This document shows, one piece after another, positions 1 through 64,000 of a DNA stretch of 64,000 nucleotides (its first letter is position 1; every line of letters starts with the position of its first letter). The stretch comes from a virus. Lineage: Duplodnaviria > Caudoviricetes. Under the pieces are notes generated by a model, which saw only the letters and a list, made by a program, of their open reading frames with translations, searched no databases and was not told the DNA's origin. The stretch is taken from positions 622-64,621 of IMG/VR virus record IMGVR_UViG_2886218242_000014; one strand, given 5' to 3'. The position numbers were made by a program, and so were the translations under genes.

Positions 1-297
1 TACATTAAGTTGCCTGCTCATGTGTTTAATGACCACAGAGGTAACCCACTCACAGTGAACGCTGTCAAGTTAATGTTCACCAGATTGTCTTCACGCATGG
101 GTTTCAAAACTACAGCTCACATGTTTAGGCATACCTATGCGAGCAACTGTTTAAGAGCTGGCATGGATATATACACCTTGAGTAAGCTTATGCATCACTC
201 CCAGATAAGAACTACTGAAGTTTACCTACATGCTTTCGGTAACTCGTTAGCTGAATCCAATGATAAGTATAACCCTCTCAATAGGTTTGACCTATAA
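1..297 (+). CDS. Tyrosine recombinase/integrase, C-terminal part (5' end outside window)
   Basis: AHMFRHTYAS and LMHHSQIRTTEVYLH catalytic HxxR / H / Y motifs. Confidence 0.9.
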   Translation, partial: YIKLPAHVFNDHRGNPLTVNAVKLMFTRLSSRMGFKTTAHMFRHTYASNCLRAGMDIYTLSKLMHHSQIRTTEVYLHAFGNSLAESNDKYNPLNRFDL

Positions 298-305
298 GTA
301 AACAC

Positions 306-347
306 AAAAGAGCCCTGCTCTAGTTTGGCGGCCAGACAGGACTCTTT
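306..347 (+). terminator. Probable intrinsic terminator after integrase
   Basis: AAAAGAG-CCCTG...CAGG-ACTCTTT inverted repeat right after the stop. Confidence 0.5.
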
Positions 348-434
348 CACAAAATAACTATGGAGCTATTTGCTTATATTGTACTACCCTAAGGTACACT
401 CTGCAAGTAACTCCTATTAAGGAGATTATTTACT

Positions 435-1187
435 ATGAAGGAACTACGAAAATATCAATCTTTTAATTCAATTACTGAGATGGACAATTCTATTAGTGAA
501 TACATGTCAGCGTACAAACTTAAAGAATCAGAGTACACAGTGTTATGGAAACTTGCTTGTTACTCATGCAAATTCATAGGAGTTAGCTACCTCAAGGTAG
601 ACTCTTTAGCTGATCTAACAGGTTACTCTAAGCGCACTATACAGCGTGCTCTCAAGGTTTTATCTGAACTAGGAATTATTACTCGTATCAACCAATTCAA
701 GCCAGTTAAGGGTGGCTATAGCGCTTCAATAACAGTGATCAATCCCTATGAGAGTCACCTTGCTAAGTCACCTTGTGAGGAATCTGTAGAGCCTACTCCT
801 GAGCGAATTGAGGAGCCTCCTTCTCATACAGATACAATTACTTACAAAACTAAAAGCTCTAAAGATAATACATACGTAGACGAGCTAGGCATAGATCACT
901 TAATTGCTGTTGGTGTTCCTGCTGAGTTCGCTAGCTTGGCTATCTCCTTCTTTGATGCAACTGAGGTGTACAAGTTATGGAGCCGTGTCCAATTAGCAGC
1001 ACGTAAACATGCACCTGACTTGGTGGAACTAACAGAGATCGCCGTCTCATCAGTACGAGCTAGTGTGCTGGCATCTAAGGTTAAACATGTGCGTGACTTC
1101 ACTGGATACTTCTACGGAGTTATCAGTCAGAAATTAACACAAGCTCAACGTTCTCTTAAGTGTCGTCTGTTTAACTTCCTTCAGTAG
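435..1187 (+). CDS. Winged-HTH replication initiator-like protein
   Basis: N-terminal HTH (SLADLTGYSKRTIQRALKVLSELGII), low-complexity linker, C-terminal FTGYFYGVI motif typical of Bacillus Rep-like proteins. Confidence 0.65.
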   Translation: MKELRKYQSFNSITEMDNSISEYMSAYKLKESEYTVLWKLACYSCKFIGVSYLKVDSLADLTGYSKRTIQRALKVLSELGIITRINQFKPVKGGYSASITVINPYESHLAKSPCEESVEPTPERIEEPPSHTDTITYKTKSSKDNTYVDELGIDHLIAVGVPAEFASLAISFFDATEVYKLWSRVQLAARKHAPDLVELTEIAVSSVRASVLASKVKHVRDFTGYFYGVISQKLTQAQRSLKCRLFNFLQ

Positions 1188-1256
1188 GATTACTGTAAGT
1201 AATAATCCATACCATCTGGTTGCTTTCTTATAGTGGTTACCCCTAGAGATGGCGCT

Positions 1257-1387
1257 ATCAGGTATATGCTCGATTGGATACTGGGTAGGCATTCAATCTG
1301 GTTCCTGTCCTACCTCTGTGGGTACAATCTATAGGTGACTTAGTAAAACTAAGTGAGCTGGCATCTCATCAGGCATATGCTCGATTG
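1257..1387. repeat. Two 20-bp direct repeats ATCAGG(T/C)ATATGCTCGATTG in the post-rep intergenic region (candidate origin or cis site)
   Basis: Copies at 1257-1276 and 1368-1387, one mismatch. Confidence 0.75.
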
Positions 1388-1646
1388 ATTACCCGTTAAG
1401 ATTGGTAACGGCAAAGAATGACCTCTCAGATTCCCTTGTATGAGATTCTGTGAGACAGACACTAGTGTTCGTACCTAAACAGGTTAACTTGCTTGTACAG
1501 TCTTTATGTGGACTCTGTGAGGAAGATACGTTTTCCGATCTCTAATGGTACCCAGACAGCTACTGTATATCGAGTGCGAAAAAAAGTTTAACAAAAGGGT
1601 TGCGCAACTTCTCGAATACGTGTTAAGATGATTTCAAGCAAGGGAG

Positions 1647-1844
1647 GTGACAAACTTGCAAGAGAAACAACTGAGATACTTCACTAAGATTATGGACGCC
1701 TACTCCCTAGATTCAATCGAGGAGGCCCAGAGGTTCTACAAACTGTTCAGCGCCCTCAAGTTATTACCACCGAGTAAACGCAAGGAACTAGTAGACTTAT
1801 CTTTTGAACGTATCAATGCAGGCAAATCCATTGTGGATAAGTAA
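1647..1844 (+). CDS. Hypothetical protein
   Basis: GGGAGG RBS before GTG; sigma-A-like TTGCGC...TAAGAT promoter at about 1600-1629. Confidence 0.6.
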   Translation: MTNLQEKQLRYFTKIMDAYSLDSIEEAQRFYKLFSALKLLPPSKRKELVDLSFERINAGKSIVDK

Positions 1845-1988
1845 ACACAAATAGCCCTACCTAGCGAACACCCTGAGAAAGTGGCTAGATAAGGCTATGC
1901 AATTCAGTCGAACCAATACAGGCTCTCCCTCCATAGTAACATGGGTAGGAATAGCTGTAAAGGTTCGACCTCAATAGGAGGCGATCTC

Positions 1989-2090
1989 ATGAACGAAGAA
2001 CTAAGAGAAGCCATCGTTGTTGTTAGTGGCTCTACAGCTTTCTTGTTTGGAGCTGGATACTTAGTCAGTTACTTAATCGTTAACTTCTAA
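1989..2090 (+). CDS. 33-aa hydrophobic microprotein (MNEELREAIVVVSGSTAFLFGAGYLVSYLIVNF)
   Basis: AGGAGG RBS 7 nt upstream; one transmembrane-like stretch; below ORF-track cutoff. Confidence 0.6.
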   Translation: MNEELREAIVVVSGSTAFLFGAGYLVSYLIVNF

Positions 2091-2128
2091 GCTTTCACCT
2101 ATCTCATAAAATACTAGGAGGAATACAA

Positions 2129-2347
2129 ATGAATACAATTGTACAGGTAACTAAAGAGGATATTGTTATGCACGAGATCGACACATTAGTATCTCATTAT
2201 CAGGATGCACTGGCTCGTGTTACTGATAATGAATGTGTAGTAGATACATTCCAACTAGGCATTATATACGTAGTAACCCTGAGAGCTGGCCGAATCTTCA
2301 AGGCTCTTAGCTTCAATCTACAAGAGTTGACTGAGGAGGCAAACTAA
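2129..2347 (+). CDS. Hypothetical protein
   Basis: AGGAGG RBS; 3' half duplicated at 2781-2917. Confidence 0.7.
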   Translation: MNTIVQVTKEDIVMHEIDTLVSHYQDALARVTDNECVVDTFQLGIIYVVTLRAGRIFKALSFNLQELTEEAN

Positions 2348-2448
2348 TGGCATATACTGTATTGACTGTCTTAGGAATAATTGGAATGAATGTGGCTATG
2401 GTGGTTATGAATTTAGAAGAAGACCAAACTAAGGGGGAACTCAAATGA
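2347..2448 (+). CDS. 33-aa microprotein with hydrophobic N-half (MAYTVLTVLGIIGMNVAMVVMNLEEDQTKGELK)
   Basis: GAGGAGG RBS, TAATG coupling upstream and ATGA coupling downstream. Confidence 0.55.
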   Translation: MAYTVLTVLGIIGMNVAMVVMNLEEDQTKGELK

Positions 2449-2765
2449 ACTTATTCAAACGAGTACTAGCATGGGAGAAACGTGAAAGAGAGAACCTATT
2501 CAGCCAGCTCAAGGGTGACATACAAACCCACAAAGACAGACTTGTTAGTGGCGCTGAGTTCTACCTAGACGGTGAACGCTGGATAGTAACTGGTATGTCC
2601 GATCTCAAGGTGGTTTGGAGCTACAGAGAAGCAAACAGACGTGCTCATACAATGACCAATCAATTGACAGGTGAGAAAGCTAAGTTGAACATGAACCACA
2701 TAAGTAAGATTAGAAAAGTTAGGTACAATCCAGTGACTAATGAGGTAACAGCCTTTGAGTATTAA
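2445..2765 (+). CDS. Hypothetical protein
   Basis: AAGGGGG RBS, translational coupling. Confidence 0.65.
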   Translation: MNLFKRVLAWEKRERENLFSQLKGDIQTHKDRLVSGAEFYLDGERWIVTGMSDLKVVWSYREANRRAHTMTNQLTGEKAKLNMNHISKIRKVRYNPVTNEVTAFEY

Positions 2766-2779
2766 CACTAAACTCACTA

Positions 2780-2917
2780 TCTCGTATCACCAATAAAGTT
2801 TGCAAAGTAGATACATTCCAACTAGGCCTTACGTATGTAGTTATCTTACGAGCTGGCAAAATCTCTAAAACTCTTAGTTTTAATTTAAACGAATTAACTG
2901 AGGAGGAATACCAATGA
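2780..2917 (+). pseudogene. 5'-truncated duplicate of the 2129-2347 gene, including its downstream RBS
   Basis: Reads SRITNKVCKVDTFQLGLTYVVILRAGKISKTLSFNLNELTEEEYQ versus ARVTDNECVVDTFQLGIIYVVTLRAGRIFKALSFNLQELTEEAN; no start codon in frame. Confidence 0.8.
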
Positions 2918-3192
2918 AAAAACGAATGGTTGTTTTCCTGTCCAGTATTATCCTGCTGAGCGCCTGCAACAGTTCAACAATCTCCGAAGATGAGTATAAC
3001 TCTCTAGAGGAAGGGATGACGCTCTCAGAGGTTGCAGATCTCGTGGGCGGTAACGGAGAGCGTACCAGCTCTAATGGCTACACAGACGTAACCTACGATG
3101 GTGACGGTGAGGAAACTGGTGAGATTGACTTTGCAGTTATGGTATTCGAAAAGGGTAAACTAAGAGTATGGGACCGAGTAGATAATAACTAA
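2914..3192 (+). CDS. Small acidic lipoprotein
   Basis: MKKR + hydrophobic stretch + LSAC lipobox; EGMTLSEVADLVG resembles DUF3862/SmpA-like folds. Confidence 0.75.
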   Translation: MKKRMVVFLSSIILLSACNSSTISEDEYNSLEEGMTLSEVADLVGGNGERTSSNGYTDVTYDGDGEETGEIDFAVMVFEKGKLRVWDRVDNN

Positions 3193-3227
3193 GGGGAATA
3201 AACCAAAATCTCTAAGGCACTCCCCCT

Positions 3228-3260
3228 GAGCTGACTCTCATTGAGTCGGCTCTTTTTTTT
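3228..3260 (+). terminator. Intrinsic terminator
   Basis: GAGCTGACTC-TCATT-GAGTCGGCTC followed by a T run. Confidence 0.85.
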
Positions 3261-3447
3261 CTCATCGATATCATTACGGTAATTGAAATTATATTTTGTA
3301 TTCATGTGAATACCCTTATGAGACCACCTACTGAGGTTACACCCGATGTTACCTATATGTATTTTCTCTGTAAGTCTATATTCCCCACAGACACCTACCC
3401 CTATGGCCATAAAAATAGGTAGCCTCTCGGGATAGAAGCTACCTCAG

Positions 3448-3531
3448 TTAACCAAACAGCCATATGAAAGCTATCCAAAAGACGGTATTAAAGAATGCAC
3501 CTACCATGACTCCTCTGTAGAGATCACTCAT
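3448..3531 (-). CDS. 27-aa hydrophobic microprotein (MSDLYRGVMVGAFFNTVFWIAFIWLFG)
   Basis: GAGGAGGT RBS; followed by a minus-strand terminator-like hairpin. Confidence 0.55.
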   Translation of the reverse strand: MSDLYRGVMVGAFFNTVFWIAFIWLFG

Positions 3532-3546
3532 CGACATTACCTCCTC

Positions 3547-3612
3547 TTATAGACTTATCACTAAAGCGTACACAAATCCTAACAGGAATACTGCTATAGC
3601 TAACTTGTCCAT
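3547..3612 (-). CDS. 21-aa hydrophobic microprotein (MDKLAIAVFLLGFVYALVISL)
   Basis: Directly follows the 3617-3871 ORF; AGGAGTG RBS-like sequence upstream. Confidence 0.45.
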   Translation of the reverse strand: MDKLAIAVFLLGFVYALVISL

Positions 3613-3616
3613 CTCA

Positions 3617-3871
3617 TCACACTCCTACGGCCAGCTCATAGAGAACAACTATGGCAGCAAGCAATATAGCTCCTCCAAACCATACAGCACCAGCTAGCAG
3701 GAACATCCCACCATAGATATACAAGTAGGACTTAGCTACATCCCACTTGTTATCCGGAGGAAAGCCTAGCTTCTTGAGGCCACTATTGCTCTTCTTCTTA
3801 CGAGCCTGCTCTAATGCCTTCCTGTCCTCTTCCTCTAGCAGACTCTTAAACCTGTGTTCTAGTTTGACCAC
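3617..3871 (-). CDS. Small membrane protein
   Basis: Charged N-terminus, C-terminal hydrophobic helices; GAGGAAGTG RBS. Confidence 0.65.
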   Translation of the reverse strand: MVKLEHRFKSLLEEEDRKALEQARKKKSNSGLKKLGFPPDNKWDVAKSYLYIYGGMFLLAGAVWFGGAILLAAIVVLYELAVGV

Positions 3872-4003
3872 ATTAGATCACTTCCTCTGATTGAATTAGA
3901 TTCATTAGTTCATCTCTTATAGCACCACATCGAGTACGGCATAGAAATTACCGACGCAACCAAGTACTACTTAGTCAGCTTCACTTCGACCACTGTAGCC
4001 ATA

Positions 4004-4249
4004 TTAATGACCTCCCTCTAGGATTACTAGTTCTTTGTTGGATTCAAAATACTTTCTTGATACCTTACGAGTACGAACGCTGTTGAGCGTTCCTCCTAGT
4101 GGCTCGATAGACTCCCTCACTAACCTCTCAGTGTTCCCTCTCAGTTGTACCGCTGCTAAGACTGGGTTACCCTCCATAGCCACACACTGTTGAGTTTCCA
4201 TGTGTTCGCCGTTCTCAATAAAGTTAACATTCACTTGGTAGTAATTCAC
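4004..4249 (-). CDS. Hypothetical protein downstream of satellite TMP
   Basis: GAGGTG RBS, coupled to upstream ORF. Confidence 0.7.
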   Translation of the reverse strand: MNYYQVNVNFIENGEHMETQQCVAMEGNPVLAAVQLRGNTERLVRESIEPLGGTLNSVRTRKVSRKYFESNKELVILEGGH

Positions 4250-4518
4250 CGTCTAACACCTCTTTTCTGTAGGTTAAGGTCTTGCTTCCCTTCTCTGGAG
4301 AGTGCGTGTCTTTTGTATTCAATCTCGCTTACTTCTCTAGGAGTAACACTAATGAGATCGCACTGAGTAATAACGAAAGCTTTCTCGTATGCTCGTTTGG
4401 TTGCCACCGAGTAGGCTTCCATCGTCTCGTTGATATCGTCCTCAGTTTGGAACATACGGCTATCTAGGAATCTCTCATTGTTTTGCTTGTAAGCTATGTC
4501 TATACAGAAATAATTCAT
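4246..4518 (-). CDS. Hypothetical protein downstream of satellite TMP
   Basis: AAGGAG RBS region; 90 aa. Confidence 0.7.
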   Translation of the reverse strand: MNYFCIDIAYKQNNERFLDSRMFQTEDDINETMEAYSVATKRAYEKAFVITQCDLISVTPREVSEIEYKRHALSREGKQDLNLQKRGVRR

Positions 4519-4560
4519 TGTCCATCTCTCCTTTTAATAACCAAGGAGACCGAAGTCTCC

Positions 4561-6885
4561 CTAGTATTTTCTAATTGATTGTTGTAAGCCACCATAGTCC
4601 ATTCTGCTTAAACCTTGCTCATAAGCTGTTCTTGTGACTCTCTGCTCTACAGTTGCTTTAAGTTGTTCTCCATTTACATCTACCTCGCCAGAAATACTAT
4701 GCTCGTGCTTATGAGTAACTGTGATAGCTGTCTTTCCTCCAGTGAATGCCTCTAAACCTGTACCCGCTAGAGCTACATTAGCCTCATTAGCAACCCCTTT
4801 GAAGGCACCTCCTACAGCACGTTCCATCGATCTCACTTGTGTTAATGCAGCTTCATACCACGTAGGGAAGAACGCTTCACCTGATTTGTCTAAGTCTGAT
4901 AGAGGCCCTTTCTTTGCTGGTGAGAACGGTAAGTAGGCACGAATGTTTTTCATACCTCTAGAGACAGCATCAGCAGCATCCCCAAATCCTTTCCAAATAC
5001 CATTTACGAACTCACTAAGTAACCCTTTACCTGAGTTGTAGAAGTCTCTGAAGTATCCAGTGAACTTGTTTACCATCTTTCTAATTCCGTCTCCTGTGGC
5101 GCTAACAGCATCGTTGAATCCATCTCTCACAGAGTTCTTTAATGCTCTTAGCATATCTGAGCCAGCTTCTCCAAAGTTACTTACCTTGTCTTTAGCAGCT
5201 TGAACCATATCGTTAAACTTCTGCTTAGTGTCATTCAGCATTCCTTGTAATTTATCTACTGTCTTACTCTTTAGTTCTTCGTATTTCTCGACAACACCGT
5301 TCTTCAAGTTAGTTACTTTCTGCTTAGCATCATTAACAATACTGTTCCACTTGTTAGCATTGTCTTGGAGGATACCTTGTATCTTATCGACTGCAGCTTG
5401 TTTCAGCTCCTCGTACTTCTCGACAACCTTATCTTTCATTTCCTGAGCTTTCTGTTTAGCATGGTCTACCGTGTCATTCCATTTCTGCTTAGTCTCATTC
5501 CACCACTGTTTAACAGCCGCAATCATCTGATCGTGAGCATCACCAATAGCCTTAGTCATTCCGTTCCAAGCATCCTTAACCTTGTCCCAAAGCTCCTGAG
5601 CATATTTCTTAACCTCATCCCAGTTTTGATATAGGAGAACGCCAATAGCGATTACTGCTGCAATGGCTGCTACTACCCAGAACCAAGGAGAAGCCAACAG
5701 CGTCATACTCAACCGACCTAGCAACTTGATAGCGTCAAGTATCCATGAACCAAACAATTTACCTATCTCGATTACCTTATTGATAGCCTTTCCTGTATCA
5801 TCAATCCATGTAGCTACACTAATAAGAATGCTGAATGTTTTGAAGCCTGCCCAGAGAGCTGCTACTAGAGGGATTAACCAATTAGCATTATCTACTACGA
5901 ACTGGATAGCATTGCTCACTAGACCTAAAGCAGTATCAAGAGCGCCTGACTCTCTAGCCCACTCCATGAATCTATTAGCTAACTCGAATACCTGTATAGA
6001 TACTGGTGCTAACGCTTGGATGATATCCCACAGAGTCAACACTAAGTTGCCTATGAATTGCATAATGACTGGCGTACTCGTCTTAACAAAGTTAACGAAG
6101 TCTTGGAAGGCTGTATTCGATTGTAATCCTGCTGCCCAGTTAGCGAACTTCTGAGTCAGATCTACCATGCCATTCCCTAAGTCCATACCTAGTGGAGTGA
6201 ATGCTATCATAATGTCGCTGAACCCCTTGAGGATATTACCAGCAGACTTCATTACCATTTCGAACATCGGAACCGCAAAAGTATTCATATGCTCGAAGAA
6301 CTTATCAGCTTTACCTTGAGTGATACCTTCGTTCATTTTGCCTATCATGTTGGAAAATGATTGTCCGACTCCTTGGAAAGAAGGGAACAATTTAGTCATT
6401 GTTAATCGGAGAAAATCTGTAGAGTTAGCTATGAGGTTTAACGTAGTAGGAGCCATTTGATTTTCCATCTCTCGCCAAGCATCACTGAGGTTGTTGATAG
6501 CTACTACAGCTTTCTTTTCCTCATCGGTGAGGCTCTCCATGATGGCTTGTATCAGAGCCATTTGTTTGGCATAACCTTTCGTGTCACCTGCTATCAGGGC
6601 TGCGTTAGCCTTGAGTTGAGCTTCCTCTAATTGGTTTGCCTTCTCCACAGTCTTCATTATTGTAGTAGTCGCTAAAGCACCAAACCCTGCAGCCGCTATA
6701 CCAGCAGTACCAAACAAGGAAGCAACTGCTCCGAGTCCACCTAACAGAGCTGGAGTCATTGCGCTTGCTGCTATCGTGATACCGCCTATGATGGCTGCCA
6801 TCTTCTTCGCTTCCGAAGAGGTTTGTCTGAATTGACCGCTAGCTCTATCTTGAGCTTGAATTATAATATCTATCACTGAGGCCAT
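4561..6885 (-). CDS. Tail tape measure protein, second (satellite) copy, 774 aa
   Basis: End-to-end similarity to 19553-21886 (ASVIDIII.AQDRAS... to ...GLQQSIRKY), Trp-periodic helical repeats. Confidence 0.92.
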   Translation of the reverse strand: MASVIDIIIQAQDRASGQFRQTSSEAKKMAAIIGGITIAASAMTPALLGGLGAVASLFGTAGIAAAGFGALATTTIMKTVEKANQLEEAQLKANAALIAGDTKGYAKQMALIQAIMESLTDEEKKAVVAINNLSDAWREMENQMAPTTLNLIANSTDFLRLTMTKLFPSFQGVGQSFSNMIGKMNEGITQGKADKFFEHMNTFAVPMFEMVMKSAGNILKGFSDIMIAFTPLGMDLGNGMVDLTQKFANWAAGLQSNTAFQDFVNFVKTSTPVIMQFIGNLVLTLWDIIQALAPVSIQVFELANRFMEWARESGALDTALGLVSNAIQFVVDNANWLIPLVAALWAGFKTFSILISVATWIDDTGKAINKVIEIGKLFGSWILDAIKLLGRLSMTLLASPWFWVVAAIAAVIAIGVLLYQNWDEVKKYAQELWDKVKDAWNGMTKAIGDAHDQMIAAVKQWWNETKQKWNDTVDHAKQKAQEMKDKVVEKYEELKQAAVDKIQGILQDNANKWNSIVNDAKQKVTNLKNGVVEKYEELKSKTVDKLQGMLNDTKQKFNDMVQAAKDKVSNFGEAGSDMLRALKNSVRDGFNDAVSATGDGIRKMVNKFTGYFRDFYNSGKGLLSEFVNGIWKGFGDAADAVSRGMKNIRAYLPFSPAKKGPLSDLDKSGEAFFPTWYEAALTQVRSMERAVGGAFKGVANEANVALAGTGLEAFTGGKTAITVTHKHEHSISGEVDVNGEQLKATVEQRVTRTAYEQGLSRMDYGGLQQSIRKY

Positions 6886-6969
6886 TTAGTAATCACATCC
6901 TTATGTTTATGAGAACGACAAATAAGCCCACCTGCAAAGTAGGCTAGTAAGATCCGTCCTCACTAGTTC

Positions 6970-7614
6970 TTATTTTTCCATCCCATCAAACAAGCTATTG
7001 AATAAATTTACGTTCGTAGAGTTAGATGAGTTCTCACGAGACTTCTTAAACTTACGAGACATACCTAAGTCGTCAAGTAACTTGATAGCCCTGTTCTCAA
7101 AGTCAACCATTGAGACCTTCTCATTGACTGCATAGCTCATCGACTTACCATTCTTTCTCCAACTCTTCAGTGTATTGATTAGAGCTAGGTCAAGTTTAGC
7201 AATGTCTAGGGGATCTAAGTCTTCGTAGTTATTCTTGTACCACTCCATAGTGTCGCTATACCAGTCCTTTTCCTCCTCGGTTAATGTCGCTAAGAAGTCT
7301 TTCTGATACAACCCATGTATTGGCTGTCTCCCTTTAGCTAAGTTTTCTTTCATTTTGTTTTTTCCCTCCTCTGTAGTTGCTCCTGTACTTTTACCTCCAT
7401 GGAAACAGCAACGCAGATTCTTCTCATTAGAAGGAATACGAGTACACACTTCTCCGCTACCCTTGATAGCTCCGCATATAGACGACTCCTTCTTGAGAAA
7501 CTCCTTAACGAGTGCCATCTCCTCAGAATCCTTTTTAAGATCTCCGTTAGCTAGACCTGATTTAATGTTGTCTATGTACTTTTGGAGATCCTTCCTTAAT
7601 TTCTTTTTAGCCAT
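6970..7614 (-). CDS. HGGxSTG-domain protein, putative terminase small subunit (satellite copy)
   Basis: ICGA...C...RCCFHGGKSTG; paralogous to 52684-53400, shared LFDGM tail. Confidence 0.7.
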   Translation of the reverse strand: MAKKKLRKDLQKYIDNIKSGLANGDLKKDSEEMALVKEFLKKESSICGAIKGSGEVCTRIPSNEKNLRCCFHGGKSTGATTEEGKNKMKENLAKGRQPIHGLYQKDFLATLTEEEKDWYSDTMEWYKNNYEDLDPLDIAKLDLALINTLKSWRKNGKSMSYAVNEKVSMVDFENRAIKLLDDLGMSRKFKKSRENSSNSTNVNLFNSLFDGMEK

Positions 7615-7615
7615 A

Positions 7616-7933
7616 TTATTTCTTCCTCTGGCCTAGACCTAGGCTAGCCATATACTTATCGTAATAAGCTCGGTCTTCCTTGCTCATCTCGATAGGCTTT
7701 TCTTTCTTGCCGATGCTGATTAGGTACTCATCGTATTCCTTTTTGAACTTAGCCTGTTCGTTAGCTTTCTTTTGTTCAGCAAATGCTTTCTTGTCTTCCT
7801 CAAGTTGTTTGTTCATTCGGTCAATCTTTTCGTTAAACTCTTTGAATCGTCTCTCTAATTTCATTTGTGCAACCTTCTGTTGTGCGTTCATATTGTTTCC
7901 TCCTCGCTTGTTTAATCTGTATGAGAAAGCCAC
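7616..7933 (-). CDS. Charged coiled-coil hypothetical protein (likely start ATG 7891)
   Basis: GAGGAGG RBS before MNAQQK; K/E-rich helix. Confidence 0.65.
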   Translation of the reverse strand: MAFSYRLNKRGGNNMNAQQKVAQMKLERRFKEFNEKIDRMNKQLEEDKKAFAEQKKANEQAKFKKEYDEYLISIGKKEKPIEMSKEDRAYYDKYMASLGLGQRKK

Positions 7934-15987: not shown

Positions 15988-16182
15988 CGTTTCGTACGAT
16001 TCGTAAAACGGTATATAAAACACTTCGCCTAGTGGAGTTTGCATTGGACTCGCTAGGCGTTCTACTGAATGGACTAGTGTAGGCTGGAAATCTCCTAGTC
16101 GGGAAAGGTTCTTCCTTTCTCAGAGATTCTTAGTTAGTAGGGTGATACTCCCCCATTCTACCTGCTAAAGAGGAATCTCTGA
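15988..16182 (+). ncRNA. Candidate multi-hairpin structured RNA after the capsid gene
   Basis: Five consecutive stems (CCGTTT/AAACGG, CGCCTAG/CTAGGCG, GACTAG/CTAGTC, GAAAGG/CCTTTC, CAGAGATTC/GAATCTCTG). Confidence 0.4.
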
Positions 16183-16206
16183 CAAGAGAAGAAAGGAGTG
16201 AAAGCT

Positions 16207-16383
16207 ATGAAGGTTAAAGCTAAAGTGGAAGCCATAGATAGTTTATTCAACCGAGTAGGTGACATCTTGGAGGTAAACGACGAGTACGGAAAACACCTCA
16301 TTAGTATTGACTATGCAGAGTCAGTTGAAGAGAAGAAAGCACCTACCAAGAAGCCTGCTCCCAAGTCTAAAGCTAAGGAGTGA
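16207..16383 (+). CDS. Small head-associated protein
   Basis: AAAGGAGTG RBS; VGDILEV motif with K/P-rich tail. Confidence 0.6.
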   Translation: MKVKAKVEAIDSLFNRVGDILEVNDEYGKHLISIDYAESVEEKKAPTKKPAPKSKAKE

Positions 16384-16389
16384 TGACAA

Positions 16390-16812
16390 GTGAGTTATAG
16401 TACTCCGAAAGATCTACGTACTACCTACAGGCAACAGCTACCAAGTTCCATCTCAGATAAAGACATCCAAGTCTTCTGTGATAAAACTACGGTCTATATG
16501 AACGGTATCCTAGCTAAAGCTTACAAGGTTCCGTTCTCCCCAGTACCACCCCTCATCAAACAGGTAGCCAACGACCTGACTACATACTTCTTCATTGAAG
16601 GTATGTACACCTCACAGAAACCAAACCTCGATGAGTTCTACAAAGACCTCAAAGTTAGATTAGACAAACTCCTGCAAGACATCCTCAATGGAGATATGAC
16701 TCTTATTGATGAGGATGGAAACGTAGTGCAGCCTTTGCCTACGTGGAATAATGGATACGCTACTACGAATGATGATGAGCCGTTCTTTGATCGGTGTCAT
16801 CCTTATTGGTAG
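16390..16812 (+). CDS. Head-tail adaptor (Mu gp36/DUF1320-like)
   Basis: YSTPKDL..YMNGILAKAYKVPFSPVP. Confidence 0.75.
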   Translation: MSYSTPKDLRTTYRQQLPSSISDKDIQVFCDKTTVYMNGILAKAYKVPFSPVPPLIKQVANDLTTYFFIEGMYTSQKPNLDEFYKDLKVRLDKLLQDILNGDMTLIDEDGNVVQPLPTWNNGYATTNDDEPFFDRCHPYW

Positions 16813-16821
16813 GTGAGCTAG

Positions 16822-17292
16822 ATGGCTAACAATAACGGACGCATGAGAGTTGAGCTCAATGGATTCGATGTAAGGATGCTCAAGGCAGCAGGCAAACTGG
16901 ACGATCTCAAGACGCCTCTCCGTAGGTCTGAAACCTACATGGAGCGTTCGATAGGCAATCGTTTTAGAACTGCTGCATGGGTTCCTCTCAGTAGCTACAC
17001 TCTTCAGATTCATCCTCACAGAGTTGGTGGAAAGCCATTGAACGATACAGGAGCGCTCAAGCAGTCAATCACAAGCGGAGCTGCTAACAAGCTATCTAAG
17101 AAGAAATTGACTATTAGGTCAGGTCTTCCTAAGGCTAACTTGCATCACCACGGAGGTAGGACTAGTTGGGGTACTTTTGTGCCTGCTCGACCGTTCTTAT
17201 ACTTCAATGAGGTAGATAAACAGATGATTCAACGAGTGTTCGATGACTATGTAGATGAACTAGTGAGGGAGGTAAACGATGGAAACCACTAG
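16822..17292 (+). CDS. Virion morphogenesis protein (Mu gpG-like)
   Basis: PLNDTGALKQSI...HHHGG...VPARPFL. Confidence 0.8.
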   Translation: MANNNGRMRVELNGFDVRMLKAAGKLDDLKTPLRRSETYMERSIGNRFRTAAWVPLSSYTLQIHPHRVGGKPLNDTGALKQSITSGAANKLSKKKLTIRSGLPKANLHHHGGRTSWGTFVPARPFLYFNEVDKQMIQRVFDDYVDELVREVNDGNH

Positions 17293-17770
17293 AGGTATTT
17301 ACAACCAAACTAAAAAACATATAGCCGATTACCTCATCGAGTGTTTCAATGCAAGTGATGACAAAGTAGATGTCTACCGAGCTCCTTTCCAACAGCTACC
17401 TACATTCCCTGCTATTACTGTTGAGATAGTCGGTAGACCAACTCGTAAGGCGATCGCTATAGGTGGAACTTATCAATCAACTATCTCTGTAAATCTTTGG
17501 GTTTATACGAGTTTACTAGATGGGATGGAAGCTGAGGAGCAATGCTTGTGGTTGACAAGCCAAGTAGAATACTACATCGCTCAGAATAGAACCCTCGGAG
17601 GTAGATTCCAAGAGGTTAAGCTCGATGATGATATCCAATTCGGCACAGTCCAAGAAGGAGAAGTGAACTTCCTCCAAGGAGCTAAGGTGCCTTTATTGGT
17701 TACTACAAAGATGATTCAAGATAAGCCACAATGTGGTACAGACTCAGGGGGTGATTGCTCGTGCGGTTAA
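17279..17770 (+). CDS. Tail terminator/completion protein
   Basis: TFPAITVE motif, synteny before the tail tube gene. Confidence 0.65.
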   Translation: METTRGIYNQTKKHIADYLIECFNASDDKVDVYRAPFQQLPTFPAITVEIVGRPTRKAIAIGGTYQSTISVNLWVYTSLLDGMEAEEQCLWLTSQVEYYIAQNRTLGGRFQEVKLDDDIQFGTVQEGEVNFLQGAKVPLLVTTKMIQDKPQCGTDSGGDCSCG

Positions 17771-17943
17771 TCTACGACAATGACACTCCAAAGAACTTTC
17801 TCTATCCGGCTTATGGTCTAGTGGAGAAAGGCTTCATTGTTGACGTGCTCGATAAGGAATTAATTTCTTCTCTCAAGGAGAAGGGATTCAAGAAAGCCCC
17901 GCCTTTCAAGGGGAAAGATGAGGAGGAGAAAATAGATGGCTAG
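17755..17943 (+). CDS. Small hypothetical virion-module protein
   Basis: Coupled between tail terminator and tail tube genes. Confidence 0.5.
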   Translation: MLVRLIYDNDTPKNFLYPAYGLVEKGFIVDVLDKELISSLKEKGFKKAPPFKGKDEEEKIDG

Positions 17944-18898
17944 ACAAACACAAGGTTACGATACATTGATTGCCTTCGGAAAGGAAGCTACTCAAGGTAC
18001 TGCTCCAGCAGCAGGAACATTTAAGAGCTGGGGAATTACTTCTGGCTGGGAGCCAAAAATCAACAAGAATCACGAACCTATTCGAGGAATCGGATCTCGT
18101 ACAGTTGTATCTCATAAGCCTTTAGGCCAGGAGGTTACAGCTACATGGAGTGGATACTTACAAGATCCACGCATCTTATGGTACGCACTAGGTGGGGCAG
18201 TTACTAAGACAGGAGCAGCTAACGCTTGGGTTCATACATTCTCCAACGTAGGGCGTTGCCAAGAGCTTCCTACCTTCTCGGTTAACACTAATATGTGTGT
18301 GAATGGTACTCCGTTTATTACTAACTATGTAGGTTCTAAGATCGATACTCTTACGATTAGTGGCTCTGCAGGTGAAGTCGTAGAGGTAGAAGCTGAGATC
18401 CAATCGTTAGACGCGGTTGATGGTGCCACAGCAGCTAGCTCATATGATTATCCAACTAACGAGATTATGACCTTTGCAGATGGAGACATTCTTGCCAATG
18501 GATCTGCTACACCGTCAGCTAGTGTTAAGGAGTTTGAACTCGAGATCAGTAATAACTTAGAGGCTTTATTTACAATCATGAAGCAATCTGGTAATGGCGG
18601 TGTCCCTAAGTATATTAATGAAGGTGTGGTGGATATCACCGGCTCTATTACGGTTGCTCTTATGGATACAACTACTCGTACGGCTTTTCGTAACGGAACA
18701 GAGTTCTCTATGAAGTTAACATTCACAGATCCAATCGTACCAGCGAACTACTTTGAGATTACTCTTGGTGGTGCTAAATATGATACAGACTCATTAGGTG
18801 TTGAAGCTGATGGAGAAACAGATTACGAGCTAGATGTACTGTTCCGTACTATCTCTGTGAAGATTGGCTCTAAAGACGTATCAGACTTAACAGTATAA
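17936..18898 (+). CDS. Major tail (tube) protein
   Basis: FGKEATQGTAP; VGSKIDTLTISG; FELEISNNLE. Confidence 0.85.
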   Translation: MARQTQGYDTLIAFGKEATQGTAPAAGTFKSWGITSGWEPKINKNHEPIRGIGSRTVVSHKPLGQEVTATWSGYLQDPRILWYALGGAVTKTGAANAWVHTFSNVGRCQELPTFSVNTNMCVNGTPFITNYVGSKIDTLTISGSAGEVVEVEAEIQSLDAVDGATAASSYDYPTNEIMTFADGDILANGSATPSASVKEFELEISNNLEALFTIMKQSGNGGVPKYINEGVVDITGSITVALMDTTTRTAFRNGTEFSMKLTFTDPIVPANYFEITLGGAKYDTDSLGVEADGETDYELDVLFRTISVKIGSKDVSDLTV

Positions 18899-18941
18899 AA
18901 CTCGGGAGGCTTCGGTCTCCCTTAATACTAAAACTCGAAAG

Positions 18942-19310
18942 GTGGAAACTATAATGACTAAGCAACAATTCCCATGGTTAAACAAACAGGAGACATTCAC
19001 AGAGAAGGTACAAGGAGTACGAGTTACTTATAAGAAGCCTTCCTTTGGAGCGCAACGCCGTATCCAAGGTGAAGTTACAAAGGTAGACTCTAAGAGTGGT
19101 AAAGTCGATATCGACGCTTCTCTAATGATGTTAGCTCTTACGGTTGAATCTATTGTGGATTGGGACTTTACAGATGAATCTGGTGAGAAGTTGCCTATCG
19201 AGATCCATACTTTCGATGAGGTATTTGACCCAGAGTTTGCCGCTGAGATCGTCAAGGTAGTTACTGACAAGGTAGCTGGAGATGTATCTGATAAGAAAAA
19301 AAAGAAATAG
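18942..19310 (+). CDS. Tail assembly chaperone (gpG-like)
   Basis: Between tube and TMP genes; SIVDWDFTDESGEKLPI; ends in a slippery A run. Confidence 0.8.
   Translation: METIMTKQQFPWLNKQETFTEKVQGVRVTYKKPSFGAQRRIQGEVTKVDSKSGKVDIDASLMMLALTVESIVDWDFTDESGEKLPIEIHTFDEVFDPEFAAEIVKVVTDKVAGDVSDKKKKK
19298..19304 (+). other. Programmed -1 frameshift site A-AAA-AAG giving a gpGT-like fusion
   Basis: Heptamer sits in the chaperone frame; the -1 frame is open from 19295 into ORF 19319-19549. Confidence 0.8.
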
Positions 19311-19318
19311 ATAGCCAA

Positions 19319-19549
19319 ATGAAGTCTCTAGTGGGAGGCAAGTCTGTCAAAGGAATCCTCCCAGAGATAGAGATGTACGAGCTTTGCACTTTGCTACATA
19401 AGACGCCTTCTGAGATTAAAGCTGAGTCGCATGAAGACATAGCAGCACTCTTGCTAGTTCATAACGCTAAAAACAAATATGAGTCGGAAGCTCAGAAGAA
19501 AGGCGACAAGAAGCAGGCTCGTAAGAATGTAGCTGATAAGTATCGCTAG
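19319..19549 (+). CDS. gpT-like chaperone extension
   Basis: In the -1 frame relative to 18942-19310. Confidence 0.7.
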   Translation: MKSLVGGKSVKGILPEIEMYELCTLLHKTPSEIKAESHEDIAALLLVHNAKNKYESEAQKKGDKKQARKNVADKYR

Positions 19550-19552
19550 GAG

Positions 19553-21886
19553 GTGAGAACTATCGCTTCAGTTATAGATATTATTATCGAGGCTCAGGAC
19601 AGAGCTAGTAACACTTTTAGGCAAACCTCAGCAGAAGCTAAGAAGATGGCAGCCATCATAGGCTTAATCACCATAGCAGCGGCCGGAATGACTCCAGCTC
19701 TATTAGGTGGTTTAGGAGCTGTTGCTTCATTGTTTGGTACTGCTGGGATAGCCGCCGCAGGCTTCGGGGCCTTAGCGTTCTCAACCTTTGTGAAGACCAC
19801 CGAGAAGGCGAATGACCTTGAGCAGGCACACCTCAAGGCGAATGCCGCCCTCATTGCAGGTGACACAAAGGGATATGCTAAGGCGATGGCTATGGTGCAG
19901 GCCATCATGGAGAGTATGACTGAAGAGGAACGTCAAGCAGTAGTTGCCATCAACAACCTCAAAGATGCTTGGAGAGAGATGGAAGACAAAATGACTCCGA
20001 CTAACTTGAGATTAATCGCTGAGACTACAGACTTTCTTCGCAATACTATGACGAGACTATTCCCTTCCTTCCAAGGAGTCGGTGAGTCCTTCGTAGGCAT
20101 GATGAAGTGGATGAACCAAGCCATCGAGCAAGGTAAAGCTGACAAGTTCTTCGAACACATGAACACCTTTGCAGTTCCGATGTTCGAGAAGGTAATGAAA
20201 TCAGCAGGTAACATCTTGAGTGGATTCGGCGGAATCATGGTGGCTTTTACTCCACTAGGTATGCAACTCGGAGATGGCATGGTAGACCTGACTAAGAAGT
20301 TTGCTGACTGGGCTTGGGGTTTACAAAGTAACCCTGCCTTCCAAGACTTCGTTAAACAAGTACAAGAGAGTACGCCTATCATAATGGACTTCATAGGTCA
20401 GATCGTTCTAACTCTATGGGATTTAGTCCAAGGGCTTTATCCTGTCTCGCTTCAAATCATCAAGATGACTACTGAGTTCCTAGAGTGGGCTCGAGAGTCA
20501 GGCGCACTAGATACTGTCTTAAAGCTAATCAACGATACAGTTAAGTTCTTCCTAGACAACTTGGATTTATTGGCTCCAGTTATTGCAGGTGTAACTGCTG
20601 GGGTAATAGCTGCTAATATTGCTTTTAAAGCTATGATGATTGTGAGTACGATTGCTAAAGGGATTGAGTTATTAACAACGGTACTAGGACTTTCTCGGGT
20701 AGCCACTGCTGCTGCGACTGTATCACAGTGGGGATTGAATGCTGCTATGATGGCTAATCCTATAGGTATTGTTATCGGACTCATCGTTGCGTTAATTGCT
20801 GTAGGCGTTCTCTTATATCAAAACTGGGATGAGATAACTAAGTGGTGTAAAGAGATGTGGGCTACACTAGAAGAATATTGGGATCTAGGAGTTACCATCG
20901 TTAAAGCGGCTTACCGTAAAATGGTCTTCGAGGCTAAAAAGTGGTGGGCTGAAACTCAAGAGTGGTGGGATAAAACTGTACAGGACGCTAAGGACAAAGC
21001 TGAAGAGATGAAACAAAAAGTTGTCCAAAAGTATGAGTGGTTAAAGCAAGAAGCTGTCAAGCAAGTGCTCCAGTTGTACTATGACACAAGAGATAAATGG
21101 AATCAAATGAAGCAAGACGCACAAGACAAAGTTGAAGAGATGAAACAAAAGGCTATACAGAAATATGAACAACTAAAGCAAGATGCCGTACAGAAGCTCT
21201 ATGAGATGGTTAGTGATGCTAAAGAGAAATGGGATAACATGGTTCAAGCTGCTGAGGATAAGGTAGAAAGTATGAAGAGGGCTGCCAAGAGGATGCTTGA
21301 TGGAGTCAAAGATTCTGTTAAGAATGGTTTTAATGATGCAGTTAATGACACAGCAGACGGTATCAGAAAGATGGTCAACAAATTTACTGGATATTTCCGT
21401 GATTTCTATAACTCCGGTAAGGGGTTACTTAGTGAGTTTACGAATGGCATCTGGAAAGGTTTTGGAGACGCTGCTGATGCTGTTGCTAGAGGAATGAAAA
21501 ATATCCGAGCTTACTTACCGTTCTCCCCTGCGAAGAAAGGCCCACTTAGCGACCTAGACAAATCAGGTGAAGCGTTCTTCCCTACTTGGTACAAGGCAGC
21601 GCTCACTAAAGTTTCAGCTATGGATCGTGCTATCGGAGGCGCCTTCTCTGGAGTTGCTGACACAGCGAGTGTAGCACTAGCGAGCACAGGCTTGGAAGCA
21701 TTCACTGGAGGCAGAACTAGCGTGACAGTCAACCACATAGTCAAAGTAGACGGCACTGTAGGTCTTGACTCTAAAGGAATCGAGGAGTTCGAGGATAGAG
21801 TGACTCAGCAGGTAATTAACACTTCGGGCGGTGGCTACGGAGGAATGGACTACTCAGGCTTACAACAATCAATTAGAAAATACTGA
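19553..21886 (+). CDS. Tail tape measure protein (probable real start ATC at 19562, giving 774 aa)
   Basis: Follows the chaperones; A/G-rich helical protein with Trp-periodic repeats. Confidence 0.95.
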   Translation: MRTIASVIDIIIEAQDRASNTFRQTSAEAKKMAAIIGLITIAAAGMTPALLGGLGAVASLFGTAGIAAAGFGALAFSTFVKTTEKANDLEQAHLKANAALIAGDTKGYAKAMAMVQAIMESMTEEERQAVVAINNLKDAWREMEDKMTPTNLRLIAETTDFLRNTMTRLFPSFQGVGESFVGMMKWMNQAIEQGKADKFFEHMNTFAVPMFEKVMKSAGNILSGFGGIMVAFTPLGMQLGDGMVDLTKKFADWAWGLQSNPAFQDFVKQVQESTPIIMDFIGQIVLTLWDLVQGLYPVSLQIIKMTTEFLEWARESGALDTVLKLINDTVKFFLDNLDLLAPVIAGVTAGVIAANIAFKAMMIVSTIAKGIELLTTVLGLSRVATAAATVSQWGLNAAMMANPIGIVIGLIVALIAVGVLLYQNWDEITKWCKEMWATLEEYWDLGVTIVKAAYRKMVFEAKKWWAETQEWWDKTVQDAKDKAEEMKQKVVQKYEWLKQEAVKQVLQLYYDTRDKWNQMKQDAQDKVEEMKQKAIQKYEQLKQDAVQKLYEMVSDAKEKWDNMVQAAEDKVESMKRAAKRMLDGVKDSVKNGFNDAVNDTADGIRKMVNKFTGYFRDFYNSGKGLLSEFTNGIWKGFGDAADAVARGMKNIRAYLPFSPAKKGPLSDLDKSGEAFFPTWYKAALTKVSAMDRAIGGAFSGVADTASVALASTGLEAFTGGRTSVTVNHIVKVDGTVGLDSKGIEEFEDRVTQQVINTSGGGYGGMDYSGLQQSIRKY

Positions 21887-21897
21887 GGAGGGGAACT

Positions 21898-22560
21898 ATG
21901 GCAGGAACACCAACGATAACAGGAATTACAATAAACTCAAGTGGCAATGCTGTGGTGACCTTCAGTTATGCTGGAGGCGCCTCCTCAGATATTGTCTACT
22001 TGGATAGAGCTAATAGTTACGACTCACCAGATAAAGCTAAAGTGGTTAGGAAACTCTCTAGAGGGACGCTAACTAATATGACAGACTTTACGATTCCCAA
22101 CTCTGGAGCACGCTATTGGTATCGCATGAGAGTGACTAATGCAGATGGATCTGGTATGACATATAGTCCTGATTGGTTCAGTGTAGATACCGAGTGCCTA
22201 GACATTGTCACAATAGCTCCGTACTCTGAACAGTGGACTCAGACAAAACTAAATGTTGTTCAGTCTAGGAGTGGCAAACGAGGAAGAGAGACTCAACTCA
22301 TGGAGTTTGCTGGTAGAAAAAGGCCTGCTGCAGAGGTGGGCATGATGAGAAGCCAAGAAGTAAACCTAACTTGGTGGGTTGAAACAACTCAGGAAGTTTA
22401 CGATATAGAAAGAGTCCTAATGGATAATGATTTCTGGTATAGAGATAACTACGGCAGAAGCTTCCACGGAGTATGCTCTGATGTATCTGTCTCGGATTAC
22501 ATTGGGGGGTACAACATGAGTGCGACACTAACAGAGATAGACGGTGAAGGTATTAACTAG
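21898..22560 (+). CDS. Distal tail protein-like with N-terminal Ig/Fn3-like domain
   Basis: Follows TMP; RYWYRMRVTN Fn3-like strand. Confidence 0.6.
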   Translation: MAGTPTITGITINSSGNAVVTFSYAGGASSDIVYLDRANSYDSPDKAKVVRKLSRGTLTNMTDFTIPNSGARYWYRMRVTNADGSGMTYSPDWFSVDTECLDIVTIAPYSEQWTQTKLNVVQSRSGKRGRETQLMEFAGRKRPAAEVGMMRSQEVNLTWWVETTQEVYDIERVLMDNDFWYRDNYGRSFHGVCSDVSVSDYIGGYNMSATLTEIDGEGIN

Positions 22561-22575
22561 AAAGGAGTTGTCACT

Positions 22576-24756
22576 ATGGTGTCACGAGCGAGGTTTAATG
22601 AAGGTACTAGGGAGATATCTTTTAGGTACGATATCCTAGATAAGAACAATGTCAAAAAGGGTGAAGCTAGCAATATCGCTGAGGGGAAGATATCCTTTAA
22701 TGCTGAAGCGAGTATCCATAGGACAGCTACTTTCAAGCTTAGAGAAGAAGCGCCACCTCCAGAGAATATAAACATCACAGCAGGTAATACTTATACGACT
22801 CTTAACTTCCCTGTTAGTGGGTGGTCAACAGATAACTGGATAGGAACCAGTACTGGGCAGTTGCTACCTCAGGGGGCGCCACTGTATAACGGATTGAACC
22901 CAGAGTTTACTGGTGAGATAAAAACTGTACCTCAGGGAACGATATGGGAAAACTGGAAAGTGTTTAAACCTAGTGCACTAACTGGTGTAACATACACAGC
23001 AGGCACTGGCAACGGAGCTTATGGTAACTCACAGACCATAAGTAAGACTAATACAACATATGGTCAAGCAGGGATCATCTCTGAGTTTAACACCTACACT
23101 GTCCAACGCCAAACGATATACTTTTGTTTCTGTTACAAACTAGAGATAGGTGGCGTTGTGTCATCTAATAAACCTTTCGTCTGGTGTGTACCTACAAACA
23201 AAGCTAACGAGGGTAATGATTGGTACCCAAACTATAGAGTGCATGATAGTCAAATAGCTACTAAGCCTCTCGGGAATAATTGGTACTTCTGTGAGGGTTA
23301 CTACGAAGTAGATATCTTAGGTACTACAGACCCATTTACTCTTTGGACAATCGCTGTAGGCTACGAGACGGCATCAACTTTTAAAATACAAGTTAGTAAC
23401 ATGTATATCCACAGTGTGATAAATAAGAGAATCAGCAACTCAGGTTCTACTATCTCTCAGGTATTTGATATCTCTTACAACAAGGTAGTCGATGGGTTTA
23501 ACCCTACTTTCCAGAAAGCAAGACTCTACTTCGATACAATCTACGCTAGATACAACCCCTCACAGGTTAACCGTCCGATAAATAATTTGTATTACCAAAC
23601 GAGTACGGATGGAGGTACTACCTGGTCAGCCTACACGTTAGCAGTCAACGGAGTTAACATATCGACCATCTCTGGAGGCACCAGCTCAGCTAATCTCAAG
23701 ATGAGGCTCAAGTGGGAGTTCGACAGGGTATCATTAGGAGACAAGACTCCGCGCTTCGTAGACCTTCGTATAGAGGTTAACTACAACGCCAAAGGAAAGA
23801 ACCCTCTGACAGACAGTATTGACTATCGAGTAGACCGGATTAGGCCCTACATGATTTACAAGGACGGTGCATCCACTGTAGAACGATCTCTAGGTATATT
23901 CCTCCTCAACTCACCTAAGAGGAAGGACAAAGGCTCTAGAGTCTACAGAGAGATAGAAGCCTATGATCAGTTGTCTATCTTGGCAGATGCTAAGGTGATA
24001 CATGCTTTCCAGACAACTTCTAATGGAGGAAAGAAAGTCACTGAGTTGATTACTGAGATCCTAACAGGAACAGACACAACAATACCTGTTAAGTTCGGAT
24101 ACAGCTTCCCTGCTGCGTTTGTCAATATAAGCAACAGCACTAACGTTTACCTAGATAGAACGCTAAACTTCAACGTAGGAGACACTTGGTTGAATGTCAT
24201 TAACGCCATGCTCATGTTTATCAACTATACGCCACTCTATGTAGACGGCAATGGAGTACTGAGAGCGGAACCTTACAAGGCCCCAGCAGACAGACCTACG
24301 AGCCACACGTATATCGACGATGAACTCTCGATTATCTACAAAGAAGCCGAGGAGGAGTTTGATATACATGATGTGCCTAACGTGTTTGTTGTAACACAAC
24401 AGGCTGACTCCGAAGGTGAACGAATGTACAGTAGGATATTTAATACCAATGAAGGCAGCCTATCGAGCACTGTCAATGTAGGTCGCTATATTGTTGACTA
24501 TAGAGAAGTAAGCCAAGTAGCTAACCAAGGCATACTCGATACGTACTGTGCGAGGATAGCTAACGAGGCTAGTCAGGCATACGGAAAGGTTATCTTTAGA
24601 ACCGCTCTTATGCCGTCTCACGAGTACATGAACAATATCCAATTGAGGTACCAAAACCTAAGAATAGATGATATCTACACAGAGACAGACTGGTCAATGG
24701 ACTTGAAAGTAGGAGGCCAAATGGAACACCGAGTGAGGAAGGTGGTTAGAATATGA
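22576..24756 (+). CDS. Tail hub/baseplate protein with a large internal insertion
   Basis: SIHRTATFKL...IDYRVDRIRPYM...LGIFLLNSP...EAYDQLSIL...FNVGDTWLNVINAML...DVPNVFVV. Confidence 0.7.
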   Translation: MVSRARFNEGTREISFRYDILDKNNVKKGEASNIAEGKISFNAEASIHRTATFKLREEAPPPENINITAGNTYTTLNFPVSGWSTDNWIGTSTGQLLPQGAPLYNGLNPEFTGEIKTVPQGTIWENWKVFKPSALTGVTYTAGTGNGAYGNSQTISKTNTTYGQAGIISEFNTYTVQRQTIYFCFCYKLEIGGVVSSNKPFVWCVPTNKANEGNDWYPNYRVHDSQIATKPLGNNWYFCEGYYEVDILGTTDPFTLWTIAVGYETASTFKIQVSNMYIHSVINKRISNSGSTISQVFDISYNKVVDGFNPTFQKARLYFDTIYARYNPSQVNRPINNLYYQTSTDGGTTWSAYTLAVNGVNISTISGGTSSANLKMRLKWEFDRVSLGDKTPRFVDLRIEVNYNAKGKNPLTDSIDYRVDRIRPYMIYKDGASTVERSLGIFLLNSPKRKDKGSRVYREIEAYDQLSILADAKVIHAFQTTSNGGKKVTELITEILTGTDTTIPVKFGYSFPAAFVNISNSTNVYLDRTLNFNVGDTWLNVINAMLMFINYTPLYVDGNGVLRAEPYKAPADRPTSHTYIDDELSIIYKEAEEEFDIHDVPNVFVVTQQADSEGERMYSRIFNTNEGSLSSTVNVGRYIVDYREVSQVANQGILDTYCARIANEASQAYGKVIFRTALMPSHEYMNNIQLRYQNLRIDDIYTETDWSMDLKVGGQMEHRVRKVVRI

Positions 24757-25040
24757 TCGACCAAAGGAGACAGCAAGATGATTTTATCGCTGCCGTATTA
24801 GCTAAAGCTCAAGAGGATAGCAATAAGAGCCCCCTCCTCGTGGGGAGAACGAATAGTACTGTCTCAGCTGCTACCACAAGTATACCAGTTGACTTTGATT
24901 ACTATTCAGCTAACACCTCGATAATCATATGCAAGCTAGAGGAAGGCGTCAGAGACAGGCTAGTAGGGAGACCTGCTGGGCAGAAGGTTCTAGTAGGTAA
25001 CATCGGTAGTTTCTATATGATCATCGGAATCATAGCTTAG
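24753..25040 (+). CDS. Minor tail protein
   Basis: Coupled to the hub gene; QKVLVGNIG..YMIIG. Confidence 0.55.
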   Translation: MIDQRRQQDDFIAAVLAKAQEDSNKSPLLVGRTNSTVSAATTSIPVDFDYYSANTSIIICKLEEGVRDRLVGRPAGQKVLVGNIGSFYMIIGIIA

Positions 25041-25051
25041 GAGGTGAACAG

Positions 25052-25423
25052 ATGGGGTTAAAGGAGATCACCGAGCTGGTCAAAACAGAGTATGTCTTCG
25101 GAGTTCTTTTCATCTTAGGGTTAATTTATGCGGGGAAGTATATTAGAGAAGTACTTGCTAGTCAAGCCCAAGATAACAGAGACTCTGAGGCTAGAATGGC
25201 TGAAATGAATGCGGCTCATCAAGCTGAGATGAAAGAATCTCATAGAGAGCAAATGTCTAAGGCATACGAGCGAGAAGATAAACTCATGAAGCATCAAACA
25301 GAAATGACCGTACAACTTAAAGAAATTAGTACAACGCAATCTAGATTTGCTACCTCGTTAGACAAGTTAGAACAGCGAACAGAGGATAACTTCCGAGCAC
25401 TCTGGCAAGAAGTACAAAAATAA
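25052..25423 (+). CDS. Holin-like (BhlA/UviB-type) membrane protein
   Basis: N-terminal TM (VFGVLFILGLIYAG) followed by coiled coil. Confidence 0.55.
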   Translation: MGLKEITELVKTEYVFGVLFILGLIYAGKYIREVLASQAQDNRDSEARMAEMNAAHQAEMKESHREQMSKAYEREDKLMKHQTEMTVQLKEISTTQSRFATSLDKLEQRTEDNFRALWQEVQK

Positions 25424-25440
25424 CCTGAGGAGGATACTAT

Positions 25441-27804
25441 ATGGCAGAAATTCAATTCAACGTTAACATGGACTTGGTAGACAAATATGTGCCTGCCGAG
25501 GACATTACAATCCCTCAAGAGGATAACCTGTCAGTTAAGTTCACCTACTCAATATTCAACAGAAAGGTAGCTGAGGACTTAACAGGTGCTACCAATATAG
25601 TAGTCTCATACGTTAAACCTGACGGTCATATCGTCCTCCAGGGTAACGGTACGTTAGAGTTACCTAACAAGGTTAATATCGTAGCGAACGCACAAGTTTT
25701 CACCTATGTAGGCAAAGTCTACACGCAGGTCCAATATAAGAAGGGTGCTCAGACATTTAACACGAGGCAGGCGTTCTTCTGGGTAGAGAAAAGTGGGACA
25801 AGCTGTACTACGGTGGCTAGCTCTGATTTTGCTCCCTACCTAGACAATGTAATTGCTACTGGGGAGATGCTAAATGGTATTGACTTGCAGGCACTCATTG
25901 ATAGCAAACAGACTGCTGAGAACGCTCAGGCAGACGTTGATACGCTGACTCCTAGGGTAACTACTCTAGAGACGGATGTAAGTTCTCTAAAGGCTCGCGT
26001 GACTGCTGTCGAGACAAAGAACACTCAACAGGACACTCGATTGACTTCTCTGGAGAATCAACAAGGAACATTCGCTGCAAACATTGGTAACTTGCAAGCT
26101 AGTGATACTGCACAGAATACTCGATTGACTAACCTAGAGAGCGGACAGGCTACTCAGGATAACCGCTTGACTGCTGTCGAGACAAAGAACACTACACAAG
26201 ACAGTAGGTTAACTTCTCTGGAGACAACTGCCGGAGATATTCCTACTATGAAGTCTGATATCACAGCGATCAAGGGAGTTAATACTACACAGGATAATCG
26301 TTTGTCTACTTTAGAGACAGCCAAGGTAGCGAATGACACAAAGAACGCTACACAGGATACTAACATAGGAAATAACGCTACAGCTATCTCGGCGTTACAA
26401 ACGAGTCAGACTGCACAAGATACAAAGATTGCTAACTTAGAAACTTACCAGACTTCTTCTAATACTAGGATTACTGCTACTGAGACTAAAAATACTACAC
26501 AGGATTCTCGGTTGCTAGCTCTAGAGCAGGCTCAACCGGATCTAGAACCTATTGAGGATCGGTTGACTGCTGTAGAGACTAAGAATACTGCACAGGATAC
26601 TAGGTTGACAGACTTAGAGACAGCCAAGGTAGCCAACGATACAAAAAATACTCAACAGGATTCACGATTGACTTCTCTGGAGAACGGCGCTAGCTCGTTA
26701 GCAGCTACTGTGGCGAACAATAAGACTGCACAGGATACAGTCAATACTAGTACGAATAGTTCTCTCACAAGTTTAACTACACGAGTAACAGCTACTGAGA
26801 CAAAGAACACTCAACAGGACACTCGTTTAGATGCTGTGGAAGCAAAGAACACGAGTCAGGATACGAAGATAGCTACTCTAGAGGGTGCTAACTCGGGTAT
26901 CATTGCTGACATAGATGCTCTAGAGTCTTCTGTAGGTGGCCACGAGGTTCGCCTAGATGAGAACGACACAAAGAATGCCTCACAGGATGCCCTCATAGCT
27001 TCAAACTCTTCAGCGATCTCCTCGCTAACTACTACAGTCAACAACAACCAAACAGGTATGAACACACGAGTAACGGCTCTAGAGACAGCCAAGGCAGCAA
27101 ACGATACAAAGAATACTGCACAGGATAACAGACTGACAGCTCTAGAGAATTACGACACTACACAGGATACTCGTATGACGGCTATCGAGGGAGTTAACAT
27201 TACTCAGAACACTCGATTGACTAACGTAGAGACGAGCGCTACTAATCTAGGAAACACAAAGGTTAACAAAGCAGGCGACACCTTGACAGGTAACCTTACT
27301 GAAGATGTATCGTCTGCGGTTGGTGGTTACGCTTGGAAGGGAGGCATTACTGACTTAGGGTTGATTGCTGATAAGGACGGCTTCTGGAGATTACGTAACT
27401 GGGCTAAAAGTAAAGATGTTTTCTCCTACAATGCAAATACTGAGTTGATGTACTTCAATGCTGATTCTAACTTGTTAAGAAAAACAGACTACACAGCAAA
27501 AGACGGACGAGTTAATTTAACCTTGACAGCAGATGCTGTTAACTTTAGTACTAATAGACCTTTAATAGCCGACAGACGAGGTAATACTGTAACTATTAGG
27601 GGTGCTGTAGGGTTAATCTCTACAGCTGTAGGTAATGTGATTTCGACGCTTCCAACAGATGTTAGACCTACAACAGACATACCTATGACGACACTTGCTA
27701 CAGATGGAACATTCTTGGCAATCGACATTATGCAGGATGGTCGAATTAATTTCTGGACAAAAGGTAAAAACGTTTACCTATCTTTCACTTACGTAGTCGA
27801 CTAA
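25441..27804 (+). CDS. Tail fibre / receptor-binding protein: BppU-like N-terminus, repeat stalk, C-terminal head
   Basis: IVVSYVKPDG N-terminus; more than a dozen TKNTxQDxRLTxLE repeats; RRGNTVTIRG...TLPTDVRP C-terminal domain. Confidence 0.85.
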   Translation: MAEIQFNVNMDLVDKYVPAEDITIPQEDNLSVKFTYSIFNRKVAEDLTGATNIVVSYVKPDGHIVLQGNGTLELPNKVNIVANAQVFTYVGKVYTQVQYKKGAQTFNTRQAFFWVEKSGTSCTTVASSDFAPYLDNVIATGEMLNGIDLQALIDSKQTAENAQADVDTLTPRVTTLETDVSSLKARVTAVETKNTQQDTRLTSLENQQGTFAANIGNLQASDTAQNTRLTNLESGQATQDNRLTAVETKNTTQDSRLTSLETTAGDIPTMKSDITAIKGVNTTQDNRLSTLETAKVANDTKNATQDTNIGNNATAISALQTSQTAQDTKIANLETYQTSSNTRITATETKNTTQDSRLLALEQAQPDLEPIEDRLTAVETKNTAQDTRLTDLETAKVANDTKNTQQDSRLTSLENGASSLAATVANNKTAQDTVNTSTNSSLTSLTTRVTATETKNTQQDTRLDAVEAKNTSQDTKIATLEGANSGIIADIDALESSVGGHEVRLDENDTKNASQDALIASNSSAISSLTTTVNNNQTGMNTRVTALETAKAANDTKNTAQDNRLTALENYDTTQDTRMTAIEGVNITQNTRLTNVETSATNLGNTKVNKAGDTLTGNLTEDVSSAVGGYAWKGGITDLGLIADKDGFWRLRNWAKSKDVFSYNANTELMYFNADSNLLRKTDYTAKDGRVNLTLTADAVNFSTNRPLIADRRGNTVTIRGAVGLISTAVGNVISTLPTDVRPTTDIPMTTLATDGTFLAIDIMQDGRINFWTKGKNVYLSFTYVVD

Positions 27805-27818
27805 GGAGGAATAACTAT

Positions 27819-28130
27819 ATGGCTAAATACTATGGATATTGCTACAACGAGGAAGGACGATTCACCGAGATTATCCCGCTCGAGTATGAAACTAACGAGG
27901 AAACTGGAGAGGAAACCCCTCTCCTACCTCCTATGTGTACTTTAGAGCAACCACCTGATGGAATCTATTACCCTATCTGGACAGGCTCTAAATGGAAGAA
28001 AACTGTGGAGGCACCACCTAATCCTCCAGAACCGCCAACTCCATCAGATGTCGAAAGGCTACAGGGACAGATAGATTTACTCAATAAGGCTATAGGAGAA
28101 TTAATCATCGGAGGTGCACTCAATGGCTGA
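27819..28130 (+). CDS. Tail fibre accessory protein
   Basis: YCYNEEGRFTE...PPDGIYYPIWTGSKW. Confidence 0.7.
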   Translation: MAKYYGYCYNEEGRFTEIIPLEYETNEETGEETPLLPPMCTLEQPPDGIYYPIWTGSKWKKTVEAPPNPPEPPTPSDVERLQGQIDLLNKAIGELIIGGALNG

Positions 28131-28269
28131 CTTTATGGCTCAAATGATTATCAATGGTATGTACACTTATGATTTTGTTATCTCTAGGAGACCTGACTTA
28201 AAAGAAGGTATCGACAAGTACTTAATCGCTAAAGGTAGAGAAGATTTAATTACTAAGGAGGAAAACTAA
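28123..28269 (+). CDS. 48-aa conserved-type phage protein (MADFMAQMIINGMYTYDFVISRRPDLKEGIDKYL...)
   Basis: GGAGGTG RBS; usual position before the lysin gene. Confidence 0.65.
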   Translation: MADFMAQMIINGMYTYDFVISRRPDLKEGIDKYLIAKGREDLITKEEN

Positions 28270-28270
28270 T

Positions 28271-29113
28271 ATGTTTACACCTAACCAGCCAGACCGATTT
28301 GTTGTAGATATTTCTCACCACAATAGTGATATAGACTTTGATGTAGCTCGCCAACACGTAGGATACTTCATAGCTCGCACTGGAGATGGCCACCGAGTCA
28401 ACACTAACGGAGAACGCCAAGGTATTCTTGACAGAAAGTACAAGCAATTTACCTCGCAGATAAAAGATAAGGGTATCCCTTTTGGCAACTATATGTTTAA
28501 TCGCTTCTCAGGTGTAGCATCAGCTAGACAAGAAGCAGAAGACTTCTGGGCAGTAGGCGACAAAGCAGCTACCTCATGGGTATGTGATGCAGAGGTTTCA
28601 ACTGCTCCGAATATGCTCGAATGTATTCAAGCCTTTGTAGATCGTCTCCGCGAGCTAGGAGCTAAGAAGGTCGGTCTCTATATAGGTCATCACAAGTACA
28701 AAGAGTTTGGTGGCTCACAAGTAAAGAACATTGACTTCGTGTGGATTCCTCGCTACGGAGCTAAACCTTCCTTTGATTGTGACCTTTGGCAGTTCACCGA
28801 GACAGGAAGTATTCCGGGGATTGGCAAGTGTGATATCAATATGAGTATGAACCCTAACAAGCCTATCAGATGGTACTATCAAGGAGAACCACAATCTCAG
28901 CAGCCGAAAATGTTCAAGGTACAAACTGGCGGAGTAGGATTTGATAATCTACCTAAGCTGGCTAACATGATGACCTATGCAGGAGTCACTGGTAAGATTC
29001 ACACTCAACTAGATGGAATAGCTTATGTTGTAACAGATGGATTCGAAGCTGGCACAATGGACAAGTTTACTGCTCAGCTCGACGAACTGAATTGGCATTA
29101 CGACTACCTGTAA
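28271..29113 (+). CDS. Endolysin, GH25 muramidase with C-terminal cell-wall-binding domain
   Basis: VVDISHHN, DAEV, LWQFTETGSIPGIGKCDIN; KVQTGG... Amidase02_C-like tail. Confidence 0.9.
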   Translation: MFTPNQPDRFVVDISHHNSDIDFDVARQHVGYFIARTGDGHRVNTNGERQGILDRKYKQFTSQIKDKGIPFGNYMFNRFSGVASARQEAEDFWAVGDKAATSWVCDAEVSTAPNMLECIQAFVDRLRELGAKKVGLYIGHHKYKEFGGSQVKNIDFVWIPRYGAKPSFDCDLWQFTETGSIPGIGKCDINMSMNPNKPIRWYYQGEPQSQQPKMFKVQTGGVGFDNLPKLANMMTYAGVTGKIHTQLDGIAYVVTDGFEAGTMDKFTAQLDELNWHYDYL

Positions 29114-29191
29114 AGTTATGACCTGAGTAAGAACTAACTCGTAAGTCCCTGCGTGGGCAGTCCCAAACTAAATGAGAGGATATGATAGGTG

Positions 29192-29332
29192 ATGAATAAG
29201 AAGAAGGCGATCAAGTTAGCATACGTATTAGTTCCTGTGGTAGGCGTTCTCCTAGGAGGCGCTCTAGCCCCTGAGCAGGTGGATTCTATCATGAAGATAC
29301 TAACAGATATCATCACAGTTTTCGCACAGTAA
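29192..29332 (+). CDS. 46-aa holin-like peptide (MNKKKAIKLAYVLVPVVGVLLGGALAPEQV...)
   Basis: Basic N-terminus, TM segment, directly after the lysin gene. Confidence 0.5.
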   Translation: MNKKKAIKLAYVLVPVVGVLLGGALAPEQVDSIMKILTDIITVFAQ

Positions 29333-29338
29333 CACCTA

Positions 29339-29368
29339 AGGAGATGGCTTACGAGCTGTCTCCTTTTT
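29339..29368 (+). terminator. Terminator closing the late operon
   Basis: GGAGATGGC...GCTGTCTCC followed by TTTTT. Confidence 0.8.
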
Positions 29369-29524
29369 CTTGTTTACAGGTTAAACTTTCCAGTGTATAA
29401 TAAGAACGAGTGTTCCTATAAAATATTACCTCAGTAATTTTCTTAAACTAGTTGACTAGTATTACCAAATAAGCTATGATATTACCAAGGTATTTCTTAC
29501 CAGAGAAAAAGGGGAGGTTTTCCT

Positions 29525-29752
29525 ATGGAGGAAAAGTTAGAGAAGTTTGACAAGAAAGTGAATACAGAGGTTTTAAAACTAATTAGTTCTCTCGGGTTCA
29601 AGACAAGTGAGAACGCATCTCTGGAAGAAGAAATCGAACTCAGTAGGGAAATGGGTGCGCAGGGGATTGAATTAAACGTTGAAGGTGACACTAGCGAGGG
29701 GAAATATGTAGTCACTATTCAGCTAACAAAAACTTTAGAACTAATTTTGTAA
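29525..29752 (+). CDS. Hypothetical protein
   Basis: GGGGGAGG RBS. Confidence 0.6.
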   Translation: MEEKLEKFDKKVNTEVLKLISSLGFKTSENASLEEEIELSREMGAQGIELNVEGDTSEGKYVVTIQLTKTLELIL

Positions 29753-29757
29753 AAGTG

Positions 29758-29786
29758 TTGACTCCATGGTATGACCATGGTACTAT
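29758..29786 (+). promoter_or_regulatory. Sigma-A-type promoter with conserved spacer (representative of about 16 copies)
   Basis: TTGACT-17 bp containing GGTATGACCATGG-TACTAT. Confidence 0.85.
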
Positions 29787-29899
29787 AGAGATAAGCCAGT
29801 TAGGACAAGCTATCTGGCTTTTATAACACCTATGAGTCATACCTGAGTAATACCACAGCCAAGCCGAACAACCAACTAAAACGAAAAGGGGTAGATCAA

Positions 29900-30760
29900 A
29901 TGGCAAACCAAGGATGGAACACAGTAGGAGAAGAAACTCAAGGAAACAACGGAGGCGGACAACCTCAAGAGGACAAGTTAGACTTCTTAGCAACTCCAGA
30001 GGGAGAAACTGAGATCCGCGTCCTCGATGAAGCTCCGTACTACTATCAAGAGTGGTGGGTTGTACAGGGTAACGAAGGAAAAGGTACAAGCATTCCCTAC
30101 AAAGGTAAAGGCAAGGACTTACTAGAGAAAGCTAATCAGGAGTTTATGGCTAAGGTGTTCGCTGAGGCAGACGCCAAAGGGTTAAAGAACGGTAGTGACG
30201 CTCGTAAGAAGTTCGTTAAAGCTAATGGATACGATAAGCAACCATTCGGCAAGCTAAAAAATAAATACCTAATTCACGTACTCGACAGGGCAACTGGAGA
30301 AGTTAAGCTACTAGACAAGGGTAAAGGCCTATTCGAGAAGTTGAAAGGATTCGCTCTCCATAAGTACCACGGAGACTTACGAACTTACGATGTAACAATT
30401 GTCCGAAAAGGTAACGGCTGGATGGATACTGAGTATGACGCTATGGCGTGCCCTACTAAGATACCTCTCACAGAGGAAGAGATCGCACTGTACGAGGCTA
30501 AGAAGGTTGACCTACACAAGTTAAAAGGTGGAGAGGATTTAACTCCTGAGCAATGCTTATTCGTAGCTAACGGAGGCGCTTGGTCAGAGGTTAACAACGT
30601 AGGACAAGCCGACAACTCTGTACAGGAGATGGCCGAGGAGAATTACCAAGCAAACTTAAAGCCTGGCTCGTTAGGTGCTAACGACAAAGAAGAAACTACT
30701 GTAAACACATCTAAAGAGGGAGCACTATCCGACGAGGAGCTAGAGAATGTCGAGTTCTAA
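29900..30760 (+). CDS. Single-stranded DNA-binding protein-like
   Basis: First gene of the replication cluster, LDFL..EGETEIRVLD, acidic C-tail ending in F. Confidence 0.65.
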   Translation: MANQGWNTVGEETQGNNGGGQPQEDKLDFLATPEGETEIRVLDEAPYYYQEWWVVQGNEGKGTSIPYKGKGKDLLEKANQEFMAKVFAEADAKGLKNGSDARKKFVKANGYDKQPFGKLKNKYLIHVLDRATGEVKLLDKGKGLFEKLKGFALHKYHGDLRTYDVTIVRKGNGWMDTEYDAMACPTKIPLTEEEIALYEAKKVDLHKLKGGEDLTPEQCLFVANGGAWSEVNNVGQADNSVQEMAEENYQANLKPGSLGANDKEETTVNTSKEGALSDEELENVEF

Positions 30761-31028
30761 GATCCCACCTCATATGGTTTCTTGGCTGTCTGCTGAAGGG
30801 TGGACGGCTGAGGAACTTTCCTTCGTAGAAGATAACTGGGAGTCATGTAAGATAGAAGAGTTTAATAGAAATGCACAACTGAAAGTACAAGCTTTCATGA
30901 GAATAAAAGCTAGATGGATAAAGCAAGCAAGGGGGAGAGAGCGTGAGTACGACTCCAAAAATAAGCTCCAAAGAAAGGATTCACCGAGCTGGTTCGGAGA
31001 GGGCATTAATCGGGATCTGTTTAAATAA
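30747..31028 (+). CDS. Hypothetical protein overlapping the helicase start
   Basis: GAGGAG RBS; about 85-nt overlap makes the 3' end uncertain. Confidence 0.5.
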   Translation: MSSSKIPPHMVSWLSAEGWTAEELSFVEDNWESCKIEEFNRNAQLKVQAFMRIKARWIKQARGREREYDSKNKLQRKDSPSWFGEGINRDLFK

Positions 31029-32298
31029 ACCTGACCAGTTAATCCTCGCTAGTGGATCTGGATTGAAGCCGGAACACTTTGCAGTAGATGCTCACAAGTA
31101 CATCTACATGGCCATGTCCTACCTCATAGAGAATGGCAACGAGCCTGACCCAACTAGTATTACTCAAGTGTTTACAGATGAGAAAGCTAACAAGGCTATC
31201 GAGGAGATGGGTGGATTAACCTATATAGAATCAGCTAAGTTGACACCCTACGTAGGTAACACTCAGATGTTCATTGACAATATCAAGCAAGCAGCAGCTC
31301 GCAGGTCGATCTATGAGCAGGCTCAAAAGGTTATGTCTCGAGTAGAAAAGGATGCTGACTCAGATATTAACTCGGTGCTTAGTGCTGTGGAGAGTGACTT
31401 TAGAGACATCTCAATAGAATATCAAGTTGCTACAGGGGTTACCAAGCTAGGGGAGAATACGGCTGACAGGTTGAAGCAACGTTTGCTAACTCCTATGGAT
31501 GTCGTAGGATTAAAGACTGGGTGGAAACTGTTCGACTTAGCTACTCTAGGATTGATTGATGGAGAGTTAACTATCGTTGGAGCCAGATCCAAAGTAGGTA
31601 AATCTACTGTATTACTAAACTGGTGTAATAAAATCTGCATAGAGGACGGCGTTCCTACCCTGTATATCGATACAGAAATGTATTCACACGAGCAGGAAGA
31701 CAAGTTACTGAGTATCATCTCTGGGGTACCCCACGAGGAAATCCGTACAGGACGCTTTGGAGTAGACACCGAGGCAGGAAAAGCAATAGACAAGATAGCT
31801 TCTCTACAGGATGCTAACAGGGAACTAAAGGAGGCTCCGTTCTATCATGTATACCTACCTAACTTTACGCCTGAGAAGATTAAAGCTCTGGTGCGTAAGT
31901 ATCAAGTGGAATATGGTGTCAAGCTCGTTGTATTCGACTATATCAAACTACCTAGTTCAGATAGTAGTCTAGGAGATAAAGAGTTTCAGGCGTTAGGATA
32001 TCTCACTAGTTCACTTAAGGACACTGCTGGAGAGTTAGGCGTACCGATTATCTCAGCAGTACAACTCAATAGATCGGCTGTAGGGAAAGATGATATGGAT
32101 GAGGGCATGGTAGCCGGCTCAGATAGAATCTTATTCTTAGCTAACAGGCTGTGCTTCCTGAGAAAGTCTACGGAGGAAGAATACGCTATGACAGGTTGCT
32201 CTAGGCAATTCAAGATAGGTGCTCAACGTATGGGACAGGAACTCGATTGGACACCTATAAAGGCTGACTCTAAAAACTGGCGAATGGAGATGATCTAA
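30943..32298 (+). CDS. dnaB: DnaB-like replicative helicase
   Basis: GARSKVGKS Walker A, LVVFDYIK Walker B, ISAVQLNR. Confidence 0.92.
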   Translation: MSTTPKISSKERIHRAGSERALIGICLNKPDQLILASGSGLKPEHFAVDAHKYIYMAMSYLIENGNEPDPTSITQVFTDEKANKAIEEMGGLTYIESAKLTPYVGNTQMFIDNIKQAAARRSIYEQAQKVMSRVEKDADSDINSVLSAVESDFRDISIEYQVATGVTKLGENTADRLKQRLLTPMDVVGLKTGWKLFDLATLGLIDGELTIVGARSKVGKSTVLLNWCNKICIEDGVPTLYIDTEMYSHEQEDKLLSIISGVPHEEIRTGRFGVDTEAGKAIDKIASLQDANRELKEAPFYHVYLPNFTPEKIKALVRKYQVEYGVKLVVFDYIKLPSSDSSLGDKEFQALGYLTSSLKDTAGELGVPIISAVQLNRSAVGKDDMDEGMVAGSDRILFLANRLCFLRKSTEEEYAMTGCSRQFKIGAQRMGQELDWTPIKADSKNWRMEMI

Positions 32299-32467
32299 TG
32301 AAAGGTATTACTAAACAAGGCCTAATTAAAATTATCCAAGATAACTGGAGAGACGACCAAGTTATTCTAGAGGATGATTGGAAGTTTAAACAAGTGTGGA
32401 AACAGTTTGGTGAGAATTATTTTATAGAAAATAACCAATGGACTCACTTTCCTAAGGAGGAATCTAA

Positions 32468-32665
32468 ATGACACCTTTCATGATATACCTAATAGTCGGT
32501 GCTCTCTGGGCAGCACTCTGCAAGTGGTCTGGTGAGATAGACAGACAGTTAGATGAACAAGGAGCTAACTCATTACGTAACCAACTAGGTATTACCGTAG
32601 TCATAATCCTAATGTGGGCGCCTATCTTGGTAATCTGGGGATTAGAAAAACGCAAGGGGGAATAG
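32468..32665 (+). CDS. Small membrane protein
   Basis: Two hydrophobic helices, AAGGAGG RBS. Confidence 0.6.
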   Translation: MTPFMIYLIVGALWAALCKWSGEIDRQLDEQGANSLRNQLGITVVIILMWAPILVIWGLEKRKGE

Positions 32666-32668
32666 CTG

Positions 32669-33685
32669 GTGAGTATCGTCAAGAGGTTAACCGATAAGAT
32701 GGACGTACGAGCCATCCTCGAGGAGTTGAACGCTCAAGGAATCAAATCCATGGGATCTGAGCTACGGAGCTGTTGTCCTGTTCACGGTGGAGACAATCCT
32801 ACCTCGTTTGTAATCAACAAGCATACAGGGCTTTTTTACTGCCACTCAGCTCACTGCTCTGGAGATATATTTGATCTCATTATGCAGGTCGAGGAGATAG
32901 GCTTTAAGCAAGCTGTACAATGGCTAGCTAACCTCCAAGGCATCACCGATATAGACTGGGATCGAGAGGAGATCGACGAGAACTACTTCCGTGACGAAGC
33001 TAAGAAGTTTATCGAACTCATGATGAAGCGAGCTAACAAGAAAGAACTCCCAGAGTGGTCTCCTAAGGGGATGACTTTCGAGCCAGTCACAGAGTACCGA
33101 GGATATTCTCCTGAGACAATAGCTCACTGGGGGCTTCAGAGCTGTCTCTCAGGGGACTTAGTCGATAGGATATATATTCCTATGGAGGACGTAGATAACC
33201 GTCAGGTTGGAGCTACAGGAAGGGCTACACTAGAGGAGCAGGCTCACAAGTTTTATCACCGTCCGAGGTCACTTAATACGGGATATTTCTTAACTGGGTT
33301 AGGACGCAATCTAGAATACGTCAGGGAGGCAAACAATACAGTTAAAATCGTTGAGGGAGTCTTTGATGCTGCTAGATGGTTCGACTCAGGGTTCCGCAAT
33401 GTAGCAGCTCCTATAGGTTTATTTTTCACAGATGAGCACGTAGAGCAACTCTTCAAAGGTGGAGTAACCACTATAGAGTTAGGCTTCGATAATGATCCTG
33501 CTGGAAGGAATGGTATCCGTAAGGCTATCAAGAAAGCGACTCACAAGTTTGAGATCTATGTGTTAGATTACCCAGAAGGTAAAGACGCAGATGATTGTAC
33601 TCCAGAGGAACTAGCTCAGGTGGATGCTAACAAGATGACGCCTTGGGAGTGGTACAATAAGTACGGAAAGGAGATAGAAAAATGA
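32669..33685 (+). CDS. dnaG: DNA primase (zinc-binding domain + TOPRIM)
   Basis: CCPVHGGDNPTSF..FYCHSAHC; IVEGVFDA; GFDNDPAG. Confidence 0.92.
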   Translation: MSIVKRLTDKMDVRAILEELNAQGIKSMGSELRSCCPVHGGDNPTSFVINKHTGLFYCHSAHCSGDIFDLIMQVEEIGFKQAVQWLANLQGITDIDWDREEIDENYFRDEAKKFIELMMKRANKKELPEWSPKGMTFEPVTEYRGYSPETIAHWGLQSCLSGDLVDRIYIPMEDVDNRQVGATGRATLEEQAHKFYHRPRSLNTGYFLTGLGRNLEYVREANNTVKIVEGVFDAARWFDSGFRNVAAPIGLFFTDEHVEQLFKGGVTTIELGFDNDPAGRNGIRKAIKKATHKFEIYVLDYPEGKDADDCTPEELAQVDANKMTPWEWYNKYGKEIEK

Positions 33686-33869
33686 TTCTATGGAGCAATG
33701 TCATTATCACAAGTATATTCTTCTTTGTTGGATGGTTTGGAATTGAATGGCTAAAGAGAAAGATTAGGAAATAACTTGCCTTCTCGGTATGACCATGGTA
33801 AGATTAACTCAATAGAAAATATGACGGAGGTAATACTATGAAGCTACAAACTAAGGAGGCTACCATCTC

Positions 33870-34088
33870 ATGAGAATCAACCACGAGCACGAAGCCATCA
33901 AGGATAGAGCTGAAGATTTATACTACGAAGGTTACGACACAGATCAAATCTTCGACGCAATCATGGAGCAGTACGACATCAGAGAGGACGAGCTAGAGCA
34001 ATTACTCATCGAGGTTGAACACCGAGTGAATGATGTACCTAACGAGGGTTACATCGTAGAAGAACCTAATCCATATGAAAGCTGCTGA
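33870..34088 (+). CDS. Acidic hypothetical protein
   Basis: AAGGAGG RBS, downstream of a family promoter (33776-33804). Confidence 0.6.
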   Translation: MRINHEHEAIKDRAEDLYYEGYDTDQIFDAIMEQYDIREDELEQLLIEVEHRVNDVPNEGYIVEEPNPYESC

Positions 34089-34100
34089 GGAGGCTAACTC

Positions 34101-34409
34101 ATGAAAAATACAATCGTATTAGAGTCAATCCTAAACAAGCATGACCGCATGGAGGAAGCTGACAAGTTCTCGTTCTCCTATAAGAATCCCCACATATTGG
34201 CTGCCTTGTACTACGTAGAAGGATTAAGCACTACCCAAATGGCAGAGCACTTGTCTTGCCACAAGAGAACAATCAGGCGCTATATGAACTACTTCGCAAT
34301 GCCTAGGTTCACGAAACACTTTAGCCAGCTCGTGAGACATCACGGAATAGATGGAGCTAGGCAGATACAAGACCCGGAGTTCGGAGAAGTAGGTGATTGG
34401 ACTGATTAA
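34101..34409 (+). CDS. HTH DNA-binding protein
   Basis: LSTTQMAEHLSCHKRTIRRYM. Confidence 0.7.
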   Translation: MKNTIVLESILNKHDRMEEADKFSFSYKNPHILAALYYVEGLSTTQMAEHLSCHKRTIRRYMNYFAMPRFTKHFSQLVRHHGIDGARQIQDPEFGEVGDWTD

Positions 34410-35613
34410 GGCAACCTGTGTTAGGTGCGGCAGGAGAGTGGTAATTCATCTGCCGAGTATATGTCTGCAATGTAAATACGAGCTCACTAGGATAACTAAT
34501 AAATCATGGTTCAGGGAGGAAGAGACTAATGAGACAAAGACTAGAAAGCCTAATTGATACTTGTGAGAAGAAGATAAGAATGCCTTTAGATAAATCTACC
34601 ATAGAGTACTATCGTGGGAAAAAGAATGCTTACGAACACGCATTGGTATTACTGGAGTCATACGAGGAGGTTATCTAATGTTTATTTTAAGCTCTAGAGA
34701 TGGAATTAATTGTGAAGTATGCGCTAAGAACATTGTAGATTGTACCTGCGAGGAAGACTTCGAAGGGTATCATGAAGAGTACAAAGTTGAGAGTAATAGA
34801 GTCTAAGGAGGCGAACTAAATGGACAAGTTCACTACCCGCGAGTTAACTATCGAGATACTAGAAGACATACCAGCTCACAAGGTATCACGAGTCAGGATA
34901 AACGGTAAGGAAACTGTGATGGGATACTTTCAGCTACAGTTCTTGAGAGGATATGCTAAGGAGGAAGAGACTAATGAGAGAGCATAGACCGTATGGTGAC
35001 TATAAAGGAGTAACTCTTTATTATAACGATGTGATTATTACTGTGGGAGAAATGCACCCTGCAAGTCTAGAATACAAGTGTCACTTACAGAACCATAACA
35101 AGAGTATCTATTTGTACCATGAGGAGATTGCTTGTCTGTTAAACCTACAGAGGTTAATCAAGGAGGAAACAAAATGAACCGTCTACAGAGAATTATCGCA
35201 CAGATGCAATACCTAGTTACCTACGAGTCGGCAGTTATTGAGGACGACATTAGAGACCAGATCGTAGAGCTTCTGACTCACGAGGAGATCGAACACAGAG
35301 TTAGCTATTTAGACGATAACAATTGGATAATCGACGTAGGCTCTTACCTTCTCAACTAACCCCTGAGGAGGTATTTTTTTTACCTAAAAAGCTTTACTTT
35401 ACGGTATGACCATGGTATGATTTACTTAAGAGTTAAACAAAGGGGAATTACGATGGTTACTAAAGAACACACGCAATACATTACAGCTTGCTCAGTGTTA
35501 GCAGAAGGGTTAGAGTTCACAGAAGAGTTGGCTACTGAGTCAATTCCACAGGTTATCAATATAGCATCACAATTTGGTAAATCAACTAAAGAGGTAGTTG
35601 AGGAGGTAAATTC

Positions 35614-38600
35614 ATGGATAGACTAGATTTCGTTCAGCTCCACACCCACTCGTGTGCCAGCAAGCGAGACGCACTTTCCAAGGTATCTGATCTTGTAGCT
35701 GAAGCTAAACGGTTAGGTCAACGAGGGATTGCTGTGACAGACCATGGCGTACTCCACAGTATACCGGAACTATACAGAGAGTGCCGCAAACAAGGTATTA
35801 AGCCAGTTGCTGGGTTCGAAGGCTATCTCTGCGAAGATGTAAACGATCCAGAATGCAAAACGAATTACCATCAAGTCCTGATAGCAATCAACGAGACAGG
35901 CTGGAAGAACCTCATGAGACTAAGTTCGGAAGCATTCACTCACTTTCATAACCGTCCTCGTTTTGACTGGGCTATGATGGAGAAATACTCTGAAGGGATT
36001 ATCGCTACGAGTAGTTGTCTAAGTGGGGTTATACCTAAGGCGATTATCAACGGAGGAAACGCTATGGGTTACCTAAGAAGGTATGAAAGAATCTTTGGAG
36101 ACAGATTTTACTTAGAAATTCAGCCAACTCCTATTCCAGAGCAACAAATAGTTAATAAAGTACTAGTTGATATAGCGGAAGTTACAGGAGTTAAATTAGT
36201 AGCCACCGGAGACGTTCACTATGCGAAACAGGAAGACTACCTAGCACACCAAGGAGTCCTAGCTCTAGGGTGGGCTAAGAAGCTAAAGCATCCAGACGAG
36301 CCTGCGTACCCATGTGAAGAGCACTATTGGATGAAACCTGGGGAGTTAATTCTAGAGGAGTTCGTCTCTCAGGGGTTTGACCGTGAGACAATCATCACAG
36401 CTATAAATAATACTGGGGTAATACTAGATAGGGTAGACTTCGACCTCAAGAAGAAAAAAGATTTGCTGCCGGAGTTTCCGCTACCTCAAGGGGTGACTGA
36501 TAAAAATACCTACATTGGCCAACTCGTGAAGGAGGGAATGCTGCGAAAGTACAAGCCAGTGACTCAGGAGGTAGTAGATCGTATCAAGTTTGAACTCTCA
36601 GTAATCAAGGAGAAAGGCTATGTAGATTACTTCCTTGTGGTAGCTGATGCTATCAAGTGGGGTAAAGAGAACGACATCATCTTTGCTCCCGGGCGTGGCT
36701 CTGGAGGCGGCTCAGTAGTAGCTTACTGTTTAGATATCACCGAGGTAGATCCTTTAGAGTACGGACTATACTTCGAACGCTTCCTAGATATATCTCGCTT
36801 TAAGATGCCTGATATAGATACCGACGTAGAGGACGTACGCCGTTACGAGCTCATCAATTACCTCCGTAGCAAATATGGCACAGACAAGGTGAGTCAGGTA
36901 GCCAATTATGGACGCATGACGGCTAGGTTAGCTTTCAAGAATGCCTGCATGGTTTATGACATTCCTTTCAAGGAAGCTAAGAGGATCACCGAACTAGTCG
37001 ATAACTCGCCTAACATGACTATTGAGAAGGCTCGCTCGCTTCATCCTGGATTGGTGTACTTTATGGATACCTGCTCAGATAAATTCAAACAGAAAGACAA
37101 CAATGCTTTTGTGTCAGCTCGTGAGATAAGCTGGATGGCCAGTAAGTTTGAAGGAGTAATAGACAAACTAGGTAAACACGCTGGAGGCGTCCTCATAGCA
37201 AGTGAACCTATAGCAGAATACTTCCCTACTTATCTACCGGATCACAACGATAAGGGCACGGTAGTATCGCAGTGGGATAAGGACGACTTAGAGGAGCTCG
37301 GAGGCGTGAAGTTCGACTTCCTAGGATTAAAGACTCTGAGAATGATAGGTCTAGCAGTTAAGTCTATCGAGACAGAACACGGAGTAAAGATTGATCCTAA
37401 CGAGATTATGCGTTCTCCTAAGGACCCTAAAGTGTACGAGCTTATCTCCACAGGTAAAACTCAGAATATGTTCCAGTTTGGTTCATCTATGATGCAAGGG
37501 CTTTGTCAGCGAGTAGCACCTAAAGAGTTCATGGACATTGTAGCAATTACCTCTCTAGGAAGACCTGCTGCGTTAAATTCAGGAGATACTCAGAGATGGA
37601 TAGATATTCGTAACGGACTGTCTGAGGAGGTTTACAGCCACCCTGACGAGGTTCAAGTCACAGGGGAGACCAAAGGTATTATCGCCTTCCAAGAGCACGT
37701 CATGAAGCTTGTAAACGTCTTTGCAGGGTGGACACTCGGGAAGGGTGACTCGCTCCGTAAGAAATCTGTTGAGGAGTTAGAGGCTATGAGGGAGGAGTTT
37801 TTAAACGATTCAATCGGACTCCGTGGAGAGCTACCTACTAGTGGGTTTGCTAGTCAAATGAATGAACTTTGGGACAGAATCATTGCCTACTCAGGGTACG
37901 GATTCAATAAGAGCCACGCAGTAGCCTACTCGATGATTACTTATATGACGGCTTGGCTTGAATTGTATTATCCGGCTCACTGGTTATCTGCCATAATGTC
38001 TACCAAGATGGGTGATAAAGAGGTTATCGCTCAGGGGCTAGCAGACATCAAGTCTAACGGTTTCGAGTTCAACCCCCCAGATATCAATAAGTCAGAGTTA
38101 ATCTTCACAGCTCACGACAACAAGATTACATTCCCTCTCTCGGTTATCAACGGAGTAGGAGATAAAGCTGTACAAGCTATTATGGATGCTCGTTATAAAT
38201 ACAAAGACTACCTAGATTCTGGACAAGAGGTTTGGTTCACTAGCGAGACAGTATACCCTTACGAATCCTTAGAGGACATTTTATCTCGTATACCTAAAAG
38301 AACACTAAACGCTAAGGTCATGAAAGGATTAATCTTCGCAGGGGCCTTTGATAGCTTGTACACAGAGTTAGAACGTTGTGATATCTACTCTAAGTATCTC
38401 CATCTCAAAGGTGAACGATTAAGTAAAATCATGGAGTTCGAAGAGAAGGAAAGATTCAATTGGAGTGATACAACCAAGGCAAGCTGGGAGAAAGACTTGC
38501 TAGGCGTGTACATCACTAGCCACCCTCTTCAGAAGTTTCACTTTAGAAACTGGCAAGAATACAGCGAGGGTGGACAAGTTCTAGTAGGAGGCATAGTCAC

Positions 38601-38811
38601 AAAGGTTAAGAGCTTCCTAGACAAGAAGAAAAACAAGATGGCCTTCGTCTCACTAGACACCTACCAAGGACAGCGTGAGGTAGTCGTCTTCTCGAGTACG
38701 TACGCTAAGTTTGAACACTTACTAGTCGTTGACTCGGTGGTAATGATCGACGGGAAGAAACAAAACGAGAGCTTGCTAGCTAATAAGATTAAAACTCTGG
38801 AGGTAAATTAA
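35614..38811 (+). CDS. dnaE: DNA polymerase III alpha subunit (family C)
   Basis: PHP QLHTHS/TDHG; PGRGSGGGSVVAYCLDIT; MPDIDTD; KFDFLGL; FNKSHA; C-terminal OB fold. Confidence 0.96.
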   Translation: MDRLDFVQLHTHSCASKRDALSKVSDLVAEAKRLGQRGIAVTDHGVLHSIPELYRECRKQGIKPVAGFEGYLCEDVNDPECKTNYHQVLIAINETGWKNLMRLSSEAFTHFHNRPRFDWAMMEKYSEGIIATSSCLSGVIPKAIINGGNAMGYLRRYERIFGDRFYLEIQPTPIPEQQIVNKVLVDIAEVTGVKLVATGDVHYAKQEDYLAHQGVLALGWAKKLKHPDEPAYPCEEHYWMKPGELILEEFVSQGFDRETIITAINNTGVILDRVDFDLKKKKDLLPEFPLPQGVTDKNTYIGQLVKEGMLRKYKPVTQEVVDRIKFELSVIKEKGYVDYFLVVADAIKWGKENDIIFAPGRGSGGGSVVAYCLDITEVDPLEYGLYFERFLDISRFKMPDIDTDVEDVRRYELINYLRSKYGTDKVSQVANYGRMTARLAFKNACMVYDIPFKEAKRITELVDNSPNMTIEKARSLHPGLVYFMDTCSDKFKQKDNNAFVSAREISWMASKFEGVIDKLGKHAGGVLIASEPIAEYFPTYLPDHNDKGTVVSQWDKDDLEELGGVKFDFLGLKTLRMIGLAVKSIETEHGVKIDPNEIMRSPKDPKVYELISTGKTQNMFQFGSSMMQGLCQRVAPKEFMDIVAITSLGRPAALNSGDTQRWIDIRNGLSEEVYSHPDEVQVTGETKGIIAFQEHVMKLVNVFAGWTLGKGDSLRKKSVEELEAMREEFLNDSIGLRGELPTSGFASQMNELWDRIIAYSGYGFNKSHAVAYSMITYMTAWLELYYPAHWLSAIMSTKMGDKEVIAQGLADIKSNGFEFNPPDINKSELIFTAHDNKITFPLSVINGVGDKAVQAIMDARYKYKDYLDSGQEVWFTSETVYPYESLEDILSRIPKRTLNAKVMKGLIFAGAFDSLYTELERCDIYSKYLHLKGERLSKIMEFEEKERFNWSDTTKASWEKDLLGVYITSHPLQKFHFRNWQEYSEGGQVLVGGIVTKVKSFLDKKKNKMAFVSLDTYQGQREVVVFSSTYAKFEHLLVVDSVVMIDGKKQNESLLANKIKTLEVN

Positions 38812-39645
38812 ATGAATTATCCTTTACCATATTATTCATATTCGCAACTTAGTAGTTTTCTAGAATGTCAACAAACTTGGTATCAAACTTACGTGTTAAA
38901 GAATCGTTCAGGCAATCGCTATACAGCACTAGGGAGCCAGCTCCATACAGTATTTGAAGTTCAAGGTAAATCTCTGCGAGCAAACCTACGTAGGAATTGC
39001 ATCCAAGACTTTAACCAATTGTATTTTAACAATGAGAAGGTGCCTAAGAAGTATTTCGACTCCAAAGAACAATACATCGAGATGTACAAGCAAGGAATAA
39101 CAGCTATCGAAAACTATCTCCAAGAGTACGCCAACAGTAAACCACTCTTCGTGGAGAAGAAATTCAAGCAAGTACTCATCGAAGGTACACCACCTGCTCT
39201 AGGGTTCATTGACCGAATAGATGGAGACCTCGGGGAGCCATGGAATTGGTCAATCACCGACTATAAAAGCGGGAAGAACCCCAAGAGTAAACAATTCCTC
39301 AACGAAGACTTCCAGCTCGCTATTTACGCACAGGCACTATATGAGGAGACAGGATTCTACCCAGCGTTTCTCAGATATTTTCATCCAGTTCCTAACAAAT
39401 TCCAGACAGCTATTCACCTAGGAGACGGCCTCTATGAGTACGACTACAAAGGACAACGTGCTCCTAAGGCAAGATTCTTTGTACCCGAGAAAATGGCTCA
39501 AGTGAAAGAAACTGTGGAGGCTATCTCGTTAGCATACAAACACAACAACTTCGCTAAGAAGACTGACCGCTTTGGTTGCTCCAACTGTTTTCATAAAGAA
39601 ACGTGCAAACCCTTCGGAGACGGAACTGGGTGGAACTCTTTGTAG
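38812..39645 (+). CDS. PD-(D/E)XK exonuclease (RecB/Cas4-like)
   Basis: SYSQLSSFLECQ; GFIDRID..ITDYKSG; QLAIY; CSNCFHKETC. Confidence 0.88.
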   Translation: MNYPLPYYSYSQLSSFLECQQTWYQTYVLKNRSGNRYTALGSQLHTVFEVQGKSLRANLRRNCIQDFNQLYFNNEKVPKKYFDSKEQYIEMYKQGITAIENYLQEYANSKPLFVEKKFKQVLIEGTPPALGFIDRIDGDLGEPWNWSITDYKSGKNPKSKQFLNEDFQLAIYAQALYEETGFYPAFLRYFHPVPNKFQTAIHLGDGLYEYDYKGQRAPKARFFVPEKMAQVKETVEAISLAYKHNNFAKKTDRFGCSNCFHKETCKPFGDGTGWNSL

Positions 39646-39687
39646 TACACGGTATGACCAGAGTAATACAACTGAGGAGGATGACTA

Positions 39688-40125
39688 ATGAGACAACGTA
39701 ACTCAAAGTATAACGCCAAGAAGACCGAGATAGACGGTATCAAGTTTGATAGTGCTGTAGAGGGAAAATACTACCTCCACCTCAAGGAGATGCAAGCTCA
39801 AGGAGTTGTAAGTCGATTTGATTTACAACCAGAGTTCATCCTCCAAGGTGGATTCACAGACGACTGGGGAGTAAAGCACTTGCCTATCAAGTATCGGGCT
39901 GACTTCCTTGTGTACTACAAAGATTCTGACCCTAAGGTGGTCGACATAAAAGGCCAAATTCTACCAGAATTTAAACTCAAGCGCAAACTCTACGCCGCCA
40001 AGTTCCCACTGGAGCTAGTGCTACTAAGCTACTCCAAAATAGACGGGGGATTCGTAACCGTAGATGCCCTCAAGGAAGCTCGTAAACTACGAAAGAAAAC
40101 TAAGGAGGCAAAACTAAATGGCTAA
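39688..40125 (+). CDS. DUF1064-type nuclease-fold protein
   Basis: SKYNAKKTEIDGIKFDS..E; YRADF; DIKG. Confidence 0.85.
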   Translation: MRQRNSKYNAKKTEIDGIKFDSAVEGKYYLHLKEMQAQGVVSRFDLQPEFILQGGFTDDWGVKHLPIKYRADFLVYYKDSDPKVVDIKGQILPEFKLKRKLYAAKFPLELVLLSYSKIDGGFVTVDALKEARKLRKKTKEAKLNG

Positions 40126-40807
40126 AGCTATCACGCTACCAAAACTAGAAGCGCAACTCCTACAGCAGGAACTAGGGAGAAAGCAAGAATCTATCCAGCG
40201 TGACCCCGAGGTGGACAAGCAGTTGTGCCTAGCCTACCAAGAAGGATCTAACGAGGCAGGAGTCATTCTCATCTATCGCTACCTAGATAAACTTAGCTAC
40301 ATCTATAGATTCCCAACTCGTTGTAAGAACCGAGGAGGCGCTAAGTGTAAGATTGACATCACAGGTTCAACTACCAAGGAAGATAAGGAAGATTTGTTCC
40401 AAGAGATTGTCTACCATTTCCTAAAGTTATTACTGGAGTACGACCCTAAGGTGGGTGACTTACAAGGACTTATTGTCGGAAAGCTTCACCTACGAGTATT
40501 CAAATACTTCTATGGCGAACTCGTAGACATCAAGTTTAACGAGGAAGGTTTAGATGACAACTTCGATATCGAAGAGGAAATCAAAGAGATATTTCTAGAA
40601 GACAAAGAGACCCCTACAGACATCAAAAAGGTATACATGGTTATGAGTGAACTTCCTGAGCAGTCTCGAAAGGTAATCGAGTGTACTGTCTGTAAAGGAT
40701 GGACTGGAGCAGAGACTGCTAGAGAGATAGGTCTAGAAAGCGCAACTGTTAGAAAAATAAAACAACGCTCTATCGTTAAACTAAGAAAACTAATGGAGGC
40801 GATATAA
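40118..40807 (+). CDS. Phage RNA polymerase sigma factor (sigma70 family)
   Basis: EDLFQE..LLEYDP region 2; region 4 HTH AETAREIGLESATVRKIKQRSIVKLR. Confidence 0.85.
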   Translation: MAKAITLPKLEAQLLQQELGRKQESIQRDPEVDKQLCLAYQEGSNEAGVILIYRYLDKLSYIYRFPTRCKNRGGAKCKIDITGSTTKEDKEDLFQEIVYHFLKLLLEYDPKVGDLQGLIVGKLHLRVFKYFYGELVDIKFNEEGLDDNFDIEEEIKEIFLEDKETPTDIKKVYMVMSELPEQSRKVIECTVCKGWTGAETAREIGLESATVRKIKQRSIVKLRKLMEAI

Positions 40808-41121
40808 TGGGAAATTGTAGAGGATGCGTTCACGTACTGGGAGACAAGTTAGTTTATCACAAAGGAGAAGACGTTCAGATGTTCCGTTGTGGGTATGCTG
40901 AGAAGGAGTTTGGAGGAGAGCGCTGGGTAGCTGATACTGGTAAGTGCGAGGTCTTCAAGAGTGTTATCCCTGAGGAGGGCGCTATCGAGTTCATAAGAGA
41001 CTGTAATGCTTGTGACGGAAGTGGCTATATGAAATATGGACTATTCACTAGAGGTGCAGAGTGTCAAGGTTGTAGCGGTACTGGGAAGGTAGAAATGTTT
41101 CCTAAAGAAAATGATAATTAG
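40807..41121 (+). CDS. Cys-rich protein with DnaJ-like zinc-finger repeats
   Basis: CNACDGSG and CQGCSGTG. Confidence 0.65.
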   Translation: MGNCRGCVHVLGDKLVYHKGEDVQMFRCGYAEKEFGGERWVADTGKCEVFKSVIPEEGAIEFIRDCNACDGSGYMKYGLFTRGAECQGCSGTGKVEMFPKENDN

Positions 41122-41431
41122 TTGTTTACTTCCTGGTATGACCATGGTATGATTTACTTAACGGAACGAGGGACAAGCTACTGAGTTACTGACTAGACTC
41201 TGACTCGGTGGCTTGATGAACTGGATACACCGAAAATAAACGGGTGAGTCGCATAGCTTCCACCCCGAGGAGGATGACTAAATGGAAAAGAAAATCGAAA
41301 GACTAAAGGAACTACACAAATATTACGCTCTAAAGATGAGAACTGCTGAGGATTACACAATGAAAGCTTACTTTGATGGACAAGTTGAGGGAATTCTGAT
41401 GGCGTTACGCCTTCTAGAGGAAGATAACTAA

Positions 41432-41710
41432 ATGGAATCATGCTCATGTATTCACTGCTCCGGAGACGACTTCCACCGAGAACAAATGGAGATCGCTAGC
41501 AAGGACGACTATATGGAGAACAAACCTCCCTCAGTGTACGAAAAGCTGGAGGAATTAAAAGGTAAACTCAACAGCACTCTACGGTATAACCTCGTGGAGG
41601 ATGTCATGTGTGCAGTGAACAATATAGACAATGCTTTGATAGGGCTGGCTCTAGAGTTACCTACTGAGCAGGCTGAGAAGTTGTTAAATATTCAAGAAAG
41701 ATTATATTAG
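41432..41710 (+). CDS. Hypothetical protein
   Basis: GAGGAAG RBS. Confidence 0.55.
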   Translation: MESCSCIHCSGDDFHREQMEIASKDDYMENKPPSVYEKLEELKGKLNSTLRYNLVEDVMCAVNNIDNALIGLALELPTEQAEKLLNIQERLY

Positions 41711-41726
41711 GGGGGGGAATTAAACT

Positions 41727-42437
41727 ATGAAGGTTGCACTTTTAGCACATACGCAGTTATCTGAGGAGTTTTACTCTAAGCTACCATTATCTCACTACAC
41801 AGACGGCCAAGCAGTAGCCCTGACAGCCATCCGCACGTGTTACTCGCCGAACAAACCTAGCGAGATCGTATCTCTAGAGGGAGGGAAATACTTTGGAGCA
41901 AAAGCTACAGACGGAAAAGAAGGAACCGAGGCAGACAGACTTATTAGACACATCGTCAAGTCAGGACACACCTCTACATTGGAACATATTACCTTTACGT
42001 TTGCAATTGAAGAAGTATCTCGAGCACTACTCGCGCAACTTACAAGACACCGAGTAGGCTTCAGCTACAGTGTTCAATCTCAGCGTTACGTAAAGTTCAG
42101 CTCAGACAGTAAGTCTGAAGGGTTTGACTATGTAGTACCTGAGAAGGTGAAGGCTAAACCAGGAGCCGAGGCAGTATACAAAGCTAGTATGAGAGCTATA
42201 CAGGCAGACTACGATACATTAATCGCTTTAGGAGTACCCCAAGAGGACGCTCGCTCAGTACTTCCTCAGTCAGCAACTTGCAACTTAGTCTTAACAGTTA
42301 ACTTGAGAGCATTGTTAGACTTCTACAGCAAAAGAAAACCTAAAGCTGGCGCACAATTTGAGATAACACAATTAGCTGAGAAACTTAAAGAGAAGGTGAT
42401 TTCAGTTGAACCTTGGTGTGAAGCGTTCTTCATGTAA
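41727..42437 (+). CDS. thyX: Flavin-dependent thymidylate synthase
   Basis: GHTSTLEH; AQLTRHRVGFSYSVQSQRY; EDARSVLP; NLRALL. Confidence 0.96.
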   Translation: MKVALLAHTQLSEEFYSKLPLSHYTDGQAVALTAIRTCYSPNKPSEIVSLEGGKYFGAKATDGKEGTEADRLIRHIVKSGHTSTLEHITFTFAIEEVSRALLAQLTRHRVGFSYSVQSQRYVKFSSDSKSEGFDYVVPEKVKAKPGAEAVYKASMRAIQADYDTLIALGVPQEDARSVLPQSATCNLVLTVNLRALLDFYSKRKPKAGAQFEITQLAEKLKEKVISVEPWCEAFFM

Positions 42438-42981
42438 CATAGGTGATTGCAAGAAAAATATTTACTGTAAAGGTATGTGTAAATCTCATTACAATAAAGA
42501 CTACTTATATGGAGACCCACATTATAATGGTAGGATACACAGAAGGAAAAATATAGATTTTAATATCACTAGTAGTAACTGCTTTGAGTGTACATCGCAT
42601 ACTCTAGATGTTGGAGGGTATCCGGAGATTCAGTTTAACAGAGTAAAATATAAGATGAGTAGGTTTATATATAAAGAGTGTTTTGGTGAGATACCTGATG
42701 ATTTAATGGTCAGACATAAATGCGATAACCCTAAGTGTATAAACCCAGAACATCTAGAATTAGGCACACAACAAGACAACGTAAACGATATGGTCGAGCG
42801 AGGACGGAATGCCAAAGGAGAAAGAAACGGATCAGCTAAACTGTCAAACTCTGATATAAGGCAAATAAAAGATCTGCTATCTAAGAATTATACTTGCGCC
42901 GAAATATCAAGAATGTACGGAGTAGCCAGACCAAGTATTAGTAGTATAAAACTTAACAAGACTTGGAGGCATGTCAAATGA
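42406..42981 (+). CDS. HNH homing endonuclease
   Basis: VRHKCDNPKCINPEHLELGTQQDNVNDM; N-terminal Cys motif; C-terminal HTH. Confidence 0.9.
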   Translation: MNLGVKRSSCNIGDCKKNIYCKGMCKSHYNKDYLYGDPHYNGRIHRRKNIDFNITSSNCFECTSHTLDVGGYPEIQFNRVKYKMSRFIYKECFGEIPDDLMVRHKCDNPKCINPEHLELGTQQDNVNDMVERGRNAKGERNGSAKLSNSDIRQIKDLLSKNYTCAEISRMYGVARPSISSIKLNKTWRHVK

Positions 42982-43388
42982 TTACAGCCACAGTAGAAAC
43001 ATTATTTGGTACTACCGAGTTGTACTTCAATGAGATGAGCGAATACAAGCGGTGGAGAGCTCTCTGGCAGACTTACCCTAAGAGTGACCGTATAGTTCAC
43101 GGCTGGTCGAGGCCTGTTATGTTTAAAAGTATTACCAGAGTAATATCCGTTGAGGACGACCGAGTAATCACAAAGGGGAGAAACTAATTTGTCTATACTA
43201 AACAAAGCATTCAGACCCAACAGGGAAGCTGCCAAGGAACACATTAAGTTGACTATCAAATACTACAGCGACTTAGAGACGGTCTCATTAGACAAACAAC
43301 TGAGTATTGCTGAGAGAGGTTTGTACGTAGCAGGGTTTTCTAAGGAGCAAGCAAGACAAATCGTAGAGGAAGCTAAGGGGGAGATTGG

Positions 43389-43982
43389 ATGATTAGTTTA
43401 CAATCGTTCGGAAAGAAGTTACCTAACATAGCTTTAATCGCTAAGATGAGATCTGGCAAGGATACTGTGTATGAGATTCTACAAGAACTTGGCTTCTCAG
43501 TTTATCGACTCGCTTTCGGAGATGCCATGAAGGAGATGGCCCACATAGAGCACCCAGAGATTCCTAGATACCCTAAGCCTGTGGAGTTCTACCAAGAGTA
43601 CGGAAAAAGAAAGCGATCAGAGAATCCTGACGTATTTGTTAGACCTACAACAAGCATGCTATGGTTCCAACAGAAATTAGACGAAGACAAAGGAGGACAT
43701 CGTACCTACGTGTTTACTGATGTGAGACAACCTAACGAGTACGAAGCTGTGAAGAAAGCTGGATGTAAGATCATCAAGGTGTGCGCCTCCAAAGAAGTAC
43801 GAATCGCTCGCATGATTGCTAATGGAGAAACGGTCTCTGAAGAAATCTTAAATGCGCCTACTGAGCAGTACCTAAATGATTTCGAATATGATCACCTGCT
43901 CGTTAACAACTGGGGTAGGGATGAGTTACGGAGACAGATTGTTGAGCTAGTTTACAAGTTGATATCTGAGGAGGAAAACTGA
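43389..43982 (+). CDS. Deoxynucleoside monophosphate kinase-like protein
   Basis: KMRSGKDT P-loop, RLAFGDAMK, FTDVRQPNE. Confidence 0.85.
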   Translation: MISLQSFGKKLPNIALIAKMRSGKDTVYEILQELGFSVYRLAFGDAMKEMAHIEHPEIPRYPKPVEFYQEYGKRKRSENPDVFVRPTTSMLWFQQKLDEDKGGHRTYVFTDVRQPNEYEAVKKAGCKIIKVCASKEVRIARMIANGETVSEEILNAPTEQYLNDFEYDHLLVNNWGRDELRRQIVELVYKLISEEEN

Positions 43983-44165
43983 TGGATACAGTTAAGATTA
44001 CTTTTGTGAATGGAACAAATAGAGTTATAACTAATACTAACTATGAAAACATAATGAACTGTGCATTGCAAAATATAAACTTTGTAATACACGGAGTAAC
44101 AGATACTAGTCAATCAGTAGTTTACGTAGTGTCAAATATATTGACTATAGAGAAGGTGAAATAGT

Positions 44166-44870
44166 ATGCAACCACCCCTAGAAGAATGTCATTTCGAAAA
44201 AGCTGCACTAAATGGTATTACCAGAGCCCTACTCCACCAGAGATACTACCAGTACCACTGGCCTCTAGAGCGTGCGACCACCGAGCCTGTCAATGTGAAG
44301 GTACCTAGTGAGCATGCGTCTTATATAGACATCGCACATGAACGTGGTATATCACGAAGCACCTACCTCACTAGGGTTTCCTCTGGTATGACTAAGGAGG
44401 AAGCAAGTACAAAAGAGGTTGTCAAGCGAGGGAGACCAGCAGGTACACATCGTACAGGTAGGCCGTATACTCCAGAGCAGCTAGCTCTAGCGGAGTCTAA
44501 TGGTATAAGCCGACAAGCACTCAACGGTCGTCTCAAGAGGAAATGGGATATAGAGAGAGCGATCACTGAGCCACCTCTAGAGTTCTGGCAGAGGAATACT
44601 GGGGAGAAAGCTCAGGTGTTTGTGTCTAGGAAGCAGCGTACTCCTAGGAAAACAAGTAATCCTATACTTAAAGATAAAGTATCTAAGAAACAAGAACGAT
44701 TGACTAAACAATACAAAGCTCTCGAGGATTACGCAAAAGAACTGCATTGTGCGGCTTATGGACGATCTGATAGAATGCTTGGAGGTATTAGACGAGACAG
44801 ATCAAATAGTAAACTAAACAAAGAAAAGAAGATACTACAATCAAGACACATAGAGGGTGTCACACTTTAG
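44166..44870 (+). CDS. Protein with three small DNA-binding-like repeats
   Basis: A..NGI.R......R....W..ERA.TEP unit occurs twice with a degenerate middle copy. Confidence 0.65.
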   Translation: MQPPLEECHFEKAALNGITRALLHQRYYQYHWPLERATTEPVNVKVPSEHASYIDIAHERGISRSTYLTRVSSGMTKEEASTKEVVKRGRPAGTHRTGRPYTPEQLALAESNGISRQALNGRLKRKWDIERAITEPPLEFWQRNTGEKAQVFVSRKQRTPRKTSNPILKDKVSKKQERLTKQYKALEDYAKELHCAAYGRSDRMLGGIRRDRSNSKLNKEKKILQSRHIEGVTL

Positions 44871-44912
44871 ACTATTCTAACTCGTCATCATGTAGTACAA
44901 TGTAACTACGAG

Positions 44913-45392
44913 GTGACTATTATGAATATCTTGAAGAACTACGCTAGAACTACACACAAAGAACCTACAGAGGTAACGTCTGTGAGGATACCTAAGAGTG
45001 TACACACAAGCTTTAAGAAGCACTGTGAGAAGTACGGACTAGGCATAGCTGAGGCAATTAACATCCTCATTAAGAACGAGTTAGGTGACACTTGTAAACA
45101 ACCAAACTACGAAGATGTATCAAATAAACTACAGGAACGACTACCCCAGAAGTCATCTTCACCACAAAGGACAACCCCCAAGTCGTCGTCACGTAGTAAA
45201 ACTGAAAGATTTAATGCCACAGAGTATGCTGTAGAAAAAGAACTGCCATGTCCTATTTGCGGGTTTTGGTTTTCGCAGCCTAATTTTGCAAGACATGCTA
45301 AGAGGGTTCACGGTTTAAGTAAGAAAGAAATCTTTACAGAGAACCACGATAAGGCTATCTCGATGGTTAAAGCTAGGACAAGCCAAACATAA
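44913..45392 (+). CDS. Ribbon-helix-helix plus C2H2 zinc-finger protein
   Basis: TSVRIPKSVHTSFKKHCEKYGLGIAEAINILI; CPICGFWFSQPNFARHAKRVH. Confidence 0.65.
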   Translation: MTIMNILKNYARTTHKEPTEVTSVRIPKSVHTSFKKHCEKYGLGIAEAINILIKNELGDTCKQPNYEDVSNKLQERLPQKSSSPQRTTPKSSSRSKTERFNATEYAVEKELPCPICGFWFSQPNFARHAKRVHGLSKKEIFTENHDKAISMVKARTSQT

Positions 45393-45754
45393 GGAGGTGG
45401 TAAGCTAATGAGAAAGTCATTATGGTGCAAAATAGGCTTTCACAATTGGATATGGTCTTGGACAGGTTTTCAGTTTTGTAAGAAATGCAAGACAAAAAGA
45501 ATAAGGATTTATGATTAGTCGTGCCACATTGAATACCAGTTCTTGAGCGTCCCCACCGAGGGAGGCTTATTTTTTTTGCCTACATAGGTATCAATACGGT
45601 AATACCTGAGTATGATAAGTAGTGTGCCAGATCGGTTGCCCGGTAGTGTAACCCATCGAGCATTACTGGACAGCCGATTCTACTGAGCTCGCACTCTGTA
45701 GGACAGGAACCAGATAGCAGGGAATATTACTAAATAGTAATAGGGAGTGGTACT

Positions 45755-46708
45755 ATGTTTTTCACCATAGGAGCTGCGCTCGCCTCGGGAGCGGCTATAG
45801 CGTATGCTATGTACGATTTACACTTTGAGTACGGCTTGCCTTATAAGATTAACTTGGAGGTGAATCCACGAGACGACTGGCAAGTCCCTATAGGGGTTAA
45901 CGAACAGAGGGAGCAAATCCTATTAGACTTCGCCAAGACTCCCCATGTTTCCCTAGGAGGCGGAACTCGTTACGGTAAATCTAATCTCCTCAATAGCATA
46001 ATCGTTAGTCTCCTCACGAGTAAGCCTAGAGATGTTAAATTCACTTTAGTTGACCTCAAAGGAGGAATCGAGTTAGGAGGATACGAAACTGTTAAGCAAG
46101 TCACAGGAGTTGCCTACGAGCCAGATGAAGCATTACAGATGCTATCTCGTGTGTACGACATGATGAAGGCTACACAAGTAGAACTCCGTAGATCCAAACG
46201 TAGGAAGGTAACTGACAAGAAACACTTTATCATCATAGACGAGGCAGGAGAGTTGAATCCTAACGAGGCAATAGATAGGGAAGAGAAGCTCATGAAGGTA
46301 GCCTGTCAGAAGTACATGAGTCAGATAGCTCGCCTAGGAGCAGGCCTCGGATTCCATCTCATACTAGCCACCCAGTATCCCACCGGAGACGTGCTACCTC
46401 GGCAGTGCAAACAGAATAGTGATGCCGTGATATCCTTCCGTGTACGCTCGGCAGTAGCCTCCAAAGTAATACTTGACTCAGGAGGAGCTGAGGAGCTGCC
46501 AGATATCAAAGGGAGGGCGATCTTTATCCAAGGAGCCAACACCCATCTGGTGCAAACTTACAGGGTAAACGAGCAGCAAATCAGGCATACTATAAAGAAT
46601 AACAAGAGGAAGGTGAGACACCATGTCCAACTCCCCGAAGTTAAAACCGCTGAGCCAGCGCCAAGAGAGGATACTTTTATCATTGAGGAGACTCGGTTTT
46701 CTGACTAG
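45755..46708 (+). CDS. FtsK/SpoIIIE-family ATPase
   Basis: GGTRYGKS Walker A, VDLKGG, IIIDEAGE, ILATQYP. Confidence 0.92.
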   Translation: MFFTIGAALASGAAIAYAMYDLHFEYGLPYKINLEVNPRDDWQVPIGVNEQREQILLDFAKTPHVSLGGGTRYGKSNLLNSIIVSLLTSKPRDVKFTLVDLKGGIELGGYETVKQVTGVAYEPDEALQMLSRVYDMMKATQVELRRSKRRKVTDKKHFIIIDEAGELNPNEAIDREEKLMKVACQKYMSQIARLGAGLGFHLILATQYPTGDVLPRQCKQNSDAVISFRVRSAVASKVILDSGGAEELPDIKGRAIFIQGANTHLVQTYRVNEQQIRHTIKNNKRKVRHHVQLPEVKTAEPAPREDTFIIEETRFSD

Positions 46709-47240
46709 GAGCCAACTCCAGAGAATCCACCAGTTAGGAAAGACAAGGAACACCAATAGGATACTCAACGAGATAGACGACTATGTGATTCACTACCGAG
46801 AAGGATACGATACAGTGTACTACCTGAGTAAACTCGGCAGGGAATACGTCCAAGCAAAGAGACAACTCAGGAAGAATCAATTTGTCGGACACATACTTAT
46901 GAGAAACGAATGGTTTATCTATGCAGGTATGCCATCTCACTGGAAAAATGAGGTCAAAATAGGTGATGCTACCGAGACAAGAATCTGCGATACACTCTAT
47001 GAGGAAAATGGCTTTCTGAAAATCCTCGAGGTTGACAGACTTCAGAAGATGAGCGAGAATAGAGTCAAAGCTCAATCATACTATGGTATGTACAAAAGAG
47101 GTGCAGCTACGAGGAAACTTGGGTATTTTCCTACGGTAGTCTGGCTCACCTGTACTGAGCTGAGAAGGAAACAGTTAAAGGGTATATGTAACGAGTTAGG
47201 ATTACCCTCCGAGGTTTATACTTTGGAGGACATACAGTGA
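46623..47240 (+). CDS. Replication-relaxation (relaxase-like) protein
   Basis: LRRLGFLTRSQLQRIH; HILMRNE; ILEVDRLQ; usual partner of phage FtsK in Bacillus phages. Confidence 0.8.
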   Translation: MSNSPKLKPLSQRQERILLSLRRLGFLTRSQLQRIHQLGKTRNTNRILNEIDDYVIHYREGYDTVYYLSKLGREYVQAKRQLRKNQFVGHILMRNEWFIYAGMPSHWKNEVKIGDATETRICDTLYEENGFLKILEVDRLQKMSENRVKAQSYYGMYKRGAATRKLGYFPTVVWLTCTELRRKQLKGICNELGLPSEVYTLEDIQ

Positions 47241-47286
47241 TATGGGAAGATATTGCTGAGGTGCGATTATTTAGGAGGAGATAATT

Positions 47287-47529
47287 ATGAGTTACAAAGA
47301 AGACAAAGAAAGAAACCCAACTAAAATTGTTAAATCTGTGGCGTTTCAACTGGCAGACCCTACAGAATACAAACTATATCATCACGCAATAAACCAAGGG
47401 GTTTACTTCTCGGCATACATGAAGAGATTAATCCAACGAGATCTTATCGAGAGAAAAGAAAGGGACACTCTTAGCGTAGAAGACCTCAAGAAATGGAAGA
47501 ACTCCGCTAAAGATAAAAAGAAAAAGTGA
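47287..47529 (+). CDS. RHH-like regulator, paralog 1
   Basis: VKSVAF...YFSAYMKRLIQRD. Confidence 0.65.
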   Translation: MSYKEDKERNPTKIVKSVAFQLADPTEYKLYHHAINQGVYFSAYMKRLIQRDLIERKERDTLSVEDLKKWKNSAKDKKKK

Positions 47530-47634
47530 GCTTGCCTACTCAGGTAAGTTCTTTTTTTATTTTCGAAAAGGTATTGCCTTCTCGGTATGACCATGGTATG
47601 ATTCAATTAAGATAAAACAAAGGGGGACGAGATA

Positions 47635-47865
47635 ATGAGCAGTTTAGTTGCTAAAAGGTTAATGGAAATGGAGTCAGCTTTAAAGGATGCAGGTGTTAGC
47701 TTCTTCTCAGAAGGCAACGTGGTTCACACAATGGCTAACAATATGAATATCGAAATCGTTTGTGAGATTGGTCGCTACATCGTAACTATGTGGGATGGCG
47801 AAAATGAATCACATCCTGAACGCTACCGTGCTGCTAAAACAATCATGAGGGAGGTGATTCTCTAA
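47635..47865 (+). CDS. Hypothetical early protein
   Basis: Downstream of a family promoter (47574-47602). Confidence 0.6.
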   Translation: MSSLVAKRLMEMESALKDAGVSFFSEGNVVHTMANNMNIEIVCEIGRYIVTMWDGENESHPERYRAAKTIMREVIL

Positions 47866-48677
47866 TGAGTAAAATCAATGTAGATGAAATCCAAATGGGA
47901 GATATCGTGGAGATGCTTTATGATAACACTAAGTGGTTGTGCTATGTAACTGATATTGATAAAGCAAAAGGTAGAGTATATGGAATCTGGTCGGATAATT
48001 TCAAAGAAGACTGGGATTATGTATCAAAACTAACAGGTCACTGGAAAGTAATTAACTTTGAGGAGGAATCTAAAGTGGACGAGTTAAAGGTTTATACTGG
48101 CAAGGAGACTATTGAGGCGTTACTGGAGGGGAAGGTGCTAGAAGTAAACGGAGCATGGTACAGATTGAAGGGAAATTTAGAGGTTAACATTAACAATGGA
48201 GAAGGATGGAAAACCTCTACAGCACCGTTCAAGAATATTACTGGAGGTAACCTCACCGAGGTTCGCCCTCGAGTAGGCGACTGGGTGAGGTTTAAATTCA
48301 AAGGTGGAACCCACACAGCTAAAATTCAGAAGATAGACAGCGAAGGATACTGGGGAGAATGGAATCAACCTACATCAGACATCGCAACTCCAATTTACCC
48401 TTATGAGTACGTAACTTTTGAGATCCTATCCCCCGAGGAAGTCTCCGAGTACAAACGCGAGCAGGCATTTGCCAAGGTAGGCAGGAAGCTGAATGAGTTC
48501 CGCTCGGGAGACATCGTTTATGTAGAATCCACGGGAGAAACTGCAATAGCTATCTCTAAGCAGAACGACATAGATATATTACTACATGTCTTTAATCAAA
48601 CAGGTAAAGGCTATACAGCTAAACCTCACCAGCTTACACCTATTTGTTTCGCAGAGAATCAAGTGGACTTGTCGTAG
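47865..48677 (+). CDS. Hypothetical protein with SH3/Tudor-like beta repeats
   Basis: Three GD(I/W)V motifs. Confidence 0.6.
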   Translation: MSKINVDEIQMGDIVEMLYDNTKWLCYVTDIDKAKGRVYGIWSDNFKEDWDYVSKLTGHWKVINFEEESKVDELKVYTGKETIEALLEGKVLEVNGAWYRLKGNLEVNINNGEGWKTSTAPFKNITGGNLTEVRPRVGDWVRFKFKGGTHTAKIQKIDSEGYWGEWNQPTSDIATPIYPYEYVTFEILSPEEVSEYKREQAFAKVGRKLNEFRSGDIVYVESTGETAIAISKQNDIDILLHVFNQTGKGYTAKPHQLTPICFAENQVDLS

Positions 48678-50371
48678 ATATAGATATTACCTGAGTCATA
48701 TCCAAGGAGGAGAAACTATGTATTCAAGTAAGGTCAAGGAGTACGCCTATCAGATAAAATCTCGTAATCTATCCCTAGAGGGAGCGCTCGCTAGTCTGCT
48801 AGTGGGCCGTCTCTCTAATCAGTTCAACCGCAAGCCTAAGCACGTAGCACAGGACTTGAGAGTGCAATTTGTGAGCATAGGAGGACGAGATTAATGAGTA
48901 AAGTATATGTTTCCTTGGAGTCAGCTATCTCTGTAATACAAGCCTACGGAGGTCAATTTTCCCAGGAGTTAGCTATGGAGATGTTGATCGAGGACGAAGC
49001 TGACATGATAGTTGTAGTTAACGAGAAGGCTCACAAAGTAAACTCGGGAGGTAAGCACGATGAGTGAACAGATGTCAATATTTGAGTTGGAACCCTACGA
49101 GGAAAACTGGGGAGTAGTAAACGCTTCTGTAAGGGAGCTGGAGAGAAAAGGATTTGAAGCTATCCTACCTCTAGGTGTGGACAAACAATGTAGGTCTGGC
49201 TATCGAGCTATCTTTGAAGGTAAAGGCTGTATAGTGAATATTGACTCGGAAGGACACATCATGTTCAAGCACGATGACTCACGATTTTATGACTATGGAG
49301 GTAGCGTCTAATGAACAAAGACACCTTATTAGGACGTGCTCTTGCTCTTCTAGAATGTTCATCTAAGGAGTTGTCTATTGAGGGTTATGTTAATCTCCCG
49401 AACCGCATAGATGAACTCACAAAGGAGATACACAAGTATTACGCTGAGGAGGCAAAGTCTAATGGCTAGAGGAAGCTTAAAAGTTGGTGCCTGTGTTGGG
49501 TATTTGTTTGCAGTAGGATACCTGTTGAGTTGGCTGATTGTGAGCACAAACTAAGGAGAACAAATTATGAATGTACGAATTTTCTTTAAGAGTGGTGGCT
49601 ATACAGAGGTGAGAATTAACACTTGGAATGAACTGTATTGTTACGGTGAAGACATTAAAACTGTGGAGGTGCTGTAATGAGACATACACGTAACCGACAA
49701 TTAGCAAAAGCACATAAAGATCCTATATGGATGTGGACTAGTGAACCTACTGACAGAATCGATAAACAACGGCACTGGATGACTATGGGTTTACAACCTA
49801 AGTTAGACAAGACCTTCAAGTGGCACCACGATTTTGTTTGGGAGATAGAAAAGTACTGGGAGAGTTATATCACGTTAGGTACGTACGGACAGGATGACTT
49901 CAAGATAATCCCAATCAAGTAGGAGGAGGTCTCATGAGATCAATCAATAAAGTAGCCCGTAGGTTAGCACTTAAACAGTTAGCTGGCAAGGATATCCGTT
50001 CAAAGATTTCTAGCGAGGCACGTCACAATGGTTGGTCTGAAGGCAAACTCAAGAGGTTAATCACTATTCACTATCAAATGGAGGAGGGTAAACGATGAGT
50101 ATAGTCGTAAAGGATCTAGGAAAGATAGGTGGTAATCTCACGGTTACTACTAGTGACCTATCTTGTTATACTACTTATGAGTTAACAGCAGAGCTAGAGC
50201 GTAGAAAGGAGACTAAGAAGAAAGATTTTATTGAGTTGGTTCGAGAGTTATTCGAGTTAGGTTACGATTATGAAACTATCAAAGATATCATGGATGAAGC
50301 GTGACTTTCTCAACAGCACCTCCTCAGGTAATTCTTGACTCATCGGTATGACTGTGGTAATATAACTATAT

Positions 50372-50593
50372 ATGCAAAACCCTGAGGAGGCTACACTTAT
50401 GAGAAAACTGATTGGACAATTCTTGGTAGCATGGCTGATAATGATCTTAGCATTCATCACAGGTGCTATCATGCTTTTCTTTGTTGAACTAATTGGAGGC
50501 GTTATGTACCTATTCCCGTTGATGCTATTCAGTTTGTTCGTACTCAGGGAAGTCAAAAGCTATTCAGAGAAATCTAGGAGAGGAGACCGCTAA
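50372..50593 (+). CDS. Small membrane protein
   Basis: Two TM helices; downstream of a family promoter (50335-50363). Confidence 0.55.
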   Translation: MQNPEEATLMRKLIGQFLVAWLIMILAFITGAIMLFFVELIGGVMYLFPLMLFSLFVLREVKSYSEKSRRGDR

Positions 50594-50746
50594 CGAGCAG
50601 TCTCTATTTTTTTTTTTTGCAAACTTTTTAGAATAAATTGTTGACGAATAGAATATGACTGTAGTATGATGAATTCAAGGAAGCAAAGCAACCAAAACTA
50701 ATCAAGACTGACCACAATCAGTCATAACCCTGAGGAGGAAATTATT

Positions 50747-50932
50747 ATGAAGAAGGTAAAATCAGTAGCATTTAACGTGGCGGACAACATGGAGTATGAA
50801 ATGTTTCACTATGCAATGAAGCAGCAATACTTTTCAACTTACGTGAAGAGATTAATCCAACGAGATATGGAAGATGGTAAGCGTGTATTCATGGAGATGG
50901 ACAAACAAACTCGTGAGGCTTACGCTAACTAA
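50747..50932 (+). CDS. RHH-like regulator, paralog 2
   Basis: VKSVAF...YFSTYVKRLIQRD; own promoter at 50641-50670. Confidence 0.7.
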   Translation: MKKVKSVAFNVADNMEYEMFHYAMKQQYFSTYVKRLIQRDMEDGKRVFMEMDKQTREAYAN

Positions 50933-51365
50933 TGAACACTGTCTCTGTAGTAACTAGGGAGGTGAGCAATTGAAATGTAACCGTGGCAGTACAAATAGAA
51001 TAAACACTACGAGTCCTGCCTCTGGGTAGGGCTCTTTAATTTTGTCTTTTAGTCATACTCAGGTATGATTTGTAATACACTAAAGTATAACCCCTGAGGA
51101 GGAGATACTAATGAGAGAGACTTGTGCTTACTGTTACTGTCAGCTGTCTGCGTGGTTATACTGGAGAAAGAATGGTACAGTATACTGCTCTGAGAGTTGT
51201 GCTGATAGAGATACCGAGAAAGACAAATAAGACTAATGAGTCCTACCTCTGGTGGGGCTTTTTCATTTGTAACAAAGATTTAATATAAGCTAAAAGGTTG
51301 CCAAAATAGACATGAACCCTTGGTGTGACTGAGTTTGTGCCGTCTCTATAAGTATGTCACACCCT

Positions 51366-51393
51366 GTCACACTGCAAGTACTATATCTGTGAA
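51366..51393 (+). promoter_or_regulatory. Late-type promoter motif
   Basis: GTCACA CTGCAA GTACTATATC TG TGAA. Confidence 0.7.
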
Positions 51394-51561
51394 TGCTTCT
51401 TTTACTCTAGAGAATAACTCTTAAGACTTACCTATCTCGGTAACGAGAGAGAAATTACTTAAGAGAATCCATCTCATATAGTCCTTTTGATTCAAGAACT
51501 TAAAACAAAAGGACTCCTAGAGATGGAACTAATTAGTATATCTAAGGAGGTTTACTTATAG

Positions 51562-52002
51562 ATGTCCCTCTTAAAGATTCACCTCGATAGACAATCCCCT
51601 AAAGATAAGCCTAAGAAGAAAACCTACAAGAACGGCTTAAGATTCTACAGTGAGAAGGAAGACAGAATGTTTAGAAGTACTTGGGAGGTGGAGCTAGCAG
51701 AGTTACTCACCTCACTAGGCATAACCTACGAGTACGAACCCCAACGTTTTTACTACAGAGACCACAAAGAATCTTATTTACCCGACTACTATCTCCCCGA
51801 GTACGACACCTTCATAGAAGTAAAAGGCTACATGGACAAACGATCCCTCAAGAGATGTAACCTATTCCGCAAATACCAAGGGAGCCAGTATGGTTTCTTC
51901 CTCTACATGAAAGAAGAGAGAGACATCATACTAGGTAACCCTGAGATGATTTACACCTACCTAGGCATAGCTCAGGAGGAACTAAGGAGGAGACAAAGAT
52001 GA
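51562..52002 (+). CDS. Endonuclease, T7 endo I/resolvase-like PD-(D/E)XK fold
   Basis: FRSTWE; YEYEP; YLPDYYL; FIEVKG. Confidence 0.8.
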   Translation: MSLLKIHLDRQSPKDKPKKKTYKNGLRFYSEKEDRMFRSTWEVELAELLTSLGITYEYEPQRFYYRDHKESYLPDYYLPEYDTFIEVKGYMDKRSLKRCNLFRKYQGSQYGFFLYMKEERDIILGNPEMIYTYLGIAQEELRRRQR

Positions 52003-52074
52003 GTATTAGAGATGATAAGCAATGTAAGACGTGTATATTCTACGGTCTATGCGAGAAGGCAAATTTAGAATACT

Positions 52075-52326
52075 GTGGAGGAGAAGATTACTATAAAGAC
52101 AAGGAGGTGGAGACTAATGATTAAATGCGAGCATTGTAATACCCCAGTAGGCCGCCTACAAGAGTCACCCGAGTTGCATGTCATTGGAGAGATAGCTATC
52201 TCAGTTATCTGCCATAAGTGCAAGGAGTGGACTACAGAGAAACTCTACGAGTACGACAAGTACCGAATCACTGATAGAGTAACCGACAAGGGTAACACGA
52301 CAGAGATCTGGAGGAGGAGAGGCTAA
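52075..52326 (+). CDS. Zinc-ribbon (Mu Com-like) protein, likely start ATG 52117
   Basis: CEHC...CHKC. Confidence 0.6.
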   Translation: MEEKITIKTRRWRLMIKCEHCNTPVGRLQESPELHVIGEIAISVICHKCKEWTTEKLYEYDKYRITDRVTDKGNTTEIWRRRG

Positions 52327-52683
52327 TGGATGATTTAAAGTGGTTATTTAGGTTTGCTATTGTAGGTATGATATTGGTTTACGCACTCATAGGAGCTGGA
52401 TTGATTGCTGGAATAGTTGGCCTACTGTGGTGGCTACTATGAGACCTGACCTATATGTGTACATCAAGTGGATACTCTGGAGAGATAACATAATAGACAA
52501 ACTAAGGAGGCGGTCTCATGGTTCATCTAAGAGTTAGAGATTTCTACAGGAGGAGCGAGTACGAGGGGATATTACAATATCTACTAGGCATGTTTATGTG
52601 TACCTTTGTGCTGCTCCCTATAGCGTTCTTTATAAAATTGGTAGACAAGATACTATGAGGATATATATCTGGATAAACCTATT

Positions 52684-53400
52684 ATGCTTAAAGGATTGGA
52701 TTCTATGGAAGCTAAGGAGGAAGATACGATGAGTGGTTACGATGGAGGTAGACTAGGTCACAAGACAGACGCTGAGAAGAGACTAATCAGTAAGCTACGA
52801 AAGGATGCTAAGACTACTGTAGCAGAGATCAACAACATGAAGTATGACAAGCCTCGGAAGGACAAGATAACACCACACATAAAGAATGAACTCAAGAAGG
52901 TAACGATCATCTGTGGAGCAGTAAGCTCGGCTAACGGGAAGATATGTAGTAACCCTCCAGTAGAGGGAGCTGCTAGGTGTGCTGCTCATGGAGGATACTC
53001 GACAGGGCCGGTCTCTGAGGAAGGCAAGAAGAATGCACTGTCTAACTTGCACCCTCAAGCAGCACTAGTCCACGGACTTAACTCTAGGTTTGTTATGACT
53101 GTAGAGGAGGAAGCCTTGTACACTGGCCTCATGAACATAGGTATAGAGAAGTACAACCTCGATGAGTTTAACACCATCATCCTACACCGTGGCCTCATGA
53201 ACCTAATCCTCAATGAACGCAAGGAGATAGCTAAGGCTGGTGAGATCATCGACGAGAGCAACAGCTATAACGATTACGACTCCAAGTTCCTCAAGTACAT
53301 GCAAGCACTCGGTCTCGATAGAAAGTTCAATGAGAGTACGAACAACAAGAACAACGACAAGGGTGTCAACTTCAACGTCTTGTTTGATGGTATGAGCTGA
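52684..53400 (+). CDS. HGGxSTG-domain putative terminase small subunit
   Basis: ICGA..CSN..RCAAHGGYSTG; no other TerS candidate near terL. Confidence 0.7.
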   Translation: MLKGLDSMEAKEEDTMSGYDGGRLGHKTDAEKRLISKLRKDAKTTVAEINNMKYDKPRKDKITPHIKNELKKVTIICGAVSSANGKICSNPPVEGAARCAAHGGYSTGPVSEEGKKNALSNLHPQAALVHGLNSRFVMTVEEEALYTGLMNIGIEKYNLDEFNTIILHRGLMNLILNERKEIAKAGEIIDESNSYNDYDSKFLKYMQALGLDRKFNESTNNKNNDKGVNFNVLFDGMS

Positions 53401-53560
53401 TGTGGGTAGCTCTCAAGCTGGCATTCATAGCTCTACCTATCGGACACTTGTGTCTGCTTCTTGGGTGGTATCTAAAAAAAAGTTTTGACAAAAGTGTTGA
53501 CCTCCTCGGTATGACCATGGTATGATTACCTCAACAAAGAAATCCTGAGGAGGAAACACA

Positions 53561-53968
53561 ATGGCTACTAAGTTAGAAATGACACTTGCTATCAACGAGT
53601 ATATAAAAGATGAGTTAACAGAAGACAACTGGAGAGGCACATGGAATCTATTCTGGAGAACGATTGACTGTGGCCTAGACAGAGCGCGCAACCTGGTAGA
53701 AACATTCCTTAATGAAGACTTCGAGAAGATCGCTAAGCGTATGAAGGTTACCGAGTTAGAAGCTATCCTGTCAGCGCTAGCAAGCAAGTATAACACTGAG
53801 GAGACAGAAACTACAGATAAAGTAACTGTAGAGGAAGATACTAAGAGTGTTGTTTATGGTGAGTACATTCCTCCTTGTGATGGTTGCGGAGAGTACGTTT
53901 ATCCTGCAGTATATCGGACTCAGAGCGGATGCTGTGATGTGTGTTGCAAAAGAATATTCGATGAGTAG
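53561..53968 (+). CDS. Hypothetical protein with C-terminal Cys cluster
   Basis: Family promoter at 53497-53526, GAGGAGG RBS. Confidence 0.6.
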   Translation: MATKLEMTLAINEYIKDELTEDNWRGTWNLFWRTIDCGLDRARNLVETFLNEDFEKIAKRMKVTELEAILSALASKYNTEETETTDKVTVEEDTKSVVYGEYIPPCDGCGEYVYPAVYRTQSGCCDVCCKRIFDE

Positions 53969-54221
53969 TTGACACCTCGGTATGACTGAGGCATGATAAA
54001 TGTAACAAAGAAACACACAAACCCTGAGGAGGAAAACAAATGAGTATCGTATTATCAATGGTGGCAGTAGCAGGAGTGATTGGGATTATGGTGAGTATGG
54101 CAACGGAGATCGCAAAGGTAGACGAGAAGGATACACTAGACAAAGCTGTAGTAGAGAGAGCTGCTAAGTTAAATGCTGTGCTATCTCAGTTAGATGAGTT
54201 AGACAGAAAGGCAGGTAACTA

Positions 54222-54581
54222 ATGATGAGTAACTTCAAATTCCTAATCAGCCTACTCCTTATCTTAGCTTTCGGTGCATCATCAGCATACATCACAACAG
54301 CAGAGTACATGGAGCAACCAACCCTGAGAGACAAGCTGAGTCAGCCTACTCCAATGGTATCAAGCATGGAGGTAATCGGCTACCATGATGGTGTCTACGT
54401 GTTGGCCAATGTGAATGGTGATGAGCAGGACATAGGGAACTACGCTCTCGAGGGTACTTACAAGCTTGGCGATGTAGTGACCATATTGTGGGCTACGGAG
54501 GATAGCACAGAGATCGCAGGAGAGACACTGGTAGGCACGGCTGACGAGCTTGACCTACCTCATGGGAGGGATAGCAAGTGA
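54222..54581 (+). CDS. Secreted/membrane hypothetical protein
   Basis: N-terminal signal-like hydrophobic segment. Confidence 0.55.
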   Translation: MMSNFKFLISLLLILAFGASSAYITTAEYMEQPTLRDKLSQPTPMVSSMEVIGYHDGVYVLANVNGDEQDIGNYALEGTYKLGDVVTILWATEDSTEIAGETLVGTADELDLPHGRDSK

Positions 54582-55095
54582 TTAGAGATTGGGGAGACTT
54601 CTTTATAGTCCTGCTAATAGCTGGCTCTCTAGTGTTCTCATGCCTCCTTGTGTGGGCTGTCATTGAGCAGCACAAGGAGTGTGACTCGAGAGGTGGCAAG
54701 ATGGTCGGTACTGGAGAGTACACTACCACAGTTGTCAACACAGGTAATGGAGTGCTTGTGCCTGTCCAGTCCGAGAATATAGAGTGCACTAAGTGAGTCC
54801 TGCTGAGGCAGGGCTTCTTTGTGTTGTCACACTTGTAACAAACGAGGAGGTAAATGTAAGGTATACTTGACAGGTTGTTACGTTTAGGTTAAGTCGTGCT
54901 TGACAAGGTGGACAAATCGTGGTAGATGTGGTATAATTATCTTAGTTGGTAAGGCTTGAGGTATACTCGTCGATTGCTCGACGTAGAATAACCTTGAGTG
55001 TTACCTATTTGTCGTTCTCATTAGGTGCTTCACTTGACCTTAATCATTAGACCTTGAATCAATTAGTCAAATTAGGAGCTAGCTAATCAGTTGAT

Positions 55096-55318
55096 CTGAG
55101 ATGGTAAAGTCCGTCGGGTAACCGACAGTATACTCCGTGAAATCTTACAAGACGAAAGCTGAGATGGATAACTGAGAAGGCTGGCTCATAGGTAGGTGAC
55201 CTGAGAGGTGGAAGCTGAGAAGGTAGACTTCAGGAGAAGGCTGAAAAGGTGCTGTCTCAAGGGGTTTCTGAGGAGGTAGGCTGATGGGTAGACACGAGGG
55301 AGAAGAACTCTGAGATGG
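55096..55318 (+). repeat. Array of about 9 CTGAGA(A/T)GG-like motifs in a non-coding region
   Basis: Copies at 55096, 55159, 55172, 55201, 55215, 55241, 55268, 55281 and 55310. Confidence 0.75.
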
Positions 55319-56322
55319 ATTACTAGGGGGCTTACCCCCACCTCGGCGTGCTCACTTGGTTTCCACCCAATATCCGAACTGTGAATCTAACGAGGCAGCC
55401 GACTGTGTAACCCCTGAGGTTACTTCCTATAACCTTAATTATGTCAACTAGAGATCGCCTCCTCAGTAGCCCTCGATCCCTTGTGGCTCTAAGGCTCATG
55501 CCCCGTGAGTCAGACTCATGCATAACTACCACTCATCAGCACCATGCATAGAGACCGCATGAGTATGCAACTCATTAGCGAAACTACAGGGTTCTTCCTC
55601 CGGAGTATGCACTATCCTATGCACTGCCACGAAAGTACACCACTACCATGATCCACCCTCCGAAAGTACCCACCCTGAAAGTAAAGCACCTCCGAAAGTG
55701 AAAGAGGAGAGCCACCTCAGTAGCCCTCCTCCATCATACGTCCTATTAGGTTAGTCATCCACACTGTGCCTATCAGCCCTGCCTCTGTGAGTGCCATGCA
55801 CTGTACTGTGAGGTAGCCTGTGTAGGTGCACCACATCACCACCCACATTAGTACTATGCCTATCAGTGTTACTGTCGTTCTCACTATCATCAGCCTCCTT
55901 GTGCTTGCTTGTGAGTCCATCATACCATGGTCATACCGAAGAGTCTACACTTTTGTGTGCGAGGCCTTGTGAGGAGATCTGAGCAGTCTCAGTGCTATCC
56001 AGTCGGTTGGCTAGTGAGGCAGCCGTCTCCAGAGTACCACCTCAATGGTACCCCCATCACATTACGACTGTGGGGGTGTATGCCCGTGTCGATACTAAAT
56101 ATTTATAGACGAGATAGAACACTTTAGAAAATTTAACACCTCCCCAGACACACCCCCAGATTTTTTCTAAAAAGTTTCCTCTATATAGCAAATTCTACAT
56201 AGCATCTATCTCCCAGTCCTACTACCCATGAGCACGCCTACCAAGTTTTCTACCTCCATAGTATCTATAATTTCACATACCAGACTATATAGACAAAAAA
56301 AAAGAAGCAACCTCCCTAGGGG

Positions 56323-56589
56323 TTACTCCACGTAGCCATCGTATATAGTTATCGAATAGTTGTTTTCTCCGCCAAAGATAATCTCTTCTTTCTCATAAGC
56401 TTGTAACTCAACGATTAATTTCCCTAGATCATCTGTCTCGGTGAACCATCTACTTTCATTATGTGAGTCTTTATCGAATACCCTAGTAGAATATTTAACT
56501 TCCTCTAGAGGTAGCATCTTTGTAGGTGGAACTTTAGAGGATTCTCCATACATTCTACTAGCTCTTAGTATCTCTACTTTGTACTTCAT
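56323..56589 (-). CDS. Hypothetical protein
   Basis: GGGAGG RBS, minus-strand terminator downstream. Confidence 0.65.
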   Translation of the reverse strand: MKYKVEILRASRMYGESSKVPPTKMLPLEEVKYSTRVFDKDSHNESRWFTETDDLGKLIVELQAYEKEEIIFGGENNYSITIYDGYVE

Positions 56590-56723
56590 TAGTATTCCTC
56601 CCCAGTATGGTAATTGAAATTTTCACTTCCTAGGTTTACTCCACATGAACACATAGCTTCCTATTAGAACAACCGCCATTGCTATCGAGCCAGCTACCCA
56701 CTTATTCATCAGTATTTCTTCCA

Positions 56724-56966
56724 TTAGACTACCTCCCAAGTTCCGTCCCCATAGTATTCAACCTTCACATAGTCAGCTACCCATCTAGGATTGATCCCGT
56801 GAGTACGACCATCCAGCACATTCTTAGCGTAAACCAATTTAGCTCTCTGAATGATAGCCATCTCTACAGAGCCAGCGTTCATTCCTACACAGATGAAATC
56901 TACTCCGTTAACTCTAAACTTGATACCCCTCTTAGGTTTTTCTTTCCTATTAAATAGTCCAAACAT
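56724..56966 (-). CDS. Hypothetical protein
   Basis: Downstream of a minus-strand family promoter (56993-57021). Confidence 0.6.
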   Translation of the reverse strand: MFGLFNRKEKPKRGIKFRVNGVDFICVGMNAGSVEMAIIQRAKLVYAKNVLDGRTHGINPRWVADYVKVEYYGDGTWEVV

Positions 56967-57055
56967 GTTAGACCACCCTTTCGTTATCTATTATATTACC
57001 TCAGTCATATTCTTATGTCAATCCCTTACAAATAAAATATATAGGAGGCAGCAAA

Positions 57056-64000: not shown

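Follow-up and report, generated by a model that had tools for sequence, protein, structure and literature searches.

What is a copy of a phage operon's leader doing behind the rep-like gene of a neighbouring satellite-like island? The question is raised by the 64,000-nucleotide window analysed here, which comprises bases 622-64621 of a 64.6-kb IMG/VR “provirus” record. A preliminary description of this DNA had noted that an intergenic region at 1257-1387 shares exact motifs with the leader of the phage ftsK/relaxase genes. It had proposed that the satellite mimics either an oriT/nic-like site, so as to use the FtsK-relaxase of its helper for segregation or transfer, or a regulatory RNA. Our analysis tentatively favors a third reading, in which the island would carry a DNA-level mimic of a site that a helper protein recognizes.

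The island occupies window positions 1-11706 together with the 621 bases that precede the window in the record, about 12.3 kb in total. It encodes a complete 305-aa tyrosine integrase, a rep-like HTH_36 protein (phrog_1835) at 435-1187, small genes without an assigned function, and a leftward operon containing regulators, Ant-like proteins, a phrog_6177 (TerS-like) paralogue and a tape measure protein (TMP). No head, portal or large-terminase genes were matched in window 1-11706, and phrog_6177 paralogues are common to the island and the phage. With its own integrase and Rep, its lack of head genes and its helper-related genes, the island looks like a phage satellite, while the link to a helper has as its basis the co-occurrence of the two elements in one assembly. 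The island TMP (4561-6885, 774 aa) is 62% identical over its full length to the phage TMP (19553-21886, 777 aa). A perfect 10-bp palindrome, GTTGCGCAAC, lies at 1599-1608 in the −35 region of the putative promoter of the gene at 1647; it occurs once in the window, is kept in two related islands (L071 and L073) and may be an operator.

The remainder of the window is the ~52 kb genome of a siphophage, a distant relative of the Bacillus pumilus Andromeda-like phages. A phage homologue of the satellite Rep was not found, and the satellite Rep has no detectable homology to the phage Replic_Relax protein (RepR). There are no tRNA or tmRNA genes in the window, and GC skew tracks gene direction only, with no origin signal. 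A 54-bp exact direct repeat is present at the island-phage junction (11707-11760) and at the record end (63947-64000). In related phages with terminal repeats, the sequence is unbroken across the junction point, which falls within an Ant-like gene. In contigs from the probable source run, at a depth of 25, 20.8 kb of upstream DNA runs on into the island's first 4.9 kb, and contigs of this run end within the 54-bp repeat. Within the same assembly, contig depth is 25-34 for the satellite versus 104 for the phage. This difference in depth and the join to 20.8 kb of other DNA indicate that the island resides in a lower-copy replicon, probably the chromosome. Two explanations fit the 54-bp repeat: island and phage are truly in tandem, or the assembly has joined two replicons that have these 54 bp in common. 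A related island in Bacillus sp. MYb209 (L073) lies within a 118-kb contig, and a close helper ftsK is absent from the MYb209 genome (best match 40% identity).

The exact motifs that first drew attention to this region hold up on a search of the whole window. The 18-mer GTAGGACAGGAACCAGAT occurs exactly twice, at 45698-45715 (plus strand) and 1296-1313 (minus strand), where 0.03 occurrences would be expected even allowing up to three mismatches. ATCGAGCAT occurs three times in the 64 kb, at 1266-1274 and 1377-1385 (both minus strand) and 45655-45663 (plus strand), with 0.41 expected, and the satellite repeats that contain it measure 25 nt (1257-1281 and 1368-1392) and are 88% alike. All three copies of AACCAGAT likewise fall in the satellite intergenic region and the ftsK leader. 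The 18-mer is the longest non-coding exact match between island and phage among matches of at least 14 nt, and the only other non-coding exact match of at least 16 nt pairs 11163-11179 with 13571-13587. This 17-nt match connects the region upstream of the island's leftward operon with phage DNA immediately before the head protease gene, and a 15-mer at 11131-11145 of the island also matches 13564-13578 of the phage. By sequence, 11163-11179 looks like a second helper regulatory (late-promoter) element copied by the island. ATCGAGCAT was also said to follow a short hairpin directly in the phage and in one satellite copy. In the phage, ATCGAGCAT sits in the loop and on the 3′ side of a predicted hairpin; in the satellite, a 6-bp hairpin (1393-1411) lies 7 nt from the 1377-1385 copy.

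Judged by alignment, the 18-mer and ATCGAGCAT are the tips of a ~125-nt colinear homology that is larger than first reported. When positions 1176-1312 were reverse-complemented and aligned with the leaders that precede ftsK in the window's phage and in seven of its close relatives (alignment A7), ~125 nt proved colinear, with their spacings preserved. The homology pairs the phage ftsK/Replic_Relax leader (45624-45742, plus strand) with a satellite module that we call B (1189-1303, minus strand). Its parts follow in the order block I, (G/A)CCAGATTGAATGCC; block II, GTGTAACCCATCGAGCAT(TACTGGACAG); block III, TAGGACAG(G/C)AACCAGATAGCAGGGA(A/T)TATTACT; and a short inverted repeat, ATTACT-loop-AGTAAT. 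In the phage the inverted repeat ends at the ftsK ribosome-binding site (45742-45750), and in the satellite it starts, on the other strand, 2 nt past the stop codon of rep. Two such modules stand in tandem in the satellite, of which module A (1296-1411) is weaker. The two overlap, in that the segment with the 18-mer serves module A as block III and module B as block I. The features of the satellite are as follows.

435-1187, plus strand: satellite rep-like gene (HTH_36; phrog_1835), with the same arrangement in L070, L071, L073, L140-L144 and L147-L150.
1189-1203, minus strand: inverted repeat ATTACT-GTA-AGTAAT, counterpart of phage 45726-45741.
1204-1232, minus strand: block III of module B, reverse complement TATAAGAAAGCAACCAGATGGTATGGATT, in relatives AGGACAGCAACCAGATAGCAGGGATTATTAC; identified from A7, nhmmer and conservation.
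1257-1285, minus strand: block II of module B, holding ATCGAGCAT (1266-1274) and ACCTGAT.
1286-1315, minus strand: segment shared by module B (as block I) and module A (as block III); contains the 18-mer (1296-1313), and its reverse complement includes ACCAGATTGAATGCC.
1333-1359, no strand assigned: small hairpin within module A, ACTTAGT-TTT-ACTAAGT, variable among satellites.
1363-1392, minus strand: block II of module A, with ATCGAGCAT at 1377-1385; profile match E = 0.002.
From module A block II to ~1356, minus strand: 12-nt-spaced pair GCCTGAT / GCCAGCT.
1393-1411, no strand assigned: closing hairpin CCGTTA-AGATTGG-TAACGG; the sequence past the hairpin varies between strains.

The corresponding features of the phage are the following.

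45521-45541, plus strand: degenerate upstream CCAGNT-like pair (GCCAGAT-GTAAT-GCCAGAT in relatives), preceding the terminator and promoter.
45547-45577, plus strand: terminator-like hairpin and T-run that ends the upstream unit, read by eye and unlisted in the terminator/promoter scan.
45589-45616, plus strand: weak variant of the phage early-promoter family, −10 TATGAT at 45611-45616, inferred start near 45622.
45624-45641, plus strand: block I, TGCCAGATCGGTTGCCCG; a 12-nt-spaced GCCAGNT pair in relatives.
45646-45673, plus strand: block II, GTGTAACCCATCGAGCATTACTGGACAG; 28-nt identity with the L073 satellite.
45699-45731, plus strand: block III, TAGGACAGGAACCAGATAGCAGGGAATATTACT, holding the 18-mer.
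45725-45742, plus strand: TATTACT-AAAT-AGTAATA, an inverted repeat or hairpin that abuts the ribosome-binding site; its equivalent in distant ftsK leaders is a covarying hairpin ahead of GAGGTGGCG.
45755-46708, plus strand: FtsK/SpoIIIE-like ATPase, 317 aa, with an N-terminal hydrophobic segment.
46623-47240, plus strand: Replic_Relax protein (RepR), with a winged helix (1-80) and a PD-(D/E)XK-like nuclease domain (86-205).

An nhmmer profile built from the eight phage leaders only recovers both satellite modules when run against the whole window, at 1191-1301 (minus strand, E = 2e-9) and 1294-1379 (minus strand, E = 0.002). The same phage-only profile detects module B in L070, L071, L073 and L140-L144 (E 6e-6 to 1.7e-19) and in four further Bacillus-genus genomes, L147-L150 (E 3.8e-7 to 1.1e-12). 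The element is thus kept in 13 satellite relatives and 8 close phages. In every satellite it closely follows the 3′ end of a rep homologue in antisense orientation, 2 nt past the stop codon in the window and within ~60 nt in distant relatives, and an integrase lies upstream wherever the satellite locus reaches far enough. The MYb209 satellite shares 28 identical block II bases with the window's phage. The element is absent from L072 and L145, which are distant rep relatives. Megablast and blastn searches against phage records returned only distant matches in the ftsK coding region, and a 15-mer scan of IMG/VR returned mostly chance matches; a second match in the L012 record falls in coding sequence. 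Block III exists as two subtypes, GGACAAC and GGACAG(G/C), each present in phages and satellites alike. In A7, phages L013 and L017 group with satellites L070, L143 and L147, while the window's phage (WIN), L011, L012 and L014 group with satellites WIN-A, L071 and L073. By sequence, the subtypes may reflect matched helper-satellite lineages.

Conservation within the satellites was expressed as mean pairwise identity among four representatives. The inverted repeat and block III of module B reach 0.85-0.92 (0.92 for the inverted repeat, the highest value in the intergenic region, and 0.85 for block III), compared with 0.74 for the whole rep gene and 0.61 for its third codon positions in the same four satellites. 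The two block II copies are at ~0.65 and the rest of the spacer at 0.2-0.6. In diverged relatives, found as sequencing-run contigs, the spacer aligns only at 1173-1233 and 1358-1388, and satellites whose Rep is just 46-54% identical retain AGGACAG..CAG..AGGGATTATTACT-loop-AGTAAT. Because the core is conserved above rep and is kept in satellites with a diverged Rep, these comparisons indicate that the element is under purifying selection and is not a fossil. No conserved antisense ORF lies behind it. The presence of a selected homologous copy in 13 satellite relatives and 8 close phages makes it likely that the satellite copy of the helper leader is a functional mimic.

The phage leaders and the window's satellite also carry a short repeated motif, (G/A)CC(A/T)GNT. 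Each 250-nt phage leader holds 2-5 copies on the sense strand, with 4-5 in six of the eight, where 0.48 would be expected, and almost no copies on the antisense strand; the leader of the window's own phage has three. Some copies form pairs with a 12-nt spacing, at −231/−219 in most relatives and, as a second pair, at −128/−116 in L013, L014 and L017, and seven of the eight leaders have a single copy near −45. The upstream pair (A2) comes before the terminator and promoter and lies outside the ftsK mRNA. In the window's satellite, a 12-nt-spaced pair at ~1356-1374 is followed by copies centered near 1299, 1260 and 1217. The locus thus has several same-strand repeats near the operon of a DNA-binding protein, as in an iteron or centromere-like array. 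Since the phased same-strand repeats lie on both sides of the promoter, their resemblance to a protein-bound DNA array points to protein-DNA recognition.

Base-pair covariation was seen in one small part of the leader. In 41 distant leaders, whose ftsK is ~50% identical, a (C/T)(C/T)AGAT-like motif is followed after ~12 nt by a 6-9-bp hairpin, then after 4-5 nt by a near-invariant GAGGTGGCG, and usually by a second, real ribosome-binding site. These elements lie 30-60 nt upstream of ftsK (loci L020-L068), and their hairpin arms are completely different between groups. The arrangement resembles 5′ stem-loops with a Shine-Dalgarno-like sequence that stabilize mRNA, such as the cry3A STAB-SD. Across ftsK leaders the small repeat covaries strongly, with 43 cells changed on both sides and a covariation score reached by none of 500 shuffles, and RNAalifold predicts only this small hairpin in the distant leaders. 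Its pairs are almost all Watson-Crick, a pattern that suits a DNA dyad just as well as an RNA stem. The satellites keep the inverted repeat without the GAGGTGGCG core. For the large hairpin around ATCGAGCAT, 382 of 500 shuffles gave a covariation score as good, and its 77.8% paired cells, with the satellites added, were reached by 99 of 500 shuffles. Its 3′ arm is conserved as sequence and changes in its 5′ arm are uncompensated. Blocks I-III therefore behave as sequence-specific signals, since their sequence is conserved and the large hairpin is without covariation support. Searching the window against Rfam 15 gave no match at the gathering score, and matches with E up to 10 were chance microRNA matches only in both regions. 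A helix that sequesters the ribosome-binding site is predicted in the close phages, and the satellites are without that part. The phage early-promoter family consists of TTGAC(N), 4 nt, GGTATGACCATGG and TATGAT, with a spacer that is almost identical at six sites; members are found at 29768, 33786, 35403, 41135, 47584, 53508 and elsewhere, and the ftsK leader carries a weak variant only. If this weak ftsK promoter is used, blocks I-III form a 5′ untranslated region.

The proteins encoded behind the leader suggest what might recognize it. Replic_Relax lies directly downstream of ftsK in all 56 loci in which tblastn found Replic_Relax, and in the window repR overlaps ftsK by 86 nt. Pfam detected no FtsK gamma (winged-helix) domain in the FtsK-like protein, which makes a separate specificity factor plausible. 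The only Pfam match of RepR is PF13814, 'Replication-relaxation', and it has no sequence relatives in the PDB. An AlphaFold (AF2) model of RepR from 32 homologues (alignment A8) has a pLDDT of 94.9. Residues 1-80 of the model form a winged helix that best matches MarR/ArsR-type repressors and TubR of Bacillus plasmids (PDB 4asn, 6aht; Z ~10). Residues 86-205 form a restriction-endonuclease-like domain that matches AF1548, NucS and BstEII (Z ~8.9) and, by Foldseek, Card1, Can2, VC1899, FokI and BspD6I. The recognition helix is near-invariant across the family (R42, N43), and in the nuclease domain D123, E136, D138 and K149 are invariant; in the model the three acidic residues are compatible with an active nuclease. 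RepR would then be a sequence-specific DNA binder fused to a nuclease, and the predicted fold is more suggestive of a nuclease with site specificity than of a classical relaxase or a replication initiator. Bacillus phages commonly carry an FtsK/SpoIIIE-like gene paired with Replic_Relax, and the role of these pairs is a matter of speculation only in the papers found (PMC11526630, PMC9476937).

Taken together, we consider a DNA-level mimic of the helper's recognition site the best explanation of the satellite element, with a probability of roughly 40%. The satellite would hold two tandem copies of the control region of the helper ftsK-repR operon that act mainly as protein-recognized DNA, composed of (G/A)CC(A/T)GNT iterons, some of them paired at a 12-nt spacing, of the core GTGTAACCCATCGAGCAT, and of block III with the inverted repeat. 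In the phage, a sequence-specific protein would bind this array around the promoter. The top candidate is the operon's own winged-helix/nuclease protein; RepR is the obvious choice because it is encoded by the operon and has a winged helix. Once bound, the protein would both regulate the operon and flag this DNA to the nuclease and to the membrane-anchored FtsK-like motor. With the same array beside its rep gene, satellite DNA would be recognized by the same helper factor, and either the RepR/FtsK machine would handle the satellite like helper DNA, allowing it to hitch-hike, or the factor would be titrated. Homology, copy number, position, strong purifying selection, motif phasing and protein folds are the observations behind this scheme, and from them we infer protein binding of the array, the identity of the binder and the consequences of binding. 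Some observations count against it. The recognition helix of RepR is near-invariant, yet the sole near-invariant DNA motif of most distant leaders, GAGGTGGCG, is missing from the satellites. The antisense placement right after the rep stop codon in all satellites would also be predicted if the element acted as antisense RNA, and a transition bias of 32 versus 14 fits the wobble tolerance of RNA-RNA pairing. In addition, the MYb209 satellite resides in a genome that lacks a close helper ftsK.

A more specific version of the recognition-site reading, which we hold to be rather unlikely, is that the FtsK-like motor works together with the winged-helix nuclease as a phage machine for handling DNA and that satellites copied its leader array as an “address label”. 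Loading or pumping of the phage genome while the cell sporulates or divides is one conceivable task for such a machine, whose specificity would come from the array of iterons and inverted repeat in its own leader. If true, this would be piracy of a centromere or loading site, a route of satellite-helper exploitation not described so far.

The strongest rival, though in our judgement a doubtful one, is a trans-acting antisense RNA, which reformulates the earlier suggestion of a regulatory RNA mimic. The plus-strand transcript of the rep operon would cross 1188-1412 and carry the complement of the ftsK-repR 5′ leader, and pairing upstream of the ribosome-binding site would lower FtsK and RepR synthesis or report the presence of the helper. 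The geometry is favorable, with the element directly behind rep and antisense to it in all 13 relatives. No terminator was found between rep and the element, so the rep transcript should carry the complement of ftsK leader positions −132 to −13. The hairpin at 1393-1411 closes the element, with variable sequence past it (in a related strain, 1393-1462 is replaced by other sequence). Identity to the phage consensus is ~70% over ~100 aligned columns, which amounts to extended complementarity; perfect duplexes of 18 nt (with the window's phage) and 28 nt (L073 with the window's phage) are possible, and the best-conserved part complements ftsK −56 to −13. The predicted duplex energy of the satellite plus strand with the phage leader is −98.5, against −66.8 +/- 6.3 for shuffles, a difference that restates the complementarity. 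The complement ends short of the ribosome-binding site, however, and the hairpin loops of the window's phage and its satellite are not complementary. Substitutions relative to the phage consensus in four satellites favor G.U-compatible changes (32 versus 14), but mutation bias linked to transcription could also produce this, and the four satellites do not count as independent. There is a precedent in the PLE satellite, whose small RNA SviR regulates ICP1 transcripts (bioRxiv 10.1101/2022.04.08.487710). An antisense RNA would leave unexplained the CCAGNT pairs that the phage retains outside the ftsK mRNA.

It is also unlikely that block III and the inverted repeat are a copy of a helper-timed promoter, that is, of a proximal ftsK promoter or operator. 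Firing leftward with a shared sigma factor or activator, such a promoter would produce RNA antisense to rep and int and switch both off at that stage. The island appears to have copied a helper late-promoter sequence elsewhere (11163-11179 = 13571-13587), and the spacing from AGGACA to GGGA(A/T)TATTA is a constant 14 nt in phages and satellites. Compared with the B. subtilis sigma-F consensus (−10 GGNAANAMTR, −35 GTATA; PMC3416734, Table 4), GGGAATATTA matches the −10 element at 9 of 10 positions and GGACA matches the −35 element at 3 of 5. The scan, however, found no sigma-70-type site at block III or the inverted repeat, the phage has no further promoter-like copy of GGACA-N17-21-TATTA, and the −10-like bases differ between close phages (L015, L016). 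A promoter copy would have no conserved antisense ORF to express, and it would leave blocks I and II and their duplication unexplained.

The oriT/nic-site mimicry that was proposed first, in which Replic_Relax would nick a core beside a hairpin and an FtsK-like coupling protein would export single-stranded satellite DNA, now appears very improbable. The Pfam name of PF13814 favored it, as does the order of inverted repeat, 4-5 nt and conserved GAGGTGGCG directly upstream of the operon in distant leaders, and the RepR nuclease domain could in principle nick DNA. The predicted RepR fold is a winged helix with a PD-(D/E)XK domain, however, and its top structural matches include no relaxase. The best-conserved part of the satellite element is block III with the inverted repeat (1189-1232) and not ATCGAGCAT, whose hairpin is without covariation once satellites are included, and the GAGGTGGCG core is missing from satellites. 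Conjugation or type IV secretion genes were not seen among the ORFs scanned with PHROGs. On the model and the alignments, a conjugative oriT fails on two defining features, a relaxase fold and an inverted repeat with its core in every element.

Least probable is that the element is a functionless leftover from past recombination, at the ftsK leader, of a phage with an ancestor of the satellite: satellite and phage do exchange DNA (TMP paralogues 62% identical at the amino acid level, shared phrog_6177 paralogues) and module A is degenerate and partly deleted in L071, but the core stands at 0.85-0.92 against 0.74 for the whole rep gene and persists where Rep is only 46-54% identical. Separately, a pac site seems unlikely, with the terS-like gene 7 kb away, and dif/Xer, DnaA-box, Spo0A-box, sigma-B, sigma-H and ECF sites were poor fits when compared by eye with consensus sequences.

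Several known systems resemble the one proposed here, each in part. The late promoters of the P4 satellite (Psid, PLL) carry the activator site of the late promoters of its P2 helper. As in P4/P2, the satellite holds a copy of a helper cis-regulatory sequence, so that a helper-encoded factor would act on both genomes; unlike in P4/P2, the copy comes from an ftsK/nuclease operon, is duplicated and antisense to its neighbors, and has no gene behind it and no known activator. The PLE small RNA SviR is similar in that a satellite sequence is complementary to a helper mRNA (10.1101/2022.04.08.487710). SviR is a mapped small RNA, whereas the ~125-nt complementarity described here follows from homology to a whole leader.

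Partition and conjugation systems offer comparisons at the level of DNA recognition. TubR-tubC of Bacillus plasmids and ParR-parC have arrays upstream of the partition operon that serve as both centromere and operator. Like TubR-tubC, the phage locus has phased direct repeats upstream of an operon for a winged-helix binder and an NTPase, and the RepR model superposes on TubR (Z ~10), a fold match that does not equate to function. It differs in having an FtsK/SpoIIIE-type motor as its NTPase, a nuclease fused to the binder and only 3-5 motifs. With relaxase oriT/nic sites it shares an inverted repeat beside a short conserved core upstream of the candidate acting genes, and it differs in having no relaxase fold, no conjugation genes seen and no GAGGTGGCG in the satellites. 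KOPS, for FtsK, and SRS, for SpoIIIE, are chromosome-wide motifs read by the motor's own gamma domain. The motifs here are similarly short (7-8 bp) and oriented, and winged-helix reading is here proposed to direct an FtsK-type motor; unlike KOPS and SRS, they are clustered in one leader and the motor is without a detectable gamma domain.

That satellites copy helper regulatory DNA, as in P4/P2, or make RNA against helper transcripts, as with PLE SviR, is thus already known. What is new is the target, the conserved leader of a widespread and uncharacterized phage FtsK/Replic_Relax module, together with a model-based assignment of the Replic_Relax fold as a winged-helix nuclease and a family of at least 13 Bacillus satellite-like islands that keep the selected leader without its genes. 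The satellite probably borrows or blocks the phage FtsK-like pump/nuclease system. The copied leader indicates which DNA to test for binding or cutting by RepR, making the function of the phage module testable, and it may represent a new case in which a satellite exploits or silences a helper system through copied non-coding sequence.

Follow-up and report, generated by a model that had tools for sequence, protein, structure and literature searches.

A tape measure protein gene in a putative phage satellite of the Bacillus cereus group

Tape measure proteins (TMPs) lie in the lumen of the phage tail and set its length, and their genes usually stand in the tail module between the tail assembly chaperones and Dit/Tal. 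Classical PICIs use the tails of their helper phages unchanged and encode capsid-size and packaging factors; to our knowledge, they encode no tail-core proteins.

The function of a satellite TMP was first shown in 2025–2026, and only in the PLEs of Vibrio cholerae, whose own TMP, chaperone, and baseplate hub take the place of the ICP1 proteins in chimeric tails (PMC12987554). Not every PLE carries the hub, BhuB; the TMP of PLE11 differs by 95 aa from that of the helper, and the resulting tails are 10 nm shorter (PMC12987554). The authors of that study themselves suggested that tail manipulation is more widespread (PMC12987554). A TMP is likewise found in the EPIP satellites of Mycolicibacterium aichiense (PMC12822802, preprint). 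We found no paper describing such a TMP island in Bacillus.

Here we analyzed a window of 64,000 nucleotides from a virus record that makes up the right part of an 85-kb chromosomal contig. The window contains a TMP gene, TMP-2, within a Bacillus cereus-group chromosomal island that has its own integrase and spans roughly 16–19 kb. The satellite location proposed for TMP-2 by a sequence-only reading corresponds to a satellite-like integrative element, with the following features in the window.

1–297 (+), 3' part of the island integrase gene, whose ATG opens the contig (base 1), 621 nt ahead of the window start
435–1187 (+), HTH_36 replication-initiator-like gene (250 aa), matching replication-initiator PHROGs
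3617–3871 (−), 84-aa protein with a hydrophobic C-terminus, final gene of the leftward operon
4004–4249 (−), i81 (81 aa), structural paralogue of i90, its start overlapping the end of the i90 gene
4246–4518 (−), i90 (90 aa), directly after TMP-2, conserved in 9 island loci
4561–6885 (−), TMP-2, island tape measure gene, ATG start, 774 aa (ORF and translation)
6886–6945 (−), TMP-2 leader with the SD-like GGATGTGA, read from the sequence
6970–7614 (−), 214-aa HGGxSTG-domain protein, candidate small terminase, paralogue of phage gene 52684–53400
7616–8761 (−), 105-aa and 226-aa coiled-coil proteins, upstream of the 214-aa gene
8839–10831 (−), regulatory and replication-like genes of the leftward operon, as follows
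8839–9555 (−), Rha/ANT gene, leftward operon
9606–10178 (−), HTH_36-like gene (190 aa), leftward operon
10178–10420 (−), 80-aa gene, leftward operon
10622–10831 (−), HTH gene, leftward operon
11087–11184 (−), two copies of the 22-nt motif ACTATATATATGAAGCAATTAA, head of the leftward operon

The 2325-nt ORF of TMP-2 encodes a protein that matches phrog_58 (E 6.5e-33) as well as over 15 other TMP PHROGs. It is 62% identical (BLASTP, 10 + 10 gap columns) to the phage TMP encoded in the same window and 47% identical to the TMP of Bacillus phage 1_ICo-2020. Its hydrophobic segments by Kyte-Doolittle analysis (aa 29–72, 337–358, and 392–422) occupy the same positions in the phage TMP, and a helical stretch at aa 424–592 gives sub-threshold Apolipoprotein-type Pfam matches. 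The gene lacks the usual TMP setting, with HGGxSTG/TerS-like and coiled-coil genes upstream and two 80–90-aa proteins downstream. A stem-loop with a T-run (6945–6925), detected in a scan for terminator-like sites, separates it from the 214-aa gene. Homology with the phage copy extends into the leader, to about 6901, and the leader is kept in other islands. The DNA-level duplication comprises the TMP and its ribosome-binding site only (about 4557–6901 versus 21890–19548, 74% nucleotide identity). TMP-2 is a real, intact TMP that split from the phage TMP long ago, given the saturated synonymous divergence described below.

The remainder of the comparison concerns a 52.2-kb phage whose genes follow the island in the window. 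Homology and co-residence in one strain make this 1_ICo-2020-like phage the putative helper.

11707–12159, 453-bp segment identical in island and phage, encoding the ORF6N-type N-terminus of the paralogous antirepressors
13566–13587 (+), third copy of the 22-nt motif, 4 nt upstream of the structural operon's first ORF, the prohead protease
Standard tail module around the phage TMP: 17936–18898, tail tube; 18942–19549, tail chaperones (122 and 76 aa); 21898–22560, Dit-position gene; 22576–24756, tail protein
19562–21886 (+), TMP of the phage (putative helper), 774 codons counted from ATC and 777 counted from GTG 19553
22576–25040 (+), tail protein (726 aa) and p95
40118–40807, phage sigma factor

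GTG 19553, the listed start of the phage TMP, sits within the Shine-Dalgarno sequence AGGAGGTG. ATC 19562 lies 5–6 nt past this sequence and aligns with the ATG of the island gene, and counted from it the phage TMP also measures 2325 nt. Of 8 other phage-type loci, 5 likewise have ATC at the homologous start, and 6 of 14 island loci have ATA there. Because these codons recur at that position, the count of 774 aa for each protein is sound, confirming the equal lengths that had been noted; the real phage start may be either ATC or GTG, which would change the length by 0–3 aa. The further suggestion that TMP-2 is length-matched to the helper does not hold. A length of 774 codons occurs in 47 of 69 island sequence rows and 28 of 31 phage rows (771–773 in the remainder, bar one), and since both clades have it from their common ancestor, it reflects inheritance and not matching. 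TMP-2 shows no special closeness to the co-resident phage either, as its identity of 62% falls within the 58–64% seen with other phages of the same clade. An open TMP frame of 771–774 codons is found in 12 of 14 island loci, and frameshifts in the other two (L012 and L014) could reflect decay or sequencing errors. Conservation of this length would not by itself prove that TMP-2 measures tails.

Phylogenetic trees separate the two kinds of TMP. The island clade (72 rows, support 100) has no member from a 48–56 kb contig, and the phage clade (30 rows, support 93) includes all 18 of its rows on 48–56 kb contigs and none from contigs >100 kb. This split recurs in trees of the N-terminal, middle, and C-terminal segments, with 1, 2, and 1 label changes, respectively. 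Judged by these trees, the island TMPs are an old clade of their own.

The pattern of substitution agrees with the earlier proposal that TMP-2 is old and under purifying selection. Overall dN/dS between TMP-2 and the phage TMP is 0.17 (Nei-Gojobori), with dS saturated at ~1.7, and dN/dS among island TMP copies is 0.11–0.20. Compared with the TMP of locus L003, dN is 0 across aa 150–450 although dS is 0.06–0.27. By window, dN/dS between TMP-2 and the phage TMP is 0.05–0.2 over aa 1–300, falls to 0.03 in a near-identical C-terminal block (aa 604–677; also 0.03, with pS 0.66, when taken as aa 592–666), and reaches 0.65–0.7 over aa 347–416, where the alignment is poor. The block also bears out the claim of near-identical protein with many synonymous changes: within aa 604–677, 2 of 74 residues differ versus 38 of 222 nucleotides, 31 of them at third positions. 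In the N-terminal 75 aa we counted 10 amino acid and 49 nucleotide differences.

A divergent center at about aa 310–400, also proposed previously, is present, clade-specific, and flanked by hydrophobic stretches, but divergence extends more widely. Identity is 26–34% over aa 326–416, 38–50% over aa 417–590, and 33% over aa 717–765, the last being a second clade-specific stretch near the C-terminus. The coiled-coil part (aa 426–650) is hypervariable inside both the island and the phage clade. As for the internal indels that had been reported, the 10 + 10 gap columns exist, but all of them fall within two poorly alignable stretches (aa ~347–400 and ~740–760), so they may be alignment artifacts of equal-length diverged segments.

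The island is about one-third the size of the 52.2-kb phage. In all other assemblies examined it occupies a single site on the chromosome. Its gene order recurs next to Spore_YtfJ/FTHFS in L002–L005, L007, and L008; it is the same in L009–L017, where this flank lies outside the stretch covered. Among the species that retain this architecture are B. thuringiensis, B. cereus, B. toyonensis, and B. wiedmannii. A 43-bp direct repeat encloses 19.3 kb in L008; a candidate att repeat elsewhere is limited to a shared 14-mer in L002 and L003, with none in L007, and the island borders are therefore approximate. The integrase is a 305-aa tyrosine integrase (Pfam Phage_integrase in L002–L008). Gene and Pfam maps of the window's island ORFs and of ~15 other loci revealed no capsid, portal, TerL, tail tube, or lysis genes, and the examined island loci hold no virion genes beyond the TMP with or without Tal. 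BLASTP and PHROG searches detected no tail assembly chaperone among the island ORFs, where a divergent one is possible. A megablast search of the phage collection yielded no phage record bearing the island. In some genomes the left arm of the island carries defense-like cargo, such as an OLD-type nuclease in L016.

None of the island 214-, 105-, 226-, 90-, 81-, and 84-aa proteins has a Pfam match. The 214-aa protein is 34% identical over 209 aa (E 1e-26) to its phage paralogue, matches NF041373 above cutoff, and shares the HGGxSTG domain and phrog_6177 with that paralogue; its likeness to TerS is weak, consisting of a hit to phrog_9231 (1e-6) and a lead in the Atlas to a Terminase_4 cluster (0.76). 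The 105-aa protein (91 aa in other loci) and the 226-aa protein are conserved in all island loci, and the latter has Atlas leads only, to GP20-like and Psu-like clusters. Models of i90 (pLDDT 87.5) and i81 (pLDDT 93.1) show the same beta-beta-alpha-beta topology. Foldseek searches of PDB and BFVD returned no structural relatives of either protein at E ≤ 0.001, and the best VIA-wide structural match (Z 6.1, a PurS-like alpha/beta plait) falls inside the noise range. A terminator-like site (3444–3417, minus strand) lies beyond the 84-aa gene, and a homologue of the 84-aa protein comes after the Tal-p96 pair in L008.

Sharing between island and phage is limited to morphogenesis-related paralogues, the N-terminal module of the antirepressor, and the operon-head motif. 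The 22-nt motif has three matches in the window, all at the heads of the two operons, where 0 would be expected by chance. In L008, a Tal-like gene follows two genes later than the TMP; its 730-aa product has 42% full-length identity to the phage tail protein, and L015 and L017 carry 719–730-aa genes that correspond to it by size and position; the island in the window has none. L008 also encodes a 96-aa protein 28% identical to phage p95 (E 1e-13), a comparison made for L008 only.

The physical adjacency of satellite and helper reflects a join at a contig end. The island/phage join is the identical 453-bp repeat, the first 54 bp of which recur at 63947–64000, the contig end, in a self-BLAST; this length would equal k − 1 for k = 55. 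In unitigs of the source run, phage depth (104) is 3–4 times that of the island (25–34) and of the chromosome, so the phage is mostly a separate replicon. The unitig that spans TMP-2 and the island operon resembles the chromosome in depth. An element inserted in the phage genome with the 54-bp repeat as att sites was considered and is excluded by the contig origin and the unitig data. Related ~52-kb phages, which have RepA and no integrase, appear from their gene content to live as plasmid-like replicons. Two runs labeled as RNA-seq (X16 and X17) contain contigs 90–95% like the island, TMP-2 included; these are no evidence of transcription because the contigs reach 53 kb and DNA carry-over may explain them.

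Among described systems, the PLEs resemble this island in being chromosomal integrase-bearing satellites without a tail tube, each with its own TMP, in that only some members have a hub or tail-tip protein (BhuB in PLEs, the Tal-like protein here), and in possessing further helper paralogues for regulation and, putatively, packaging. The element families appear unrelated, and homologue searches returned no Vibrio proteins. The island host is Gram-positive, and its putative helper is a non-contractile, plasmid-like temperate phage, whereas ICP1 is a lytic myovirus. TMP identity to the helper is 62% for the island versus about 20% for PLEs, and the island TMP equals the phage TMP in length whereas that of PLE11 does not. 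The island has no detected chaperone gene and no Rta homologue. Virion incorporation has been shown for the PLE proteins and is predicted for TMP-2. The idea of a "drop-in" TMP retains an experimental precedent in PLEs (PMC12987554) but loses the length match specific to the co-resident phage.

The EPIPs are Gram-positive-type satellites with a TMP, as here, and a small terminase, for which the island has a candidate; they rely on the tail proteins of a prophage helper (PMC12822802), as the island probably does. They differ in having a serine integrase, capsid/scaffold, and head-tail adaptor genes and no antirepressors (PMC12822802), whereas the Bacillus island has no head genes and carries Rha/ANT-type regulators. 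EPIP tails are longer and more variable than those of the helper (PMC12822802), whereas the island TMP has the helper's length. With SaPI-type PICIs the island shares a size of ~1/3 of the helper and a layout in which an integrase, divergent regulators, and a replication initiator precede an operon that includes a TerS-like paralogue of a helper gene; we identified no Stl/Str, Pri-Rep, or Cpm homologues in it. Full-length homologues of TMP-2 are the TMPs of 1_ICo-2020 (MT700412; 47% identity), Anath, S4-2, and ~51-kb stand-alone contigs of B. cereus-group assemblies (58–64% identity to the contig clade). TMP-2 and the 1_ICo-2020-type TMPs have the domain order and the SPAKKGPLSDLDKSGEAFFPTWY block in common, but the latter belong to complete tail modules of RepA-type phages, whereas TMP-2 stands alone in the island and falls in a separate clade.

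With confidence slightly above even, we favor the reading that the island is a satellite of ~52-kb 1_ICo-2020-like siphoviruses that puts its own TMP into helper-built tails, as PLEs do with ICP1. The late phase of the helper would switch on the leftward operon through the shared promoter-like motif. The N-terminal 300 aa of TMP-2 and the block at aa 590–715 would then engage the helper chaperone, tube, and hub proteins, and TMP-2 would be incorporated into helper-made tails instead of the helper TMP, leaving tail length unchanged. In some islands, an island Tal may enter helper tails alongside the island TMP. The clade-specific residues at aa ~326–400 (around and between the hydrophobic segments 337–358 and 392–422) and ~717–765 would distinguish the satellite TMP from the helper TMP. 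Possible benefits of such a distinction are selective incorporation, immunity to an inhibitor that the island directs against the helper TMP, and access to helper-excluding cells. A Gram-positive counterpart of the PLE11 Rta, in which i90/i81 or another island product blocks the helper TMP or entry via aa 326–400 while TMP-2 is immune, strikes us as unlikely. Were it to operate, only satellite particles would gain working tails, or only they would inject into cells that carry and exclude the helper, and Tal-bearing islands would re-specify the whole tail tip.

TMP-2 might instead serve interference only, as a dominant-negative decoy that binds the chaperone and hub proteins of infecting or induced 1_ICo-like phages, disrupts their tail assembly, and defends the population without island transfer. 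The conserved ends of the TMP are its likely contact surfaces and the clade-specific middle differs. Tail assembly is a known target of defense by Tai systems (PMC11364771) and is targeted by Rta of PLE11 (PMC12987554), Avs18 senses TMPs (PMC13581612), and the defense-like cargo on the left arm in some genomes, including the nuclease of L016, would suit such a role. A decoy, however, needs contact surfaces alone, yet length is fixed at 771–774 codons despite saturated synonymous divergence, and the hydrophobic segments also hold their positions. The integrase, replication-initiator-like gene, TerS-like paralogue, and phage operon-head motif form the toolkit of a mobilized satellite, and the Tal-like and p95-like genes of some islands suggest tail-tip building rather than blocking. 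We regard interference alone as rather unlikely; interference and use coexist in PLEs, and it hence partly overlaps with the satellite reading.

It is quite improbable, in our estimation, that the island is a domesticated or leftover prophage fragment, a decaying remnant in which TMP-2 has no current virion role or has a cellular one. Such a remnant would account for a single tail gene away from any tail module and for the 2 of 14 frameshifted copies, but not readily for dN/dS of 0.11–0.20 among island copies, the dN of 0 over aa 150–450 relative to L003, or the architecture shared across the species named above; for the island HTH protein alone, the index of the collection lists 111 blocks. 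Nor is the island just an integrated version of the related phages, since these carry RepA and lack an integrase. Still harder to credit is an assembly artifact, in which a second TMP from another related phage was co-assembled or mis-joined. The repeat-induced join and the depth of 104 versus 25–34 are real, but TMP-2 and its island flanks are 100% identical on an independent 4.1-Mb contig (L004), TMP proteins 86–99% identical occur on many other chromosomal contigs, and the TMP-2 unitig has chromosome-like depth. Any artifact is thus limited to the island/phage adjacency, and for the TMP-2 gene itself this explanation is refuted.

If the satellite reading is correct, it would extend the principle of the satellite TMP to Gram-positive hosts and non-contractile tails. 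Because the two TMPs form a close (62%), equal-length pair with sharply localized differences, domain swaps and structure-function tests of TMP regions would be straightforward, and TMP swaps could separate chaperone and hub contacts from the membrane- or defense-facing middle. The locus is also of value for annotation: these TMP genes are currently labeled "hypothetical" or "apolipoprotein A1/A4/E family", their starts are called in three different ways, and prophage finders fuse the island with what is a separate phage replicon.

The two tape measure protein (TMP) genes lie on opposite strands of the window, and their start sites have to be defined before their lengths can be compared.

4561-6885 (-), TMP-2, the island TMP, 774 aa from an ATG start
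19553-21886 (+), phage TMP, listed at 777 aa from a GTG
19547-19564, start-site region of the TMP family in the window; homologous site in L003, L008, L012, L014-L016, L019-L021, L023 and L026

The proteins are 62% identical over their full length (BLASTP). The Shine-Dalgarno (SD) sequence of the phage gene, AGGAGGTG, contains the listed GTG, and an ATC at 19562, 5-6 nt past the SD, aligns with the island ATG. Counted from this ATC, the phage TMP has exactly 774 codons, and the equal length claimed in the sequence-only reading is correct at homologous positions; translation of the phage gene may start at the ATC or at the GTG. The homologous start position is ATC in five of eight further phage-type loci (6/9 counting the window). 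Island loci have ATA there in 6 of 14 cases. These non-ATG codons lie 5 nt past an GGAGGTGA-like SD. Because the first homologous codon is often not ATG, one TMP gene is annotated as 777 aa (from the GTG inside the SD), 774 aa, or 746 aa (from Met29). Such weak starts may limit the dosage of TMP.

The C-terminal block had been described as nearly identical protein with many synonymous changes, and aa 604-677 indeed differ at 2 of 74 residues and 38 of 222 nt, 31 of these at third positions. The internal indels proposed alongside it are not demonstrated, because the pairwise alignment places all of its 10 + 10 gap columns in two barely alignable stretches. Self-comparison of the contig limits the duplication to the TMP and its ribosome-binding site (74% nt identity); the other self-matches are an exact repeat of 54 bp and a few short stretches with low scores. 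An exact stretch of ~31-36 bp common to both TMP genes lies at 4856-4891, where k = 31 assemblies of the source run break inside TMP-2 and Logan contig L006 ends.

Among the best 120 of 164 matches (E <= 1e-10), nearly all source-named proteins belong to the Bacillus cereus group. A tree built from 117 TMPs groups the island proteins in a single clade (72 rows, support 100), which includes all rows of the 771-774-aa group from contigs >100 kb and zero rows from 48-56 kb contigs. The exception is P0088, which branches outside both clades yet is located in an island (L009). The sister clade (30 rows, support 93) includes the window phage TMP and the 18 group rows from 48-56 kb contigs (stand-alone replicons of phage size); 722-748-aa TMPs of the 1_ICo-2020 type form the outgroup. 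Each third of the protein (N-terminal, middle, and C-terminal) recovered the island/phage split on its own. Of the island rows, 47/69 have a start-normalised length of 774, as do 28/31 phage rows, the rest being 771-773 with one of 727. In both lineages, equal length is therefore a retained ancestral state. TMP-2 is no closer to the TMP of this phage than to those of other clade members, and the suggestion that it is length-matched to this particular phage fails.

Per-column comparison revealed two segments that are conserved within each clade and differ between clades.

aa ~326-400, clade-specific segment 1, overlapping the hydrophobic stretches 337-358 and 392-422 and spanning the gap between them
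aa ~726-750, clade-specific segment 2

Divergence had been placed in the central hydrophobic part (about aa 310-400); this stands for aa ~326-400, and the second segment has to be added. Across the coiled-coil part (aa 426-650), variability within clades is about that between them.

Nei-Gojobori estimates for the whole gene and by window bear out the view that TMP-2 is old and under purifying selection. Island and phage TMPs differ with pN 0.24, pS 0.67, a saturated dS of ~1.7, and dN/dS of 0.17. Windows covering aa 1-300 give a dN/dS of 0.05-0.2 and aa 592-666 one of 0.03, with values of 0.65-0.7 in the weakly aligned aa 347-416. Among island copies, TMP-2 gives 0.11 against L002 and 0.20 against L003. 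The latter comparison shows a mosaic pattern, with protein aa 150-450 identical though dS is 0.06-0.27 and identity of just 42-54% over aa 500-625. A frameshift interrupts the TMP in two island copies (L012:13306-15177, near aa 715; L014:12932-15266, near aa 580), which could reflect decay or sequencing error.

The 64.6-kb 'genome' begins at the ATG of a tyrosine integrase, ends in a copy of the 54-bp repeat, and is the right-hand part of an 85,075-bp WGS contig (NCBI SEIR01000010.1) whose left 20 kb is ordinary chromosome (FTHFS, methyltransferase, Spore_YtfJ). From the integrase to ~11706, the sequence has counterparts of 90-93% nt identity in L002 and L003, located at the same chromosomal site, and recurs with an identical TMP in a 4.1-Mb contig (L004); L007-L017 are more diverged forms. 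A 43-bp direct repeat encloses 19.3 kb in L008, and L002 and L003 suggest 16-17.5 kb, so that the island is about one third the size of the phage.

Gene order is conserved: integrase, an HTH_36 initiator-like gene, and small ORFs on one strand, and HTH, 190-aa, Rha/ANT, 226-aa, 91-aa, 214-aa, and TMP genes on the other. The TMP is followed in about half of the loci by genes for the small structural-paralogue proteins i90 and i81 and in some by those for 719-730-aa and ~96-aa proteins, with an 84-aa membrane-type protein last. The gene maps of the island loci contain no gene for a capsid, portal, large terminase, or tube, and none for lysis. Terminator-like hairpins lie in the island operon leader, in the gap between the 214-aa gene and TMP-2, and at the operon end. 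Convergent hairpins close both island operons, and a 73-aa ORF between them is probably not a gene.

3228-3252 (+) and 3444-3417 (-), convergent terminator-like hairpins at the ends of the two island operons
3189-3410 (-), 73-aa ORF

Variable island arms of some genomes carry defence/conflict-type cargo, namely an OLD-type AAA/TOPRIM nuclease, a Ser/Thr kinase, and a SUKH/SMI1 immunity-type protein (L016:1991-3850, L007:3323-4444, L009:19751-20191).

The phage occupies 11761-63946 plus one repeat copy (52.2 kb) and has a standard siphovirus tail module. Bacillus phage 1_ICo-2020 (MT700412; 51 kb) is colinear with it at ~78% nt identity and encodes RepA without an integrase. The window matches 'Pectobacterium phage PcaP2EGY' (OR599646) at the same places as 1_ICo-2020 and with nearly equal scores; the host label is doubtful, and the two records are probably one and the same Bacillus phage. 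Depths were taken from unitigs of the source run.

Chromosome and island, depth 25-34
Phage contig, depth 104
11707-12159, unbranched unitig, depth 83
Second exit from 12160, the island's own exit from the repeat, depth 15

The unitigs and depths therefore indicate 453 identical bp common to island and phage (11707-12159). They encode the ORF6N-type N-terminal region of two paralogous antirepressors, in which ORF6N is joined to KilAC (phage) or to Bro-N (island). The contig stops 54 bp into the second repeat copy (63947-64000), presumably k-1 for an assembler k of 55. The phage is thus mostly a separate, multi-copy replicon, and the low depth (15) of the island's own exit could reflect a minority cointegrate in part of the population. 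In the other loci examined, the island runs on into its own left arm and not into a phage. An assembly artefact thus concerns only the island/phage adjacency. The island antirepressor gene (11321-12204 (-)) is split by a 1-nt frame difference at 11706/11707, exactly where identity to the phage copy ends. This out-of-frame Bro-N fusion is real, being present in the island's unitig, and looks like the result of gene conversion from the phage that broke the gene. In L003 the gene is intact and encodes 256 aa.

Other features link island and phage. The 214-aa protein encoded directly upstream of TMP-2 is 34% identical to the product of phage gene 52684-53400; both have an HGGxSTG domain, a phrog_6177 match, and weak small-terminase similarity. 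Downstream of the TMP, L008 encodes i90-like, i81-like, 730-aa, and 96-aa proteins, in that order. The 730-aa protein is 42% identical to phage tail protein 22576-24756 and the 96-aa protein 28% identical to p95, encoded by the following phage gene. L015 and L017 have a same-sized gene in the same place as that for the 730-aa protein, and the partial next gene in L015 resembles that of L008; the window's island lacks both homologues.

L008:12887-15620, L015:15832-18210, and L017:15833-18210, region of the tail-protein homologue (719-730 aa)

A 22-nt motif, ACTATATATATGAAGCAATTAA, has three matches in 64 kb (0 expected by chance), one 4 nt before the phage structural operon and two at the head of the island operon, on the minus strand. 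We infer that this motif is read by a sigma factor that the phage encodes.

The most parsimonious interpretation is a satellite whose chimeric tails combine helper parts with its own TMP, and we infer every functional step of it. The helper would provide tube, chaperones, Dit, and fibres, and the island the TMP, plus Tal and p95 in some variants. The conserved regions (N-terminal 300 aa and aa 590-715) would preserve the contacts, length conservation would maintain tail geometry, and the clade-specific segments would supply discrimination. It is possible that TMP-2 is instead a pure decoy or defence factor, which agrees with part of the picture from PLEs, Vibrio cholerae satellites of phage ICP1, but leaves the strictly conserved length and the additional Tal and p95 genes poorly explained. 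Selection and the conservation seen in several species contradict the idea of a decaying remnant.

In V. cholerae, the TMP and hub of PLE were shown by experiment to replace those of ICP1 in PLE virions; Rta of PLE11 blocks the ICP1 TMP, with escape mutations clustered in a 73-aa stretch of that TMP (PMC12987554). EPIP satellites are a second recent TMP-bearing case (PMC12822802), and Avs18 senses TMPs (PMC13581612). PLEs follow the same principle as that proposed for the Bacillus island, but are unrelated in element family, host, and tail type. Compared with PLEs, the island TMP is unusually similar to that of the helper and has the same length, and a chaperone was not detected in the island. 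A full-text literature search found no TMP-carrying satellite or PICI described in the B. cereus group.
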